From a bacterium (GTDB lineage Bacteria; Patescibacteriota; Minisyncoccia; Phycocordibacterales; UBA5272), in contig JAHFNC010000004.1 of the NCBI GenBank assembly GCA_023267535.1, positions 3,757-67,756 of the forward strand: a stretch of DNA of 64,000 bases, in the 5' to 3' direction. Under the pieces are notes generated by a model, which was not told the origin of the DNA, searched no databases, and was given only the letters and a program-made list of their open reading frames with translations. Positions 1 to 64,000 of this stretch are shown in pieces. Numbering within the stretch: position 1 is the first letter of the stretch; the number at the start of each line of letters is the position of its first letter. Made by a program: the position numbers and the translations under genes.

Positions 1-1
1 A

Positions 2-172
2 ATTGCAACAAAGTATGAGAATAGTAAAAAAATAGATCACACAGAAGTACAAAAACTAACACAAGACTTAAAAAAACATTGGAAGATAATCAAAGGCGAA
101 GCTAAAGTTGCAAAAAAAGAAACTTTCAAAAGTGTAAAAAAGATAATAAAAAAGAAAAGTAAAAAAGATTAG
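2..172 (+). CDS. 3' end of an unidentified lysine-rich ORF cut by the window edge
   Basis: Frame 2 is open from the window start to TAG at 170-172. No recognisable motif. Confidence 0.3.
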   Translation: MATKYENSKKIDHTEVQKLTQDLKKHWKIIKGEAKVAKKETFKSVKKIIKKKSKKD

Positions 173-188
173 AATTTTAATATTTATC

Positions 189-563
189 TTACTTACTCGC
201 TCTTTTGGCTTCATTTGCTTTTGCTTTGGCTTTTAAAATTTCTTTTATAATTGTGGTCGGTATTTTTTGGTCGAACTTTATTTGTATGGTTTTACTTCCA
301 GTTCCGTAACCTTTCTTTTCTAGTGCTTCGCGGTCTTTACTTTGTAATGCGAAGGCGAGACCGAAAGTAACGTGATTCTTAAATACAGCAAATCCAGCGA
401 GAACACCATGATATTTGTAAAATGGCACACCCCAACTTATTCCTTCTTCTGCTTTTGGAATAGTCGCCTTTATTATTTTTCGAAGTTCTTTCATTGTCGG
501 GCGAGATTTTTCATCTGAACTGGCAATGTAGGAATCAACGTCTTTTGCTTTATAATTTCTCAT
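189..563 (-). CDS. DUF1801 / YdhG-like domain protein
   Basis: 124 aa. 'DVDSYIAS...RPTMKELRKIIKATIPKAEEGISWGVPFYKYHG' matches the YdhG/DUF1801 pattern. Confidence 0.7.
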   Translation of the reverse strand: MRNYKAKDVDSYIASSDEKSRPTMKELRKIIKATIPKAEEGISWGVPFYKYHGVLAGFAVFKNHVTFGLAFALQSKDREALEKKGYGTGSKTIQIKFDQKIPTTIIKEILKAKAKANEAKRASK

Positions 564-601
564 TTTCTTTATGAGATAATTTTATCATATTGTTGGTAAC
601 C

Positions 602-895
602 TTAACTTAAAGAAAAATAGAAAGTAGTGACTATTATTATTTGAATAAAAATCATCGTAAAAAGTCTCTTAAGACCCGCAAGCGATGAAAAAGAAAGACA
701 TTGGAATATGCTTTTTACTTTAGGGTTAAATAAATATATTGCCAAAGATAAAAAATAAATTATTGCTGCCATCACCGTGACCACCAGAAGATTCGGACCC
801 TCAGGGTCATTGAAAAAGAAGAACATTACTCTAGAGCAGACGAGAGCTGTTATACCTAAAATAATTAATGAAATCTTTTTTGATTTGTAATACAT
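602..895 (-). CDS. small integral membrane protein
   Basis: 97 aa with three long hydrophobic segments. No other motif. Confidence 0.45.
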   Translation of the reverse strand: MYYKSKKISLIILGITALVCSRVMFFFFNDPEGPNLLVVTVMAAIIYFLSLAIYLFNPKVKSIFQCLSFSSLAGLKRLFTMIFIQIIIVTTFYFSLS

Positions 896-936
896 ATTGT
901 AATTATACTAGAAAATTTACCAACATTGTTTTCTAA

Positions 937-1176
937 ATACCACACTTTTTAAAGAAAAACGGTGCCTGTCCCCAATTCCAAATAGGTGTTTTAGGGATTA
1001 AGGATAGCACTAGTGTTGGAGATGTAGATATACGAAATTACGCGAAGTATATTTTGAGAGATGGGAAAGATATAGAAAAAAGAGAGTTGCTAGGATGTCT
1101 AAAAAGTAAAATTTTGCTATCAGATAAAAAGATCTACATAAGCGAAATTGAGTTAGTCCCAGTTAATCAAAAGTGA
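937..1176 (+). pseudogene. start-less open frame, possible 3' remnant of a disrupted gene at the island border
   Basis: 79 codons are open from the TAA at 934-936 to the TGA at 1174-1176, with no in-frame ATG. It translates to a protein-like tail '...GVLGIKDSTSVGDVDIRNYAKYILRDGKDIEKRELLGCLKSKILLSDKKIYISEIELVPVNQK*'. Confidence 0.3.
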
Positions 1177-1183
1177 TATAATT

Positions 1184-2650
1184 ATGAGTAAATTTATGTT
1201 TGAACAAACTTTTAAGAATATAGACGACATCTTACATAAAGATGCAGGATGCGGAAGTGAGCTTGATTATGTTGAACAAACCTCATGGGTACTATTTTTG
1301 AAGTACCTCGATGATTTAGAGAAAGACAAGAAAACAGCGGCTGAACTTGCAGGAAAAAAGTACACCAACATCATATCTACTGAATACAGTTGGACTACGT
1401 GGGCTACACCAAAAGGTAAAGACGGAAAACTTGATCATCATAAAGCCTTAACTGGAGATGATTTAAAAGACTTTGTTGATCTTAAACTTTTTCCTTATCT
1501 TAAGAAATTTAAAACCACAGCTTTAAGTCCAGATACTATTGAATACAAGATTGGTGAGATTTTTTCTGAATTAAAAAATAGAATTCATAGTGGATATAAC
1601 TTACGTGAAGTTATTAATCGTATAGACGAGCTTCGTTTTCGTACTCATGCAGAAAAGCATGAAATGAGCCACTTGTATGAATCTAAAATACAGAACATGG
1701 GGAATGCTGGTCGTAATGGTGGTGAGTACTATACTCCAAGACCACTTATTACTACTATTGTTAAAGTGGTAGCTCCAAAAATTGGAGACACTATTTATGA
1801 TGGTGCAGTAGGTAGTGCAGGATTCTTATGTGAAGCTTTTGATTACCTAAAGAAGAGTAAAAACCTTACAACGAAAGATGTAGAAATTTTACAAAAGAAA
1901 ACTTTTTATGGAAAGGAAAAGAAATCATTAGCATATATTATCGGTACAATGAATATGATTTTACACGGTGTAGAAGCTCCTAATATTATCCATACCAACA
2001 CTCTTGCTGAAAATCTTGCAGATATACAAGAAAAAGATCGTTATAATGTTGTGTTGGCAAACCCACCATTTGGAGGAAAAGAACGAGTAGAGGTACAGCA
2101 GAACTTTCCAATTAAAACAGGAGAAACTGCTTCTCTTTTCTTACAACACTTTATTAAGATATTAAAAGCAGGAGGTAAAGGCGGTGTGGTTATAAAAAAT
2201 ACATTTCTTAGTAATACAGATAACGCTACGGTTAGTTTAAGAAAGTTACTTCTTGAGAATTGTAACCTACATACAGTATTAGACTTACCTGCTGGAACTT
2301 TTACAGGTGCCGGTGTCAAAACAGTCGTACTCTTTTTTGAAAAAGGGTCCTCTACGAAAAAAGTATGGTTCTATCAACTTAACTTAGACAGAAATCTCGG
2401 TAAAACAAATTCACTTAGCGAGAAAGATTTAGAAGATTTTATTAAACTTCAAAAGAATAAAGCAGAAAGTGAAAACTCTTGGAGTATAGATATAAAAAAC
2501 ATAGACCAAAAGACTTTTGATTTAAGTGCAAAGAACCCTAACAAAAAAGAAGAGGTTGCTTTGCGTTCCCCAGAAGAGATTTTGAAAGAGATGAAAGCTT
2601 TAGATAAGGAGAGTGAAAAGATATTAAGCGGTATTATTAAATTGATATGA
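1184..2650 (+). CDS. hsdM: Type I restriction-modification system, N6-adenine DNA methyltransferase subunit M
   Basis: 488 aa. HsdM N-terminal region, SAM-binding 'YDGAVGSAGFL', catalytic 'NPPFGG'. First gene of an M-X-S-R array. Confidence 0.95.
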   Translation: MSKFMFEQTFKNIDDILHKDAGCGSELDYVEQTSWVLFLKYLDDLEKDKKTAAELAGKKYTNIISTEYSWTTWATPKGKDGKLDHHKALTGDDLKDFVDLKLFPYLKKFKTTALSPDTIEYKIGEIFSELKNRIHSGYNLREVINRIDELRFRTHAEKHEMSHLYESKIQNMGNAGRNGGEYYTPRPLITTIVKVVAPKIGDTIYDGAVGSAGFLCEAFDYLKKSKNLTTKDVEILQKKTFYGKEKKSLAYIIGTMNMILHGVEAPNIIHTNTLAENLADIQEKDRYNVVLANPPFGGKERVEVQQNFPIKTGETASLFLQHFIKILKAGGKGGVVIKNTFLSNTDNATVSLRKLLLENCNLHTVLDLPAGTFTGAGVKTVVLFFEKGSSTKKVWFYQLNLDRNLGKTNSLSEKDLEDFIKLQKNKAESENSWSIDIKNIDQKTFDLSAKNPNKKEEVALRSPEEILKEMKALDKESEKILSGIIKLI

Positions 2651-3714
2651 ATGAAAAAAAAGAAGTAAAACATATTTTTATAGATTCGAATATTTTTTTA
2701 GATTTTTATAGATTAGGGAAAGAAGATTTAGAGAAACTTAATCAGTTGATTGACTTTGTTAAAAATGGTGATATTAAAATATATTTAACAAAACAGGTCT
2801 ACGATGAATTTTACAGACACAGAGAAGACACCTTTCAAAAAACATACAAAGGTTTTTTAGACTCAAAAACTGATATTCAGATGAATTCTATTTTTAAGAA
2901 TTATCCAGAATATAAAAAGATTACTCTTTTGAAAAAAGCTTTAGAGAAACTTAAGTCTGACTTAGGTCAAAAAGTAGAAAGTGACATGAGTTCAAAAAGT
3001 TTAATTGCGGATGAGGTTGTGAGAAAAATATTTGAAGCCTCTTTTTATATTGATTCGGATAAGTTTTTAGAAATGGCGATTATAAGACACAGACTTGGAA
3101 ATCCACCAGGTAAAAAAAATACTAGTTATGGAGATGAAATCAACTGGGAAACATTACTAAGTGTGGTTCCTGACGGAGAAAAACTAATAATAGTTAGTAA
3201 CGATGGAGATTACGAAAGTCCAATGTCAGAAAGAAAAATCAACGGCTATTTGGAAGCTGAATGGGATAAAAAAAAGAAATCAAAAATCTATTTATACAAG
3301 TCCCTAAGTTCATTTTTTAGAGAACACAACATTGCTATTGAGTTTGAAATTGAACAAGATAAAAGTTTACTTGTAGAAAATTTGATAAACAGTGGTAGTT
3401 TTATGGTAACTCACGAAGTTATAAGAAGGCTTTCAAAGTATAATTCATTTTCAGACGACCAAATAAAAGGTCTTGCTACAGCTTTACTAGGTAACTCGCA
3501 AGTACGGTCAATTATAGAAGATGATGATGTTAGAACTTTTTATAAAATAAACTTACTGTCTAGGTCTGATATTTTTGACGATGAAATGTGGAGTGAGATA
3601 GAGTCTCTTATTATAGTTAACCCAGTTCAGGTTAATAAAGATATTGAGGATATTATTAAAAGTCTTGATGATAAAATTGATGAAGATATCAATGTGGACG
3701 ACATTCCATTTTAA
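2647..3714 (+). CDS. PIN-like (DUF4935-type) putative nuclease embedded in the type I R-M operon
   Basis: 355 aa. ATG 2647-2649 overlaps the hsdM TGA 2648-2650. 'IFIDSNIFLDF', 'VYDEF', 'GNPPGKKNTSYGDEINWETLL' and 'IIVSNDGDY' give the acidic-residue pattern of PIN-like domains. The C-terminal ~150 aa are unassigned. Only 3 nt separate it from hsdS. Confidence 0.65.
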   Translation: MNEKKEVKHIFIDSNIFLDFYRLGKEDLEKLNQLIDFVKNGDIKIYLTKQVYDEFYRHREDTFQKTYKGFLDSKTDIQMNSIFKNYPEYKKITLLKKALEKLKSDLGQKVESDMSSKSLIADEVVRKIFEASFYIDSDKFLEMAIIRHRLGNPPGKKNTSYGDEINWETLLSVVPDGEKLIIVSNDGDYESPMSERKINGYLEAEWDKKKKSKIYLYKSLSSFFREHNIAIEFEIEQDKSLLVENLINSGSFMVTHEVIRRLSKYNSFSDDQIKGLATALLGNSQVRSIIEDDDVRTFYKINLLSRSDIFDDEMWSEIESLIIVNPVQVNKDIEDIIKSLDDKIDEDINVDDIPF

Positions 3715-3717
3715 TTT

Positions 3718-4839
3718 ATGAAAAAAGAAAACTGGGAAATAAAAAGTTTTGAAGAATGTCTTGAAAAAGTTGTTTATACAAACAAAATTCAAAGAAAAGA
3801 TTTTCTTGATAATGGAAAGCATCCAGTAATTTCACAAGAGAAAGATTTTGTTAATGGGTACTGGGATAATTCTAAAGATTTATTTAAGGTTAGAAAACCA
3901 GTTATAATTTTTGGTGATCATACACAAGTCTTAAAATATGTAGATTTTGATTTTGTTCTTGGTGCTGATGGTGTAAAAATACTTCAGCCTACAAGTGAGC
4001 TAGAACCAAGATTTTTTTACTATTATTTACAAAACATAAATATTGGTAGTTTAGGATACGCAAGACATTACAGATTATTAAAAGAGAGTGAAGTAGAATT
4101 TCCAAAGTCTCTTTTAGAACAGCAACGCATAGTGTCAGTTTTAGATAAAGCATTCGTTGATATATCTAAAGCAAAAGATATTGCTGAACAGAATCTTAAA
4201 AATGCAAAAGAACTTTTTGAAAGTTATTTACAGAGTATGTTTACAAATAAAGGAGATGATTGGGAAGAGAAAACATTAGGCGGTATTGCTTTTGTAAAAA
4301 GTGGAGGAACTCCTTCAAGGTCTAAAAAAGAATACTGGACAGGTAAAATAGCTTGGTATTCGTCGGGTGAATTAAATAATTTGTACACCACAACGCCAGA
4401 AAGATATATTAACGATTTAGCAATTAGTAACTCAAATGCAAAAATCTTTCCAAAAGGTTCTCTTTTAATAGGTATGTATGATACTGCGGCTCTAAAAATG
4501 TCTATATTAGACAGAGACGGTTCTTTTAATCAAGCTATTGCAGGTGTAAAACCTAATGACAAAATTGACTTAACTTTTATTTTACACTCTATCAACTCTA
4601 TCAAACCAGAATTACTTAATTTAAGACGTGGTGTTCGTCAGAAAAATCTAAGTCTTGAAAAGATAAAAAGTATCCCTACCTATGTTCCTCCACTTCAAGT
4701 ACAGAAGAATGTTGTTTCTAAATTAGGAGAACTTTCCACTGAAACAAAAAAACTTGAAGCAATCTATGAACAAAAATTAAATGACTTAGAAGAACTTAAG
4801 AAAAGTATTCTTCAAAAGGTATTTAACGGCGAACTATAA
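3718..4839 (+). CDS. hsdS: Type I restriction-modification system, specificity subunit S
   Basis: 373 aa. Two target-recognition halves, each followed by a conserved helical spacer ('LLEQQRIVSVLDKAF...' and 'LQVQKNVVSKLGEL...'). Confidence 0.9.
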   Translation: MKKENWEIKSFEECLEKVVYTNKIQRKDFLDNGKHPVISQEKDFVNGYWDNSKDLFKVRKPVIIFGDHTQVLKYVDFDFVLGADGVKILQPTSELEPRFFYYYLQNINIGSLGYARHYRLLKESEVEFPKSLLEQQRIVSVLDKAFVDISKAKDIAEQNLKNAKELFESYLQSMFTNKGDDWEEKTLGGIAFVKSGGTPSRSKKEYWTGKIAWYSSGELNNLYTTTPERYINDLAISNSNAKIFPKGSLLIGMYDTAALKMSILDRDGSFNQAIAGVKPNDKIDLTFILHSINSIKPELLNLRRGVRQKNLSLEKIKSIPTYVPPLQVQKNVVSKLGELSTETKKLEAIYEQKLNDLEELKKSILQKVFNGEL

Positions 4840-4860
4840 AAGTGCTATAATGTCAAGATT

Positions 4861-7182
4861 ATGAACGAATCTGAAACAAGGGCAGAGCTAATTGATCCAA
4901 AGCTAAAAGCTTGTGGTTGGGGTGTTGTTGAAGGATCTAAAATACTCCGTGAATACAATATTACTGCTGGTAAAATCCAAACTGGAGGTATAAGAGGAAA
5001 GCTACTTACTGCTGATTATGTATTGGTCTACAAAGGCATAAAATTGGCTGTGGTTGAGGCAAAGAGTGCAAATATAGGAGTTGGTGAGGGTGTTGCACAA
5101 GCCAAGCAATATGCAGAGAAACTAAAAATAGAAACAACCTATTCTACAAACGGAAAAGAGATATACAGTATCTGTATGAAAACTGGTGTTGAGGGTTTGG
5201 TTTCTGGTTATCTCTCACCTGATGAACTTTGGAACAAAACTTTTTCGGTTCAAAATGAATGGAGAGAGAAATTTAGTTCTATTCCTTTTGAAGATAAGAG
5301 TGGCTCTTGGCAATTACGTTATTATCAAGAAATAGCAGTAAAGAATGTTCTTGAATATGTTGCAAATGATAGGGACCGCATTTTGCTCACCTTAGCTACT
5401 GGTACAGGTAAAACAGCTATCGCTTTTCAGATAGTATGGAAACTATTTCAGACAAGATGGAATTTAAAACGTGACGGTTCTCGTCGTCCTCGTATTTTAT
5501 TTTTAGCAGATAGAAACATATTAGCCGACCAAGCATACAACTCTTTTTCTTCATTTCCAGAAGATGCTTTGGTGCGTATTAATCCTAAAGAAATAAGTAA
5601 GAAAGGAAGTGTGCCTACTAATGGGTCTATTTTCTTTACTATCTTTCAAACCTTTATGAGTGGTAAAGATGCCGAGGGAAACCCTGCACCATACTTCGGA
5701 GAATATCCATCTGATTACTTTGATTTTATTATTATAGACGAATGTCATCGTGGCGGTGCAAACGATGAAGGAAACTGGAGAGGTATCTTGGAATATTTTT
5801 CTCCTGCTGTGCAATTAGGTTTAACAGCTACCCCAAAGCGTAAAGATAATGTCGATACATATAAATATTTTGGTGAGCCAGTATATATTTATTCTCTTAA
5901 AGAGGGTATTAATGATGGATTTCTTACACCTTTTAAGGTTAAGCGTATTAAGACAACATTAGACGATTATATTTATACAAGTGATGACCAAATCATCGAA
6001 GGGGAAATCGAGGAAGGAAAACTTTATACCGAACCTGATTTTAATAAGATAATTGAAATTAAAGCGAGAGAAGAAAAGCGTGTGAAGGTATTTATGGACG
6101 AAGCAAATCAAAATGAAAAAGCTATTGTCTTTTGTGCTACTCAAGATCATGCGGCTGCGGTTCGTGATTTAATTAATCAATACAAGAAAAGTGCTGATCC
6201 AAATTATTGTGTCCGTGTTACAGCAAATGATGGAGAGATAGGCGAACAATTTTTAAGAGAATTCCAAGATAACGAAAAAACTATACCAACTATTTTAACG
6301 ACATCACAGAAACTTTCAACTGGAGTAGATGCTAGAAATATACGTAACATTGTACTCATGCGACCAGTGAACTCTATGATTGAATTTAAGCAAATTGTAG
6401 GGCGTGGTACACGTTTATTTGATGGTAAGGAATTCTTTACTATTTATGACTTTGTGGATGCTTATCACCATTTTGCGGATCCTGAATGGGATGGAGAACC
6501 GATCAGTCCAGTAGATGATGAACCTACGGAACCTAAACCACCAAAAGGGGTAGAGGGTGAACCACCTTTTCCTCCAGAACCACCAACAGAACCAAATAAG
6601 AAACTTAAGATTAAATTACGAGATGGAAAAGAACGTGAAATACAACACATGATAGCAACTTCTTTTTGGGGTGCAGACGGTAAACCTATTTCTGTGGAAG
6701 AGTTTTTACAAAACCTGTTTGGGACACTGCCTAGTCTTTTTAAGGGTGAAGAAGAGTTGCGAGAGATATGGAGTAATCCAATAACAAGAAAAAGTTTGTT
6801 AGAAAAACTAGACGAGGCTGGGTATGGAAAAGACGAACTAACTACATTACAGAAATTAATTGACGCTGAAAATAGTGATCTTTTTGATGTGTTGGAATAT
6901 GTATTTAATAGTGACGTTAAACCGATACCAAGAGAGATAAGAGTAGAAACATCACAGGAAACTATTTTTGAATCCCTTAATGATAAACAAAAAGAATTTA
7001 TTGAATTTGTGTTGAGTAAATATATTGAAACAGGTGTAGAAGAATTAGACCAAGAGAAACTACCAATACTTCTTACTAATAAATATCAGTCGCTAGAAGA
7101 TGCAAAAGATACACTAGGTGATATTGATTTGATTCGTTCGATTTTCTTCAAATTCCAAGAGAAACTATACGCAAAAGTATAA
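4861..7182 (+). CDS. hsdR: Type I restriction enzyme, R (helicase/endonuclease) subunit, EcoEI-R-like
   Basis: 773 aa. N-terminal 'SETRAELIDPKL..GW' region. SF2 motifs 'LATGTGKT', 'IIIDECHRG', 'LGLTATP', 'QIVGRGTR'. Pro-rich linker, then a C-terminal domain resembling the EcoEI R C-terminus ('DLFDVLEYVF...'). Confidence 0.93.
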   Translation: MNESETRAELIDPKLKACGWGVVEGSKILREYNITAGKIQTGGIRGKLLTADYVLVYKGIKLAVVEAKSANIGVGEGVAQAKQYAEKLKIETTYSTNGKEIYSICMKTGVEGLVSGYLSPDELWNKTFSVQNEWREKFSSIPFEDKSGSWQLRYYQEIAVKNVLEYVANDRDRILLTLATGTGKTAIAFQIVWKLFQTRWNLKRDGSRRPRILFLADRNILADQAYNSFSSFPEDALVRINPKEISKKGSVPTNGSIFFTIFQTFMSGKDAEGNPAPYFGEYPSDYFDFIIIDECHRGGANDEGNWRGILEYFSPAVQLGLTATPKRKDNVDTYKYFGEPVYIYSLKEGINDGFLTPFKVKRIKTTLDDYIYTSDDQIIEGEIEEGKLYTEPDFNKIIEIKAREEKRVKVFMDEANQNEKAIVFCATQDHAAAVRDLINQYKKSADPNYCVRVTANDGEIGEQFLREFQDNEKTIPTILTTSQKLSTGVDARNIRNIVLMRPVNSMIEFKQIVGRGTRLFDGKEFFTIYDFVDAYHHFADPEWDGEPISPVDDEPTEPKPPKGVEGEPPFPPEPPTEPNKKLKIKLRDGKEREIQHMIATSFWGADGKPISVEEFLQNLFGTLPSLFKGEEELREIWSNPITRKSLLEKLDEAGYGKDELTTLQKLIDAENSDLFDVLEYVFNSDVKPIPREIRVETSQETIFESLNDKQKEFIEFVLSKYIETGVEELDQEKLPILLTNKYQSLEDAKDTLGDIDLIRSIFFKFQEKLYAKV

Positions 7183-7200
7183 TTTTTCTTACTCAAAAAG

Positions 7201-9744
7201 TTAGATCATTCTTTTCTTTATGTTTCGTACAAGATCAGTGATTTCTTTCTTTGCAATATCAGGGATTTTAAATATAGAAACATCAGTTTTTAATAACCAT
7301 TCGGCACATTCCTTTCTATCATAATCCATACTTTCAATGTGGTTAGAAATTTCAATGGCTGTATGTCTACTTAGTCCGAGATTGATAAGAGAAACTTGGG
7401 TCCTTTCAAATACCCCAAACTCGAGCCACATATTTAAATCAGGGACGGAATCAAGAAACTCAGGGTGATTCATACTAAGATAATACTTTAAAATATCAAT
7501 ATAACATGAAGAATACTTTGCAAATTTAAACCTAACATATTCTTCTATATCCCCCATTGTGTTTCTGATAATTAGTGAAAGCTTTTTCTTGGGATCTCTA
7601 TTCTCCCAGTACCTAATATTAGACTTTATTATTCTAGCAAGTGGATATCCTCTCATCCAATTAGTTACTAGAATGGTGTAGTAAGGTGCGAGCGCTTCGT
7701 GGTCCCCAGAAAGAATTCTACTTATTCTTTTTATAATTGCTATGTAGCAATTAGACGCATCTAAATCGTCAGGTAAAACAGGAATTAGGTTTTTTATGTC
7801 ATCATCATAATTTACAAAATAATCAAAGAGTTTTTGTTGAGATATGGGGTTTATACCGGGATTTCTAAAAATTATATCATCTGGTATTTGAAGTGACTCT
7901 TTTACTTTTGAACACTCTACCTCAAGTTCATTAATGAAATCTTCGTCAAGAGGTTCATTTTTTAAGGAAGAGTTTTTAAGGAATTTTGTGAAATAATAAC
8001 TAAAAGCATATTCATGGTTAGAGCTAGAAGTTTCTTTAAAGTTACCTCTTATGTATTCAAGAAGATCAGTTTTATTTTCTGAAGCTTCAGTGATTGCTCT
8101 CTTAATAAAGTGCTTTGTTTTTTCTCTGATAGGTATATTATCCCAATCTTCAGGATCAATACATATAATATTTCCTTGAAATTCCTTTTTTAGGCGACCA
8201 GCTCGACCAGCGAGATTCCAAAAATCAGCTCCTGACATCGGTACTTTATTTCCTCTTTTTGGTTTTCTTATAAAAATTGATTTTGCTGGAAGGTTAACTC
8301 CTTCGAGAAGGGTTGAAGTACATACTAAGTATTTAATATGACCCTCAGAATATAATCTTTCAATTTCTTTTCTAATAACAAGTGGCATGTTGCCGTAATG
8401 AAAAGCAATCTTTCTTTCTAGAACTTTAGCTAAAGCATATTCTGGATGAATTAATTTCTTTATTAAATCAATCAATTCATTTATTTGATCATCTTCTGTT
8501 TCCTCTTTAGTTCCGACAAGATCAAAAAGTTTTTCTGAAGCATCTTCAGCATCTGCTTGTCCATTTACATATATCATGTTGCCACCTTCATTTGAACCAA
8601 GTAAGTAGCAAAAAGTAGACAGTTTTTCTTTTTCGTTTAAAGTTTGATTTAAGTTAATTTGCCCCAGTGGAGTAGATATATTTTTTAGACATAGGTTTAC
8701 GCTCCACTGCTTAGGGTGCCCCACTAATTGTGATACCCAAATTAAATTTTGATTTACGGCAATATATTCAGTAACTATAGTAGACCTATCTTCCTGGTTA
8801 CCTAAGCCATCCAGTAGAACCCCAGGGTTTTGAGAGAATGGACTACAGAATAGTATTTTTATGGCTGGTAGTCGAGTTGTAAGCTCTTCAATTTTTTGTT
8901 GTAAAAGAATACCTCTACCACCATCTCCAATTTTTTGAGCTTCGTCAATGACAAGAAAATCAATCTTAAAAGTGGGATTGTCACTTAGAAACCAATGTAA
9001 TCTTTCTTGCGTAAATATAAATAGAGATGGTTTGTTTAAGTCCATTTCATCAGGTGACTGAGGTACAGAACTTAGGTAAACAGAATAGTCTTCCTTATTA
9101 AACAATTGATCAGAAAAATCTTGCTCTACTTGATTGATAAGTGCTCTGGTAGGGACTATGTAGACAATATTTTTTGGATTCTTTTTGTCGTTTAGTTGCT
9201 CTAAAACAAAAGTATTTAGAATAAATGATTTTCCAGAAGAGGTTGGAGCAGAAGCACTTAAATAGTTTGAACTGTATGCTTTATCGTAAAAGTCTTTTTG
9301 AAATTTATTAAGATATATTGGCTCTTCATTTGTTTTTGTAAAAATGATATGTTCCACATCTCTTCTTGCATTTTCAATTTTAAAAGGTAACGGTATATCA
9401 TTATCGTAATCTGAAGGTAGATATTTCTTATGGATAGCAAGATTAATAGCTGGTTTGTTTGTTAACTTATGCAAAATGATAGATGCTCCAATTCTTTGGT
9501 TCTTCTTTGTTTCTGCATCTGTTAAACAACACTGGGCAATCCTTAATGCTGCATCTTGACAATCTGGGTTATCTGAATGTGATATTATACTTGCACACAT
9601 TAATAAATGATCCCAGTTTGGTATGTAAAATAAGTCAGATTGTTGATTTAAAATTGGGAAAAGTTTTATTACCGAATTTCTAATAATAGATAATAGGTCT
9701 TGTTGAAAGCTTTTTAAGTTATAAACTTTTTCAGGAAGGGTCAT
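7201..9744 (-). CDS. hamB: HamB-like SF2 (DEAQ-box) helicase, Hachiman-type defence
   Basis: 847 aa. Walker A 'SAPTSSGKSF', 'LVIDEAQK', 'CTSTLLEGVNLPA', 'LAGRAGR'. Its start overlaps the upstream DUF1837-like gene by 14 nt. Confidence 0.8.
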   Translation of the reverse strand: MTLPEKVYNLKSFQQDLLSIIRNSVIKLFPILNQQSDLFYIPNWDHLLMCASIISHSDNPDCQDAALRIAQCCLTDAETKKNQRIGASIILHKLTNKPAINLAIHKKYLPSDYDNDIPLPFKIENARRDVEHIIFTKTNEEPIYLNKFQKDFYDKAYSSNYLSASAPTSSGKSFILNTFVLEQLNDKKNPKNIVYIVPTRALINQVEQDFSDQLFNKEDYSVYLSSVPQSPDEMDLNKPSLFIFTQERLHWFLSDNPTFKIDFLVIDEAQKIGDGGRGILLQQKIEELTTRLPAIKILFCSPFSQNPGVLLDGLGNQEDRSTIVTEYIAVNQNLIWVSQLVGHPKQWSVNLCLKNISTPLGQINLNQTLNEKEKLSTFCYLLGSNEGGNMIYVNGQADAEDASEKLFDLVGTKEETEDDQINELIDLIKKLIHPEYALAKVLERKIAFHYGNMPLVIRKEIERLYSEGHIKYLVCTSTLLEGVNLPAKSIFIRKPKRGNKVPMSGADFWNLAGRAGRLKKEFQGNIICIDPEDWDNIPIREKTKHFIKRAITEASENKTDLLEYIRGNFKETSSSNHEYAFSYYFTKFLKNSSLKNEPLDEDFINELEVECSKVKESLQIPDDIIFRNPGINPISQQKLFDYFVNYDDDIKNLIPVLPDDLDASNCYIAIIKRISRILSGDHEALAPYYTILVTNWMRGYPLARIIKSNIRYWENRDPKKKLSLIIRNTMGDIEEYVRFKFAKYSSCYIDILKYYLSMNHPEFLDSVPDLNMWLEFGVFERTQVSLINLGLSRHTAIEISNHIESMDYDRKECAEWLLKTDVSIFKIPDIAKKEITDLVRNIKKRMI

Positions 9745-10714
9745 AGGTTATCCCAAGTGCCTCCAAGAAGTGCTTTCTAAACTCTTCCACAGAAGGAAAT
9801 GGAAGCAGAAAAACATGTATATCAAAAGTTTCAAGATTTGTATGTTTTGAAATATGTTTGACAACATTTTTTGACCAACCTTCTATTTCTTTGTTAATCT
9901 TTTCTTTTATTTGTTCAGTGGTTTCTGTGTTTGCAACGCTTGGGTATTTATCATAATCAAATCCAATGAGGCACACACCTTTATACCTTACCTGATTATG
10001 GAGAGGGTCGTCTTTGTCCAAATATTTTAATAGAGCAACTTCCAATCTCTCATCTATTACACTCAAGTTGTCCCTCATTAATTGTAAGTCTCTTTCTGCT
10101 GGAGCAGATATTCCTCCATCTGATAAAAGAAACTCTTTAAGACTTATGAAACATTTAGAGATGCCATCGTTTAAATCTTTGTACAGTTTTGATTCACCCC
10201 AATATAAAGATAGAATATCCCTTCCTTCTTCATTTAACTCCACAGAAACATGAATACCATCAGCTCCGTTCACATGGAGTTCTGGGTTTGTTTTTAATGG
10301 CATCTTACATAGTAGTTGGGGAATTTTTAGATACTCCTGAATAAGAATATAGAGAAGCATTTCACCACCTTCACCTGTCTTCTTTAGTGAAGTAAAAAGA
10401 CTTTTTGCTTTTTCAATAAGCTCGTAAGTTTTTGTGGTTGTGTTATGTTTTGTATCATATTCTTTTGCCACCTCATATTCTTTTCTTGGAATTGCATAAT
10501 CAGCTACATGCTTTGCCACAAAACGTGCAAAGTCCTTAGTGCGAGGTCTACCATTTCCGTCTAAAGTTAAAAAGTAACAATGTGAGGTTGCTTTAGTATC
10601 TTTTAAATTAACATTTGATATAACTTCAGTTATATAAGTATTTATTTCTTGTTTGCTTGTTCTCAGAAGATCAGCAATAAGTTCTGCAATATTATCTTGG
10701 TTAGCAGTAGTCAT
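9731..10714 (-). CDS. hamA: DUF1837 / HamA-like PD-(D/E)xK nuclease, Hachiman-type defence
   Basis: 327 aa. 'GEGGEMLLYIL' and 'NGADGIHV...(21 aa)...YWGESKLY' (D152...E174-x-K176), as I recall for DUF1837. Coupled to the helicase gene. Confidence 0.72.
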   Translation of the reverse strand: MTTANQDNIAELIADLLRTSKQEINTYITEVISNVNLKDTKATSHCYFLTLDGNGRPRTKDFARFVAKHVADYAIPRKEYEVAKEYDTKHNTTTKTYELIEKAKSLFTSLKKTGEGGEMLLYILIQEYLKIPQLLCKMPLKTNPELHVNGADGIHVSVELNEEGRDILSLYWGESKLYKDLNDGISKCFISLKEFLLSDGGISAPAERDLQLMRDNLSVIDERLEVALLKYLDKDDPLHNQVRYKGVCLIGFDYDKYPSVANTETTEQIKEKINKEIEGWSKNVVKHISKHTNLETFDIHVFLLPFPSVEEFRKHFLEALGITYDPS

Positions 10715-10720
10715 ATTTTA

Positions 10721-11200
10721 TTAATTTAAGAATCTACTTATTGGTTCGTTGAGCAGCGATTCAGCAATTTCTATCAGAATATTATCTCTAAAGCTTTGAA
10801 AATCTTTAGCTCCATGGAAGGTGTTGCATCGTATTTGATATATACACTTCATAATATTCGTTACATCCTTTATATCAATAAGTAAAATACCCTCTAAGTT
10901 ATTTTTTGTGGGTCTCATATCCCTAATAGGTGTCTCCTTTTTTAAATCTTCTAATCTTTCTAAATATTTGGGAGAAGACCAGGTTTCTATAAAAATATTT
11001 TTTAGAATATTATCATTATTATAAAACCAGTTTAATTTATGACTGTCTGTGATATTTGCTGCATTACTTCGGAAAGACTCGTCTGTAATGTACGCGTCAA
11101 AAATCATCCAATAAATAATGAATCGAATCCATGCATCAGCTGTATTTTCATCGGCTTTCCTTTTCCATGTTCTAAGTCTTTCTATAAATTCAGGGTCCAT
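10721..11200 (-). CDS. HEPN-like small protein (putative RNase), first gene of the Hachiman-like operon
   Basis: 159 aa. 'IRCNTFHG' fits the HEPN Rx4-6H motif (R124..H129). N-terminal 'AWIRFIIYWMIFDAY' helix. Its stop codon lies 6 nt upstream of the hamA-like start. Confidence 0.5.
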   Translation of the reverse strand: MDPEFIERLRTWKRKADENTADAWIRFIIYWMIFDAYITDESFRSNAANITDSHKLNWFYNNDNILKNIFIETWSSPKYLERLEDLKKETPIRDMRPTKNNLEGILLIDIKDVTNIMKCIYQIRCNTFHGAKDFQSFRDNILIEIAESLLNEPISRFLN

Positions 11201-11263
11201 ATACTCATTTTAGCATAAAACAATAAATCTTTCATTTACGCAAGAGTGATGACTTAAAAATCT

Positions 11264-11289
11264 AAAAAGCACCCGAAAGGGTGCTTTTT
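11264..11289 (-). terminator. Rho-independent terminator (bidirectional shape) ending the tRNA-Gln transcript
   Basis: A5-GCACCC-gaaa-GGGTGC-T5. Confidence 0.7.
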
Positions 11290-11382
11290 AGATTTGGCTG
11301 GCTACACTCAGTAGCTATGCAGTAACTGTATAGAGCTCTCATACGTTTCGACGCTCTCCGAGCGCCAGAACTGCGCTCGCAT
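11290..11382 (-). other. GC-rich structured spacer between tRNA-Gln and its terminator (possible small RNA)
   Basis: Minus-strand hairpins CGAGCGC-agttctg-GCGCTCG and GCTAC-tgagt-GTAGC, plus an AGAGCTCT palindrome. Visibly more GC-rich than its surroundings. Not a cloverleaf. Confidence 0.3.
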
Positions 11383-11456
11383 TGGCTGGGGTACATGGAC
11401 TCGAACCACGATACTCAGGACCAAAACCTGATGTCCTACCATTAGACGATACCCCA
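11383..11456 (-). tRNA. tRNA-Gln (anticodon UUG), CCA encoded
   Basis: 74-nt cloverleaf folded by hand. Acceptor TGGGGTA/TACCCCA (U1-A72), D arm GTCT/GGAC, anticodon stem TCAGG/CCTGA with loop TTTTGGT, T arm CGTGG-TTCGAGT-CCATG, discriminator G73, CCA. Confidence 0.93.
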
Positions 11457-11610
11457 AAATTATTTAATTAAATAAGGAATAATATATCATATTTTCACAA
11501 TTTATTCTACTCCTTGTGACTAAATAATATATAAAATTGACGAATATCATTTTATATTGTAGTTTTAAATTATTATCGCACTCAAACATCACAGTAAAGG
11601 GAACCATAAA

Positions 11611-11841
11611 ATGTCTAAAGTGATACCGATAGAAGTTAGCGATGAAGTGTATGCATCGATACAAAAACTCACTAGCAGTGACCCCGAGGGTATGAGATTG
11701 TTGTTTATCCGCGCTTTAGCTCGCGACGAACTCATTCAAAGGATTCTACCAAAACAGTTCTTTTATTTTTACGACAACGACTATCATCCTGTGGATTTTT
11801 CTTTTAATGCTGATAAATATAGAAAAGTCCCCAAGAGATAA
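11611..11841 (+). CDS. hypothetical protein (76 aa)
   Basis: ORF followed by its own terminator. No motif recognised. Confidence 0.45.
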   Translation: MSKVIPIEVSDEVYASIQKLTSSDPEGMRLLFIRALARDELIQRILPKQFFYFYDNDYHPVDFSFNADKYRKVPKR

Positions 11842-11847
11842 CAAAAT

Positions 11848-11882
11848 AAATCCACCCTAATTATTCAATGGGTGGATTTTTT
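11848..11882 (+). terminator. Rho-independent terminator
   Basis: ATCCACCC-12 nt loop-GGGTGGAT followed by a T-run. Confidence 0.7.
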
Positions 11883-12011
11883 ATTTCAAACATTTTTTAA
11901 GAAAATATCAATATTTACACTTATTAAAAATAAATATAAAATGGCAATCAGTTTGTGTTAACGGGGGATGTTCTTTTATTTTTTTTGAATCAGGAGTGGA
12001 GGGAGATAATA

Positions 12012-13034
12012 ATGAACAAGCAAGCTGTGCTCTCTATTGTTCCAAATATTCCAAACGCTGAAGACGAAGATCCTGGCGTCGCCCTATTAATATCGGCCGA
12101 CCAGCTTCTTTTTGATCCAAATCAACCAAGAAAGAGATACACGAAAAAAGGTCTTGAGAAATTGGCTAAAAGCATTCAAGACCAAGGTTTGCAACAGCCG
12201 GTGGTCGTTACCTTTGCTTATCGTAAGAAAGGCATAGATTACTATTACATCAAGTTCGGCGAAAGGCGTTATCGCGCTCATATTTTGCTTGGCTACAAAA
12301 ACGTTCCTTGTCTTGTGAAGAAGGGGACCTACGACGGCAAGCTTGATGTGGAACGAGTGCTTGCGCAGACTTCGGAAAATAATTTGCGCGAACCACATTC
12401 GCACAGCGAGATGATTAACGTCCTTCGTTTGGTCGTTGAAGACGAACGAGAAAAGTCTGATGGCGTGATTGGCTACATCGGCAAAGCTCAAGAAAGATTT
12501 GCCACAGCTCTTGGCTATACCGCTGAGGCCACCAGAAGGTATCACGTTTTGGCTAATCTTCATTCGGAGTTAGTTGAGATGTTGGATATTGAAGACGAAG
12601 AAGAAGGGGACGAACGAGAAAAGCTTAACTTCAGCGTTGCTCTTTCTTTGGCTAGAGCACCAAAAGATGCTCAGCTTGGGATTCTTGAAAGGTCAAAGCC
12701 TCACTTTGAAAAGTCTCACAATCACGGCATTGCTTTTGTTTCTGAACAAGCAAGGTCTGTTCGCGAGAGTCGTGGTGAAAAGATAGTCGGCAGGAAGCCG
12801 AGCGAATCAATTGACCTTGTCAGGAAATTTCTAACCTTCACCAACAATCGCCACGATTTGGTCTTTGGGCAAATGAAGCCAGCTGAGATAAAAGCCATTT
12901 TGGCTTCGGCGAGCGTGACCACCGTTGATGTTTTGCTTAACGCAGTCATTATGGCCGCAACAAACCTGAAATCACTTCAGGCACTGATTCAAGAAAGGAG
13001 AGATTACAATTATAGAGAATTCAGAAAGAAATAA
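12012..13034 (+). CDS. ParB/Srx N-terminal-domain protein (ParB-like nuclease domain), orphan
   Basis: 'LLFDPNQPRK', 'IQDQGLQQPVVV' and 'KFGERRYRAH' (GERRxRA arginine patch). RBS GGAGGGAG lies upstream of ATG 12012, so the track start at 11955 is probably too early. No parA nearby. Confidence 0.75.
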   Translation: MNKQAVLSIVPNIPNAEDEDPGVALLISADQLLFDPNQPRKRYTKKGLEKLAKSIQDQGLQQPVVVTFAYRKKGIDYYYIKFGERRYRAHILLGYKNVPCLVKKGTYDGKLDVERVLAQTSENNLREPHSHSEMINVLRLVVEDEREKSDGVIGYIGKAQERFATALGYTAEATRRYHVLANLHSELVEMLDIEDEEEGDEREKLNFSVALSLARAPKDAQLGILERSKPHFEKSHNHGIAFVSEQARSVRESRGEKIVGRKPSESIDLVRKFLTFTNNRHDLVFGQMKPAEIKAILASASVTTVDVLLNAVIMAATNLKSLQALIQERRDYNYREFRKK

Positions 13035-13039
13035 TTTGT

Positions 13040-13073
13040 AAAAAGCAATCGTGAACACACCGATTGCTTTTTT
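13040..13073 (+). terminator. Rho-independent terminator
   Basis: GCAATCG-9 nt-CGATTGC followed by T6. Confidence 0.7.
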
Positions 13074-13276
13074 GTTTGTAATTTTGTTTTCAAATCTATA
13101 AGTAAAATTATTTGCAACACTAAAATATAAAAAGTCAAAATATTTTGTTTGGAAAACGAAGCTTATATTTCCTTGATTTTGGGTATCAACAATTAACACA
13201 CTTTTTTCACTTGCTCCATACTTGTATCGTGGTTTATACTTTAGTCATTATTATTTTTTAAATCTAAATTATTTTT

Positions 13277-13498
13277 ATGGAGACTCCAACTTTTCAACAC
13301 AACAAAGAAAGACCAGACGGTGATAACGAAAATTTTGAATTACATCTGTCCAAAGATCTTCCTGAATCGTTGAAGGAGTTGAAAAGAATTTCAGATAGAG
13401 TTCTCGAAGGATTATCGTGCAAGGATGCACAAGGAGCTGTCAGACTTTCATCACTAGCAGTATTCAGAAGCCAAATGGGGCTTGGAGAAAAGAGTTAA
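13277..13498 (+). CDS. hypothetical protein (73 aa)
   Basis: ORF only. Confidence 0.35.
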   Translation: METPTFQHNKERPDGDNENFELHLSKDLPESLKELKRISDRVLEGLSCKDAQGAVRLSSLAVFRSQMGLGEKS

Positions 13499-13571
13499 TA
13501 AGTGAATTGACATTTAACATTTTTTATGAGATAGTGACATCATAAATCCCTTTATTTTTAAGGGCAAAAAG

Positions 13572-13874
13572 ATGGCATTAATCAACGAAATCAAAGAAAT
13601 ATTAGACAAATCAGACCTTACTTTTGACGAAGCAAGGGCTTTTGAGACCGGACTTTCTATGCTTACAGACAAAGAGCAAAAAGAATTTGCTAAATATATT
13701 TCTAAAGATAAGGAATTAATCTATCCTCTCTATATAAATTTCAAAGCTAAACTTCATGCAGTGAACGGAACAAAGGAAGAATGGGAAGACGCTGTCAAAA
13801 CAGAAATTCATCAACTTGAAGAATATCTAACAAAAAAAAGAGTGGGCGACGAAGTGTCAAAGTCAAATCAATAA
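13572..13874 (+). CDS. hypothetical acidic helical protein (100 aa)
   Basis: ORF only. Confidence 0.45.
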   Translation: MALINEIKEILDKSDLTFDEARAFETGLSMLTDKEQKEFAKYISKDKELIYPLYINFKAKLHAVNGTKEEWEDAVKTEIHQLEEYLTKKRVGDEVSKSNQ

Positions 13875-13930
13875 TTAATTTTGGCTTCTCCTCTAGAACA
13901 ACAGTCATTTAATATTGTATACTATTGTAA

Positions 13931-14470
13931 ATGAGGAATTTTACAAAAGCTGTAAAACAAATTTTCAATACTACAGACAGGTTTACTGTTTTTATTTTAT
14001 CTTTCTTTGTGGTGATGCTAGGGTATTTGTTTCTAGAAAACGGGAAAGATGCGCTGTCGGTATTTTCTTTTGAGTCATTTTCTTTTTTAACGAAGATAAA
14101 ACTATTTTCTTCAACTTTATTTGACCTTAATTCCTTCTTTCAACCAGCGATGTATGTCTTGGTGTCACTTTCATCACTGTTTACCGCTTTTGTGGCTTCA
14201 TTTTTATACATTTATTTCAAAACAAGAGGACAAGTCCTCATTAAAAGGAAAGTTTATAGCGGATTCGGACTATTCTTCGCAGTTATTGGTGTTGGGTGTG
14301 CCGCTTGTGGAGCAGTTTTTCTACAAGTAATATTAAGTGTCTTTGGATTCGGTGGAATATTAAAGTATTTCCCATATGACGGCGTGGAGGTTGGGTATTT
14401 GGGATTACTAATTTTAATAATTAACGCTTTTTCTTTGGCAAAAAAAGTAAACGAACCTTTGGTTTGTTAA
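13931..14470 (+). CDS. polytopic membrane protein with intramembrane CxxC
   Basis: 179 aa with several hydrophobic helices and 'GVGCAACGAVF'. First gene of a tightly spaced three-gene set. Confidence 0.55.
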   Translation: MRNFTKAVKQIFNTTDRFTVFILSFFVVMLGYLFLENGKDALSVFSFESFSFLTKIKLFSSTLFDLNSFFQPAMYVLVSLSSLFTAFVASFLYIYFKTRGQVLIKRKVYSGFGLFFAVIGVGCAACGAVFLQVILSVFGFGGILKYFPYDGVEVGYLGLLILIINAFSLAKKVNEPLVC

Positions 14471-14474
14471 ATTT

Positions 14475-15056
14475 ATGAAAATAAAAGGAGAAATATCATT
14501 GAAAGGAATTATACAAGGAACAGCTATTGGTCTTACTTTGGTCTTGGCCGTGCTCTACGCAGCTCAAGACGAAGGATTGGTAAATTTTAACTTACCAGAG
14601 AAAACAGCAAACACGATTGGCACTTATTATAAAGTTACCAGAGTGATTGATGGTGACACCATTGAAGTAAAAATGAACAGTGGTTTAGAAAAAGTGAGAT
14701 TGATTGGAATAAACACGCCGGAAATTGTTGACCCACGCAAACCAGTGGAATGTTTTGCAAAGGAAGCTAGTAACAGAATGCATTCTTTGGCTAGCGGACA
14801 AAATGTGAAGCTTGAATTTGATGATTCGCAAAGTTATCGTGATATTTACAATCGACTTTTGGCTTATGTTTATTTGCAAGATGGGGAAATGTTGAATAGA
14901 AAAATGATTGCCGAAGGTTATGCTTATGAATATACCTATATGGCTCCTTACAAATATCAAAAAGAATTTCGCGACCTGCAAACTTTTGTACAAGGAAGCG
15001 AGAGGGGACTTTGGGCCAAAGATACTTGTAACGGCAGTAAAGAGTTTCCAAAATAA
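14475..15056 (+). CDS. membrane-anchored thermonuclease (staphylococcal nuclease, SNase family)
   Basis: N-terminal TM helix, then 'VIDGDTIEV', 'VRLIGINTPE', 'YNRLLAYVYL' and 'AEGYAYEY'. Confidence 0.9.
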   Translation: MKIKGEISLKGIIQGTAIGLTLVLAVLYAAQDEGLVNFNLPEKTANTIGTYYKVTRVIDGDTIEVKMNSGLEKVRLIGINTPEIVDPRKPVECFAKEASNRMHSLASGQNVKLEFDDSQSYRDIYNRLLAYVYLQDGEMLNRKMIAEGYAYEYTYMAPYKYQKEFRDLQTFVQGSERGLWAKDTCNGSKEFPK

Positions 15057-15058
15057 TT

Positions 15059-15763
15059 ATGGACACAATACAAGATTTACTTAAGAAAATATTAGTCGCT
15101 ATTCCAATCTTGTTTTTATTTGGACTTATATATTTCGTAGCGAAAGAATTAATTTTATTAATCCCTTCTTCGCCTTCTGATTCGGCGACAACTACACAGC
15201 GTTCTTTGGGCTGGTATTTTTTCGGAGATTATTTACCATCACCAAACAACAAAGGACTTCTTGGAAAAGCCAAGACTCCAAGTGCTACAGATAATGTCTT
15301 CGTAGCAAGTAATATTTACGATAGCGGAGGAGGTGATAATAACACTACTTATGTCAGTTATGATGCTAATGGCAAAGCGATTTATACCAAAGGAATACAA
15401 GCTCGTCCGAACCCGGGAGCGAATAAAACTTTCCAAAAAGAATTATATCTTAGAAATTTATCAATTTATACAGGAGGACATATTTATACTGGGCTTTCTT
15501 TTACTGGCGAAGCAAAGAACACAATGTTTGATAACACAGGGAAATTTCAGATGCTTGTGACCGATATGTACGGAAGAGTTATTACCATGGCTTATGCGCA
15601 AGCGAGCACGGCATGGTCAATTCCAGGGTGGACTAGATTTAATATAGTGATAACCTCAGCTCTTCCAAACAAAGTGCAATGTCAGCTAGTTTTTCTCGCT
15701 GCACAAGGTTCTAGAGATGGAGCAGACGGAGTTCATATAGAAATACCAGAATTTTGTAATTAA
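15059..15763 (+). CDS. membrane-anchored exported protein with C-terminal Gmad2-like Ig domain
   Basis: N-terminal TM helix. The C-terminal 'FTGEAKNTMFDNTGKFQMLVTDMYGRVI...WTRFNIVI...VHIEIPE' resembles the Gmad2 Ig-like domain pattern. Confidence 0.5.
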   Translation: MDTIQDLLKKILVAIPILFLFGLIYFVAKELILLIPSSPSDSATTTQRSLGWYFFGDYLPSPNNKGLLGKAKTPSATDNVFVASNIYDSGGGDNNTTYVSYDANGKAIYTKGIQARPNPGANKTFQKELYLRNLSIYTGGHIYTGLSFTGEAKNTMFDNTGKFQMLVTDMYGRVITMAYAQASTAWSIPGWTRFNIVITSALPNKVQCQLVFLAAQGSRDGADGVHIEIPEFCN

Positions 15764-15787
15764 ATAAATAATCAAGATTAAGAAAAG

Positions 15788-15812
15788 AAAAAGCACCTAT
15801 TCGGTGCTTTTT
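15788..15812. terminator. bidirectional Rho-independent terminator
   Basis: A-run-GCACC-tattc-GGTGC-T5 between convergent genes. It overlaps the stop codon of the minus-strand gene. Confidence 0.65.
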
Positions 15813-16201
15813 GAAAGCTGTTCAATCAGTCTTTCGTCGTCTTCTGGATGAAGGGCAGCGTGAGCAAATTCTGGATTGGTTTTGATTTGATTATTCCAGT
15901 CATCAATCAATTCTTGAGTGTGTCCAGCTTTCGCTTCTCTTTCCGCCTCTTTTTTTCTTTTGTTTGCTTCTCCTGCAATGTGAGAAATGTAACTTCTCAC
16001 ACCCGAAGGCATAGAGTAGTAACCGTCTTTAAAACCAATGGCGTTTGCTACATTGTTTTTCTTTTGGTTGAAACTACCGGCAAAAGTATCATAGGCTTCA
16101 AAGAACTGTTTCCCTACGGCAACATCTTTATCTGTCCAAGGCATCTCTTTCTCCAATAATTTGTCAGAAGGGGTTTTATTTGGAAAAGATTCTATGCTCA
16201 T
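15797..16201 (-). CDS. hypothetical protein (134 aa)
   Basis: ORF only. Confidence 0.5.
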   Translation of the reverse strand: MSIESFPNKTPSDKLLEKEMPWTDKDVAVGKQFFEAYDTFAGSFNQKKNNVANAIGFKDGYYSMPSGVRSYISHIAGEANKRKKEAEREAKAGHTQELIDDWNNQIKTNPEFAHAALHPEDDERLIEQLSKSTE

Positions 16202-16216
16202 AATACAATATTTTGT

Positions 16217-16663
16217 CTAAATGACAAGTCTGTCGATAACTGATTTTACTAGAGCACCGTCAGCATTACTTCCAAGCTCTCTCATCATTGTTCCAACAAA
16301 TTGTCCTTTCTTGGTTGCGTCGATTGGTGATTCGGCTAATTTTGCTTTAACTTTCTCTTCAATTTCCGCTTCAGACATTTGTGCTGGAAGCAAAGCTTCG
16401 ATTATGACAAGTTCTGCTTGTTCACTTTCTGCTAAGTCAGGACGACCACCGGAAGTAAATTGTTCGATAGAATCTTTACGTTGCTTAGCTAATCTTTTTA
16501 TCACTTTCATACAATCATCATCAGAAAGTGGCTCCTGTGGAGGTCTGCCTTGAGCAACTAATTCATTTGTAAATGCAGCCGAGATTCCGCGCAAAACTTG
16601 TAATTTATCCATTTCTTTTGCCATCATGGCTGCTTTAATTTGAGCTTTTATATTTTCTTGCAT
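16217..16663 (-). CDS. yqeY: GatB/YqeY domain protein
   Basis: 148 aa. 'IKAQIKAAMMAKEMDKLQVLRGISAAF' and the overall YqeY pattern. Confidence 0.85.
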   Translation of the reverse strand: MQENIKAQIKAAMMAKEMDKLQVLRGISAAFTNELVAQGRPPQEPLSDDDCMKVIKRLAKQRKDSIEQFTSGGRPDLAESEQAELVIIEALLPAQMSEAEIEEKVKAKLAESPIDATKKGQFVGTMMRELGSNADGALVKSVIDRLVI

Positions 16664-16712
16664 AGTTTTAAAAGTATATCATAAGTTGAAATTCGCGTGA
16701 TATACTTTCCCT

Positions 16713-17765
16713 ATGTTAATGACTTTTTTAATTATTTTGGGAATTATTATCTGTGCGCTTTTGGGAATGATTCTAATGCGTCAGAACGATGCTAAAGACG
16801 TAAAAGAAGATGACCAAACATTTTTAATTCTCCAAGATCAGTTAGAAAAATTACGAAATGCTGTAGAAAACAAATTAGAGCGTTCACAATCAGAGCTGCA
16901 TCAAGTTCTTCATCGTCAGGATTCAGAATCAAAACGTCTCATCACCGAAATCACCAAAGAATTAACCGAAGTGAAAGAAGGGAACAAGCAAGTTTTTTCA
17001 ATGACTGAGCAATTACAAAATCTTGAGAAAATTTTAACCCATCAAAAGCAACGTGGGAATTTAGGCGAAGCATCACTTGAACTTATTCTTTCAAATATGA
17101 TGTCTCCTGGGCAATACGAAATGCAATACAGATTTAAGACCGGTGAAGTTGTAGACGCTGTCATTCATACTAAAGACGGCATCATACCAGTGGATGCTAA
17201 GTATTCACTTGATAATTATCAGAGATTAATGAACGCTACCGACGAAGAAGAGACTGCTTATTATCAAAATGAATTCAAAAAAGATATTCAAAAGCGAATT
17301 GACGAGACTTCAAAATACATAAAGCCAGATGAAGGCACACTACCTTTTGCTTTTATGTTTATTCCAGCTGAGGGAATCTATTATGACCTACTTGTGAATC
17401 AAGTTTCCAAAGGTGCAATCAACACGCAAAATTTAATTGAGTATGCTTATAATAAAAGAAAAGTGATTATTGTTTCGCCGACAACTTTCTACGCATATTT
17501 GCAATCAGTGCTTTTTGGGTTCAAAGCTTTTCAGATTGAAGAGAGCGCCAAAGGTATACAAAAGAAAGTGGAGGACCTAGGAAAGCATTTAGCTGTTTAC
17601 GAAGATTACATGAAGAAGTTAGGTAATACATTAGGAACGACAGTTAATCATTACAATACCGCATACAAAGAATTAAAAAAAGTTGATAAAGATGTACTAA
17701 AAATAACTGGCGAAGAAATCGGATTGGAAGTTTTAACATTGGATAAACCAGACATTGAAGAATAG
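16713..17765 (+). CDS. rmuC: DNA recombination protein RmuC
   Basis: N-terminal TM helix plus coiled coil. C-terminal 'VDAVIHTKDGIIPVDAKYSLDNY...FMFIPAEGIY'. Confidence 0.9.
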   Translation: MLMTFLIILGIIICALLGMILMRQNDAKDVKEDDQTFLILQDQLEKLRNAVENKLERSQSELHQVLHRQDSESKRLITEITKELTEVKEGNKQVFSMTEQLQNLEKILTHQKQRGNLGEASLELILSNMMSPGQYEMQYRFKTGEVVDAVIHTKDGIIPVDAKYSLDNYQRLMNATDEEETAYYQNEFKKDIQKRIDETSKYIKPDEGTLPFAFMFIPAEGIYYDLLVNQVSKGAINTQNLIEYAYNKRKVIIVSPTTFYAYLQSVLFGFKAFQIEESAKGIQKKVEDLGKHLAVYEDYMKKLGNTLGTTVNHYNTAYKELKKVDKDVLKITGEEIGLEVLTLDKPDIEE

Positions 17766-18096
17766 ACAAAATGGTGATAGTATGGCATTAGTTTGCTCTT
17801 CAGCACTCTTACATGAGGGAAAAGTAATGGAAACAGTCACTGTTCTCAGGTTCACAACCTTGTGCAAACTTCCAGACTCTCCGGATCATTGTTTAGGTGC
17901 AATTTATTTCTATGCACCAAAAGGAATTGCCATTCTAGAAATCGGAGAAACACCCGAAAAAATCATTCATAAGTTCTATTTGGTTCCTGATGTCCGAGTG
18001 AGATTGCCACACTGCGAGCCGGCGGCACTTGAAGGAACCGTGGAGATTCCCAAGTCTCTTTTGGATGAAGCCAAAGAAGCTCTGGGTTTGGTGTAA
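17755..18096 (+). CDS. hypothetical protein, start uncertain
   Basis: ORF overlapping the rmuC end. Internal ATGs at 17782 and 17827 are alternative starts. Confidence 0.35.
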   Translation: MKNRQNGDSMALVCSSALLHEGKVMETVTVLRFTTLCKLPDSPDHCLGAIYFYAPKGIAILEIGETPEKIIHKFYLVPDVRVRLPHCEPAALEGTVEIPKSLLDEAKEALGLV

Positions 18097-18117
18097 TAAT
18101 ATGAACACGAAAAGTTA

Positions 18118-18146
18118 AATCCTATGGTTGCGACTATGGGATTTTT
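18118..18146 (+). terminator. Rho-independent terminator
   Basis: AATCCTAT-10 nt-ATGGGATT (one G-U pair) followed by T5. Confidence 0.5.
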
Positions 18147-18185
18147 GTTTGCTTAATTTAGATTTTAATGTATAATAGTCAAATT

Positions 18186-18503
18186 ATGTCATTTGCTGTA
18201 ATACAAACAGGCGGAAAGCAATACCAAGTCGCAGTGGGCGATGAGATTGTTGTTGAGAAAATAAAGGGAGATTATAAAGTTGGAGACAAAGTTCAAATCG
18301 AATCTGTTGTTTTAAAAGATGACGGAACAACTACCGAACTAGGAGCTCCTTTTATTAAGGGCGCATCAGTTGAGGCAACAATCGCTGACTCAGGAAAACT
18401 AAAGAAAGTTATGGTTGTTCGTTACCGTCAGAAATCAAGATATCACAAGAGAAATGGTCATCGCCAACCATTTATGTCTCTAAAGATAGAAAGCATTAAA
18501 TAA
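18186..18503 (+). CDS. rplU: 50S ribosomal protein L21
   Basis: 'MSFAVIQTGGKQYQVAVGDEIVVEKI'. The ATG at 18186 is preferred over the track start at 18168. Confidence 0.95.
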   Translation: MSFAVIQTGGKQYQVAVGDEIVVEKIKGDYKVGDKVQIESVVLKDDGTTTELGAPFIKGASVEATIADSGKLKKVMVVRYRQKSRYHKRNGHRQPFMSLKIESIK

Positions 18504-18525
18504 TTAATTTTAAAATACAGAAAAG

Positions 18526-18555
18526 AAAAAAGCCACTTCCTTAGAAGTGGCTTTT
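18526..18555. terminator. bidirectional Rho-independent terminator
   Basis: A-run-AGCCACTTC-ctta-GAAGTGGCT-T-run. Confidence 0.7.
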
Positions 18556-18804
18556 ACCATTGGCGTGTAGCTCGGGTGTGTTTTTAATTTTATTTATTTC
18601 GTTTTGGATTAGCAATGAACTCAAAAGAAAATAGGCAACGAAAATAGATATAATCACAAACACCATTAACTCAAACATATATTTAGTATCAAAGGCTTCT
18701 GATCCAACTTCAGATACATAGAGCAAAAGTATCAGAAAAGACATGGTTAGACCAAGAAGTGCATGAGTACGTTTTTCTTCCAAATAGTCAAAGTTCATAT
18801 TCAT
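18541..18804 (-). CDS. small membrane protein (87 aa)
   Basis: Two hydrophobic helices. Confidence 0.45.
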   Translation of the reverse strand: MNMNFDYLEEKRTHALLGLTMSFLILLLYVSEVGSEAFDTKYMFELMVFVIISIFVAYFLLSSLLIQNEINKIKNTPELHANGKSHF

Positions 18805-18859
18805 AATTAGAATCCCCCCGGTTCTTTTAATGAAATCTGCTAATTATGTTATATCACAA

Positions 18860-19486
18860 TTAATCTCTTCTTTCAAAAGCACTTTTGAAAGTGTCACGGT
18901 CAACATACTCAAGTTCCAGCCCAGAAGAAAGTCCTCGCGCAAGAGAAGACATCTTCACATCTTTAATTCCAACAATTTGCGCGAGAGTATTTTCTACATA
19001 TTCTTTGGTGTTATCTCCGTAGTCAGTAACTGGTAAAGCGAAAATTATTTCAGATATTTTTTTGCTTTCAATATCAGAATGAACTCGTGACACTAATTCT
19101 CTTATTCGTATAATTTCCGAAGGCTTGTCAGTTAGTGGTGGAAGAAGTCCTCCTAAAATAAAATACATTCCATTATATGAGCCAGTTTTTTCTATGGCGT
19201 CTAGGTCTAATTCTTTTTCTACAATCATCAAAACATTTTTATCTCTGGACTCAGTGTCACAAATCACACATTTAGTTTTGTCATTTCTTAAATTATTGTC
19301 TCCAAAAAATCTGAAACAAGAGTCGCATTGTTTGCCGGTGAATTTCAATTCTTCCAAGGCTTTGATTAATTGTTCTTTGAAATGAAAATGTTCACGAAGC
19401 AAAAAGTAAACAAACCTCTTGGCTTGTTTTGGTCCAATCCCCGGAAACCTCATAAATAATTCCACCAACTTATCCGAAGCGTTCAT
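18860..19486 (-). CDS. recR: recombination protein RecR
   Basis: 'FPGIGPKQAKRFVYFLL' HhH, a CxxC...CxxC zinc finger and a Toprim region. Confidence 0.95.
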   Translation of the reverse strand: MNASDKLVELFMRFPGIGPKQAKRFVYFLLREHFHFKEQLIKALEELKFTGKQCDSCFRFFGDNNLRNDKTKCVICDTESRDKNVLMIVEKELDLDAIEKTGSYNGMYFILGGLLPPLTDKPSEIIRIRELVSRVHSDIESKKISEIIFALPVTDYGDNTKEYVENTLAQIVGIKDVKMSSLARGLSSGLELEYVDRDTFKSAFERRD

Positions 19487-19564
19487 ATTTGAGAATTATA
19501 ACATTTATTAGAATATACATATTATGATGAAAAGCTGCTATAATCCAAACAATAAATTATTGTA

Positions 19565-20269
19565 ATGAAGAAAATTCAAGACGACATAATTAGCTACAGA
19601 GAGATGTGTGATATAGAAAATGTTCAAACACTTCAGCGTGGAATGAATTTTCGTATGAACCAAAAATACTCCGTCATATTAATGTCCCAAAGATCAAACG
19701 CTCCATATATTGATAAGGTTCATGCGGATGGTTTAACTATTGAATATGAGGGACACGACGTCTCCAGAATTACAAATGAGCCCGCCTATAATCCAAAGCA
19801 ATATGATCAATCAGAGAAATTACCGAGCGGGAAATTAACACAAAATGGATTTTTTATAAAAGCTGTAAAAGAATTTAAAAAAAGTATGGCTAATCCAGAG
19901 CTTGTTAAAATTTATGAAAAAGTTTTTCCTGGTGTTTGGTCTTTGAAAGGCTATTTTGATCTCATTGATTACAGAAATGTTAGAGATGAAAAAAGAAATG
20001 TGTTTCGCTTTATTCTGAAATTATCAAATCGTCAAGAAAATTATGATTCAAAGGTTGCGAAAATTGAACACACAAGATTGATTCCGTCAGAAGTAAAAAG
20101 AGAGGTTTGGAAACGAGATGATGGAAAGTGTGTTATTTGTGGAGATACAAAAAATTTACACTTTGACCACGATCTTCCTTTTTCAAAAGGGGGCACAAGT
20201 TTATCAACAAAAAATGTGCGCTTACTTTGTATGAGACATAATCTTCAAAAATCAGATAAGATAATTTAG
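19565..20269 (+). CDS. HNH endonuclease with N-terminal SRA/YDG-like domain (candidate type IV modification-dependent restriction enzyme)
   Basis: The C-terminal HNH is clear: 'CVICGDTKNLHFDHDLPFSKGG...NVRLLCMRHNLQKSD'. The N-terminal 'LQRGMNF...SVILMS...APYIDKVHADGLTIEYEGHD...VKIYEKV..GVWSLKGYFDLIDY' resembles SRA-type base-flipping domains. Confidence 0.6.
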   Translation: MKKIQDDIISYREMCDIENVQTLQRGMNFRMNQKYSVILMSQRSNAPYIDKVHADGLTIEYEGHDVSRITNEPAYNPKQYDQSEKLPSGKLTQNGFFIKAVKEFKKSMANPELVKIYEKVFPGVWSLKGYFDLIDYRNVRDEKRNVFRFILKLSNRQENYDSKVAKIEHTRLIPSEVKREVWKRDDGKCVICGDTKNLHFDHDLPFSKGGTSLSTKNVRLLCMRHNLQKSDKII

Positions 20270-20278
20270 TATTTCTAC

Positions 20279-20325
20279 TTATCCACAGTTGTTCTATTGC
20301 AGTAGAACAATCGTTCTAATATACT
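20279..20325 (+). promoter_or_regulatory. lexA promoter with SOS box and upstream DnaA-box-like element
   Basis: TTGCAG (20297-20302), 17 nt, TATACT (20320-20325). The spacer holds TAGAAC-AATC-GTTCTA (20303-20318), a GAAC-N4-GTTC box. Second palindrome TTGTTCTA-N6-TAGAACAA at 20289-20310. TTATCCACA at 20279-20287. Confidence 0.6.
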
Positions 20326-20331
20326 GAATTG

Positions 20332-20895
20332 ATGAATGAGGAAGAAATTTTAATATCATTTTTTACGGAAAATAAAAGAATGCCAACATACGAAGAGATG
20401 AAAGGTCTCTTCGGTGTGGCTTCAAAAAACACTGTGGCTTTCAGAGTAAATAAATTATTAGAAAATGGTTTCTTGATTAAGAAAGGAAGTAAAATTGCTC
20501 TTGCTCAATCTGGCTCAGTTGTGAGATTGGGAACTGTTCAAGCTGGATTTCCAACTACTGCAGACGAAGATGTCGTATCCGAGTTATTATCACTTGATGA
20601 TTTTTTAATAGAAAGAAAGAGTTCAACATATATGTTGGAAGTGGTTGGTGAATCAATGAAAGATGCCGGAATAATTGAAGGCGACTTGGTTTTAGTAGAA
20701 AGAGGAAAGACTCCACGTCGTGGAGATATAGTTCTAGCACTTGTTGATAATGAATACACGCTGAAATATTTAGAAACAGAAAAAGGAAAACCAGTGCTTG
20801 TGCCAGCCAATAAATTATTTAAGAAAATCTATCCAAACCCAAACAAATTAAAAATCGAAGCAGTTTTAAAAGCAGTAATTAGAAAATATAGATAA
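20332..20895 (+). CDS. lexA: LexA repressor (S24 peptidase)
   Basis: wHTH N-terminus, cleavage-site region 'VQAGFP', catalytic Ser context 'VVGESMKDAG' and Lys context 'EYTLKYL'. Confidence 0.9.
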   Translation: MNEEEILISFFTENKRMPTYEEMKGLFGVASKNTVAFRVNKLLENGFLIKKGSKIALAQSGSVVRLGTVQAGFPTTADEDVVSELLSLDDFLIERKSSTYMLEVVGESMKDAGIIEGDLVLVERGKTPRRGDIVLALVDNEYTLKYLETEKGKPVLVPANKLFKKIYPNPNKLKIEAVLKAVIRKYR

Positions 20896-20899
20896 ACAT

Positions 20900-21477
20900 A
20901 TGAAATTATTTAACATCACAATTACAATACAGAGCTCCATAAAAAACGACGAGCCAGTTTACAAAAATGAACTAATAAGTAGACACATTAATTTCGCTTC
21001 AAAACTTACTCAACTTTCTAGATTATAAATAACTATTTCAAATATATGTCACCATCACCACGCGCCATAATACAAATAAGCACAACAGGAAAGAATTTTT
21101 CTCGTATAAATTATAGTCGTCGCATGTATGCCGTCATTAGACGTTATACACCGGACGTGGCTGAGGGTAATATAAATGAATGCTTTGCTGATATAACCGG
21201 ACTTCGCACTTTCTTTAAAATGTCATACAAAGAATTGGCAGAAAAAATTCTTAAAGATTTAAATAAAGAAATTGGTGTGCAATTTACAATCAGAATTACT
21301 TCAATGAAAGCCTTTCAAAATGCAAAAACTAACAGTAGAAACTCCAAGAGTATTTCTACTTACAAAGAATTAAACAAACTTTTTGCCGGACTATCATTTG
21401 TTGAAGCCAAAAATCGTAAAAGCTTAATTAGTAGAAGAAGAAAATTTGCCGTACCATTTATTGGTAAGGTTGCATAA
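20900..21477 (+). pseudogene. decayed Y-family DNA polymerase (DinB/UmuC-like) relic
   Basis: Two frames. 20900-21028: 'LFNITITIQSSIKNDEPVYKNE', compare '..IDMD.FFASVE....P.L.gk'. 21046-21477: 'YSRRMYAVIRRYTPDVAEGNINECFADITGL', compare 'Y...S..i..i...yt..vE..SiDEafLDvTg'. Has a frameshift, internal deletions, a missing thumb/little finger, and substituted catalytic acids. Confidence 0.65.
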
Positions 21478-21483
21478 TTATTT

Positions 21484-22026
21484 TTGGTCGTGAAAGAGAT
21501 AAGCTATAAATTAAAAATTAGTAAAAAATCCAAAAGATTAAAACTTGCTGTCTATCATGACGGTACTGTTTTGGTTACTGTTCCCAGAGGTGTAACTAAA
21601 GAAATTGTTAAGAGTTTTGTGTTAAGTAAATATAAATGGATTACTAAAAAAGTAGAATTTTTTAAAAAGTATCCAGCTAGAGCACTGCCTAAAAATAATA
21701 AGAAAGCTTTTGAAGAAAATAAAGAGGTGGCTTACAAGATTGCTATTGAAAGACTAGAGCATTTTAATAAGTTCTATAAATTGAAATGGAATAACATAAC
21801 CATAAAGAATACAAAAACCCGCTGGGGAAGTTGTTCAAGAAAAGGAAATTTAAATTTTAATTACAAAATAGCACTACTTTCTCCAAAGCTTAGAGATTAC
21901 ATAATCGTTCATGAGCTTTGCCATTTAGGAGAATTCAACCACTCGCAAAAGTTTTGGACATTAGTTTCAAAAACTATTCCAAATTATTTAGAGTTAAAAA
22001 AGGAACTAAAAATAAATATTTTTTAA
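21484..22026 (+). CDS. YgjP-like (DUF45/M48-related) zinc metalloprotease
   Basis: 'RWGSCSRKGNLNFNYKI' and 'HELCHLGEFNHSQKFW' (HExxH). Confidence 0.85.
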   Translation: MVVKEISYKLKISKKSKRLKLAVYHDGTVLVTVPRGVTKEIVKSFVLSKYKWITKKVEFFKKYPARALPKNNKKAFEENKEVAYKIAIERLEHFNKFYKLKWNNITIKNTKTRWGSCSRKGNLNFNYKIALLSPKLRDYIIVHELCHLGEFNHSQKFWTLVSKTIPNYLELKKELKINIF

Positions 22027-22079
22027 TGTTTTATTAAATCGTCTGTATTAAATTGAAGAAATTTGTTAATATAGCTCAC

Positions 22080-23198
22080 ATGTCACTTTCAATAGGAATT
22101 GTTGGACTACCAAATGTTGGCAAGTCAACACTATTTAACGCCATTACAAAAAAATCTGTTCCAGCGGAAAATTATCCGTTCTGCACCATTGACCCATCGG
22201 TGGGTGTGGTTGCTGTGCCGGATGCACGACTTGAAGTTTTGTCTAAAATTTCTGGCTCTAAAAAATTAATTCCAGCTATTGTTGAGTTTGTAGATATTGC
22301 GGGTCTCGTAAAAGGAGCCTCATCTGGCGAAGGACTTGGAAACGCCTTCTTGTCACATATTCGTGAGACCGACGCTATCGCGGAAGTGGTGCGTATTTAT
22401 GAAAACGGCGAGTTAATCCACGTGGAAGGAACAATCGACCCACTTCGTGATATTGAAATCATTAATATGGAATTGATTTTGGCTGATATGCAAACAGTTG
22501 AGAAAAGAAGTCAGACCATTGGTCGCGACGTTAAACGCGGAGACAAAGACGCAATTAAATTACAAGGACTGCTGGATGTCTTCAAGAAAAATTTTGATGA
22601 AGGAAAACTAGCTAACACACTTTCGTTTGATGAAGAAGAAACAAGATTAATTAAGGATTTGCATTTAATTACTATGAAGCCGTTTCTTTACGTGTTGAAT
22701 AAACAATCTGGCGGAAAAAATTTAGACGAAATGAACCTGTCTGCCGGACAGGCAGGTGATGAACGATTCCAAAAGTTAATTGAGTATTTTAAAAAGAATA
22801 ATTTTAAATATGTAATAGTAGACGCCAAGATTGAAGATGAATTGAAAGATTTTGAAGGAGAAGAAAAAGAAATAATGCGTAAGGAAATGAATGCCAATGA
22901 CAATGGAGTGGATAATTTAATCAAAGCAGGATATGACTTACTTGGTCTTGAAACATATTTAACAACAGGAGAGGTTGAAACTCGCGCCTGGACGATTAAA
23001 AAGGGCTCTACTGCACCAGTTGCAGGCCAAGCGATACATACTGACTTTAAAGATAAATTCATCCGTGCTGAGGTTGTAGCTTATGATGATTTAGTTAAAG
23101 CTGGAAATTATGTTGAAGCAAAGACAAGGGGATTGCTACGCACGGAAGGAAAAGATTATATAGTCAAAGATGGCGATGTAATAGAGTTTAAGATTTAA
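22080..23198 (+). CDS. ychF: ribosome-binding ATPase YchF
   Basis: '[17 protein letters not shown]', TGS and C-terminal domain. The ATG at 22080 is preferred over the TTG at 22053. Confidence 0.95.
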
Positions 23199-23413
23199 AA
23201 TTAATTCATCTACTTTGTCACAATTTCATTTTTGTCAGTCGTCGTAGGATATCTACGCCTTCTTCCAAAAATTCTTTGTTTCGTGTATCTAAAGCAATTT
23301 TAAAGCTTAAACAAATTCAAAATATAAAATTATTTTACCTTAGTTTAAGTTTGCATGTTTATTCGTTTTAGTTTAATCTGTGTTTCTAGTTCTTTTATAA
23401 ACAGAGGTTAGTA

Positions 23414-23719
23414 ATGTCAGATATTCTTTTGGTAAAAACTGGGCAAACTCACAAAGTTACCCAACCGCAGCTTGATTGTCTTAAAATTCTTACAGAAAAG
23501 AAAGGGAGATTTGTACTTGTTTTTTATGTTTGGGAACAATATCAATCATTAACAAAAAAAGAAGGTCGTCCTGACGAAGGGCACACTTCTTCAAGAATGA
23601 TCGCTAATGATCTAGATGATTTATTCAACAAAAAAATCATTGAAAGAGGTGCTCACAGTGAAAGCGCCCCGCATTCCTGTAAAGGTTATAGAATCATTGA
23701 AGATTTTGAAATCGTTTAA
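23414..23719 (+). CDS. hypothetical protein (101 aa)
   Basis: ORF preceded by GAGG. No motif. Confidence 0.4.
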   Translation: MSDILLVKTGQTHKVTQPQLDCLKILTEKKGRFVLVFYVWEQYQSLTKKEGRPDEGHTSSRMIANDLDDLFNKKIIERGAHSESAPHSCKGYRIIEDFEIV

Positions 23720-23742
23720 CTTTAAATGGAGGATATACACGA

Positions 23743-23997
23743 ATGTATTCTCATAATGAAATAAAGGAGCAAAATAATCCCGACTGCAAAGAATGTTTTG
23801 GTGCTGGCAATATCCTCGTTTATTTTGTTGACCACAGAAAGAAAAGGGTCATAGAGGAATGGGTTTACTGCACCACCTGTTACCCAACTAGTTCTTGCTT
23901 TGGATTTGATAAATCCTGCAATTTTGCGGAAGAAATTTCCAAAGAAGATGCAGACAACCTCGTAAAAGAAAAAGGTTACGACTTGCACGTTCCTTAA
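23743..23997 (+). CDS. hypothetical Cys-rich protein (CxxC...CxxC zinc-ribbon-like)
   Basis: 'CKECFG...CTTCYP'. Terminator immediately downstream. Confidence 0.4.
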   Translation: MYSHNEIKEQNNPDCKECFGAGNILVYFVDHRKKRVIEEWVYCTTCYPTSSCFGFDKSCNFAEEISKEDADNLVKEKGYDLHVP

Positions 23998-24022
23998 ATC
24001 AGCGCCACTTGCGCTGATTTTT
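23996..24022 (+). terminator. Rho-independent terminator
   Basis: ATCAGCGC-cactt-GCGCTGAT followed by T5. Confidence 0.75.
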
Positions 24023-24140
24023 ATTTTTATAAATCGGCCTTGTTTTCCTGATTACAGAAACACTCCTTGTGGTATTTAAATAATTATTGTACAGTTTAAT
24101 TTGTAACGTCTGTTCTTTAATTGTTACGAGAGGGGACATC

Positions 24141-24446
24141 ATGAGTGATATGGACGACTGCTCTTCAGGACAAGAACTTGCTATAAATGCTGCCAGAAAA
24201 TTGAACAAAATAAATCCTAATCACGAACTTCTCAATCTTTTCAATTTTGGTGGAAAAGGATGTGACGAAAAAAAGTTTGAGGAGAACTGGGAAAATTTTC
24301 AAGTTCGTTTCGGAAAGCCTGGTGCCAGTAAAGAAGAAAGAGGGACTTCGCCCGGCCAAGCATACTTTTGGGCACAATATTACTTAGCGCTAGAAAAAGC
24401 ACTAGACGAAAAAGCCAAATACGAACCAATGTATGTTCCTGTGTAA
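24141..24446 (+). CDS. hypothetical protein (101 aa from ATG 24141)
   Basis: RBS GAGAGGGGA upstream of ATG 24141. The track start at 24087 is a TTG. Confidence 0.4.
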   Translation: MSDMDDCSSGQELAINAARKLNKINPNHELLNLFNFGGKGCDEKKFEENWENFQVRFGKPGASKEERGTSPGQAYFWAQYYLALEKALDEKAKYEPMYVPV

Positions 24447-24455
24447 TTTTTAATG

Positions 24456-24478
24456 AAGGAGACCGCGAGTCTCCTTTT
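24456..24478 (+). terminator. Rho-independent terminator
   Basis: GGAGAC-cgcga-GTCTCC followed by T4. Confidence 0.7.
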
Positions 24479-24514
24479 GTTTTTATCTCTTTATTTTGTA
24501 TAATCAATTGACCT

Positions 24515-26401
24515 ATGACTGTAAGTGAAATTAGAGCAAAATTTTTATCATATATGGAAATGAAGGGGCACAAAGTTGTCTTTTCTTCGTCATTAAAACC
24601 AGAGAATGACCCAACCACACTCTTTACTGGCTCCGGAATGCAACCAATGCTTCCATATTTGCTTGGTCAGCCTCACGAATTGGGAAAAAGGATCGCTGAT
24701 TCGCAAAAATGTTTTCGTTCACAAGATATAGATGATGTTGGAGATAACCGCCACACCACTTTCTTTGAAATGCTTGGAAATTGGTCATTTGGTGATTATT
24801 TTAAGGGAGAAGAAATCGTCTGGATGTTTAATTTTTTAATTGGTGAACTTCACCTTGACCCAAAAAACTTCTACGTAACTTGTTTCAAAGGAAATTCTAA
24901 TTTAAATATTCCAAGAGATGATGTATCGGCTGACTTGTGGAAAAAAACTTTCAAACAAAAAGGATTAGATGTAAAAGTTGGAGAGAATCCAGAAGTTGAT
25001 GGAATAAAAGAAGGAGAACATATTTTCTATTATGACGAGAGAAAAAATTGGTGGTCTCGTTCTGGAATTCCAAAGAATATGCCAGAAGGTGAGCCTGGGG
25101 GGCCAGATTCTGAAATGTTTTATGACTTTGATTCTGATTTATCAAAAAAGATTCACGCTAATTCAAAATTTAAAGATAGTGTTTGTCATGTGAACTGTGA
25201 TTGTGGAAGATTTTTGGAAATTGGAAACAATGTTTTTATGGAATACAAGAAAGTTGGAAATGGCTTTGAAGAATTGCCACAGAAAAATGTTGACCACGGC
25301 TCTGGACTAGAAAGACATGCTTGTGCTGTAAATAATGACGAAGATATTTTTAATATCGATGTATTTAATGAAGCAAAAAATACTATAGAAAGATTATCTG
25401 GTAAAAAATATCGCGATGATGAAAAAGTAACTTATGCTTATCGTGTAATTCTTGATCATCTTCGTGCCGGAACATTTTTAATTGGAGATGATGTTTTACC
25501 AGGGAATAAAGATCAGTCATATTTCGTGCGCCGACTTATTCGTCGTTCAGTGAGATTCGCCAGAAATTTAGGAATTGATAAAAATTTTACAAAATCAATC
25601 GCGCTTTCATTTATTGAAGTTTATAAAGACGAATATAAAAATCTAAACGAAAAGAAAGAAATCATTTTATTTGAAATGGAAAAAGAAGAGACTAAATTTA
25701 GAGCCACTCTTGAAAAAGGAATAAAAGAATTCGAGAAAATCGGTAGTAGAGACATTTCAGGACACAATGCATTTGATTTACTTCAATCTTACGGATTTCC
25801 AATTGAACTTACAATTGAACTAGCAAAAGAAAGAGGTTTAAATGTTGATTTAGTTGGATTTGAAGAAGAAAAGAAAAAGCATTCTGAAAGTTCTCGCACT
25901 GCTTCCGCTGGAAAGTTTAAAGGAGGACTAGGAGGAGACGGAGAAATAGAAACAAAATATCATACAGCTACACACTTATTACACGAAGCATTACGCCAAG
26001 TACTTGGAGAACACGTGGAACAAAAAGGTTCAAACATCACATCCGAAAGATTACGTTTTGATTTTTCTCATAATGAAAAAATGACAGACGAAGAAAAGAA
26101 AAAAGTTGAAGATTTGGTAAACGAAAAAATAAATGAAGCATTGCCAGTGAAAAGAGAAGAGATTAAGAAAGATGAGGCCATAAGTAGAGGCGCAATTGGA
26201 CTTTTCGGTGATAAATATGGCGACGTGGTTACGGTTTATAGAATCGGAACTGGCGAAAAAAGAGGGGATACAAATTTGTTTTCAATGGAATTATGTGGTG
26301 GTCCTCATGTTGCCAACACCAAAGAACTTGGTCACTTTAAAATAGTAAAAGAAGAAGCAGTCTCTGCCGGTGTTCGTCGAATAAAAGCGATTTTGTCTTA
26401 A
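24515..26401 (+). CDS. alaS: alanine--tRNA ligase, short form without a C-Ala domain
   Basis: 'FTGSGMQPM', 'FFEMLGNWSFGDYFK', and editing-domain 'HTATHLLH' and 'CGGPHV'. 628 aa. Confidence 0.93.
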   Translation: MTVSEIRAKFLSYMEMKGHKVVFSSSLKPENDPTTLFTGSGMQPMLPYLLGQPHELGKRIADSQKCFRSQDIDDVGDNRHTTFFEMLGNWSFGDYFKGEEIVWMFNFLIGELHLDPKNFYVTCFKGNSNLNIPRDDVSADLWKKTFKQKGLDVKVGENPEVDGIKEGEHIFYYDERKNWWSRSGIPKNMPEGEPGGPDSEMFYDFDSDLSKKIHANSKFKDSVCHVNCDCGRFLEIGNNVFMEYKKVGNGFEELPQKNVDHGSGLERHACAVNNDEDIFNIDVFNEAKNTIERLSGKKYRDDEKVTYAYRVILDHLRAGTFLIGDDVLPGNKDQSYFVRRLIRRSVRFARNLGIDKNFTKSIALSFIEVYKDEYKNLNEKKEIILFEMEKEETKFRATLEKGIKEFEKIGSRDISGHNAFDLLQSYGFPIELTIELAKERGLNVDLVGFEEEKKKHSESSRTASAGKFKGGLGGDGEIETKYHTATHLLHEALRQVLGEHVEQKGSNITSERLRFDFSHNEKMTDEEKKKVEDLVNEKINEALPVKREEIKKDEAISRGAIGLFGDKYGDVVTVYRIGTGEKRGDTNLFSMELCGGPHVANTKELGHFKIVKEEAVSAGVRRIKAILS

Positions 26402-26442
26402 AATTACTTCTAACTTTTTCTTTTTAAGTTTATACTTAACTC

Positions 26443-26826
26443 ATGCCACATTACTTACTCATTGAAGTTGATGACTCTAAGACAAATCTAAAATATGTCG
26501 TTGATGAGAATGTTTTAGCTACTCATTCTCACGATTTTGGTTTGAAACATTTGGAGTCACACGCCATGAGTAAGATCGCTTCTTCGAAATTCTTAGACGG
26601 AGTGTTTTATATTCTAGAATACATTTCTCTTTACGAAAGAATTCCTACGGAATTTGTTTTATGTTCACCGCGCTATTCATCTTGGATAAAAAATTTAATC
26701 GAGGAAGCCTCTTATACACAGTTTTACACAAACAAAATTCCAGTGTGTGTTAAAATAGACGGCAATAGGGAGGCTTCTTCTAACTATGCAAGACATAAAA
26801 AAACCACATTCTCGTTCAAAGTCTGA
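26443..26826 (+). CDS. hypothetical protein (127 aa)
   Basis: ORF only. Its 3' end overlaps the next ORF by 41 nt. Confidence 0.35.
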   Translation: MPHYLLIEVDDSKTNLKYVVDENVLATHSHDFGLKHLESHAMSKIASSKFLDGVFYILEYISLYERIPTEFVLCSPRYSSWIKNLIEEASYTQFYTNKIPVCVKIDGNREASSNYARHKKTTFSFKV

Positions 26827-28123
26827 CAACGATATAAATTCGCGTGTTGAGCAATTTGAAAAAAGATCTTATCTTCTTAAAAAAGAAAGAGAAGAAGAAA
26901 GAAGCGATGAGAAATACAATAAAATTCCTATAAAAATCAACAAAAAAAACAGAAGTGACTCAATTCACATTCGTCGAAAGTCAGGTACAAGTTTCGGAAC
27001 ATGGGTATTTATTGGTTTTGTTTTACTTTTGGTTACAATTGTTTGTTTACTTTCTTTTGTCTTTAATTCAGCAACAATTACCTACAAACCAAAATATTCA
27101 GATATAGATTTAAATAATCAAAATAAGAATTTCACTTTTAATTTACAAGGAACAACAGGCGCTGTTCACTTTGTAATTGCCACTACGACAATAACCAAAA
27201 CTCAAGTTCTTCCACTGTCTGAATCAAAAGCAGTACAAAGCAAAGCTTCTGGAAAAATAATTGTTTACAATAAATTTGACTCTTCTCCACAAAAATTAAT
27301 TAAAAATACTCGTTTCGAATCGTCCGCCGGAAAAATCTACAGAATAAATCAGTCAATCACTATCCCAGGTAAAAATGGAGATACTCCAGGAAGTGTGGAA
27401 GTTACTGTTTATGCAGATAGTTATGGCTCTGATTATAATTCTGACCCAACTGATTTCACTATTCCCGGATTCAAGGGCTCGCCACGATACACCGGATTCT
27501 TTGCAAGGTCAGACGGAGCATTAACAGGAGGTGCTTCTGGTAACGCTTCTATTGCTTCACAGACAGATATAAATTCTGCGAAGGATGAATTAGCTTTAGA
27601 ATTGACCCAAGAGTTAAAAACTGCACTTAAGAAGACAACAATGAATGGATATTTAGGTTTGTATGACAACATTCAAGTAAAGTTTGCTGACAATGAAGCC
27701 GATTTGAAAGTTGGTAACGCTTCAACTTATCAAGTGACGGCGACTGGTATTCTTATGTTTGTAGACAAAAAGGAATTAGCCACCGAAATTGCCAAAACAT
27801 TACCAACAGAAAGATACACCAATGAAGATGTAAGATTGGATAATTCTGACAAGTTGAAGTTTTCATTAAAGGATTCGGCTGATATTGAGAGCACAAATAG
27901 TATCGACGTTTTGGTTGAAGGTAATCCGCGAATTGTTTGGACAACCAATGTTGAAATATTAAAGCAGAAATTAATTGGTCATAATAAAGCTGATTTTACA
28001 AAGGTTATGCATGATACTTCATCTATTGATAGCGCTGAAATAAACTTCTCTCCATTGTGGCTTAGTACGTTCCCTGGTGCAGAAAATAAAATAAAGTTCG
28101 TTGAACAAATCGGAAAGAACTAA
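26786..28123 (+). CDS. hypothetical membrane-anchored exported protein
   Basis: Basic N-terminus, one TM helix ('WVFIGFVLLLVTIVCLLSFVF'), then a long beta-rich ectodomain. Confidence 0.55.
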   Translation: MQDIKKPHSRSKSDNDINSRVEQFEKRSYLLKKEREEERSDEKYNKIPIKINKKNRSDSIHIRRKSGTSFGTWVFIGFVLLLVTIVCLLSFVFNSATITYKPKYSDIDLNNQNKNFTFNLQGTTGAVHFVIATTTITKTQVLPLSESKAVQSKASGKIIVYNKFDSSPQKLIKNTRFESSAGKIYRINQSITIPGKNGDTPGSVEVTVYADSYGSDYNSDPTDFTIPGFKGSPRYTGFFARSDGALTGGASGNASIASQTDINSAKDELALELTQELKTALKKTTMNGYLGLYDNIQVKFADNEADLKVGNASTYQVTATGILMFVDKKELATEIAKTLPTERYTNEDVRLDNSDKLKFSLKDSADIESTNSIDVLVEGNPRIVWTTNVEILKQKLIGHNKADFTKVMHDTSSIDSAEINFSPLWLSTFPGAENKIKFVEQIGKN

Positions 28124-28174
28124 TTTGTGTTGATTTATTATGCTTTCACTGATAAAATCAAATCTCAACTAACT

Positions 28175-28387
28175 ATGAACAACGAAGAAATTGAATTAGT
28201 GGAAGGAAGAGTAACCGAGGCGTTACCAAGCACCCTCTTTCGTGTTCAAACAAAAGACGGAAAAGAAATACTGTCATATTTGGGAGGAAGAATGAGAGTA
28301 AACAAAATAAAAATCTTAGTAGGAGACAGAGTAACAGTTCAAGTTGATCCATATGGGGGAAAAGGGAGAATAATCAAAAGACTGTAA
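28175..28387 (+). CDS. infA: translation initiation factor IF-1
   Basis: 'VEGRVTEALPSTLFRVQTKDGKEILSYLGGRMRVNKIKILVGDRV'. Confidence 0.95.
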   Translation: MNNEEIELVEGRVTEALPSTLFRVQTKDGKEILSYLGGRMRVNKIKILVGDRVTVQVDPYGGKGRIIKRL

Positions 28388-28482
28388 AGTTTTGAATTAT
28401 AGATTTCATTATTAACTAAAAATAGCCAATTATATTGCATTTAATTTAAATATATAGTAGAATAGCTACCATATTTTCTTTT

Positions 28483-28596
28483 ATGAAAGTTAGATCATCA
28501 CTTAAAAAAATTTGTTCGAAATGTAAGATGCTTAAGAGAGGTGGAGTACTTCGCGTAATTTGCGTTACTCCAAAACATAAACAATGCCAAGGCTAA
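28483..28596 (+). CDS. rpmJ: 50S ribosomal protein L36
   Basis: Not in the ORF track. Hand translation gives [37 protein letters not shown]. Confidence 0.9.
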
Positions 28597-28603
28597 ACTA
28601 TAT

Positions 28604-28984
28604 ATGCGTATTTCAGGTATAACACTTCCAGAAAATAAGAGATTAGAGATTGCCCTTACGGCTGTTTATGGTGTCGGACGTCCTCGCGCTAAGAAAATAT
28701 TAGACAAGCTAAAGCTTGATTGGGGAATGAAGACTGCCGATCTTACACCAGAGCAAGAAAATGCTATTCGTAAAGAGATTGAATTATTCAAAACCGAAGG
28801 GGATTTGAAAAGAGACAATCAACAAAACATTAAAAGACTAAAAGACATCAAGGCCTACAGAGGTACACGTCATACCAAGCACCTTCCAGCCAGAGGACAA
28901 AGAACAAAAACAAATAGCAGAACTGTTCGTGGAAATGTTCGTCGTACTATGGGTAGCGGTCGCAGAAAGGTTGAGAAGACCTAA
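28604..28984 (+). CDS. rpsM: 30S ribosomal protein S13
   Basis: 'MRISGITLPENKRLEIALTAVYGVG'. Confidence 0.97.
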   Translation: MRISGITLPENKRLEIALTAVYGVGRPRAKKILDKLKLDWGMKTADLTPEQENAIRKEIELFKTEGDLKRDNQQNIKRLKDIKAYRGTRHTKHLPARGQRTKTNSRTVRGNVRRTMGSGRRKVEKT

Positions 28985-28994
28985 AAAATAATAT

Positions 28995-29429
28995 ATGGGT
29001 AAAAAAAGAATTGTAAAAAAGAATAGTTCCGGAGTAGATAATGCCCTAAAAGCAAGATCTTTAGCTAGAGCAACAAAGAAGAAAATTGTTGAAGGTATTT
29101 TGTATGTGCAATCAACCTACAACAACACCGCCTTGTCATTAACAGATAAAGCAGGGAACGTTTTGGTTTGGTCATCGTCTGGTGCGCTTGGCTTCAAGGG
29201 AGCTAAAAAGGGTACACCCTTTGCAGCATCTAAGATTGCTGAGCTTATTGGTGAGAAGGCACAACAGATTGGTCTTAAGGAAGTTTCTGTAATCGTAAAA
29301 GGAGTTGGTTCAGGTAGAGAATCCGCAATTAGAACTTTTTCGGCTTTCGGAATTGAAATTACTAAAATAGTGGATAAGACACCAGTTCCACATAACGGTC
29401 CGAAGCCTCGTAAGCCTCGCCACGTATAA
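28995..29429 (+). CDS. rpsK: 30S ribosomal protein S11
   Basis: 'YVQSTYNNT...GFKGAKKGTPFAA'. Confidence 0.97.
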   Translation: MGKKRIVKKNSSGVDNALKARSLARATKKKIVEGILYVQSTYNNTALSLTDKAGNVLVWSSSGALGFKGAKKGTPFAASKIAELIGEKAQQIGLKEVSVIVKGVGSGRESAIRTFSAFGIEITKIVDKTPVPHNGPKPRKPRHV

Positions 29430-29440
29430 TTTTAAATATT

Positions 29441-30079
29441 ATGAGTAGAATCACATGTAAAACTTGTCGTCGTTTGGGAGAATCGGTCTGTGGCCGTGAG
29501 AAGTGTGCTTATAAGAAGCGCCCTTATACTCCAGGAAAGCTAGATAGCGAAAAGAAAAGAAGATCAGCACTATCAGAATACGGTGAGCAACTTCGTGCTA
29601 AGCAAAAGATGCGTATCACTTACGGCCTAATAGAAAGACAATTCGCTACTTATGTTAAAGGCGCGACTCTTGTTCAAAAAGCTGTTAAAGGAAAAGATGC
29701 AGTCAAGGAAACAATTTCTCCTTCACTTAAACTTTATAGATTACTAGAAGGAAGATTGGATAACATTGTTTATCGTTCAGGAATTGCAAACACAAGAGCT
29801 CTTGCTCGTCAGCTTGTAAACCACGGACACGTAACTGTTAACGGTCGCAAATTAAGTATTCCTTCACACCAAACAAAAGTCGGTGATGTAATCTCTATCC
29901 GTGAGGGTAGTAAGGTTGCGAAAGTTTTTGTTGGTTTGGAAGAAAAATTAACAGCTTTAGCACCAAGTAGTGTCGTCTCTGTTAATCCAAGTAAGTTGGA
30001 AGCAAAAATAACTGGACTTCCACGTGAAGTGGAGCCAGCATTTGATACTCAGAAGGTTCTTGAGTATTACAGTAGATAA
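29441..30079 (+). CDS. rpsD: 30S ribosomal protein S4
   Basis: N-terminal Cys cluster and S4 RNA-binding domain 'RLDNIVYRSG...ARQLVNHGHV.VNG'. Confidence 0.97.
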   Translation: MSRITCKTCRRLGESVCGREKCAYKKRPYTPGKLDSEKKRRSALSEYGEQLRAKQKMRITYGLIERQFATYVKGATLVQKAVKGKDAVKETISPSLKLYRLLEGRLDNIVYRSGIANTRALARQLVNHGHVTVNGRKLSIPSHQTKVGDVISIREGSKVAKVFVGLEEKLTALAPSSVVSVNPSKLEAKITGLPREVEPAFDTQKVLEYYSR

Positions 30080-30083
30080 CCCG

Positions 30084-30119
30084 AAAATGCAAGTGGATAA
30101 GAAAAACTTGCATTTTTTT
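30084..30119 (+). terminator. Rho-independent terminator or attenuator between rpsD and rpoA
   Basis: ATGCAAGT-11 nt-ACTTGCAT followed by T7. Confidence 0.65.
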
Positions 30120-30185
30120 GGTTTTTCTAGTATTATTAGATAACTTTTATAAAGCGCGCTAATTTAAAGACTTTTTTATTTTTTT

Positions 30186-31148
30186 ATGTCTTCACACTCT
30201 ATTATTTTGCCATCAAAACCAAGAATCGTTAAAGAAGACGCCCTACACGGCGTCTATGAAATTGACGGTCTATATCCAGGATATGGACACACTTTAGGTA
30301 ATTCCTTAAGAAGGATTATTCTTTCTTCTATACCAGGAGCTGCTATTACTTCTCTTTCAATAGACGGAGTAAAGCATGAATTCTCTTCAATTGACGGCAT
30401 TAAAGAAGACGTTATAACAATAATTCTAAACTTAAAGAAGCTAAACTTTAAACTACACACAGACGAAGGACAGAAGGCGACACTAAAGATAAAGGGTGCG
30501 AAGATAGTTACCGCTAATGACATTTCAATTCCATCACAGCTAGAAATACTTAACAAAGATGAGTACATTTGTGAATCAACTGCAAAGGACGTAGATGTTG
30601 TTGTTGAATTAACAATTGAAAAAGGCCTTGGTTATGTTCCTCGTGAAGAAATCCAAAAAGAAAAAGCTGATATCGGCTCTATTATTTTAGATGCTGCTTT
30701 CACTCCAATTCGTCGTGCAAGTTACGAAGTTGAGAATATGCGTGTTGGTGACAAAACTGACCACAATCGTTTAAGAGTTTCTATTGAAACAGACGGAACA
30801 ATTACTCCACACGAAGCACTAGAGCATTCAATCCACACAATGATTAGTCAATTACAAGCTGTTGTTGGTTTTAGAGAAGCAACTCCTGTAGCTCAAAAAG
30901 AAGAAGCTCCTGTCGCAAAAATATCAGAAGCTGATCTTGATGAGAGCGATGTTACAAAAATCAAAGTAGAGGATTTAAATCTTTCTACAAGAACTTTAAA
31001 CGCAATTATCTCAGCCTCAATCAGAACAGCCGGTGGTCTTTCTCGTAAAACAGAAGATGACCTTCTAAATACTGACGGTCTAGGAATAAAGGGAATTGAT
31101 GAAATAAAGAAGGCACTAGAAAATCTAGGACTTACACTTAAACAATAA
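30186..31148 (+). CDS. rpoA: DNA-directed RNA polymerase subunit alpha
   Basis: '[25 protein letters not shown]' and a C-terminal HhH domain. Confidence 0.97.
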   Translation: [320 protein letters not shown]

Positions 31149-31165
31149 TTAGAAATTAAAAAGGT

Positions 31166-31519
31166 ATGAAGCATCACAAGTCATTCAGAAAATTCGGTAG
31201 AGAAAAAAATGGTCGCAAGGCGTTCGTCAGAGGTCTGATTATAAACCTTGTTCGTCATGGAAGAATTGAAACAACTCTTGCTCGCGCAAAAGAGATTCGT
31301 CCTTTCGTTGAAAAATTAGTTACTCTAGCTAAAAGCGATACTGTTGCCAGAAGAAGATTAGTTACTTCTCGTATTATTAATCAAGAGGATGAGACAATTA
31401 AGCTCTTCAAAGAACTTGCTCCAAAGTATAAAGAAGTAGCTGGAGGATACACTCGTATTATAAAATTGCCAAACCGTCTTTCTGATGGAGCTGAAAAGGC
31501 AATTATAGAATTTGTATAA
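31166..31519 (+). CDS. rplQ: 50S ribosomal protein L17
   Basis: 'LVRHGRIETTLARAKEIRPFVEKLVTLAK'. Confidence 0.96.
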   Translation: MKHHKSFRKFGREKNGRKAFVRGLIINLVRHGRIETTLARAKEIRPFVEKLVTLAKSDTVARRRLVTSRIINQEDETIKLFKELAPKYKEVAGGYTRIIKLPNRLSDGAEKAIIEFV

Positions 31520-31528
31520 AATAAATTT

Positions 31529-31873
31529 ATGAACTACACAATTGACGCCACAAATAAACCCCTAGGAAGACTTGCTTCAGAAGTAGCATCTATTTTGAAT
31601 TCCAAAAATGATGTTAACTTCGTTAAGAACAGAGTAGAAGAAATGACTGTCACTGTAACTAATGCTTCTAAAGTAAAAGTAACTGGCAATAAAATGAAAG
31701 ACAGTGTCCATAAGTCATTTTCTGGATATCCAAGTGGATTAAAAGAAAGAACACTTAACTATGTTGTTGCTAATAAAGGTTTTAGTGAAATTATAAGACA
31801 CGCTATAAAAGGAATGCTTCCAAAGAATAAATTACAAGATATTCGTATGAAGAATTTAACAATTGAAGAATAA
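31529..31873 (+). CDS. rplM: 50S ribosomal protein L13
   Basis: 'IDATNKPLGRLASEVA...GMLPKN'. Confidence 0.93.
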   Translation: MNYTIDATNKPLGRLASEVASILNSKNDVNFVKNRVEEMTVTVTNASKVKVTGNKMKDSVHKSFSGYPSGLKERTLNYVVANKGFSEIIRHAIKGMLPKNKLQDIRMKNLTIEE

Positions 31874-31878
31874 AGATT

Positions 31879-32286
31879 ATGACTACTGATACAAAAAATC
31901 GCTATATTGAAGGAATTGGTCGCAGAAAGACTGCTATTGCTCGTGTTCGTATAACTCCTGCTACTAAAGGGTCTTTCACTATAAATGATAAAGACATAAA
32001 AGTATATTTTGATACTAATGATTTACAAGCAATCGCTCAAAGTGCCATTACCAAAACTGAAATCAAAGATAAATTTTTAATAACAGTAAAAGTTTCTGGT
32101 GGTGGAATACACGCACAGGCTGAAGCAATTCGTCACGGACTTTCTCGTGCTTTAGTTATAAGAGACGAAGATATAAAAAACACCCTAAAGAAATTAGGTT
32201 TCCTAAAGAGAGATCCAAGACAAGTTGAAAGAAAGAAATTCGGACTTAAGAAGGCTCGTAAAGCTCCAACATGGAGTAAGAGATAG
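31879..32286 (+). CDS. rpsI: 30S ribosomal protein S9
   Basis: 'GIGRRKTAIARVRI...GGG..AQAEAIRHGLSRAL'. Confidence 0.96.
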   Translation: MTTDTKNRYIEGIGRRKTAIARVRITPATKGSFTINDKDIKVYFDTNDLQAIAQSAITKTEIKDKFLITVKVSGGGIHAQAEAIRHGLSRALVIRDEDIKNTLKKLGFLKRDPRQVERKKFGLKKARKAPTWSKR

Positions 32287-32298
32287 GTTAGGTAATTT

Positions 32299-32319
32299 AA
32301 ACCCCCGCGAAGGGGTTTT
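32299..32319 (+). terminator. Rho-independent terminator after rpsI
   Basis: AAACCCC-cgcgaa-GGGGTTT. Confidence 0.55.
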
Positions 32320-32323
32320 AAAT

Positions 32324-32352
32324 TTGACAGAATAGACGATTTCGTTTATATA
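32324..32352 (+). promoter_or_regulatory. sigma70-type promoter for grpE-dnaK
   Basis: TTGACA (32324-32329), 17 nt, TATATA (32347-32352), about 32 nt upstream of the grpE ATG. Confidence 0.5.
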
Positions 32353-32384
32353 TAATAGGTGCCTAAGGAGCACTTTTTTAAATT

Positions 32385-32963
32385 ATGAAAAAAGAAGAAA
32401 ATAAAAATGCCACAGAAATGGAGGAAATGACAGATGATGTAGAATTTGAAGAAGTGAATGAAGAAGGAGAAGTAGATACAAAAACTACGATTAAAAAATT
32501 AAGAATAAAAGTAAAAGAATTAGAAGCCGAAAAAAGAGAATACTTACTAGGTTGGCAAAGAGCTCAAGCTGATTATGCTAATCTAAAAAAAGAACATATT
32601 GGAGATATGGCAAATAGAACTAGACTAGCCAACAAAAATCTCGTTGAAGATTTAATTCCAGTTCTTGATTCTTATTACATGGCTAGAAATAATGCGGAAG
32701 CTTGGAATAAAGTAGACTCGGGATGGAGAAGCGGTATTGAATATATTTTTAATCATTTCTTATCAGTGTTAGAAAAAATAGGACTCTCATCTTTCGGAGA
32801 AGTTGGAGAAAAATTTAATCCGATTATCCACGAAAATATTGAAATTGTATCTACCGAAGATTCTTCAAAAAATGATATAATAGAGAGTATATTAGCAAAA
32901 GGATACAAAATGGGAGATACAATAATACGTCCGGCGAGAGTAAAAGTATTTCATTCTGCTTAA
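32385..32963 (+). CDS. grpE: nucleotide exchange factor GrpE
   Basis: Coiled-coil N-terminus, 'RAQADYANLKK', C-terminal beta domain. Confidence 0.95.
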   Translation: MKKEENKNATEMEEMTDDVEFEEVNEEGEVDTKTTIKKLRIKVKELEAEKREYLLGWQRAQADYANLKKEHIGDMANRTRLANKNLVEDLIPVLDSYYMARNNAEAWNKVDSGWRSGIEYIFNHFLSVLEKIGLSSFGEVGEKFNPIIHENIEIVSTEDSSKNDIIESILAKGYKMGDTIIRPARVKVFHSA

Positions 32964-33003
32964 GATAAAAGTTAGTAAATTATAAATTTAATTATTTAAA
33001 ACT

Positions 33004-34872
33004 ATGTCAAAGATTATTGGTATTGATTTGGGAACAACAAACTGTGCTGTGGCCATCATAGAAGGAGGACAGCCGAAAATAATAGAAAATGTTGAGGGTA
33101 ATAGAACTACCCCTTCTGTTGTTTCTGTAAATAAAAATGGTGAAAGATCTGTGGGTCTTATCGCTAAGCGTCAAGCCGTAACCAACGCCAAAGATACTAT
33201 TTACGGAGTAAAGCGCTTCATGGGACATTCTTTTAAAGATAAGGAGGTTCAAAATGACATTCCTAATGTAGCGTATGGTATTAAGGAAGGAGATAACGGC
33301 GGAACATTAATCACACTTTCCGGGAAAGATTATCGTCCAGAAGAAATTTCAGCAATGATTTTACAAAAAATAAAAGCTGATGTAGAGGCTAAACTTGGAG
33401 AAAAAATCACTGAAGCGGTGATAACTGTTCCTGCATATTTTAATGATACACAACGTCAAGCAACAGTAGACGCCGGAAAAATTGCCGGCCTTGATGTTAA
33501 AAGAATTATTCCTGAACCGACAGCAGCCGCTCTTGCATATGGTTTTAACTCACAAAAAAATGAAAAGCTGGCTGTCTTTGATTTTGGTGGAGGCACATTT
33601 GATATTTCTATTTTAGAAGTAGGGGATGGGGTGGTTGAAGTAAAATCAGTTGATGGTGACTCTCACCTTGGAGGACGTGACATTGACCAAAAGTTTGTTC
33701 AATTTATCGCATCTGAATTTAAAAAAGAATCAGGTATTGATATTACAGCTGACCCATTAGCACTTCAGAGATTAGATGAGGCCGCAGAAAAAGCAAAACA
33801 CGAACTTTCAACTCAATTAGAAACCGAAATAAATCTTCCGTTTATTACATCAGACGCTAATGGTCCAAAGCACTTGGTTATTAAGGTAACAAGAGCGTCA
33901 CTTGAAAATATTGCAAAAGAATTTATAGATAGAGCTTTAGTTATTACACAAAGAGCGTTGGACAATTCTCCATTTAAAAAAGAAGAAATACATGAAATTA
34001 TTATGGTTGGCGGACAAACCAGAATGCCAATGATTGTTGAAGCTGTTAAAAATCTTTTTGGAAAAGAACCAAACCGAACAATTAACCCAGATGAAGTGGT
34101 AGCGCTCGGCGCCGCTGTTCAAGCTGGAGTTCTTCAAGGTGATGTAAAGGATGTTTTACTTTTGGATGTCATTCCGCTTTCACTTGGGATTGAAACCATG
34201 GGTGGAGTTTCTACAAAACTTGTTGAGAAAAACATGACTATACCAACATCAAAGTCACAAATATTTTCAACCGCTGCTGATAATCAGACTTCAGTTGAAA
34301 TTCATATCGTTCAAGGAGAGCGTCCGATGGCTACAGATAACAAATCACTAGGTAGATTTATTCTAGACGGTATTCCACCTGCGCCTCGTGGTATGCCTCA
34401 AGTGGAAGTAACTTTTGATGTTGACGCTAATGGCATACTACAAGTAAAAGCAAAAGATAAAACCAGTGGAAAAGAACAATCAATTCGCATAGAAGCCTCA
34501 TCTGGTTTAACTGATGAGGATATCAAGAAGATGCAACAAGATGCTGAAGCTCATGCCGAAGAAGATAAAAAGAAAAGGGAGTTGGCTGAAGAGAAAAATA
34601 TGTCAGATGCTTTAGTTCATACCGCCGAGAAAGCACTTAAAGAGGCTGAGGGTAAAATAGGAGATGATGTAAAGAAAGAAATTGAAGATAAAATAAATGC
34701 TTTAAGAACTGCTCGTAATGGTGAAGATGTATCTTTGATTAAATCTTCGGCCGAGGAATTATCTGCTTCTATGATGAAAATAGGTGAAGCTATGCAAAAA
34801 GCACAATCGGAATCAAATACTACTGAAACAAACACAGAAAATACAAACCCTACTGACGAAAATAAAGGATAA
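33004..34872 (+). CDS. dnaK: chaperone DnaK (Hsp70)
   Basis: '[13 protein letters not shown]', 'DLGGGTFD' and 'VGGQTRMP'. Confidence 0.98.
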
Positions 34873-34910
34873 AATACTTAGGAACTTGTTGCGAAGTATT
34901 TTATCCTTTT
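34867..34910 (+). terminator. Rho-independent terminator of dnaK
   Basis: 13-bp stem GGATAAAATACTT / AAGTATTTTATCC (34867-34879 and 34894-34906) followed by T4. It overlaps the dnaK stop codon. Confidence 0.7.
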
Positions 34911-35000
34911 CAACTCCTCGGCTCGGAAATGTGAAAGATTACTTTTCCACTTCTCTCGCTCTACGTCGTTAATAAAACAACTGAATAATCTAAAAACAAA

Positions 35001-35031
35001 AACAGCCGTCGCAATTCCTGCGACGGCTGTT
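35001..35031 (-). terminator. Rho-independent terminator of the minus-strand RNB-like gene
   Basis: 12-bp stem AACAGCCGTCGC / GCGACGGCTGTT. The T-run is on the minus strand only. Confidence 0.7.
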
Positions 35032-35035
35032 AAAT

Positions 35036-35818
35036 TTAAGAGCATTGATAAACTTCGTTCACAGCCTTTTTCATTTCTTCTTCTGTAACGATTGGTCTTT
35101 CTTCATTTAGAAAGTTTTGTAAATTACTGACGTTTATGAGAGACAAAACATCCCTCAACGGCCTGTTGAACCTTCCGTATTCAATAGGAGAAATCAGTAG
35201 CGTATTTTTTCTCTTAAGGAAATCAAAAAACGGAATTCCGTTTACCCTACAAAAGTTACGACAAGCATCATTAAACAAATCACACAGCGAATGGACCAGT
35301 TGTTGATCATACATAAAATCTGATCCATCATGATAACGGAAACACCAGTGAAAGGACCTCCTAGCCAGAGTATGTTTATGTTTTTTGTAAATCAAATCAA
35401 TCAAATTTTTTGCTTTGTTGCAGATTTCTTCCTCTTGATGATCGCCGTGCTGTATCCAACTGACAGTGGCAGAAGAAGGAAAAACATTTTCTGAAAAAAC
35501 TTCGCCAGTATAACTGACAGAGAATTTAACTGCGATAACAGGAGTGGAAACCCCTTCTCGTAAACCAAAATACCTTTTGATATCTCTGTTAAAAAGATTT
35601 ATGCTTTGTGGCATTTTTGAGTAAGGAAGATTTTTTAAACACATGTCTACAACTTCGGTGTTTAAAAAACGAAGTGGAGGAATAATACCCACCACAACTA
35701 AAACCCATCCAGTCTCATTTTCTTCAACAAAAAATCCGTCTTCCCTGACCATAGCACCAACCGGGTCAAGGGCTAAGCAATGAAAAACTTCACTACTCTC
35801 ACTTATCAAGGAGCTCAT
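35036..35818 (-). CDS. degenerate RNB (RNase II/R catalytic domain)-like protein
   Basis: 260 aa. 'LALDPVGAMVREDGFFVEENETGWVLVVVGI' compares with RNB 'IDp..a.D.DDA..ve...gw.l.V.IADV'. 'ISPIEYGRFNRPLRD' compares with 'TSPIRRY.DL'. Catalytic Asp and Arg positions are replaced. Confidence 0.4.
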   Translation of the reverse strand: MSSLISESSEVFHCLALDPVGAMVREDGFFVEENETGWVLVVVGIIPPLRFLNTEVVDMCLKNLPYSKMPQSINLFNRDIKRYFGLREGVSTPVIAVKFSVSYTGEVFSENVFPSSATVSWIQHGDHQEEEICNKAKNLIDLIYKKHKHTLARRSFHWCFRYHDGSDFMYDQQLVHSLCDLFNDACRNFCRVNGIPFFDFLKRKNTLLISPIEYGRFNRPLRDVLSLINVSNLQNFLNEERPIVTEEEMKKAVNEVYQCS

Positions 35819-35908
35819 TTTTCCTCCACTTTTTAATTATGGAAAACTGTTAAGTATACTATCACGATTCTTTATAAAATCAATTATTATTGTTATAATA
35901 GAGACCAT

Positions 35909-36202
35909 ATGAATTTAACCGCCTTAGCTAATAGTTTTACAACAAATGTAATCAGTGCCATCGCTTTTTTATTAATGACTGGTTCAATAACGGCATTTTT
36001 TTACGGAACTTTTGTATTTCTTGTAAATCAACAAAAGGGAGATAGCGCAAAAAGTAATGATGGAAAACAATTTATGTTATGGGGATTAATTTCACTTTTT
36101 GTTATGTTTTCTGTTTGGGGGATAATAACAGCTCTACAAGTCAATCTTGGGTTTGGCACAAGCACCAACATACAAATTCCTGCCATGAACGTTGGTCAAT
36201 AA
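35909..36202 (+). CDS. small two-TM protein, TrbC/VirB2-type T4SS-pilin-like
   Basis: 97 aa. Two hydrophobic helices separated by a short polar loop. Assigned by pattern only. Confidence 0.4.
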   Translation: MNLTALANSFTTNVISAIAFLLMTGSITAFFYGTFVFLVNQQKGDSAKSNDGKQFMLWGLISLFVMFSVWGIITALQVNLGFGTSTNIQIPAMNVGQ

Positions 36203-36266
36203 TTTTTGTTTTTAGTGTAAATAATTTAGACTTTATATATTTGTTTTTTTATGTTATAAATCTTCT

Positions 36267-37352
36267 ATGACAAAGAACTATTACGATGTTTTAGGAATCG
36301 AAAAATCAGCTTCAAAAGATGAAATTAAGAAGGCTTTTTATAAGCTAGCTTCAAAATATCACCCTGATAAAAAAGGAGGAGACGAGGCTAAATTCAAAGA
36401 AGTAAACGAAGCCTATCAAATTTTATCCGATGAAAAGAAGAGGAAAGAATACGATACCTATGGACAAACATTTTCTGGCTCTGGAGCAAGAGCGGGGGGA
36501 TTTGGTTTTGAGGGATTTGACGCTTCTGACTTTTCAAATATGCAATTTGATTTTGGAGACTTAGGAGATATCTTTGGTGATATGTTCGGAATGGGTGGAT
36601 CACCATTTGGTGGGCCTCGTCAAAAAAGAGGGCGCGATATTTCTCTTGAGGTAGACATTTCTTTTTCCGAATCAATTTTTGGAACACAAAGAGATGTGCT
36701 GATAAGCAAAGTTGGACAATGTAAAACCTGCAAAGGAACAGGGGCAAAACACGGAACCGAAACAACAACTTGTGAGATTTGTAACGGTAAAGGAAAAGTT
36801 CACGACACTAAGAAAACTTTTATGGGAACATTCCAAACTGTAAAGACTTGCAGTAACTGTAATGGTAAAGGAAAAGTTGCCAAAGAGAAATGTCACGATT
36901 GTCGTGGAGCTGGAGTTCATACTATGAAAGAAGATATTCACATAGAAGTGCCGGCTGGAATATCAAACGGAGAAATGATTAGATTGTCACAAATGGGAGA
37001 AGCTATCTCAGGAGGACTGTCTGGTGATTTATATGTCAGAGTGAATGTCGCGTCTCATAAAGAATGGAAAAGGGAGGGAGCTGATTTAATTATTAAGCAT
37101 AGTATTAAATTAACTGATGCTTTACTTGGAGCAAAGCACACGATACACGGATTAGATGGCGACATAAATATAGAAATTGCACCTGGCGCTTCCGCTGGAG
37201 AAATTTTACGAGTAAGGGGACGAGGCGTTCCTTCTGTTCACGATAAAATAAAAAGAGGAGACGCTCTTGTAAAACTAGACATCATTATGCCAAAGAAGTT
37301 AACCAAAAAAGCGATGAAGTTAGTGGAGGAAATGAAAGAGGAGGGGCTATAA
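36267..37352 (+). CDS. dnaJ: chaperone DnaJ
   Basis: J domain 'KYHPDKK', G/F region and four CxxCxGxG repeats. Confidence 0.97.
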   Translation: MTKNYYDVLGIEKSASKDEIKKAFYKLASKYHPDKKGGDEAKFKEVNEAYQILSDEKKRKEYDTYGQTFSGSGARAGGFGFEGFDASDFSNMQFDFGDLGDIFGDMFGMGGSPFGGPRQKRGRDISLEVDISFSESIFGTQRDVLISKVGQCKTCKGTGAKHGTETTTCEICNGKGKVHDTKKTFMGTFQTVKTCSNCNGKGKVAKEKCHDCRGAGVHTMKEDIHIEVPAGISNGEMIRLSQMGEAISGGLSGDLYVRVNVASHKEWKREGADLIIKHSIKLTDALLGAKHTIHGLDGDINIEIAPGASAGEILRVRGRGVPSVHDKIKRGDALVKLDIIMPKKLTKKAMKLVEEMKEEGL

Positions 37353-37418
37353 AACAAAAAAGTACACGACCTTTATGTGCTTTAGTTTTTCTGTTTATTA
37401 AGTTACAATATTCATATT

Positions 37419-38420
37419 ATGTCTAATTCATCTAATAAAAAAGTTCTAGTTTCTGGTATAAAACCAACTGGCCGACTTCACTTCGGAAATTATTTTGGAG
37501 CAATGAAGCAGAATATAGAACTTGGAAATAGTGGTGAATACGAAAGCTATGTATTCATTGCTGACTATCATGCTTTAACAACAGTTAAAAATGGTGATGA
37601 ATTGAGAAAACAAACTATTGAGGCGGTGGCCTCATATCTTGCTTGTGGTCTTGATACAACTAAAGTTATTTTATTTAAGCAATCAGATGTCAGAGAAGTG
37701 ACCGAACTTACTTGGATATTTAATAACTTGGTAACGGTTCCTTACATGATGAGAGCTCACGCTTTCAAAGACCAAGAAGCTAGAAGTAAAGATGTTAATG
37801 TTGGATTATTTGATTATCCAGTTCTAATGGCATCAGATATTTTAATTTATGATGCTGATATTGTGCCGGTTGGAGCGGACCAAAAGCAACATATTGAATA
37901 CGCTCGTGACATCGCTGGGTATTATAACCGTGCCTATAACATTGAAGAATTTAAATTACCAAAAGAATTAATAATGGCCGGAGTAGAAAATGTTCCTGGT
38001 ATTGATGGACAAAAAATGAGTAAGAGTTATAACAATCATATTGAACTTTTTTGCTCTGATGATGAATTAAAAAAGAGAGTTATGAGTATTGTTACAGATA
38101 GCGCCACACCTGAAGACAAAAAGAATCCCGATGAAAATAATATTTACAAAATTCATAAACTTTTTTTGAATAAAGAAGCAGATGAGGTGTTGCGTTCTAA
38201 ATTTTCAAATGGCGGATACAGTTACAAGGAAGCTAAAGAAGAATTACTAGCAACAATAATGAAATGGAGAGAAGGGAAGCTAGAAAAATATAATCACCTT
38301 GTGGATAACTTTTCAGAATTAAATTCACTACTTGAGAAGAATGGAGGGGTTGCTTGCGAAAAAGCAAAAATTAAAATGGAGAAAATTAGAAAAACAGTAG
38401 GATTAACAAATACTTTTTAG
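37419..38420 (+). CDS. trpS: tryptophan--tRNA ligase
   Basis: HIGH-type 'TGRLHFGNYFG', 'GADQKQH' and 'KMSKS'. Confidence 0.93.
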   Translation: MSNSSNKKVLVSGIKPTGRLHFGNYFGAMKQNIELGNSGEYESYVFIADYHALTTVKNGDELRKQTIEAVASYLACGLDTTKVILFKQSDVREVTELTWIFNNLVTVPYMMRAHAFKDQEARSKDVNVGLFDYPVLMASDILIYDADIVPVGADQKQHIEYARDIAGYYNRAYNIEEFKLPKELIMAGVENVPGIDGQKMSKSYNNHIELFCSDDELKKRVMSIVTDSATPEDKKNPDENNIYKIHKLFLNKEADEVLRSKFSNGGYSYKEAKEELLATIMKWREGKLEKYNHLVDNFSELNSLLEKNGGVACEKAKIKMEKIRKTVGLTNTF

Positions 38421-38447
38421 TAAAATAAATTAAAACGAATTTGAAAT

Positions 38448-38476
38448 AAAACAAGACAAGAGATGTCTTGTTTTTT
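38448..38476 (+). terminator. Rho-independent terminator
   Basis: AACAAGAC-7 nt-GTCTTGTT followed by a T-run. Confidence 0.7.
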
Positions 38477-38552
38477 CTTTTTGTCAAAATTGTGATTATA
38501 ATTTTTTTGTAATAGACTTTTAACAGCAGTTGATCTTTTGTGGAGATGTTAA

Positions 38553-38810
38553 ATGAATGAACTTCAAAAAAATGGAAATCGTTTACCTTCTTGTGCCGGA
38601 GTCTTTCTAGCCAAGGACCAAAACGGAAATACTTTCGAATTGGAAGTTGTCTGGAGACCAAACGGTATCCCGAAACAAAAAGGTCTCTTCGTTCTCTTTC
38701 CAGGGAAAACCAGTAACGACGACCAATTTGTTCCAGTCACTGGTACTGAGTATGACTTCCTGGCAAAAATAGGAGACATAAGAACGGATTACTTTGAAGC
38801 TTACGGTTGA
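38553..38810 (+). CDS. hypothetical protein (85 aa)
   Basis: ORF with its own terminator. Confidence 0.4.
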   Translation: MNELQKNGNRLPSCAGVFLAKDQNGNTFELEVVWRPNGIPKQKGLFVLFPGKTSNDDQFVPVTGTEYDFLAKIGDIRTDYFEAYG

Positions 38811-38811
38811 G

Positions 38812-38848
38812 GCGCGAAAGCAGGTTACAAACTTGCTTTCGCGCTTTT
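38812..38848 (+). terminator. Rho-independent terminator
   Basis: GCGCGAAAGCA-11 nt-TGCTTTCGCGC followed by T4. Confidence 0.75.
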
Positions 38849-38884
38849 CTTTTTAATTAAATCAAAATTTGGTAGTATATATAA

Positions 38885-40291
38885 ATGCGAATTTATATAA
38901 AAGATTTAAATAAATATATTGGACAAGAGGTCAAGATATCGGCTTGGGTTGATGTTAGACGAGATCAAGGAAAAATGATTTTCGTCGATTTAAGAGACTC
39001 AACTGGTAAAGTTCAAGGTGTGATTCTTCCGTCACACGAAAAAGCCCTTCTGGTTGGCGAAAAAATACGTACAGAGTGGGTTTTAAACGTAACTGGTCAA
39101 GTAAACCAAAGACCAGAAAAAAACAGGAAATCAGAGGTTTTAAACGGAGATATCGAACTTGAAATTTTAGACATTGAAATTCTAAACGAGGCCGATACTC
39201 CAGCTTTTGATATTTCCACCGATGGTTATGAAGTAAATGAAGATGCTCGTTTTAGAAAGAAGTATCTTGATAATCGCCGTGCTCGTATACAAAGAAATAT
39301 TACAATGCGTCACAAGGTAAATTTATTTATTCGTGAATATTTAGACAAGGAAAACTTTTTAGAAATAGAAACACCGCTTTTAACTAATCCAACACCCGAA
39401 GGATCAAGAAGCTATATTGTTCCATCAAGAATTTATCCTGGCGAATTTTATGCACTTCCACAGTCGCCACAACAATACAAACAACTTTTAATGTCTTCTG
39501 GTTTTGATAGATATTTCCAAATTGCCAGATGTATGCGCGACGAAGACACGAGAGGTGATAGACAACCAGAATTTACTCAAATGGACATGGAGATGAGTTT
39601 TGTGACTCGTGAAGATGTTATGAAAGTAAACGAAGACCTTCTTATAAAATTAGTTACCGAATTATTCCCAGAGAAAAAAATTCAAACTGTGCCATTTCCA
39701 GTTTTCTCATACAAAGAGGTAATGGAAAAATACGGTACTGATAAGCCAGACTTGAGAGAAGATAAAGAAGATAAAAATTTATTAGCTTTCTGTTGGGTTA
39801 TTGATTTCCCAGCATTTGAAAGAACGGGGGAAGATAATGTTGACGGAACAGGAGAGTGGACATTCACTCATAATCCATTCACTGGTGTAAAAGATGATTT
39901 TATTTCTGATTTGAGAGAAAAGAAAAATATTGAAAATATTATTTCTACACAATACGACATTGCAATGAATGGTTATGAAATTGGTGGTGGAGGAATCAGG
40001 TTACACAAAGCGGAAGATTTAAAAAAAGTTTTTGAAATAATGGGGTATAGCGACGAAAGAATAGAGACAAATTTCGGACAAATGCTTATGGCCTTCAATG
40101 AAGGAACTCCACCGCACGGAGGTATTGCTTGGGGATTAGACAGATTACTGATGATATTACTTAATGAACCAAACATCCGTGAAGTTATGGCCTTTCCAAA
40201 AACAGGAGAGGGTAAAGACTTATTAATGCAAGCACCGTCAAAACCAGCAGATAAGGTGTTAAAGGAATTGAAGATTAGTATTAATAAATAA
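38885..40291 (+). CDS. aspS: aspartate--tRNA ligase, short bacterial-type form lacking the GAD insertion
   Basis: OB-fold N-terminus and class II motifs 'FQIARCMRDEDTRGDRQPEFTQMDMEMSF' and 'GGGGIRLH'. 468 aa. Confidence 0.93.
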   Translation: MRIYIKDLNKYIGQEVKISAWVDVRRDQGKMIFVDLRDSTGKVQGVILPSHEKALLVGEKIRTEWVLNVTGQVNQRPEKNRKSEVLNGDIELEILDIEILNEADTPAFDISTDGYEVNEDARFRKKYLDNRRARIQRNITMRHKVNLFIREYLDKENFLEIETPLLTNPTPEGSRSYIVPSRIYPGEFYALPQSPQQYKQLLMSSGFDRYFQIARCMRDEDTRGDRQPEFTQMDMEMSFVTREDVMKVNEDLLIKLVTELFPEKKIQTVPFPVFSYKEVMEKYGTDKPDLREDKEDKNLLAFCWVIDFPAFERTGEDNVDGTGEWTFTHNPFTGVKDDFISDLREKKNIENIISTQYDIAMNGYEIGGGGIRLHKAEDLKKVFEIMGYSDERIETNFGQMLMAFNEGTPPHGGIAWGLDRLLMILLNEPNIREVMAFPKTGEGKDLLMQAPSKPADKVLKELKISINK

Positions 40292-40304
40292 AAGTTAACA
40301 AACA

Positions 40305-40341
40305 AAAATAGCGTGACGCAATGCGTAACGCTATTATTTTT
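40305..40341. terminator. bidirectional terminator hairpin
   Basis: AATAGCGT...ACGCTATT with inner ACGC-aat-GCGT, flanked by an A-run and a T-run. Confidence 0.6.
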
Positions 40342-40352
40342 GTGAGCGATGA

Positions 40353-40565
40353 CTAAGAATCAAAATCTATTTCATCGCCACAATCCAATACTGGAATTCC
40401 GAAGTTGCAATCGCCACAAAGGGGCTCATTGCTTTCTGACCTGTAATTCATTTCTCTGTCGATGATGTCTAGCGGTTTACCACATCTTGAACATTTTACC
40501 GCTTTTGATAGGGAAAAGATTGGTTGTTGTGTTGTCTTTTTGAATGAAGATGCGCCAAGACCCAT
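40353..40565 (-). CDS. small zinc-ribbon protein (70 aa)
   Basis: 'CSRCGKPLD...CGDCNFG'. Confidence 0.4.
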   Translation of the reverse strand: MGLGASSFKKTTQQPIFSLSKAVKCSRCGKPLDIIDREMNYRSESNEPLCGDCNFGIPVLDCGDEIDFDS

Positions 40566-40673
40566 GATTACCCCCTATGTGACTTATTTGACTACTAAGA
40601 ACAATTTCTGTCAATATTATATACCTTTCCATTTAATTTGTCATCATTAAATTTATGTTAAAATATATATATT

Positions 40674-41801
40674 ATGTTTCGTAAAAATTTATTACTTCTA
40701 ACATTTTTAATATCAATGTTTAGTTTCGCTTCCGCGGCAACTTTTGATAAAGCAATATGGATTCCTTATTGGGGAAAAACAGGTGGGGCGTCATCTACTC
40801 TTCCTAATTTATCTTCAATTACTCAAATCAGTCCTTTTTCTTTCGAATTACAAACTGATGGAACATTAAAAAATGCTTTAAAAATAGAGGAGGCTCCTTG
40901 GCCTGATTTAATCGCTCAAGCAAAAAAGAAAGGAATAAAAATTTATCCAAGTATTTTATCTTATCCACATAACGATAAAGAAAAACAAATTCAATATTTA
41001 CTACTTGCTCAAAAAGCAAAACGTATCGCTCACGAAAAAGCAATTGTTGCTTTAGTTAAAAAATATAAGTTCGATGGAATAGACATAGACTACGAAGCAA
41101 AGATTGCTGAAACTAAACCATATTTCTCGGCCTTCTTAACAGAACTAGGAAAATTACTTCACGCCAGTAATAAAAAATTAATTTGCACCGTGGAAGCTAG
41201 AACTCCGCCGGAAAGTAGATATGCCACAACTTCCACTCAAGTATTATCAAAAGTGGAATACGCAAATGACTACAAAGTGATTGGAAAGGTTTGTGACCAA
41301 GTTCGCATTATGACTTATGACCAATTAAATGATGACGCTTCACTTGTGCAAGATAACTCTGCTTATCTTTATAGACCAGTATCTGATATAACTTGGGTTA
41401 AAAAAGTTTTAACTTTAGCATTAGAAGATATACCTGCTAAGAAAATACTAGTCGGTGTTGCAACTTATGGTTATAAGTATGAAATAATTTCTGGAACAGC
41501 CACTAGCACTAGATATATTCGTATTGGTTCTATGAATTTTATTTATGCTGATCAATTAGCAAAATCAATCGGAATAACTCCAACCAGAAATACAGCCGGG
41601 GAATTATCTTTTAATTATGCCACGACAACTGATTACTCTGGACAATCTTTGGGTGGTTGGAAACAGTACATGGTTTGGTATTCAGACGCTCAAGCCATTG
41701 CTGATAAAATAAAAATCGCAAAATTATATAAATTGGGAGGGGTGGCTATATTTAAAATAGACGGCTCGCAAGATGAAAATATTTGGAAAGTAATAAAATA
41801 G
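40674..41801 (+). CDS. secreted glycoside hydrolase family 18 (chitinase-like) protein
   Basis: Signal peptide and the catalytic 'FDGIDIDYE' (DxxDxDxE). Confidence 0.85.
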   Translation: MFRKNLLLLTFLISMFSFASAATFDKAIWIPYWGKTGGASSTLPNLSSITQISPFSFELQTDGTLKNALKIEEAPWPDLIAQAKKKGIKIYPSILSYPHNDKEKQIQYLLLAQKAKRIAHEKAIVALVKKYKFDGIDIDYEAKIAETKPYFSAFLTELGKLLHASNKKLICTVEARTPPESRYATTSTQVLSKVEYANDYKVIGKVCDQVRIMTYDQLNDDASLVQDNSAYLYRPVSDITWVKKVLTLALEDIPAKKILVGVATYGYKYEIISGTATSTRYIRIGSMNFIYADQLAKSIGITPTRNTAGELSFNYATTTDYSGQSLGGWKQYMVWYSDAQAIADKIKIAKLYKLGGVAIFKIDGSQDENIWKVIK

Positions 41802-41855
41802 CCTTCTTATAACTGTGAATAATAATATCTTTTAAAGGTGTTAAAATAAGAATAC

Positions 41856-42701
41856 ATGGAATTTACTGTAAAATTGGATCGCTTTGAAGGTCCATATACA
41901 AAACTGCTTGAGCTAATAGAAGCAAAAAAATTATCTATAACTGAAATCAGTTTGGTTTCTGTGGCTGATGATTATATTAACTATATAAAAGCAATCGAAA
42001 ATGAGAGCTTAAATGTTTTTGATGTCTCTCAGTTTATTGTGGTGGCTTCGACTTTGATTTTAATGAAAGCAAAATCACTTTTACCGAATATAAGCTACAC
42101 CGAAGATGAAGAAAAAGAAATTCATACCTTAGAAGAAAAATTAGAACTTTTCTCAATATTAAAAAGAGCTTCAAAAAATGTTGCCGGCATTTTTATGAAA
42201 ACTCCAATGTACGGAAGAGAAAGAATAAAATATAAAGGAAAGCCAGTTTTTGTTCCTGATAATCACATTACAGTAAATAATTTAAAATCTATCGCTATTC
42301 TCACTATTGCTTCCTTTAAGCCAAGAGAACAACTGAAAGAAATAGTAGTTAAACAAAAAGTCCGTATAGAAGAAGTTATAGAAAACCTTATGAAGAGAAT
42401 AGAGGAAGCCAAGGACTCTTCTTTCTTAAAAATAATTCACGGTGTCACACATTCCTTTGAAGATAAAAAGAAAATGCTAATAGTTAATTTTTTGGCATTA
42501 CTTGAACTTATTAGGACTGGTCAGGTTGATGCTAATCAAGATGAAAAAACTAATGACATAACATTAGACATAAATAATAAAAGTCTAGAAGCAAAAACAA
42601 TTGATGATTCTTTAGAAGAATTACTGAAACCTACCGAAACGCCAACAGTTACTCCGGTGATTCCAGTGATTAATGACGACCCTAATAATATGATAAAATA
42701 A
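41856..42701 (+). CDS. scpA: segregation and condensation protein A
   Basis: 'FEGPYTKLLELIEAKKLSITEISLVSVADDY'. Confidence 0.9.
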   Translation: MEFTVKLDRFEGPYTKLLELIEAKKLSITEISLVSVADDYINYIKAIENESLNVFDVSQFIVVASTLILMKAKSLLPNISYTEDEEKEIHTLEEKLELFSILKRASKNVAGIFMKTPMYGRERIKYKGKPVFVPDNHITVNNLKSIAILTIASFKPREQLKEIVVKQKVRIEEVIENLMKRIEEAKDSSFLKIIHGVTHSFEDKKKMLIVNFLALLELIRTGQVDANQDEKTNDITLDINNKSLEAKTIDDSLEELLKPTETPTVTPVIPVINDDPNNMIK

Positions 42702-42705
42702 AAAT

Positions 42706-43218
42706 ATGTTACAAAAATTAATGACAATCTTGTTTCTATCTGGAGACGAAATATCGATTGATAATCTTGCTAAGCTTTGCGAAGTATCTGTTGTAGATAT
42801 GGAATCAGCTTTTTCTGAGTTGAAAATGTATTTAAATGAAGGAGGTCTTGATTTATTGATTAACAAAGGAATGGTTTCAATCGCCACCAAAGCAGAACAG
42901 GCAAAAATTGTTCAAAATTTCTGGGTAGGGGAATTAAGTGGCGAATTAAGTCCTGCCACACTTCAAGTTTTAACATTAGTTGCTTACTTAGGATCACCAA
43001 CTCAAAAAGATATATCTTTTATTCGCGGGGTCCAATCATCTCAATCTATCAGAACACTTTCTGTACGTGGAATGGTTACAAAGCAAGGAGAAATATGTAC
43101 AATAACAACTGACGCTTTAAAATATCTTGGCGTTACTAGAATAGAAGACTTGCCAGATTTTGCAAACATAAACAAGGATTTAAAGCAGAAACTAGAATTA
43201 CTTTATAAGGAACAGTAA
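42706..43218 (+). CDS. scpB: segregation and condensation protein B
   Basis: 'ILFLSGDEISIDNLAKL' and tandem wHTH. Confidence 0.88.
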   Translation: MLQKLMTILFLSGDEISIDNLAKLCEVSVVDMESAFSELKMYLNEGGLDLLINKGMVSIATKAEQAKIVQNFWVGELSGELSPATLQVLTLVAYLGSPTQKDISFIRGVQSSQSIRTLSVRGMVTKQGEICTITTDALKYLGVTRIEDLPDFANINKDLKQKLELLYKEQ

Positions 43219-44153
43219 TGATTAAGCATTTCAAAAAAGATTTTGTATCAAATGTTTTGGTTTATATTTTAGCGACTATTTTTATATTAAGTCTTTCTTC
43301 TTTATCAAATAATTTTCAGAATGAGAAAGATTGGCTTAAGAAAAATAAACAAAAACTAAATCAAGATACTTTAAATTATAATACTACTCCATTTCAAAAT
43401 TTAGAAATAAAGGCGAAGGCCTTTGTTGTTTATGATTTAGTAGAAAATAAAGTTATTTTTGGTAAAAATGAAAAAAGAACTTTACCTTTGGCAAGTATTA
43501 CAAAAATAATGACCGCCTTAACGGCCTTAGCTAATGAAGATAAAGAAAAGCTCATAACCATAGGAAAAATAAATCCTGACGGAAGTTACGATTTGGGTCT
43601 TAAAAAAAATCAGATTTGGAAATTAGATGAACTCATTAAATACACACTTCTATTTTCTTCAAATGACGGAGCTCAGGTAATTGCAAATAATGATATTGGA
43701 GGATCTGATGAGTTTATAAAAAAAATGAACACCAAAGCAAAAGCTTTAGATTTAAACATGTACTTCACTCATCCGGCTGGTCTTGATTTAAATAATCAAA
43801 TTGGCGGACTTGGAAACGCCGTAGATGTTGCAAAATTAATGGGTTACGCGGTAAATGATTTTCCAGATATTTTAGAAACAACAACAAAGGCAAGAAATTC
43901 AGTAATTGCAAATAAAGAAATAATAAGAGGTATCCCCAACACAAATCAATCAGTAGACCAATTTGCTGGCATAGAAGCATCAAAAACTGGCTACACAGAC
44001 AGTGCTGGAGGAAACTTAGCCCTAGTCGTAGACGTCAGTTTGGGACGCCCTGTGGCTATTGTTGTTTTAGGTTCAACAAAAAACGAAAGATTTACTGATG
44101 CTGTAAAACTTTATAATGCTTTGAAAGAAAGCTTGATAGGGTCAGTAAAATAG
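43218..44153 (+). CDS. D-alanyl-D-alanine carboxypeptidase (S11, PBP5-like)
   Basis: SxxK 'ASITKIM', SxN 'SSND' and KTG 'KTGYT'. Confidence 0.88.
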   Translation: MIKHFKKDFVSNVLVYILATIFILSLSSLSNNFQNEKDWLKKNKQKLNQDTLNYNTTPFQNLEIKAKAFVVYDLVENKVIFGKNEKRTLPLASITKIMTALTALANEDKEKLITIGKINPDGSYDLGLKKNQIWKLDELIKYTLLFSSNDGAQVIANNDIGGSDEFIKKMNTKAKALDLNMYFTHPAGLDLNNQIGGLGNAVDVAKLMGYAVNDFPDILETTTKARNSVIANKEIIRGIPNTNQSVDQFAGIEASKTGYTDSAGGNLALVVDVSLGRPVAIVVLGSTKNERFTDAVKLYNALKESLIGSVK

Positions 44154-44191
44154 CTGACATTTAGGAAATTTTCGTGTTATAATAAACACGT

Positions 44192-45262
44192 ATGTTTCTG
44201 TCTATTGACCCCCTAAAAGTCCTTCTTCCTGCTGTTGTTTCTTTCATCATTGGTGTATTGATTGCTCCAACAATTGCTAAATTTTTGGTTAAAAACAAAC
44301 TTTGGAAAAAGAAAAATGTATCAAAAACTATTGATGGAAAAGAGGCTACTATAACGGCCTCTCTTCATAATGATGTTGGAAATCCGATACCAAGAATGGG
44401 TGGAATCGTTGTTTGGGCTTCTGTTTTTATAACTACCCTCATCTTTTGGATTTTTGCGCACATTCATCCAACAGATTTATCTGAGAAACTTTACTTCATT
44501 TCTAGAAATCAAACATGGCTTCCTCTTGCTGCAATGTTAGTTGGTGCTATCGTTGGAGCAATAGATGATTTACTGGTAGTGGAGTGTTTTAATAAATCTG
44601 GTACATATATTGGTGGTGGATTATCTTTTCCAGTAAGATTTTTATCTGTATCACTACTTGGATTATTTGCTGGTTGGTGGTTTTATGCAAAACTAGAAGT
44701 AGACACTGTTCACATTCCATTTAATGGCGATATTCATTTGGGTGGAATTTTATTTATTTTATTTTTCATCTTGGTAACATTGGCCACATTTTCAACTGGA
44801 GTTATAGATGGAGTAGACGGACTCTCTGGTGGCGTCTTGTCATCAGTTTTTGCAGCTTATGGAATGATTGCGTTTGCTCATGGTCAAATTAACATTGCTG
44901 CTTTTTGTTTCGTAGTGGTTGGAGCAATACTTGCTTTTTTGTGGTTTAATATACCGCCAGCTTTATTTTATCTCTCAGAAACGGGAATGCTGGCCTTATC
45001 TTTAACGCTTTCTGTCATAGCTTTCTTAACTAATGCTGTTTTATATCTTTTAATAATTGCTTTACCACTTGTAGTAACAACCGTCTCTGTCATACTTCAG
45101 TTATTCTGGAAAAAGGTCTTTAAAAGAAAATTATTTTTAGTAGCACCACTTCATAATCATTTCCAAGCTAAAGGTTGGCCAGCATACAAAGTATCTATGC
45201 GTTACTGGCTTGTTTCTTATATATGTGCAATTTTTGGAGTCATAATTACTCTAATAAGTTAG
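44192..45262 (+). CDS. mraY: phospho-N-acetylmuramoyl-pentapeptide transferase
   Basis: 10-TM profile, 'PRMGG', 'GAIDDLL' and 'APLHNHF'. Confidence 0.92.
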   Translation: MFLSIDPLKVLLPAVVSFIIGVLIAPTIAKFLVKNKLWKKKNVSKTIDGKEATITASLHNDVGNPIPRMGGIVVWASVFITTLIFWIFAHIHPTDLSEKLYFISRNQTWLPLAAMLVGAIVGAIDDLLVVECFNKSGTYIGGGLSFPVRFLSVSLLGLFAGWWFYAKLEVDTVHIPFNGDIHLGGILFILFFILVTLATFSTGVIDGVDGLSGGVLSSVFAAYGMIAFAHGQINIAAFCFVVVGAILAFLWFNIPPALFYLSETGMLALSLTLSVIAFLTNAVLYLLIIALPLVVTTVSVILQLFWKKVFKRKLFLVAPLHNHFQAKGWPAYKVSMRYWLVSYICAIFGVIITLIS

Positions 45263-45263
45263 T

Positions 45264-46358
45264 ATGTTTTCTAAAATAGATAAAATATTACTTGTAACCA
45301 CAATCGTCACGCTATTTTTTGGATTAATTATTTTCGGCTCAGCTGCCTTAGGGGTGCTTGCAATAAATGAAGCGAAATTTTATTCGGTTATAAAGAGTCA
45401 ATTAATCTTTGCTTTAGTGATTGGAATAATTGCACTTTTTATTGGTGCCAGTATCCCTTATTCTTTTTACAAAAAATACGCCTACTATATTTTTATAGGA
45501 GCACTTATTTTTACTGCGCTTGTTTTTATTCCAAAGCTATCACAGTATCACGGTGGAGCTAGACGTTGGATAGATTTAGGAAGTATATCTATCCAACCGA
45601 GTGAATCACTGAAATTAGCTTTTACCATTTTCATGGCTTTTTGGTGTGTTAGATACAGAAATAAATTTAGAGATTGGAAATTTGGGTTACTTCCATATTT
45701 TGTTGGATTGGGACTTGTTTCCGTTGTTATGGTACTTCAAAAAGATTTTGGAACATTAGCTGTGATATTAATGTCATCATTTGCTGTCTTTTTTACAGGA
45801 GGAGCACGGCTGAAACACATTTTGATTATGATTGTTATCAGTGTCTTAGGTTTTTCCGCATTACTTTATGTAAGACCTTATATGATGGAAAGAATTAAAA
45901 CTTTTATAAACCCAAGCTATGATGACAGGGGAGCTTCGTGGCAATCAAATCAATCATTAATTGCTATTGGAGCCGGAGGACTGTTTGGTAGGGGACTTGG
46001 TCAGAGCATACAAAAGTTTACATATTTACCAGAACCAATAGGGGACTCAGTTTTTGCTGTCTTGGGAGAGGAATTAGGCTTGGCAGGTATAATAATAATT
46101 TTTATTCTTTATGGTATATTAGGATTTAGGGGGTATTTTATATCATTTAATTCAGAAGACTTTTTTGGTCTGCTTTTAGGTGTAGGAATAACAACTATAA
46201 TTTTATCTCAGGCATTGGTCAATATTTCGGCAATGCTTGGAGTTATACCTCTAACAGGAATTCCGCTTCCTTTTGTGTCTCACGGTGGAACAGCATTGGT
46301 CGCGTCACTTTTTGAAATTGGTATACTTTTAAATATTTCTAAAAAACAAAATATATGA
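45264..46358 (+). CDS. ftsW: SEDS peptidoglycan glycosyltransferase FtsW/RodA
   Basis: 'SIQPSE..K', 'QKDFGT' and 'IPLPFVSHGG'. Confidence 0.9.
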   Translation: MFSKIDKILLVTTIVTLFFGLIIFGSAALGVLAINEAKFYSVIKSQLIFALVIGIIALFIGASIPYSFYKKYAYYIFIGALIFTALVFIPKLSQYHGGARRWIDLGSISIQPSESLKLAFTIFMAFWCVRYRNKFRDWKFGLLPYFVGLGLVSVVMVLQKDFGTLAVILMSSFAVFFTGGARLKHILIMIVISVLGFSALLYVRPYMMERIKTFINPSYDDRGASWQSNQSLIAIGAGGLFGRGLGQSIQKFTYLPEPIGDSVFAVLGEELGLAGIIIIFILYGILGFRGYFISFNSEDFFGLLLGVGITTIILSQALVNISAMLGVIPLTGIPLPFVSHGGTALVASLFEIGILLNISKKQNI

Positions 46359-47467
46359 AAATAGTTTTAACAGGTGCAGGAGGAGGACATTTTTACCCAT
46401 TGGTTGCAGTGGCTGATAGAATTCGTAAAGAAGTTTTCCTTCAAAAAATTGTTAGTCCAGAAATATATTTTTTGTCTGACGCTCCTTATGACGAAAGAGA
46501 ATTGTTTAATTCTCAAATAAAATTTATTCAAATACCAGCTGGGAAATTAAGACTTTACCCATCGCTAAAAACTTTTACAGATATATTTAAAACAGCTTAT
46601 GGATTATTTGTCGCTTTCAGAGAAATGTACAAGCTTTACCCAGACGTTGTTTTTGCTAAAGGTGGATATTCAAGTTTTCCTGTAGTTTTTGCTGCTAGAT
46701 TATTATCAATTCCAGTTTTCATACACGAAAGCGATACTGTAGCTGGCAGAACAACCAAGTGGGCCGGAAAATTTGCTGCCAGAGTTGCCGTTTCGTATGG
46801 AGAAGCCGCTAAATTTTTCCCGATGAAAAACTTAGCTCTTACTGGTCAACCAATAAGAACAAGATTGTTACCTCCGATTGATTTTGAAAGAAAATATCCA
46901 GAAGGAAAAGAAAGAAAAGTTATCTTAGTGTTAGGAGGGTCACAAGGAAGCCAAAGACTAAACGATGCTGTTTTTACGGCTCTTCCTGAAATTCTAGAAA
47001 AATATGACGTTGTTCATCAAGTGGGAACAAATAATTTTGAAGATGTAAAAAAACTTTCTGAGTCATTACTTAGAAACAATCCAAATAAAGATAGATATTT
47101 TGCTGATGGTTTTATAGATGTCGCTTTGTTTTATCCAAAAGCTGATTTAGTTATTACTCGTGCTGGTTCTGTTTTGTTTGAGCTGGCAATATGGCAATTA
47201 CCATCAATTGTGGTTCCAATACCAGAAACAATTAGTCGAGATCAAAGAAGTAATGCCTATGCATACACAGAAAAAGGAACTGGCGTAGTGTTAGAAGAAA
47301 ATAATATATCCAAAAGTGTTTTGATGTCCCAAATTAAACATTTTCTAGAAGACAAAAAAGTTTACGAAGAAACTATTAAAGCCTGTCATAAATTTGATGA
47401 TTCAAAATCAGCAGCTACAACAATTGCTAGAGAAATAATAAGTGTCGCTCTAAGCCATAACGATTAA
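46355..47467 (+). CDS. murG: UDP-N-acetylglucosamine--LPS/undecaprenyl-PP-MurNAc-pentapeptide GlcNAc transferase
   Basis: 'LTGAGGGHFYP', 'LGGSQG' and a GT28 C-terminus. Confidence 0.9.
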   Translation: MKIVLTGAGGGHFYPLVAVADRIRKEVFLQKIVSPEIYFLSDAPYDERELFNSQIKFIQIPAGKLRLYPSLKTFTDIFKTAYGLFVAFREMYKLYPDVVFAKGGYSSFPVVFAARLLSIPVFIHESDTVAGRTTKWAGKFAARVAVSYGEAAKFFPMKNLALTGQPIRTRLLPPIDFERKYPEGKERKVILVLGGSQGSQRLNDAVFTALPEILEKYDVVHQVGTNNFEDVKKLSESLLRNNPNKDRYFADGFIDVALFYPKADLVITRAGSVLFELAIWQLPSIVVPIPETISRDQRSNAYAYTEKGTGVVLEENNISKSVLMSQIKHFLEDKKVYEETIKACHKFDDSKSAATTIAREIISVALSHND

Positions 47468-47468
47468 T

Positions 47469-48821
47469 ATGCTCAATAAATTAAAAAATATTTTTAATGA
47501 TAAAAAAATAGTTGTCAGATTCGCTCCGTCACCAACAGGTCTTCTTCACCTCGGTAATTATAGAACAGCTGTTTTTGCTTATCTATATGCTAGAAAAAAT
47601 GGTGGTAAATTTATTTTGAGAATAGAAGATACAGACAGAGAAAGAAGCAAAAAAGAATACGAAGAAAACATAATAGAAAGTTTAAAATGGCTTAACATTG
47701 ATTACGATAATTTTTATCGTCAAAGTGAAAATTTAACTTCACACACCAAACATTTAAAAAAATTAATTGAAGAAGGTAAAGCTTTTATTTCAAAAGAAGA
47801 AGCAAAAGACGGTAGCGGTATTATGCGCGAATTGGTCCGATTTAAAAATCCAAACAAGGATGTAATCTTTAATGATATTATTCGTGGAGAAATAAAAACA
47901 AATACGACTGATCTTGGAGATTTTGTTATTGCTAAGTCAATAACTGAACCATTATTTCATTTAGCGGTTGTGGTTGATGATTACGAAGAAGGCGTGACCC
48001 ATATTTTAAGAGGAGAAGACCATATACCAAATACTCCTCGCCAAATTTTAATTCAGGAGGCACTTGGTTTTCCACATCCAACGTATGCACATTTACCACT
48101 TGTTTTATCGGAAGACAGAACAAAGCTATCAAAAAGAAAAGGAGCATTGCCTGTAACAGCTTATAGAGATATTGGATATTTACCCGAAGCTCTTATAAAC
48201 TTTATGGCTTTTATTGGATGGAATCCAGGAGGAGAAAAAGAAATTTTTTCAAAAGAAGAATTGGTTAAAATTTTTGATTTATCTGACATACAAAAAGGTG
48301 GAGCAATCTTCAATGAAGAAAAATTAAAATGGATGAATAAAGAACATTTAAAAAAAGAATCTAAAGATAAACAGTTTTCAAATATAAAAAAGTTTTTAAG
48401 TGAATATGATGACGGAATTATTAAAAGAGCACAAGACACAATAATAGAAAGAATTTCTTATTACGGTGAAATTGATTTGATAAAAGAAAATGAATTTGAG
48501 TTCTTAATAAAAAGACCAAAAATAACAGGGGACAAACTTGTTTGGAAAACATCAAACAAAGAAAAAACTATAGCTAACTTAATAGGGGTATTGGACGTAC
48601 TATCTAAAACATCTCTTGAATCAATTGATTCAATCAAAAATAATCTTATGCCATATGCCGAAAAGAACGGTAAAGGAGATGTTCTTTGGCCACTTCGTTT
48701 TGCATTGTCAGGACAAGATAAATCTATGGATCCATTTACCATTTGTTATATTCTTCAGTCTGTTGAAGCAAAAGAAAGAATAGAGAACGCAATAAAACTT
48801 CTTAATCAAACAACAATGTAA
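47469..48821 (+). CDS. gltX: glutamate--tRNA ligase
   Basis: 'RFAPSPTGLLHLGN', 'RIEDTD' and 'KLSKRK'. Confidence 0.94.
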   Translation: MLNKLKNIFNDKKIVVRFAPSPTGLLHLGNYRTAVFAYLYARKNGGKFILRIEDTDRERSKKEYEENIIESLKWLNIDYDNFYRQSENLTSHTKHLKKLIEEGKAFISKEEAKDGSGIMRELVRFKNPNKDVIFNDIIRGEIKTNTTDLGDFVIAKSITEPLFHLAVVVDDYEEGVTHILRGEDHIPNTPRQILIQEALGFPHPTYAHLPLVLSEDRTKLSKRKGALPVTAYRDIGYLPEALINFMAFIGWNPGGEKEIFSKEELVKIFDLSDIQKGGAIFNEEKLKWMNKEHLKKESKDKQFSNIKKFLSEYDDGIIKRAQDTIIERISYYGEIDLIKENEFEFLIKRPKITGDKLVWKTSNKEKTIANLIGVLDVLSKTSLESIDSIKNNLMPYAEKNGKGDVLWPLRFALSGQDKSMDPFTICYILQSVEAKERIENAIKLLNQTTM

Positions 48822-48824
48822 TAC

Positions 48825-50120
48825 ATGAAGATGAGCTCTTTTCAAAAATCAATATTTTTATTTGTGACATCATTTTTTTTGATGGCTAATGTCTATGGAG
48901 CAACAGTAGATGAAATGAAAGCAAGCATCGATGATATAACTCAAAAAATACAAACTCTTGATAAAGAAATAGCTCAGTACAATAAACAAATAAGCCAAAC
49001 TCAAGGACAAGCTAAGACGTTGAAACAAGCGATTACTAATCTAGAAGTTAGGCGTGCTGCTTTACTTAAGGAAATAGATAAGACTAAATTAAATATTACT
49101 AAAACTGAAGATGATATATCTAAAACACAATCAAAAATTTCTGTAACTCAACAAAAAATAAATAATAACAATCTTTCGTTGGCTGAAATTATAAGGGGAA
49201 TTAATCAACAGGAAAATTCAGCCCCACCTATGCTGGGAATACTAGAAAAGAACAGTAGTATTTCTTCTGCTTTAGATGTTGTTAAAAGAAGCACTGATGT
49301 AAGTAATGCCGTAAATGAAAAAATTAGAAATCTACAGGATGCTAAAGTTGATTTAAGCAACACTAAACAAGAATTTGAGGTGCATAAGAAACAGCTTATT
49401 GACCTTAATAAAAATCTTTCTGACCAAAAACAATTAGTTGAACAAACTAAAGCTGATAAGAATCAATTGCTTTCTGAAACTAAAAATAAAGAAAGCGAAT
49501 ACCAAAAACTTTTAGCCGACAGAAAACAAAAGAAGGATCAAATGGAATCTGAATTAGGAGACATCGAATCGAAATTAACAGCTGCTGTTGATTTAAGTAA
49601 ACTTCCATCCTATGGAAGTGGAGCTCTTCATTATCCTGTTGATGTTGTAAAAATTACCCAGTACTTCGGTAACACTCCATTTGCTACCAAGAACCCACAA
49701 GTATATAACGGTATGGGACATAACGGTGTAGATTTTGGAACACATGTCGGAACCGTTGTGTATTCCGCAGCCGATGGCATTGTAGCTGGTACAGGAAACA
49801 CAGACGCTGGTTGTGTTGGCGTATCTTATGGAAAATGGGTTCTAATCCGTCACAACAACGGATTGTCTACTTTATACGCTCACTTATCAGTTATAGATGT
49901 AACAGCAGGTCAATCGGTTACAACGCATCAAAGAATTGCGCTATCTGGCAATACTGGTTACAGTACTGGTCCTCATGTTCACTTTACGGTATACGCTTCT
50001 TCAGCTGTTCATATAACAAGTCCAACAGAATATAAAAGTAAAGTTTGTGGAACTTATATGATAATGCCTATTGCTCCACGAGATGCTTACCTTAATCCTT
50101 TAACTTATTTGCCTCAATAG
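48825..50120 (+). CDS. coiled-coil M23 family metallopeptidase (EnvC-like murein endopeptidase)
   Basis: Signal peptide, long coiled coil, 'HNGVDF', 'LYAHLS' and 'GNTGYSTGPHVHF'. Confidence 0.9.
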   Translation: MKMSSFQKSIFLFVTSFFLMANVYGATVDEMKASIDDITQKIQTLDKEIAQYNKQISQTQGQAKTLKQAITNLEVRRAALLKEIDKTKLNITKTEDDISKTQSKISVTQQKINNNNLSLAEIIRGINQQENSAPPMLGILEKNSSISSALDVVKRSTDVSNAVNEKIRNLQDAKVDLSNTKQEFEVHKKQLIDLNKNLSDQKQLVEQTKADKNQLLSETKNKESEYQKLLADRKQKKDQMESELGDIESKLTAAVDLSKLPSYGSGALHYPVDVVKITQYFGNTPFATKNPQVYNGMGHNGVDFGTHVGTVVYSAADGIVAGTGNTDAGCVGVSYGKWVLIRHNNGLSTLYAHLSVIDVTAGQSVTTHQRIALSGNTGYSTGPHVHFTVYASSAVHITSPTEYKSKVCGTYMIMPIAPRDAYLNPLTYLPQ

Positions 50121-50145
50121 TAAGGGGATACATACTACCGAGATT

Positions 50146-50241
50146 ATGATAACTTTTACTATTCCGGCCTTCATATTGATAATTCTTACAGTTCTCATTA
50201 TAGGAACAATAACTGGCGCTTTGTTTATCTTGAAAAAATAA
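50146..50241 (+). CDS. possible 31-aa single-TM micropeptide
   Basis: Hand translation gives MITFTIPAFILIILTVLIIGTITGALFILKK*. No further support. Confidence 0.25.
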   Translation: MITFTIPAFILIILTVLIIGTITGALFILKK

Positions 50242-50270
50242 AATCATAACTAGTAAGATAACCTAAAATG

Positions 50271-50408
50271 ATACATAATAACGCTTTTTATTATATAGAG
50301 TCGTAAAGTACCGTTGTAAGACATTTTAGGGATCTTAATGTCTTACAACGGCTACAATCTTTTACGACAATACATAATAAGAGTTTTTGTTATGTATTGT
50401 CGTAAAAG
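50271..50408. repeat. composite repeat: two ~38-nt direct repeats flanking a perfect 15-bp hairpin
   Basis: DR1 at 50271-50308 and DR2 at 50370-50408 match at 31/39 positions by hand alignment, with a 99-nt period. Hairpin 1: CCGTTGTAAGACATT (50311-50325) / AATGTCTTACAACGG (50337-50351). Hairpin 2: ACGACAATACATAA (50364-50377) / TTATGTATTGTCGT (50390-50403). Confidence 0.8.
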
Positions 50409-50543
50409 ATATATTGTGCGACATTGCCTATATAAATCCCCCGATACGAAAACCTTGAAAACTAGACAACTTTACTTAGCGTCATAAATAACATTTTAAA
50501 ATAATTTACAAACAAGCTTTCTCTTACCCTTTCAATCGTCAGA

Positions 50544-51305
50544 CTAATTACTAGAATTCTGATTCCTCCATTCATATAACACCACCGCCGTTGCTACTGA
50601 CGCATTCAAAGACTCACACAATGGATTTGTTTTGATTGATATCTTAAAATCACACATTTCAAGTGTTTTAAGTCTTATACCAGACCCCTCTTTACCTATA
50701 ACCAAAACTGTAGGACTATCAAATTTTGTTTTATTTAATTCTGTGTCACCGTCGCCAGCTAAACCATAAATCCAAAATTGTTTTTCCTTTAACTTTTCAA
50801 GTGTATTGTTTATATTTCCAATTCTGACAATTGGTATAGCAAAGTTCATGCCAGAAGCTGTCTTGATTACCGTTGTAGTTACTTGTGTTTGATCATGCTC
50901 AGGCATAAGAATTGCATCGGCTCCGAAAGCGACAGCACTACGAATTATAGCTCCGACATTATGAGGATCTTCTAATTCATCAAGCAACACGAAAAGTGGA
51001 TTACCCTCTTTGGTTTTTATTTTTTCTAAAATAAAATCTAAATCTGAATACAAAGATTTATTGTTAAGTAATGCACACACACCTTGGTGTAAAACTTCTT
51101 TCCCTGACATACTTTCTATCTCACTTCCTGTAACTACTTCATAAGAAATTTTATTACTCTGAACAAGGCTAATTATTTCTGGATTACTCTCTGATTGTTT
51201 GGTTAGATATAATTTTTCTATTATATGACTATTATCTCGCTTTTGAGCAAAAATAGCCTCTTTTAAAGGGTTTTTGCCACATAAATAGACTTTATTGGTG
51301 TTCAT
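50544..51305 (-). CDS. rlmB: SpoU/TrmH-family RNA 2'-O-methyltransferase (RlmB-like)
   Basis: N-terminal substrate-binding domain, 'DPHNVGAIIRSA', and the C-terminal knot 'SLNASVATAVVLYE'. Confidence 0.88.
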   Translation of the reverse strand: MNTNKVYLCGKNPLKEAIFAQKRDNSHIIEKLYLTKQSESNPEIISLVQSNKISYEVVTGSEIESMSGKEVLHQGVCALLNNKSLYSDLDFILEKIKTKEGNPLFVLLDELEDPHNVGAIIRSAVAFGADAILMPEHDQTQVTTTVIKTASGMNFAIPIVRIGNINNTLEKLKEKQFWIYGLAGDGDTELNKTKFDSPTVLVIGKEGSGIRLKTLEMCDFKISIKTNPLCESLNASVATAVVLYEWRNQNSSN

Positions 51306-51322
51306 AGTGTGGATATTATAAC

Positions 51323-51349
51323 AAAAAATCCCCTATTTTGGGGATTTTT
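51323..51349 (-). terminator. Rho-independent terminator
   Basis: AATCCCC-tatttt-GGGGATT flanked by A/T runs, downstream of the minus-strand gene 51366-51782. Confidence 0.7.
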
Positions 51350-51365
51350 ATATTGTTTTGAAAAT

Positions 51366-51782
51366 TTATCTGAATTGAGGTGTGGTGGTTGCTGTATTTG
51401 TTTTTGGTTTTGTCTGCTTTACAGTTTTACTTTTTACGCTTACCTCTGCTTTTTTTGATTCTACTTTTTTAGCGATTACAGATTTTTTAACCTCTCCGTT
51501 CCCACGAATAGCTGTTGACGATGCTTTCATTTCAACATTCTTTTTAGTCTCTGCTATTTTTTCTGTTGAAGTAGCACTTCCTTTCCATTTTATGGTGCTT
51601 GTAGCAACTGGATGAAAAGCTTTCACTACTGGTTTTTTAATTTCTTTTTTTACTTCCTTCTTATTCTTAACTATCGTACTGCCTGTATTTTGTCCGAGAG
51701 TCTGTGCGAAAGAAGATAAAGGGAACAAAGCTAGCGTTCCAACTATAATTGATGTTTGAATTATTTTTTTCTTACTAATCAT
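51366..51782 (-). CDS. secreted lysine-rich low-complexity protein
   Basis: Signal peptide 'IIVGTLALFPLSSFA', then K/T/S-rich sequence. Confidence 0.55.
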   Translation of the reverse strand: MISKKKIIQTSIIVGTLALFPLSSFAQTLGQNTGSTIVKNKKEVKKEIKKPVVKAFHPVATSTIKWKGSATSTEKIAETKKNVEMKASSTAIRGNGEVKKSVIAKKVESKKAEVSVKSKTVKQTKPKTNTATTTPQFR

Positions 51783-51910
51783 AAATTTACAAATTTGCGT
51801 TTGTTATTAACTATTAAATACATTAGCAGGGACTACAAAAATTGTGGCCTAAGACCCGCTTATTTAATAATATATGAAAAATGGCTTTTTTATTGCAGTT
51901 ATCCCCAAAT

Positions 51911-52759
51911 TTAAACAATATATAGATCTTGATTAAAAGCACCAAGCCCAACGTTTTTACCGCCACCGTTTAAGATGGTTTCAAACGGGCGACAAAAGAT
52001 ACAACCCTCTTCTCCTCTTGGACAATTAAATCCTCCTCCTGTAACCCCCTTTTCTCTTGCTTCTTTTACCTTAATGGCAACTTCCATAACATCTCTACGC
52101 GCTTCATCTTTATCTGGTAATTCTTTTTCAACAATCTTATCGCTATCTAAATACCAATATGAAGCCTTAGACACTTTTCTTTTTTGTAAAGCATTACACA
52201 ATAAAAGGTATATAGGTAACTGTAATGATTTTTCATTTTCTTCATTCTTTCCAGTTTTAAAATCAATTATATGAAGAGAGTCTGTTTTTGGTAAATATTC
52301 TATCCAGTCTATAAGACCATTTAATATTAAATTATCATCTTCGCTTAAATAAAAATTAGGATTCATTTTTTCTTGCGGAAGTTTTATTATTTTATTTCCT
52401 AAAAATCTTGGATTATTAATTACTGTTTTTATCATTTCAATACCTCTCTTTTTATAATCTTCCTCTTCTTCTTTTGATTTGAATCCACCTTTCTCGCCAG
52501 TTACTTTTTCCCATTCTTTTTCGAAATCATCTAACAAATTACGATTCAAACGAACATCTGACGGGAATTTTGCTAACCCTTCAAGCACTTCGTGCACTGC
52601 CACACCTAAAGATAAGGCAGGGGTAACTATATTCATCTTTCTTCCAGTTTTAGGATCTTTGTAAATATTTCGTAAATAATAAAGACGAGGACATTTAAGA
52701 AAATCCCCCATCGATGAGTGTGACACCCAAACTGCTTTATATTTATCAGGTAAAGCCAT
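51911..52759 (-). CDS. PD-(D/E)XK nuclease, Cas4/RecB-like with four-Cys cluster
   Basis: 'KCPRLYYLR' N-terminal Cys, 'LIDWIEY...HIIDFKTGK', 'QLPIYLLL' (QxxxY), and C-terminal 'CPRGEEGCIFC'. Confidence 0.8.
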   Translation of the reverse strand: MALPDKYKAVWVSHSSMGDFLKCPRLYYLRNIYKDPKTGRKMNIVTPALSLGVAVHEVLEGLAKFPSDVRLNRNLLDDFEKEWEKVTGEKGGFKSKEEEEDYKKRGIEMIKTVINNPRFLGNKIIKLPQEKMNPNFYLSEDDNLILNGLIDWIEYLPKTDSLHIIDFKTGKNEENEKSLQLPIYLLLCNALQKRKVSKASYWYLDSDKIVEKELPDKDEARRDVMEVAIKVKEAREKGVTGGGFNCPRGEEGCIFCRPFETILNGGGKNVGLGAFNQDLYIV

Positions 52760-52782
52760 TATAATTTGTATTTTAACATGAA

Positions 52783-53484
52783 CTAGAAAAAGGCTTCTGT
52801 ATAAATGTTTTCTTCAGAAATACCACCGTCCCTTAATCCCTTCCACATTTCACGAACAAAAGAAATTGACCCACAAATAAAAAATTCTTTATTTCTAATT
52901 TCGTTATTAATATGATTAATAATTTCTTTAGCATCTATCCTTCCCTTTATAAAAAAATTATCTAAATCACTCTCTTGTGTAATAAAATATTTAACCATAA
53001 AGTTATTATGTGAAGATGAAAAATAATCAAATTCATTTTTAAAAACAATATCTGAAATATTTTTATTACTATAAAATAAATACATATTTCTTTTAGAATT
53101 ATTATTTAAATGATGTGTAATCTGGCTTTTAAAAGGAGTGATTCCCATGCCTCCTGCTACAAATACTAAATCTGTTTCTTTATTTTCTGTATAAAAAAAT
53201 CCATACGGATTGGAAGAAACAACTTCGTCTCCAATTTTTAAATCATTCAATTTAGAAGAAAATTCTCCTACTTTTTTTATTGTTATGCTAAATGTATTAT
53301 CATCAATTTTATCTGACACACTATATGCTTTCCCCTCTTTGATTTCTGTGTCTGGAAAAAAAATAGTAATAAACTGCCCGGGAATAAAAGAGGTTTTTTC
53401 TTGACTATATAATTTAAGAGTAAAAATATTATTACCCCTATCTTCTTTATCTATTACTTTTAACTTTGTTTTATTTCCTTCCAT
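52783..53484 (-). CDS. ferredoxin-NADP reductase-like FAD/NAD(P)-binding oxidoreductase
   Basis: 'GKAYSVS' (RxYS-like FAD motif) and 'FVAGGMGITPF' (NAD(P) motif). No Fe-S domain. Confidence 0.75.
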   Translation of the reverse strand: MEGNKTKLKVIDKEDRGNNIFTLKLYSQEKTSFIPGQFITIFFPDTEIKEGKAYSVSDKIDDNTFSITIKKVGEFSSKLNDLKIGDEVVSSNPYGFFYTENKETDLVFVAGGMGITPFKSQITHHLNNNSKRNMYLFYSNKNISDIVFKNEFDYFSSSHNNFMVKYFITQESDLDNFFIKGRIDAKEIINHINNEIRNKEFFICGSISFVREMWKGLRDGGISEENIYTEAFF

Positions 53485-53905
53485 AATTTTCTTCGTAATC
53501 TTTTATTGCTTCACGTAATGCCAAATGACCAAGTACCGAGCAATGATATTTTCTATCGGGTAACCCTCCTAATCTATCAATAATAGCTTCTGGCGTAATG
53601 TGTTTAGCTTTAGAAATTTCCATACCGTCATTTTCTAATACCATTGTAGACATCATAGAAGTAGAAGCAATCGCCGAAGCACAACCAAATGTTCTCCATT
53701 TACATTCATAAATATTTTTCTTATCTTTGTCTATCTTTATCCAAACCACCATCATGTCTCCACAAGCTGGGCTTCCAACAATTCCAATACCATCGGCTTC
53801 GTAATTACTTTCATCTAAAAGAATGTTTCGCGGACTCAAAAAATGATCTTTAACAACGTCGCTGTATAACCAATTATTTACATCACAAATTTGTTTATCG
53901 TTCAT
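53471..53905 (-). CDS. nifU: NifU/IscU-type Fe-S cluster scaffold
   Basis: 'GSPACGDMM', 'FGCASAIASTS' and 'YHCSVLG'. Confidence 0.9.
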   Translation of the reverse strand: MNDKQICDVNNWLYSDVVKDHFLSPRNILLDESNYEADGIGIVGSPACGDMMVVWIKIDKDKKNIYECKWRTFGCASAIASTSMMSTMVLENDGMEISKAKHITPEAIIDRLGGLPDRKYHCSVLGHLALREAIKDYEENYGRK

Positions 53906-55214
53906 ATATTTTTAAAGTAAGAGCTGACATTTGTGTTAAATCTTCAACGATTTTAGGAAAAATATTGAGGACTCTATCTATATCTTCTTTAGTTGTATGT
54001 CGGCCAAAAGAAAATCTCAAACTTCCGTGAATAAGTTTTACATCTTGTCCGATAGCTAAAAGTACATATGATGGTTTCAAATCGTTTGAGGAACAAGCCG
54101 AACCAGTAGAAACTTCTATTCCTAAATTATCTAATTTAAGAAGCATTGACTCCCCTTCTATGTAGGGAACGGTGACATGCGTAATTGATGGAGATCTAAA
54201 TTCTAGAGGAACATTAATTAAAATATTTGGAATTAATTCCTCCAATTCCTCTACAAAATATTTTTGTAGACTTTTTAATCTTTCATATTCTTCTTTTCTA
54301 TTTTCTTGTGCTTTAGTGAGCGCTAAAGAAAATCCAAAAATATTGGCAATGCTTTCTGTCCCACTTCTTAGTCCCCTCTCCTGTCCACCACCGAAAACTA
54401 TTGGGTGTAATTTAATGTCATTTCTTTTATAAAGAAGACCAATACCAGCAGGCCCATAAATTTTAGAACTATTGATAGTCATCAAATCTACACCTAAATC
54501 TTTTACATCTAAAGAAAAAAGATTCGCCGCCTGACAAGCGTCTGTATGTATTAAAGGTTTAAATGGAGTTTCATTTTTTATTCTTTCAGATAATTCTTTT
54601 ATGGGCTGTATGGTTCCAATTTCATTGTTTACGTACATTACGGAAATTAATATTGTCTTTGTGGTAATTAGAGTTAAACATTCTTCTATTTTTATTCTGC
54701 CAAAATTATCAACTGGCATAAAGCTTATTTCAAACCCTTCTTTTTCTAATTGATTAACTGCTTCTATAATTGATTTGTGTTCAATAGAAGAAATAATTAT
54801 ATGATTCCCATTTTGACGATTAGCGCGAGCAAAACCTAAAATAGCTAAATTATTTGCTTCTGTCCCTCCGCTCGTGAAGATAATTTCATTATCGTTTGAA
54901 TTAATTATTTTTGAAATATCAATTCTTGCATTTTCAATTATTCTTTTTGCTTTTCTGCCACTAGTGTGAACAGAAGAAGGGTTGCTATAATCTAATCCAA
55001 AATACGGAAGCATTGTACGAAACACCTCTTTATCAATAGGAGTGCTTGCTGCATAATCTAAATATATTCTTCTATCAGCGACGCCAGACGAGAGAAGTGA
55101 GAAAGTATTCTTTTTCACTTCCGAGTCAAGGAGCTGAAAAGGTAAACGCTCCTTAGTAGCATCCTTGTGATTCTTATCTTGTTTAACTTTACCTGATTCC
55201 GCAATATTTAACAT
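53895..55214 (-). CDS. nifS: cysteine desulfurase (NifS/IscS class)
   Basis: 'FTSGGTEANN', PLP-Lys region 'NSSKIYGPAGIG', and active-site 'SGSACSS'. Confidence 0.92.
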   Translation of the reverse strand: MLNIAESGKVKQDKNHKDATKERLPFQLLDSEVKKNTFSLLSSGVADRRIYLDYAASTPIDKEVFRTMLPYFGLDYSNPSSVHTSGRKAKRIIENARIDISKIINSNDNEIIFTSGGTEANNLAILGFARANRQNGNHIIISSIEHKSIIEAVNQLEKEGFEISFMPVDNFGRIKIEECLTLITTKTILISVMYVNNEIGTIQPIKELSERIKNETPFKPLIHTDACQAANLFSLDVKDLGVDLMTINSSKIYGPAGIGLLYKRNDIKLHPIVFGGGQERGLRSGTESIANIFGFSLALTKAQENRKEEYERLKSLQKYFVEELEELIPNILINVPLEFRSPSITHVTVPYIEGESMLLKLDNLGIEVSTGSACSSNDLKPSYVLLAIGQDVKLIHGSLRFSFGRHTTKEDIDRVLNIFPKIVEDLTQMSALTLKIYER

Positions 55215-55875
55215 AATTTTGTAATCCCTTTTGAAAGGATGTTAATTCTTCTTCTGAGTAAGTAATCTTATTTTTAAATTGTGGGTTTAGAATTTTAGTT
55301 GAAACAAATTTTTGTAAATAATATTTTTTTGCACCCCTTATTTCTTCCCCTATTTCTAAAACATCAGATTCCGATACTAAAGATTTAATAAGAGTTGTTC
55401 TAAATTCATAATCTATAGGCGATGACAAAAGTAAATCAATACTTTGTCGTATTTTCTCGATATCGACCGGACGAGAAACAGTTTGGCTATATTTTGAAAG
55501 TGGAGATTTTATATCCATAGCAATATAATCAACAACACCTTCACTTATAGCTTTTTTAAGAACACTCGGATTTGTACCGTTTGAATCAAGCTTTACCAAA
55601 AATCCTAATTCTTTTATTTTTTTAATAAATGAAATTAAATCATTGTGCATTGTCGGTTCACCGCCGGTTATAACCACACCATCTAACAACCCAACTCTCG
55701 TTTTTAAAAAATCCATTACTTCTTCTTCGTTTATTCTAGTTTCCACTGTCTCATCGACCAATTCTGGATTATGACAATAAGGACAACGGAAGTTACATCC
55801 AATGGTGTATAAAATACAAGCTGTTTTTCCTGGATAATCAATTAGAGTAAATTTTTCTAATCCTCCGAATATCAT
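55189..55875 (-). CDS. nrdG: anaerobic ribonucleotide reductase activating enzyme (radical SAM)
   Basis: 'CNFRCPYCHN' and 'VVITGGEP'. ATGA overlap with nrdD. Confidence 0.92.
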   Translation of the reverse strand: MIFGGLEKFTLIDYPGKTACILYTIGCNFRCPYCHNPELVDETVETRINEEEVMDFLKTRVGLLDGVVITGGEPTMHNDLISFIKKIKELGFLVKLDSNGTNPSVLKKAISEGVVDYIAMDIKSPLSKYSQTVSRPVDIEKIRQSIDLLLSSPIDYEFRTTLIKSLVSESDVLEIGEEIRGAKKYYLQKFVSTKILNPQFKNKITYSEEELTSFQKGLQNYVKYCGIR

Positions 55876-58037
55876 TTTTGAATTACTAATGGAGACTCTA
55901 TTAATTTTGACTCAATAATATTGTGCTCATACATTTCTCGGCAATCAAATTCAGCTCGTTTACCTTCATTCCATTGACTCACTGGACGAATATAACCCAC
56001 TATTCTTGAATAAACTTCGCATTCATTATTGCAAGTTGGACATAAATGTTTTTCACCATTTATATACCCATGAGAAGGACAGACGCTGAAAGTTGGGGTT
56101 AGCGTAAAGTATGGCAATTTAAAATTCTCACAAATCTTTTTGACAAGCACAGGAACAGATGATGGGTCAGCAACTCTTTCTCCTAAGAAAAGATGCATAA
56201 CTGTTCCACCGGTGTATTTTGTTTGCAAACCATCTTGAATTTCTAAAGTTTCAAAAATATCTTTTGAAAAATTAACTGGTAAATGAGAAGAATTAGTGTA
56301 ATAAGGATTGGCTTTTTTATTATTATAATCGTCTTCATTAGCAACAAGTATGTCAGGGAAAGCTTTTTTGTCATTTAATGCAAAACGATAGGCAGTCCCC
56401 TCTCCTGGTGTTGCTTCTAGATTAAATAAATTATCTGTCTCTTTTTGATATTGCACTAATCTTTCACGCATAAAATCCAATACGTCTGAAGCAAAAGCTC
56501 TCCCTTTTACAGTACCAATATTTTCTCCAAGTAAATTAAGAGAAGCTTCGTTGGTTCCAATCAAGCCAATGGTAGAGAAATGATTTTTCCAATATTCACC
56601 ATAGGACTCTTTTATTTTTCTTAAATAGAATTTTGTATATGGATATAGATTGGCGTTAGTTAATCTTTCTAACATTTTTCTTTTAATCTCCAAGCTTTCT
56701 TTGGCAATATCCATTTGCAAAGCCAGCGAGTCGTAAAATTCTTTTTTAGCTTTTCTTATGTCTTTCGGAAATTTCTTGCTAGCTTTGTAAGCAAGACGTG
56801 GAAGATTTATGGTTACCACACCAACTGAGCCAGTTAAAGCGTTTGCACCAAACAATCCTCCTCCACGCCTATCTAATTCAGCGACGTCTAATCTCAAACG
56901 ACAACACATTGATCTTGTGTCTTCCGGCTTCATATCTGAACTAACAAAATTACTAAAATACGGAATACCATATTTAGCAGTTATTTCCCAAAGACCTTTT
57001 AGGTTAGGATTATTCCATTCAAAATCTTTGGTGACATTCACTGTTGGAATTGGAAAAGTAAAGACTCTACCTGAGGCGTCCCCTTCATACATAACTTCAA
57101 AGAGAGCTTTGTTAAACATGTTCATCTCTCTTTGAAATTCTTTGTATGTTTCAACTTGAGGTTTACCGCCGATAATTACCTTTGTGTCTTTAAAATTTGC
57201 CGAGGGTGTTAAATCAAGAGTGATGTTTGAAAATGGAGTTTGAAATCCAACTCTGGTTGGTACATTCATATTAAAGATGAATTCTTGAAGCCCTTGCTTA
57301 ACCTCATCAAAGGTAAGTCCATCATAACGAATAAACGGTGCAAGAAGTGTATCAAAATTAGAAAAAGCAATGGCGCCAGCTGCCTCACCTTGAAGCGTGT
57401 ACATAAAGTTGACTGCTTGCCCCAAAGCGGTGCGAAAATGCTTAGGAGGGGCAGATTCTACCTTACCAACTACCCCCTTGAACCCTTCAGTAAGTAAATC
57501 CATTAAATCCCAACCAACACAGTAAACAGAAATAAGACCTAAATCGTGAATATGTATATCTGTTTTCTCATAGGCATCTCTTATTTCCTTGGGATATATC
57601 TTATTTAACCAGTAAGTCTTACTAATTTCACCAAAAACATAGTTATTTAACCCTTGCAAGGAATATTCCATGTTACTGTTTTCTTTCACTTGCCAATCAC
57701 TTCTATCCAAATAATTATCAACCATGCCAAGTGACATAGAAGTAGCAAAAGCGCGAAGTTCAGCATGTTGCTTTCTGTATAGAATATAGGCTTTAGCTGT
57801 TTCTTTGTATTGAGAACGCATCAAAACTAACTCCACCACATCTTGAATATCTTCAACAGTTGGCTCGTTTCCGACTATATTTTTGTCCACTATAGAAATA
57901 ACCTTTTTTGATAGTATTTCTGCCTCCTTCGCATCAAATTCTCCAGTAGCTTTACCTGCTTTGACTATTGCTATGGTAATTTTTTTATAGTCAAAGGCTA
58001 CTTTGGCACCATTTCTTTTGATAATGAATTTTGGCAT
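55872..58037 (-). CDS. nrdD: anaerobic ribonucleoside-triphosphate reductase (class III)
   Basis: N-terminal ATP-cone, C-terminal Zn site 'CPSHG...CPTC' and glycyl-radical motif 'RIVGYIRP'. Confidence 0.96.
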   Translation of the reverse strand: MPKFIIKRNGAKVAFDYKKITIAIVKAGKATGEFDAKEAEILSKKVISIVDKNIVGNEPTVEDIQDVVELVLMRSQYKETAKAYILYRKQHAELRAFATSMSLGMVDNYLDRSDWQVKENSNMEYSLQGLNNYVFGEISKTYWLNKIYPKEIRDAYEKTDIHIHDLGLISVYCVGWDLMDLLTEGFKGVVGKVESAPPKHFRTALGQAVNFMYTLQGEAAGAIAFSNFDTLLAPFIRYDGLTFDEVKQGLQEFIFNMNVPTRVGFQTPFSNITLDLTPSANFKDTKVIIGGKPQVETYKEFQREMNMFNKALFEVMYEGDASGRVFTFPIPTVNVTKDFEWNNPNLKGLWEITAKYGIPYFSNFVSSDMKPEDTRSMCCRLRLDVAELDRRGGGLFGANALTGSVGVVTINLPRLAYKASKKFPKDIRKAKKEFYDSLALQMDIAKESLEIKRKMLERLTNANLYPYTKFYLRKIKESYGEYWKNHFSTIGLIGTNEASLNLLGENIGTVKGRAFASDVLDFMRERLVQYQKETDNLFNLEATPGEGTAYRFALNDKKAFPDILVANEDDYNNKKANPYYTNSSHLPVNFSKDIFETLEIQDGLQTKYTGGTVMHLFLGERVADPSSVPVLVKKICENFKLPYFTLTPTFSVCPSHGYINGEKHLCPTCNNECEVYSRIVGYIRPVSQWNEGKRAEFDCREMYEHNIIESKLIESPLVIQK

Positions 58038-58078
58038 ATTTTTGTGGTTTTTTGTTAATTTTGGTGGTTAATATTTTC

Positions 58079-58185
58079 ATCTTAAGCCCTGTTGATAAGA
58101 TGCGCAATAGAACAACTGTGGATATAAAAAGTCCTTATTTTACAAGGTTTTTTTGGAAAATAAAATATTTTAGTTATCCACAGTT
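58079..58185 (-). promoter_or_regulatory. nrdD promoter region with three DnaA-box-like elements and the 20-mer shared with lexA
   Basis: On the minus strand: TTGCGC (58107-58102), 17 nt, TAAGAT (58084-58079). TTATCAACA (58098-58090) sits in the spacer. ATATCCACA at 58125-58117. TTATCCACA on the plus strand at 58174-58182. 58104-58123 is the exact reverse complement of 20281-20300. Confidence 0.55.
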
Positions 58186-58385
58186 CCGTTTTTAAAATGA
58201 TTGTGTTTTAGCAAAAATTGTAAATCTCTTTTTCCATATTTTTGATTGAATTTTTATAAAAAAATAATTTAATTTTTAAAATTATAAATTTATATATGCA
58301 AATGATTCGCATTTGTATCGACACTAGACTTTATTTCAAAAAAAAGTTAGATTAATTAAAGTTTAGTTCTTATGAGGTCATTCCA

Positions 58386-58880
58386 ATGACACAACTGATT
58401 ACAAAAATAAACATTGCTCATCTAGCGTCGCTTGCAAAAATTCCCAAAAAAGAATTACCAATTTCTTCACTCAAGAATAAATCAGCTCCCCTTCCATTTG
58501 ACGCAGAAAAAAGAGAGTCTGTCATCCGTGCACTTTTTCGTGTAAGAAATTTTTGCACTGAAGAGTTAGGAAGAGGAACTTTAATCTTTAATGAAAAAAT
58601 GTTGAACATCGGACTGCAATTCGCAAATTTATCACTTCATCATCTCAAACAAAACCAAAATGAGGATGATATTCTTCTTGAAAATTTTTTGGATGAATAT
58701 AAATACATACTTAAGAACTTGCGAATGATTGATGTGGAAAAAGTAAGTGACGCTATCCCCTTCTGGAAAACAGGTGCGAGCCGCGCAGAATTTAGGCGCA
58801 GCGCAAATGTTTCTGTTGGCGGTAAAGCACATCCGACTTTTCTTCTTTTTCTTTTACCACGCACATTACAAGAGCTGTAA
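58386..58880 (+). CDS. hypothetical protein (164 aa)
   Basis: ORF with a downstream terminator. No motif. Confidence 0.4.
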   Translation: MTQLITKINIAHLASLAKIPKKELPISSLKNKSAPLPFDAEKRESVIRALFRVRNFCTEELGRGTLIFNEKMLNIGLQFANLSLHHLKQNQNEDDILLENFLDEYKYILKNLRMIDVEKVSDAIPFWKTGASRAEFRRSANVSVGGKAHPTFLLFLLPRTLQEL

Positions 58881-58884
58881 AACT

Positions 58885-58908
58885 AAACGCGACAACAAGT
58901 CGCGTTTT
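58885..58908. terminator. bidirectional Rho-independent terminator
   Basis: AAACGCGAC-aacaa-GTCGCGTTT followed by a T-run. Confidence 0.7.
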
Positions 58909-58913
58909 ATTTT

Positions 58914-61900
58914 TTATATAATCTCATTAATCAAATCATCTTCAAAAGCAATTATCCCCTTATAACTCTTATCATAATTAGAAACATCTGGAAAATCTAA
59001 GTTTACTATTTTTTTGTATACGGCTTCTATTAATTTCTTTACTCTCTCTATTTCTGCTTCATTTATATCTAATGGTAATTCAATTATTTTTCCTTCATCA
59101 TTTTCTTCTACAAATTGTAGACTTAAATTTTTTACTGAAAACTTGTTGTAAGAAGAGCTGTTTTCTAAAAGAAGTTTATATATAATTAATTGTTGTCGAT
59201 ATTTATGTAATTTTATTTTTGTGTCATCATCTTTTCCTTCCCAAGAGGAAAAAGATTTTCCTGTTTTAAAATCTATAACTTCATAGAAATTATTAACTAC
59301 TCGTAAAAAATCTATCTTACCCGTCAAATGAGCACTGTTAATAATTACTCCTTCACTCTTCATATCAACTTCTATTTTGTCATCGTCTTTAAAAGATTTA
59401 ATTTTTTCATCATAATATTTTTTAAGAACAATTTCTCCCCTATCTTTCATAAACTTATAATCAGAAATATTTAATCTGGAACGCGATAATATAAAATCAA
59501 ATTTAGATAAAATGTGTGAGAGTTTTGGTTTCTCACCAGCGTTGTATTTTGGGTACACAATCATTTCTTCTATCGCTTTGTGTATTGCTGAGCCATAAGC
59601 ACCTGAGGCGTTCATCGGCTGTGGAAAATGAAGTAAATTTTGTTCAACAAAAAATATTGGTCCACCATTTTTAATATCTAAAAAATTATTCAAATGCGTT
59701 ACTGGCATTTTATAGTTCTCTACAAGTTTGGATAACATTGCCCATTCGTCTTCTTTTATTTTATTTACTCCTATTCCTAAAATACTTTCGTGGTCTTCTT
59801 CGCTTATTTCTAAAGACTTAGCATCAACCTCTTTAATTAAATCTTGCGGTAAGTAACGCAACATCTCTTCATGACCACTTATGTGTAGTGTATGTTTAGC
59901 ACGAGTAATAGCCACGAAAAACAATCTAATAAAATCATCTTCTTCGTCTCCAGCTGGATTTATTAATTGAGAAAGAGCTGATGGAATCGGTGCTTTGTTG
60001 ACCATGTTTCCCCTTGTCCAAGGTTTATCATGAGCATTTATAATAAACACTTCTTCAAACTCAAGACCCTTAGCAGCATGAGCGGTCATTAATTGTATTG
60101 AAAATTTATTTCTAGTAAATAATGATTCACTGATAAGAGGAATGTTATTATCTTTATGCATCTTAACAAATTGCGTCACATCGGAAGCTGTAATTGTCTC
60201 TCCTTTCTTCCACTCACGCAGAGCGTCAATAAAAGTCTTAAGTGAAGCCAAAAAATAAACATAAGTAGCTGGAGTGTTTTTTAATTTTTCTTTTGAGAAA
60301 TAAAATTCCTTGAAATTACTTTTCTCTATAAACTTTTCAATCAAATTTTCAAGTGGCAAACTTTTAGCCTCCACAGATAAATCAGTAAGAAGTTCATAAA
60401 TTTTGTGTAATTTTTCATCCTCTGATATTTTGAGAGCTTCTATCCAAGATATATTTTTTGTCTTAGCGTTTACAGCAACATTAAAAATTTCTTTATGACT
60501 TAAATTTAAAAATTTATAAGATAAAATCTCTGGTAACAGATAATCTTTATTATTTTCGTAATTTAAAACCGAAGACACATATTCACAAACAATAATGAGT
60601 TGTCTTATATGTTCTTCATCAAAAACATTCGCCTTCTTAATGTATTCATAAGGAATAGACAATTTATCAAGATACGGAAGTATAGCTTGTAAATCTTTAT
60701 GATTACGAGAAAGAATGGCTATTTCTTTTGGATCTACTCCATCATCCAATACTTTTTTTATTTTTCTAGAAACATCAGAATATTCTTCTACCTTAGAATT
60801 ATATTTAATGATTTCTATTTTCCCGTTTGGTAGATTTTTATTTTCTGATTTTAGTTCTTTAACAATATCCTCAAATCTATTTTCCAATCTAATTTTCCCT
60901 TTGGTGATTATTTGTCTGGCAAAAGAAACAACATCTTTAGTAGAGCGATAATTTTTATCAAGCACTATTGTCTGAACATCTTTATAAGTCTTTTCTCTAA
61001 ATTCCATAATATGAGACACTTCGGCTCCTTGGAATTTATAAATTGCTTGATCGTCATCTCCCACAACACAAACATTGGGATGCCCCTCATGAATCGGGCT
61101 TGAAGTGATGGCTTTAACTAAACTCATCTGAGCAAGATTAGTATCTTGAAATTCATCAATCATAATATATTGGTATTGTTCTTCAAGTTCGTTTCTTAAA
61201 ACATTTTTATTACGCAATATATGAGCCACTTCAATAATGGTGTCATCGTAATCATAAAGACCCAGCTCATGCATTTTGTTTTCATACAATTCGTAAATTT
61301 CAGCTACTGCTAAAATTTTATCGTAATTGTAACTCTCTTTTAAAATTGGAGTACTTTCATCAACCGCTAAATATTTCTTCTTGAAATCCGCTATCGGCTC
61401 AGTCTTTCCAATTACAAAAGATTCTTCGACGGCATTTTTTAAGGCTAGAGAAATAAATTTACTGGTTGTGGTCTTTAATTTATCTAGTGAAGAAATAATG
61501 TTATTAAAAACTTCTAACTTCTTTACATTTAATCTTTCTACTGGCCATAAAGCAAAAACTTCATTTATATCTTTATAATCTTCTTTGATAGAAGTGACTA
61601 TCGTTTTATATTCTTCCGGAGTGTATCCACCGGATTTTATGTGTTTTATTCTGTCTGTCACATCTTTTAAATAAGCAAACCCAAGTTCTGGATGTTTAGC
61701 ACTTAGCGGATGTTTATGTAGAAGGGACTTAAAAATTTCTGTAATTATTTCGGCACGAGTAATATCATTTGCTTGAGAAAAATTTGTAGCGTTGTAAAAA
61801 TATTCTGGGTATCGTCCAATAACGTAATTACAAAAAGCGTGGAAGGTAAAAATATTAACCCTAAAGGCATCTTCCTTTATCAAAGAAGATAATCTTTCTC

Positions 61901-62168
61901 GCATATTAATAGCTCCGTTTTCTGTAAAGGTTAAGCACAAAATGTTTGATGGTGTAGCCAAGCCTAATTTCAAGATGTTAGCGACACGAAGTGATAAAAG
62001 CTCTGTCTTTCCACTCCCCGGCCCAGCGATTACCATTACAGGACCATCAGTTGTATCTACAGCAAGCTTCTGCTCTTTATTTAATTTCTGATAACGAGAT
62101 TCAAATTCTGCATTCTTTGATTTTGATTCATTATTTATTCTCATACTTAGAAAGTGCCTCCTTAGCAT
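58914..62168 (-). CDS. UvrD/PcrA-type helicase fused to a C-terminal RecB-family nuclease (AddA-like)
   Basis: 'IAGPGSGKTE', 'MIDEFQDTN', 'VGDDDQAIYKFQGA' and 'NYRS'. C-terminal 'GKIDF...VIDFKTGK...YRQQLIIYKLL'. The start may be ATG 62144. Confidence 0.88.
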   Translation of the reverse strand: MLRRHFLSMRINNESKSKNAEFESRYQKLNKEQKLAVDTTDGPVMVIAGPGSGKTELLSLRVANILKLGLATPSNILCLTFTENGAINMRERLSSLIKEDAFRVNIFTFHAFCNYVIGRYPEYFYNATNFSQANDITRAEIITEIFKSLLHKHPLSAKHPELGFAYLKDVTDRIKHIKSGGYTPEEYKTIVTSIKEDYKDINEVFALWPVERLNVKKLEVFNNIISSLDKLKTTTSKFISLALKNAVEESFVIGKTEPIADFKKKYLAVDESTPILKESYNYDKILAVAEIYELYENKMHELGLYDYDDTIIEVAHILRNKNVLRNELEEQYQYIMIDEFQDTNLAQMSLVKAITSSPIHEGHPNVCVVGDDDQAIYKFQGAEVSHIMEFREKTYKDVQTIVLDKNYRSTKDVVSFARQIITKGKIRLENRFEDIVKELKSENKNLPNGKIEIIKYNSKVEEYSDVSRKIKKVLDDGVDPKEIAILSRNHKDLQAILPYLDKLSIPYEYIKKANVFDEEHIRQLIIVCEYVSSVLNYENNKDYLLPEILSYKFLNLSHKEIFNVAVNAKTKNISWIEALKISEDEKLHKIYELLTDLSVEAKSLPLENLIEKFIEKSNFKEFYFSKEKLKNTPATYVYFLASLKTFIDALREWKKGETITASDVTQFVKMHKDNNIPLISESLFTRNKFSIQLMTAHAAKGLEFEEVFIINAHDKPWTRGNMVNKAPIPSALSQLINPAGDEEDDFIRLFFVAITRAKHTLHISGHEEMLRYLPQDLIKEVDAKSLEISEEDHESILGIGVNKIKEDEWAMLSKLVENYKMPVTHLNNFLDIKNGGPIFFVEQNLLHFPQPMNASGAYGSAIHKAIEEMIVYPKYNAGEKPKLSHILSKFDFILSRSRLNISDYKFMKDRGEIVLKKYYDEKIKSFKDDDKIEVDMKSEGVIINSAHLTGKIDFLRVVNNFYEVIDFKTGKSFSSWEGKDDDTKIKLHKYRQQLIIYKLLLENSSSYNKFSVKNLSLQFVEENDEGKIIELPLDINEAEIERVKKLIEAVYKKIVNLDFPDVSNYDKSYKGIIAFEDDLINEII

Positions 62169-62739
62169 CCGTCAAAGCTTTTGAATATTTCAAAACAAGA
62201 GAGTGGTCGTTACCTAATCTTTCCTTAAACAAAGATAAAAGTTCTTCATAAAACCAAGAAACCTTATCTAAATTGCCAACCGCTCTTTTAAAAACATTGT
62301 GATTATTTTCTTCTAAATCATAAATTAAACTACCGAGGTTATGAGTTTTATCAGCTACACTTATAAGAATACTTTTATCATTAGCGTTACGAAGAGTTTC
62401 TAGATATGCTTTCTTTCTATCCATCCAAGGCATTTGCATATCATCTGGTAAATTGGCATCTAGTGGCTCAGTCACTCCTTTTACAAGTAGGGCTACAGTT
62501 TCTCCGCAATCTTTTTTTAAATCTTCATAAGAATAATCTGGCACATCTTCCAATGCGTCATGCATAATCCCAGCGATTAAAATATCTTCATCATCTGTTA
62601 TTTCACTCAATAAAATCATGGTCGAAACTAAGTGGGAGATATACGGTGTTCTGACAAAGTCTTTACGTATTTGGTTTTGATGTAGTCTGGATGATAAATT
62701 TATTGCGTATTGTAAGCGAGTTGTAAGATTCATATTCAA
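62131..62739 (-). CDS. HD-domain (p)ppGpp hydrolase-like protein (SpoT/RelA HD family)
   Basis: 'LHQNQIRKDFVRTPYISHL' and 'AGIMHDALEDV'. Confidence 0.8.
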   Translation of the reverse strand: MNMNLTTRLQYAINLSSRLHQNQIRKDFVRTPYISHLVSTMILLSEITDDEDILIAGIMHDALEDVPDYSYEDLKKDCGETVALLVKGVTEPLDANLPDDMQMPWMDRKKAYLETLRNANDKSILISVADKTHNLGSLIYDLEENNHNVFKRAVGNLDKVSWFYEELLSLFKERLGNDHSLVLKYSKALTDAKEALSKYENK

Positions 62740-62756
62740 TGATTATAGCAAGAAAT

Positions 62757-62783
62757 CAAAAGCGCGCCTAAGGCGCGCTTTTA
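62757..62783 (-). terminator. Rho-independent terminator
   Basis: AAAAGCGCGCC-taa-GGCGCGCTTTT. Confidence 0.75.
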
Positions 62784-62784
62784 G

Positions 62785-62850
62785 CTATTTTTCTACAACC
62801 TTCTTTGGTTTCTTTTTTTCTTTTCTTTCTCTGTGATTTCCTTTTGCCAT
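62785..62850 (-). CDS. possible 21-aa lysine-rich micro-ORF
   Basis: Hand translation gives MAKGNHRERKEKKKPKKVVEK*. Its stop abuts the strong terminator. No clear RBS. Confidence 0.25.
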   Translation of the reverse strand: MAKGNHRERKEKKKPKKVVEK

Positions 62851-62918
62851 ATTTTTTATTTGGTTATATTTTAAGTATAGCTAAATTAAAAAAGTAAAGA
62901 AGTGGACAACGTATAAAG

Positions 62919-63278
62919 TTAATTTTTGCCACATAATTTAGATAATCTTCTTCCGGACGTAATGGCTTCTTCTTCATTGTTAAAATAAATTCTATTTTCC
63001 TCTTTTATTCTGTCAGCAGCACTACACCAAGAAAATGTGTAGGTAGCTCCATTTTTGCTGGCAAAAATCTTTTGGTTTTCACTTAGGTTAGCGCTAATTT
63101 CTCCTATATTTTCTAGGTATTTTAAATCTTTTTTATGAATATTGTTTTCATAGTAAATAAATATAGAAAAACCAAAAAAAGTTATGGTAACTACGCTGAT
63201 TATTACCAAATCAAATAAATGTAGTCTACTGTTGATTTTTTTAAGATATTCTTGTATAATACTACTCATTAATTTCAT
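62919..63278 (-). CDS. membrane-anchored protein with C-terminal Ada-like metal-binding ('sunset') domain
   Basis: TM helix, then 'YTFSWCSAADRIKEENRIYFNNEEEAITSGRRLSKLC', which fits 'YH..C....I...N...F.s..eA...G.....C'. Confidence 0.5.
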   Translation of the reverse strand: MKLMSSIIQEYLKKINSRLHLFDLVIISVVTITFFGFSIFIYYENNIHKKDLKYLENIGEISANLSENQKIFASKNGATYTFSWCSAADRIKEENRIYFNNEEEAITSGRRLSKLCGKN

Positions 63279-63294
63279 TTAATTATTATAAACT

Positions 63295-63570
63295 ATGGCA
63301 ACAAGAAAAGCCGCTGGTTCGGCAAAAAACCTAAAAGATAGTAAGCCAAAATACCTAGGTACAAAGCTCTACGCTGGAGAAACTGCAATGGCTGGTAATA
63401 TTATCGTTCGTCAAAGAGGAACAAAAATAATGGCCGGCAAAAATGTTGGTGTTGGAAAAGATCACACTCTTTACGCACTAAAGACAGGTAAAATTAAATT
63501 CACTGAAAAAAGAAAAGTTGGATTTGATGGATCTTGGAAGAAAAAGAAAGTAGCAAACATTGAGCTATAA
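63295..63570 (+). CDS. rpmA: 50S ribosomal protein L27
   Basis: '[22 protein letters not shown]....[26 protein letters not shown]'. Confidence 0.95.
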
Positions 63571-63606
63571 AATTAAAACTCACCATTATAATGGTGAGTT
63601 TTAATT
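63571..63606. terminator. bidirectional terminator, 16-bp perfect stem
   Basis: AATTAAAACTCACCAT-tata-ATGGTGAGTTTTAATT between the convergent rpmA and rhodanese genes. Confidence 0.75.
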
Positions 63607-63849
63607 TATGTCTTTTAATCCTCCTAAATTTTTTGCATTCACGTACCCTAAGCCCTTTAAAATTTTTGTAGCTACCCCTGCTCTTCCACCCGCCATACAA
63701 TAACAGCCAATATCTTCGTCTTTTTTAATTTTGGAAATTTCTCCCAAGTCTCCTTTTATAATTTGCTCTATTGGAATATTTATTGCTCCTTCTGCATGTT
63801 TACTTTTATATTCCTCTTTTGTTCTGACGTCAATTAAAATTTGGCTCAT
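63601..63849 (-). CDS. single-domain rhodanese-like sulfurtransferase
   Basis: 'LIDVRTKEEY' and the active-site loop 'CYCMAGGRAG'. Confidence 0.85.
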   Translation of the reverse strand: MSQILIDVRTKEEYKSKHAEGAINIPIEQIIKGDLGEISKIKKDEDIGCYCMAGGRAGVATKILKGLGYVNAKNLGGLKDIN

Positions 63850-63850
63850 A

Positions 63851-64000
63851 TTATTTTATATTTATGAACACTTCTCCGATCTTGTCACCTTGTTTTATTT
63901 TAACTTTATGAAGACCTAGATTCTTTATCTGTCCTCCTATAATTATTTGCTTTGGATCAACAGATAATTTTGTGGAATTAAAAATAGCGTCTACTATATC
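63851..64000 (-). CDS. 3' end of an unidentified ORF running off the window
   Basis: Open frame ending '...IIIGGQIKNLGLHKVKIKQGDKIGEVFINIK*'. The stop lies 1 nt before the rhodanese ATG. Confidence 0.35.
   Translation of the reverse strand, partial: DIVDAIFNSTKLSVDPKQIIIGGQIKNLGLHKVKIKQGDKIGEVFINIK

Follow-up and report, generated by a model that had tools for sequence, protein, structure and literature searches.

In the stretch of DNA analysed here (the window, 64,000 nucleotides), which belongs to an uncultivated Candidatus Paceibacterota (Patescibacteria/CPR) bacterium, one and the same conserved 9-base DnaA-box sequence occupies equivalent positions in the promoters of the SOS repressor gene lexA and of the anaerobic ribonucleotide reductase operon (nrdD). 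This is an indication, though short of proof, that DnaA controls both. On balance, we consider the box to be probably the site of a regulator acting in a face-of-helix-dependent manner upstream of two weak promoters, and most likely bound by DnaA. Sequence identity between the two promoters, conservation in orthologues, helical phasing and specificity to these genes were computed here.

The sequence common to the two promoters, TATCCACAGTTGTTCTATTGC, is an exact repeat of 21 nt, and the repeat search placed one copy in front of lexA (20280–20300, plus strand) and the other in front of nrdD (58104–58124, minus strand). The first-pass annotation had described a 20-mer, ATCCACAGTTGTTCTATTGC, and this does occur exactly twice in the window (20281–20300, plus strand; 58104–58123, minus strand), the true identity being one base longer. 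Its view that a chance origin was very unlikely also held: 64 kb of the window's composition should contain about 0.008 pairs of perfectly matching 21-mers, whatever their sequence, ATCCACAGTTGTTCTATTGC had no additional match in the window at up to 3 mismatches, and no match was found in 100 shuffles. Apart from the 21-mer pair, the 64-kb window has no perfect long-range repeat of 17 nt or more; a shorter sequence, TATCCACAGTT, is found exactly three times (20280, plus strand; 58114, minus strand; 58175–58185, plus strand). The 21-mer is a composite of the 9-mer box region, a 9-nt spacer (GTTGTTCTA) and TTGC, the start of a weak -35. It had been said to begin with the DnaA-box consensus, and this is correct for lexA, where the match to the TTWTNCACA-type consensus is perfect (20279–20287), but at nrdD the match is 8/9 only (58117–58125); a further perfect match lies at 58174–58182.

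The lexA promoter was read on the plus strand. The perfect box TTATCCACA (20279–20287) stands at -53 to -45 from the predicted start site and is followed by the spacer GTTGTTCTA (20288–20296), which consists of a LexA half-site plus three bases. The half-site, GTTCTA (20291–20296), equals one half of the LexA operator and lies flush against the -35, as in ~25 related lexA promoters. The predicted -35, TTGCAG (20297–20302), matches TTGACA at 3/6 positions, and its TTG is present in all orthologues. A LexA operator of the GAAC-N4-GTTC type, TAGAACAATCGTTCTA (20303–20318; motif search and position weight matrix, PWM), fills the space between -35 and -10, which is TAGAACAATCGTTCTA plus one A, 17 nt in total. 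This operator is the only perfect GAAC-N4-GTTC match in the window, scores 28 bits with the PWM and is kept in all related lexA promoters. The predicted -10, TATACT (20320–20325), is separated from the ATG at 20332 by the six bases GAATTG, and orthologues have the same geometry; because the predicted -10 lies only 6 nt before the ATG, the lexA mRNA is probably leaderless, with its predicted start at 20332. The gene (20332–20895, plus strand) encodes 187 amino acids with a Peptidase_S24 domain by domain search, its match to the LexA equivalog model falling below the cut-off, and the 187-residue LexA product on record also starts at the ATG at 20332. The geometry originally described for this promoter (TTGCAG, 17 nt, TATACT) was thus read correctly.

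The nrdD promoter lies on the minus strand and repeats this layout. Its box, ATATCCACA (58117–58125), is DnaA-box-like with 8/9 matches and also occupies -53 to -45 from the predicted start site, which falls at about 58072; the spacer GTTGTTCTA (58116–58108) was read from the sequence here, as it was at lexA. The predicted -35, TTGCGC (58102–58107), is again a 3/6 match to TTGACA, and the predicted -10, TAAGAT (58079–58084), follows it after 17 nt, which agrees with the earlier description; the corresponding arrangement in related nrdD promoters is TTGCnn-17 nt-nATAAT. Downstream, domain search identified an operon of nrdD, nrdG and a cysteine desulfurase gene (Aminotran_5, class V aminotransferase) at 53895–58037, in which nrdD (55872–58037, ATG at 58037) encodes an ATP-cone NrdD and the NrdG radical-SAM activase comes next. 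The same gene order, nrdD-nrdG-aminotransferase, was found in the related loci L164 and L167. The genes assigned earlier to the two promoters, an S24/LexA protein in one case and NRDD with ATP-cone followed by a radical-SAM activase in the other, were therefore as claimed.

Two additional box sites had been proposed near nrdD, and only one of them withstood comparison. The inverted perfect box, TTATCCACA(GTT) (58174–58185, plus strand; its 9-mer at 58174–58182 being a perfect consensus match), lies 57 bp centre to centre from the nrdD box and points at ORF164, a reading frame that had no Pfam or NCBIfam match; this site, TTATCCACAGTT, is kept with its spacing in L163, the closest relative. The other, TTATCAACA (58090–58098, minus strand), is a one-mismatch box within the -35/-10 spacer that reads TTATTAACA in L163; it is not conserved and is probably not functional. 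The description of the region as a cluster of DnaA-box-like sites was overstated, since TTATCAACA is unconserved and one-mismatch versions of TTATCCACA occur at about chance frequency in the window (27 found versus 18.8 ± 4.3 expected). The intergenic region between nrdD and ORF164 is AT-rich (20% GC). A structured RNA in this spacer or in ORF164 was rejected, as Rfam and ARAGORN searches found nothing.

A consensus promoter scan calls neither promoter, because each -35 matches TTGACA at only 3/6 positions. Although the scan calls neither, TTGnnn-17 nt-TAnnnT is kept across the orthologues of both lexA and nrdD, and the promoter assignment rests on this orthologue conservation. The claim that both copies of the repeat lie in promoters is supported by the conserved -35/17 nt/-10 layout of the orthologous lexA and nrdD promoters.

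Conservation of the box at lexA was examined by scanning a genome collection with LexA, which provided ~30 close species (62–86% identity) and several more distant Patescibacteria. All lexA promoters of close relatives have the order TTATCCACA, variable spacer, (GTTCTA)TTGnnn, TAGAAC-N4-GTTCTA, -10, ATG. The box is present in 33/33 distinct related lexA promoters (26 perfect, the remainder with one mismatch), a set chosen by a box match of at most one mismatch, and every close relative with sequence to hand had one. Across these 33 promoters, information content reaches 1.6–2.0 bits at precisely the nine positions of the box and stays <0.8 bits in the sequence on either side of it; this sharp 9-bp footprint is what an asymmetric site for a monomer, for instance a DnaA box, would be expected to show. 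In the lexA promoters of related CPR bacteria (33–35 distinct), the conserved positions are just these nine, and the spacing between box and LexA operator falls into three classes: 16 nt (n = 2), 25–27 nt (n = 17) and 36–37 nt (n = 14). These classes read as steps of one helical turn, which is the mark of a protein that would need a fixed helix face. In deeper lineages, the box was found in the lexA promoter of L034 and in inverted form in that of L038 (Kaiserbacteria), and no box was present in the lexA promoters of the deeper-lineage loci L033, L036 and L037. The lexA promoters of L003 and L004 share the identical 22-mer TTATCCACAGTTGTTCTATTGC. The sequence TGTTCTATTG, comprising GTTCTA and the -35, is found in ~25 related lexA promoters, alike whether the box lies 3 or 14 nt off. 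GTTCTA keeps to the -35 even where the box distance changes and is therefore to be counted with the promoter/LexA part, not with the box.

On the nrdD side, ~70 distinct loci were collected from a metagenome scan and look-ups. The closest relative, L163, whose NrdD is 90% identical, keeps ATATCCACA exactly together with the 21-mer; the nrdD copy of the repeat lies inside TTTTTATATCCACAGTTGTTCTATTGCG, a block of 35 nt, and no other perfectly conserved stretch between the window and L163 is as long (0.04–0.19 such runs expected). L163 also keeps the inverted box, AACTGTGGATAAC, at the identical 57-bp distance, and the flanks and the -35/-10 spacer diverge. More widely, T(A/G)TCC(A/C)C, 8–10 nt, TTGCnn, 17 nt and nATAAT follow one another in at least 12 distinct nrdD promoters (the 73–77% group), and GTTCTA is absent from all nrdD promoters of this group. 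The box is retained at orthologous promoters of both genes. The spacer GTTGTTCTA is common to the two promoters only in the window organism and one near relative (L163, nrdD side). Both promoters of one genome could be compared in two further cases. In the metagenome-assembled genome JAIPIK01, the lexA promoter (L004) carries TTATCCACAGTTGTTCTATTGC and the nrdD promoter (L167) reads CTGTCCCCA-9 nt-TTGCGG; in the 775-kb contig JBAZJW010000001.1, the lexA promoter (L022) carries TTATACACAGTTGTTCTATTG and the nrdD promoter (L164) reads CTGTCCACC-8 nt-TTGCGC. In these two paired genomes the nrdD box is degenerate (CTGTCCCCA, CTGTCCACC) and without GTTCTA, and the lexA box is perfect or near-perfect. 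The notion of a 20-nt module therefore has to be divided: the box and the -35 are the widely shared, ancient features, but they do not make up a single module, since identity of the spacer is lineage-restricted, and the 21-nt identity is best described as a lineage-specific composite.

Specificity of the box to these genes was estimated in ~1.1 Mb of window and collected loci by counting sense boxes, one mismatch being allowed, in the 150 nt upstream of each gene. A box was present upstream of 31/100 lexA-sized open reading frames (Fisher p = 2e-18 versus other genes) and 12/61 nrdD genes (p = 2e-7 versus other genes), compared with 9/485 (~2%) of other genes; the counts and the Fisher tests ignore kinship, the promoters being phylogenetically non-independent. 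Exact boxes before "other" genes belonged only to divergent partners of nrdD or lexA, the partner being ruvB in three lineages. No other promoter with a box was found in ~80 kb of the window genome, nor any further box in the 10 kb of contig past the window end, which includes dnaB. A general promoter element was rejected on these grounds: other promoters have neither GTTCTATTG nor the box, matches with one mismatch are near chance, and only the 9/485 other upstream regions have a box. Conservation of a 9-mer matching the DnaA-box consensus at both gene families holds across many CPR lineages, and the 9-mer is almost absent upstream elsewhere. The proposal that one regulator links nrdD and lexA has accordingly remained tenable, the repeat not being dispersed and the orthologues keeping the box.

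We propose the following mechanism. In each of two sigma-70-type promoters, both weak in the -35, the 21-mer would form the upstream half; its essential part would be one 9-bp site of defined orientation (TTATCCACA or ATATCCACA) whose centre lies near -49. Binding there as a monomer, on a fixed helix face relative to RNA polymerase, a protein would modulate lexA and the nrdD-nrdG-Fe/S operon; because the -35 elements are poor and the site is upstream, it would most likely assist transcription. The binder would most likely be the replication initiator DnaA, the owner of this consensus box, assisting RNA polymerase from about -49 (or -39, or -60), and both the supply of dNTPs and the amount of SOS repressor would thereby be linked to the status of the initiator. 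At lexA, LexA would repress separately, from the operator that fills the -35/-10 spacer. The other bases of the 21-mer (GTTGTTCTA plus TTGC) would be promoter-proximal, GTTCTA being the LexA-half-site-like sequence by the -35 in lexA promoters, and the nrdD promoter of this lineage would have come to match these lexA promoter-proximal bases exactly. What we infer is which protein binds, in which direction it acts and what the physiological logic would be. The asymmetric 9-bp footprint, the nucleotide and repair regulon, the weak -35 elements and the helical phasing together favour DnaA.

Published work offers both support for DnaA binding at such sites and reservations. TTATCCACA is the highest-affinity DnaA box. 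The residues with which DnaA domain IV contacts bases, listed as R399, P423, D433, H434, T435 and H439, are conserved in both Escherichia coli and Bacillus subtilis (PMC2533591). In E. coli, DnaA regulates nrdAB and, with LexA, uvrB and recN (PMC8203912, PMC6015884), and ChIP-seq found DnaA bound upstream of nrdD (PMC11317965). E. coli DnaA in vivo requires double boxes 2–3 bp apart, only 13/32 consensus single boxes being bound, and how DnaA activates transcription is described as poorly understood (PMC11317965); B. subtilis DnaA requires dense box clusters (PMC2533591). A double box of the E. coli type is absent here, the best neighbour at 2–3 bp being TGTTCTATT (4/9, downstream) and upstream neighbours matching at 1–2/9. 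No dnaA was found in the window, in the 10 kb past its end or in ~170 collected loci, and no origin in the window or those loci. Two further points count against the proposed mechanism: the nrdD boxes are degenerate in both paired genomes, and box function alone leaves the identical 9-nt spacer unexplained.

The 9-mer might instead be a real regulatory site that serves an uncharacterised CPR transcription factor other than DnaA, or an accessory contact of RNA polymerase, and resemble the DnaA consensus only by coincidence. Strict helical phasing and a single orientation to the promoter are typical of dedicated activators, and the nrdD variants TGTCCCCA and TTTTCCCCA deviate from the classical TTWTNCACA, both of which speak for such a factor. 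We nevertheless regard this explanation as unlikely: the conserved footprint spans precisely 9 bp and coincides with the DnaA box of highest affinity, the 9-mer would be bound in any bacterium whose DnaA has a canonical domain IV, the targets (ribonucleotide reductase, SOS/repair genes and ruvB) fit the DnaA regulon elsewhere (PMC8203912, PMC11317965), and no alternative candidate factor is evident.

The 21-nt identity could also be taken as a sign of LexA control. GTTCTA and the overlapping box (TAGAAC-AACT-GTGGAT on the other strand) would then form a weak second operator, nrdD would be drawn into the SOS regulon, and LexA would compete or cooperate with the protein that binds the box. GTTCTA is a conserved operator half-site, invariant by the -35 in ~25 lexA promoters, and GTTGTTCTA is identical in both promoters and kept in the nrdD promoter of L163, chance convergence over 9 nt having a probability of ~4e-6. 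The 2017 work of Sanchez-Osuna et al. on the SOS network of Patescibacteria reportedly may include ribonucleotide reductase genes among LexA targets. The operator of the Gram-positive-type LexA (DinR) is the "Cheo box", CGAAC-N4-GTTCG. The lexA promoter has its counterpart, TAGAAC-N4-GTTCTA, between -35 and -10 in a classical autoregulatory arrangement, whereas GTTCTA within the 21-mer is only a half-site and fails the PWM test, and the nrdD promoter is without a full operator. A PWM derived from 24 related operators gave the module -1.5 bits at nrdD and -4.5 bits at lexA compared with 28 bits for the true operator, and ~18 sites in the window scored higher. GAAC-N4-GTTC was found in no nrdD promoter of ~70 related loci, and lexA promoters with long spacers are without a second half-site upstream of GTTCTA. 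We rejected the 21-mer as a second LexA operator, there being only a half-site, negative PWM scores and no nrdD promoter with GAAC-N4-GTTC; LexA control of nrdD is not supported by the sequence, and we hold LexA to be an improbable source of the shared bases.

The identity of the spacer, which could be a composite DnaA/LexA arrangement, a constraint on -35-proximal DNA or a copied patch, might alternatively have no function of its own. A patch of the lexA promoter would have been copied into the nrdD promoter by gene conversion, the box and TTGC being already shared, or a T-rich ancestral spacer would have drifted to the identical sequence. The identity is confined to the window organism and L163, the T-rich spacers TGTTTCTTAA and GTTTTGCTG of other nrdD promoters already resemble GTTGTTCTA, and the paired genomes show no lexA/nrdD promoter identity, all of which speaks for this view. 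However, the anchors for such an exchange are only 8 and 4 nt, very short for recombination, and the 35-nt block that includes the spacer, the longest perfect stretch shared with L163 (expected 0.04–0.19), hints at constraint, so we find a functionless spacer a doubtful explanation. Chance, a dispersed repeat, a mobile-element scar or a replication origin has a negligible probability: the AT-rich (20% GC) nrdD-ORF164 intergenic region with its two boxes might recall an origin, but the repeat has two copies only, both at equivalent promoter positions and conserved at orthologous loci, which rules out a dispersed repeat or mobile-element remnant, and an origin at 58.1–58.4 kb is ruled out as neither dnaA nor dnaN lies nearby, the GC skew has no minimum at 58 kb, only two boxes are conserved and no cluster of at least three boxes occurs outside coding sequence or terminator hairpins, which also made up the apparent origin-like clusters in all loci collected.

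Returning to DnaA as the probable binder, the arrangement resembles several known systems. At E. coli nrdAB, as here, TTATCCACA directly precedes the -35 in the promoter of a ribonucleotide reductase, and DnaA at high-affinity boxes is described as stabilising RNA polymerase, coupling dNTP synthesis to the initiator (Tuggle & Fuchs 1986; Augustin et al. 1994; Olliver et al. 2010, as related in PMC8203912). By that account, E. coli nrdAB has a double box, gTTATCCACAaagTTATGCACTt, together with an ATP-DnaA-specific box, and encodes a class Ia enzyme, in contrast to the single box and class III enzyme of a CPR bacterium here. E. coli nrdDG (Stringer, Fitzgerald & Wade 2024, PMC11317965) is closer in that it is also a class III nrdD-nrdG pair with TTATCCACA followed by G; its double box is tTTAAGAACAggTTATCCACAg, whereas the second perfect box here is inverted and 57 bp off, not in tandem at 2–3 bp. 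DnaA binding upstream of E. coli nrdD having been published already (PMC11317965), the novelty of DnaA at a class III ribonucleotide reductase is less than was first assumed. E. coli uvrB and recN (Wurihan et al. 2018, PMC6015884) likewise have DnaA boxes and LexA operators in one promoter, but these are SOS effector genes and the target here is lexA itself. Work on the B. subtilis DnaA regulon and replication-stress response describes DnaA as controlling the transcription of replication and nucleotide genes independently of LexA, as proposed here (Goranov et al. 2005, via PMC8203912), and its stable binding there needs dense clusters (Ishikawa et al. 2007, PMC2533591), whereas the boxes here are single. 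The literature searched contained no report of lexA itself as a DnaA target and no paper linking DnaA boxes with Patescibacteria. lexA as a DnaA target thus appears to be new, and the quantised spacing of the box is a new element.

Transcription factors are very few in Paceibacteria and the neighbouring CPR lineages. More tentatively, we suggest that DnaA may there act directly, and in a manner dependent on the helix face, as a co-regulator of both lexA and the sole ribonucleotide reductase, and that the present lineage may fuse the box with a LexA half-site into a composite DnaA/LexA element reused at both promoters. The whole significance of the finding rests on sequence comparison. The box at about one, two or three helical turns from the LexA operator is a natural spacing experiment on DnaA activation. 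If DnaA does act at these promoters, the level of the SOS repressor and the supply of dNTPs would both be gated by replication-initiator status, and the DnaA regulon known from E. coli nrdAB, nrdDG, uvrB and recN would extend to the SOS master repressor. In CPR bacteria, with their tiny genomes and few regulators, transcription control is almost unstudied, and the element would show the initiator doubling as a key transcription factor.

The lexA ATG begins 6 nt past the end of the -10 hexamer (window 20320-20334), and the same short -10-to-ATG distance was observed at lexA in ~30 relatives. No Shine-Dalgarno sequence was found before the lexA ATG in the window, and likewise none in ~30 relatives. 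This 6-nt gap combined with the lack of a Shine-Dalgarno sequence, in the window and the relatives alike, suggests that the lexA mRNA is leaderless. Directly upstream of the lexA box, the 9-mer of DnaA-box type, lies the gene for a 234-aa protein (19565-20269, plus strand), of which a C-terminal HNH nuclease motif is the sole recognisable part; this region resembles the HNH part of IscB, but weakly and below threshold. The position of this gene is occupied by unrelated sequence in relatives. Downstream of lexA is a 143-aa ORF (21046-21477, plus strand), and the related loci L001, L002 and L166 contain the same short ORF. Its match to the Y-family polymerase (IMS) domain covers residues 74-136 only, and it appears to be a DinB-like gene conserved in truncated form, not a recent pseudogene. 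The second-best match in the window to the LexA operator PWM, AGGAGAACATATTTTCTATT (25012-25031, 14.6 bits), falls within a 628-aa ORF (24515-26401).

Divergent from nrdD is a small gene, ORF164 (58386-58880, plus strand), towards which the second perfect box points. ORF164 had no match in Pfam or NCBIfam. It shares 31% identity, over 84 aa only, with its positional counterpart (149 aa) in L163, the closest relative, and this low identity marks it as a fast-evolving small gene. An imperfect palindrome, ATGCAAATGATTCGCAT (58296-58312), located ~75 nt upstream of ORF164, is a candidate operator of this divergent gene; L163 conserves the palindrome as TTGCGAATTATTTGCATATA.

NrdD and LexA gave different pictures in protein searches: LexA relatives at 78-87% identity number in the hundreds, whereas NrdD has one relative at 90%, with the next ones at ≤77%. 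Judged from these identities, the window's lineage has an NrdD that either has diverged to an unusual degree from its neighbours' NrdD or was exchanged.

In other CPR lineages, a strong palindrome, ATAGAT-N4-ATCTAT, occurs once or twice in the nrdD promoter, ~40-90 nt upstream of nrdD (L093, L098, L100, L102, L103, L107, L109, L111, L113 and L114). It overlaps the -35/-10 region of these promoters, and the leader downstream of it contains a conserved TTATCAATATAAC. The palindrome may be an operator for an nrdD repressor, possibly an NrdR variant. Palindromes resembling the classical NrdR box (e.g. ACACAATATCTTGTGT) were found upstream of nrdD in the more distant L117, L118, L124 and L125; the window's nrdD promoter has none of this type. 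A further conserved palindrome, TAGTT(G/T)CG-N6-CG(C/A)AACTA, occurs in a subgroup of nrdD loci (L085, L088, L101 and L170/L171), where it follows the promoter that contains the box and precedes the nrdD start.

At ~50.1-50.5 kb of the window, where the cumulative skew peaks, gene orientation changes and the GC skew reverses its sign. The convergent junction there holds an inverted repeat of 24 nt (50357-50410) with 96% complementarity, which could act as a terminator in both directions or indicate a nearby replication terminus. Elsewhere, a perfect palindrome of 19+19 nt without a loop (AAATTAAAACTCACCATTA/TAATGGTGAGTTTTAATTT) occupies 63570-63607.

Finally, a perfect TTATCCACA was found in the nrdD-ruvB intergenic regions of L117, L118 and L124, which represent three separate lineages. 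In each it faces ruvB, which diverges from nrdD, and this recurrent arrangement hints at ruvB as a member of the same box regulon.
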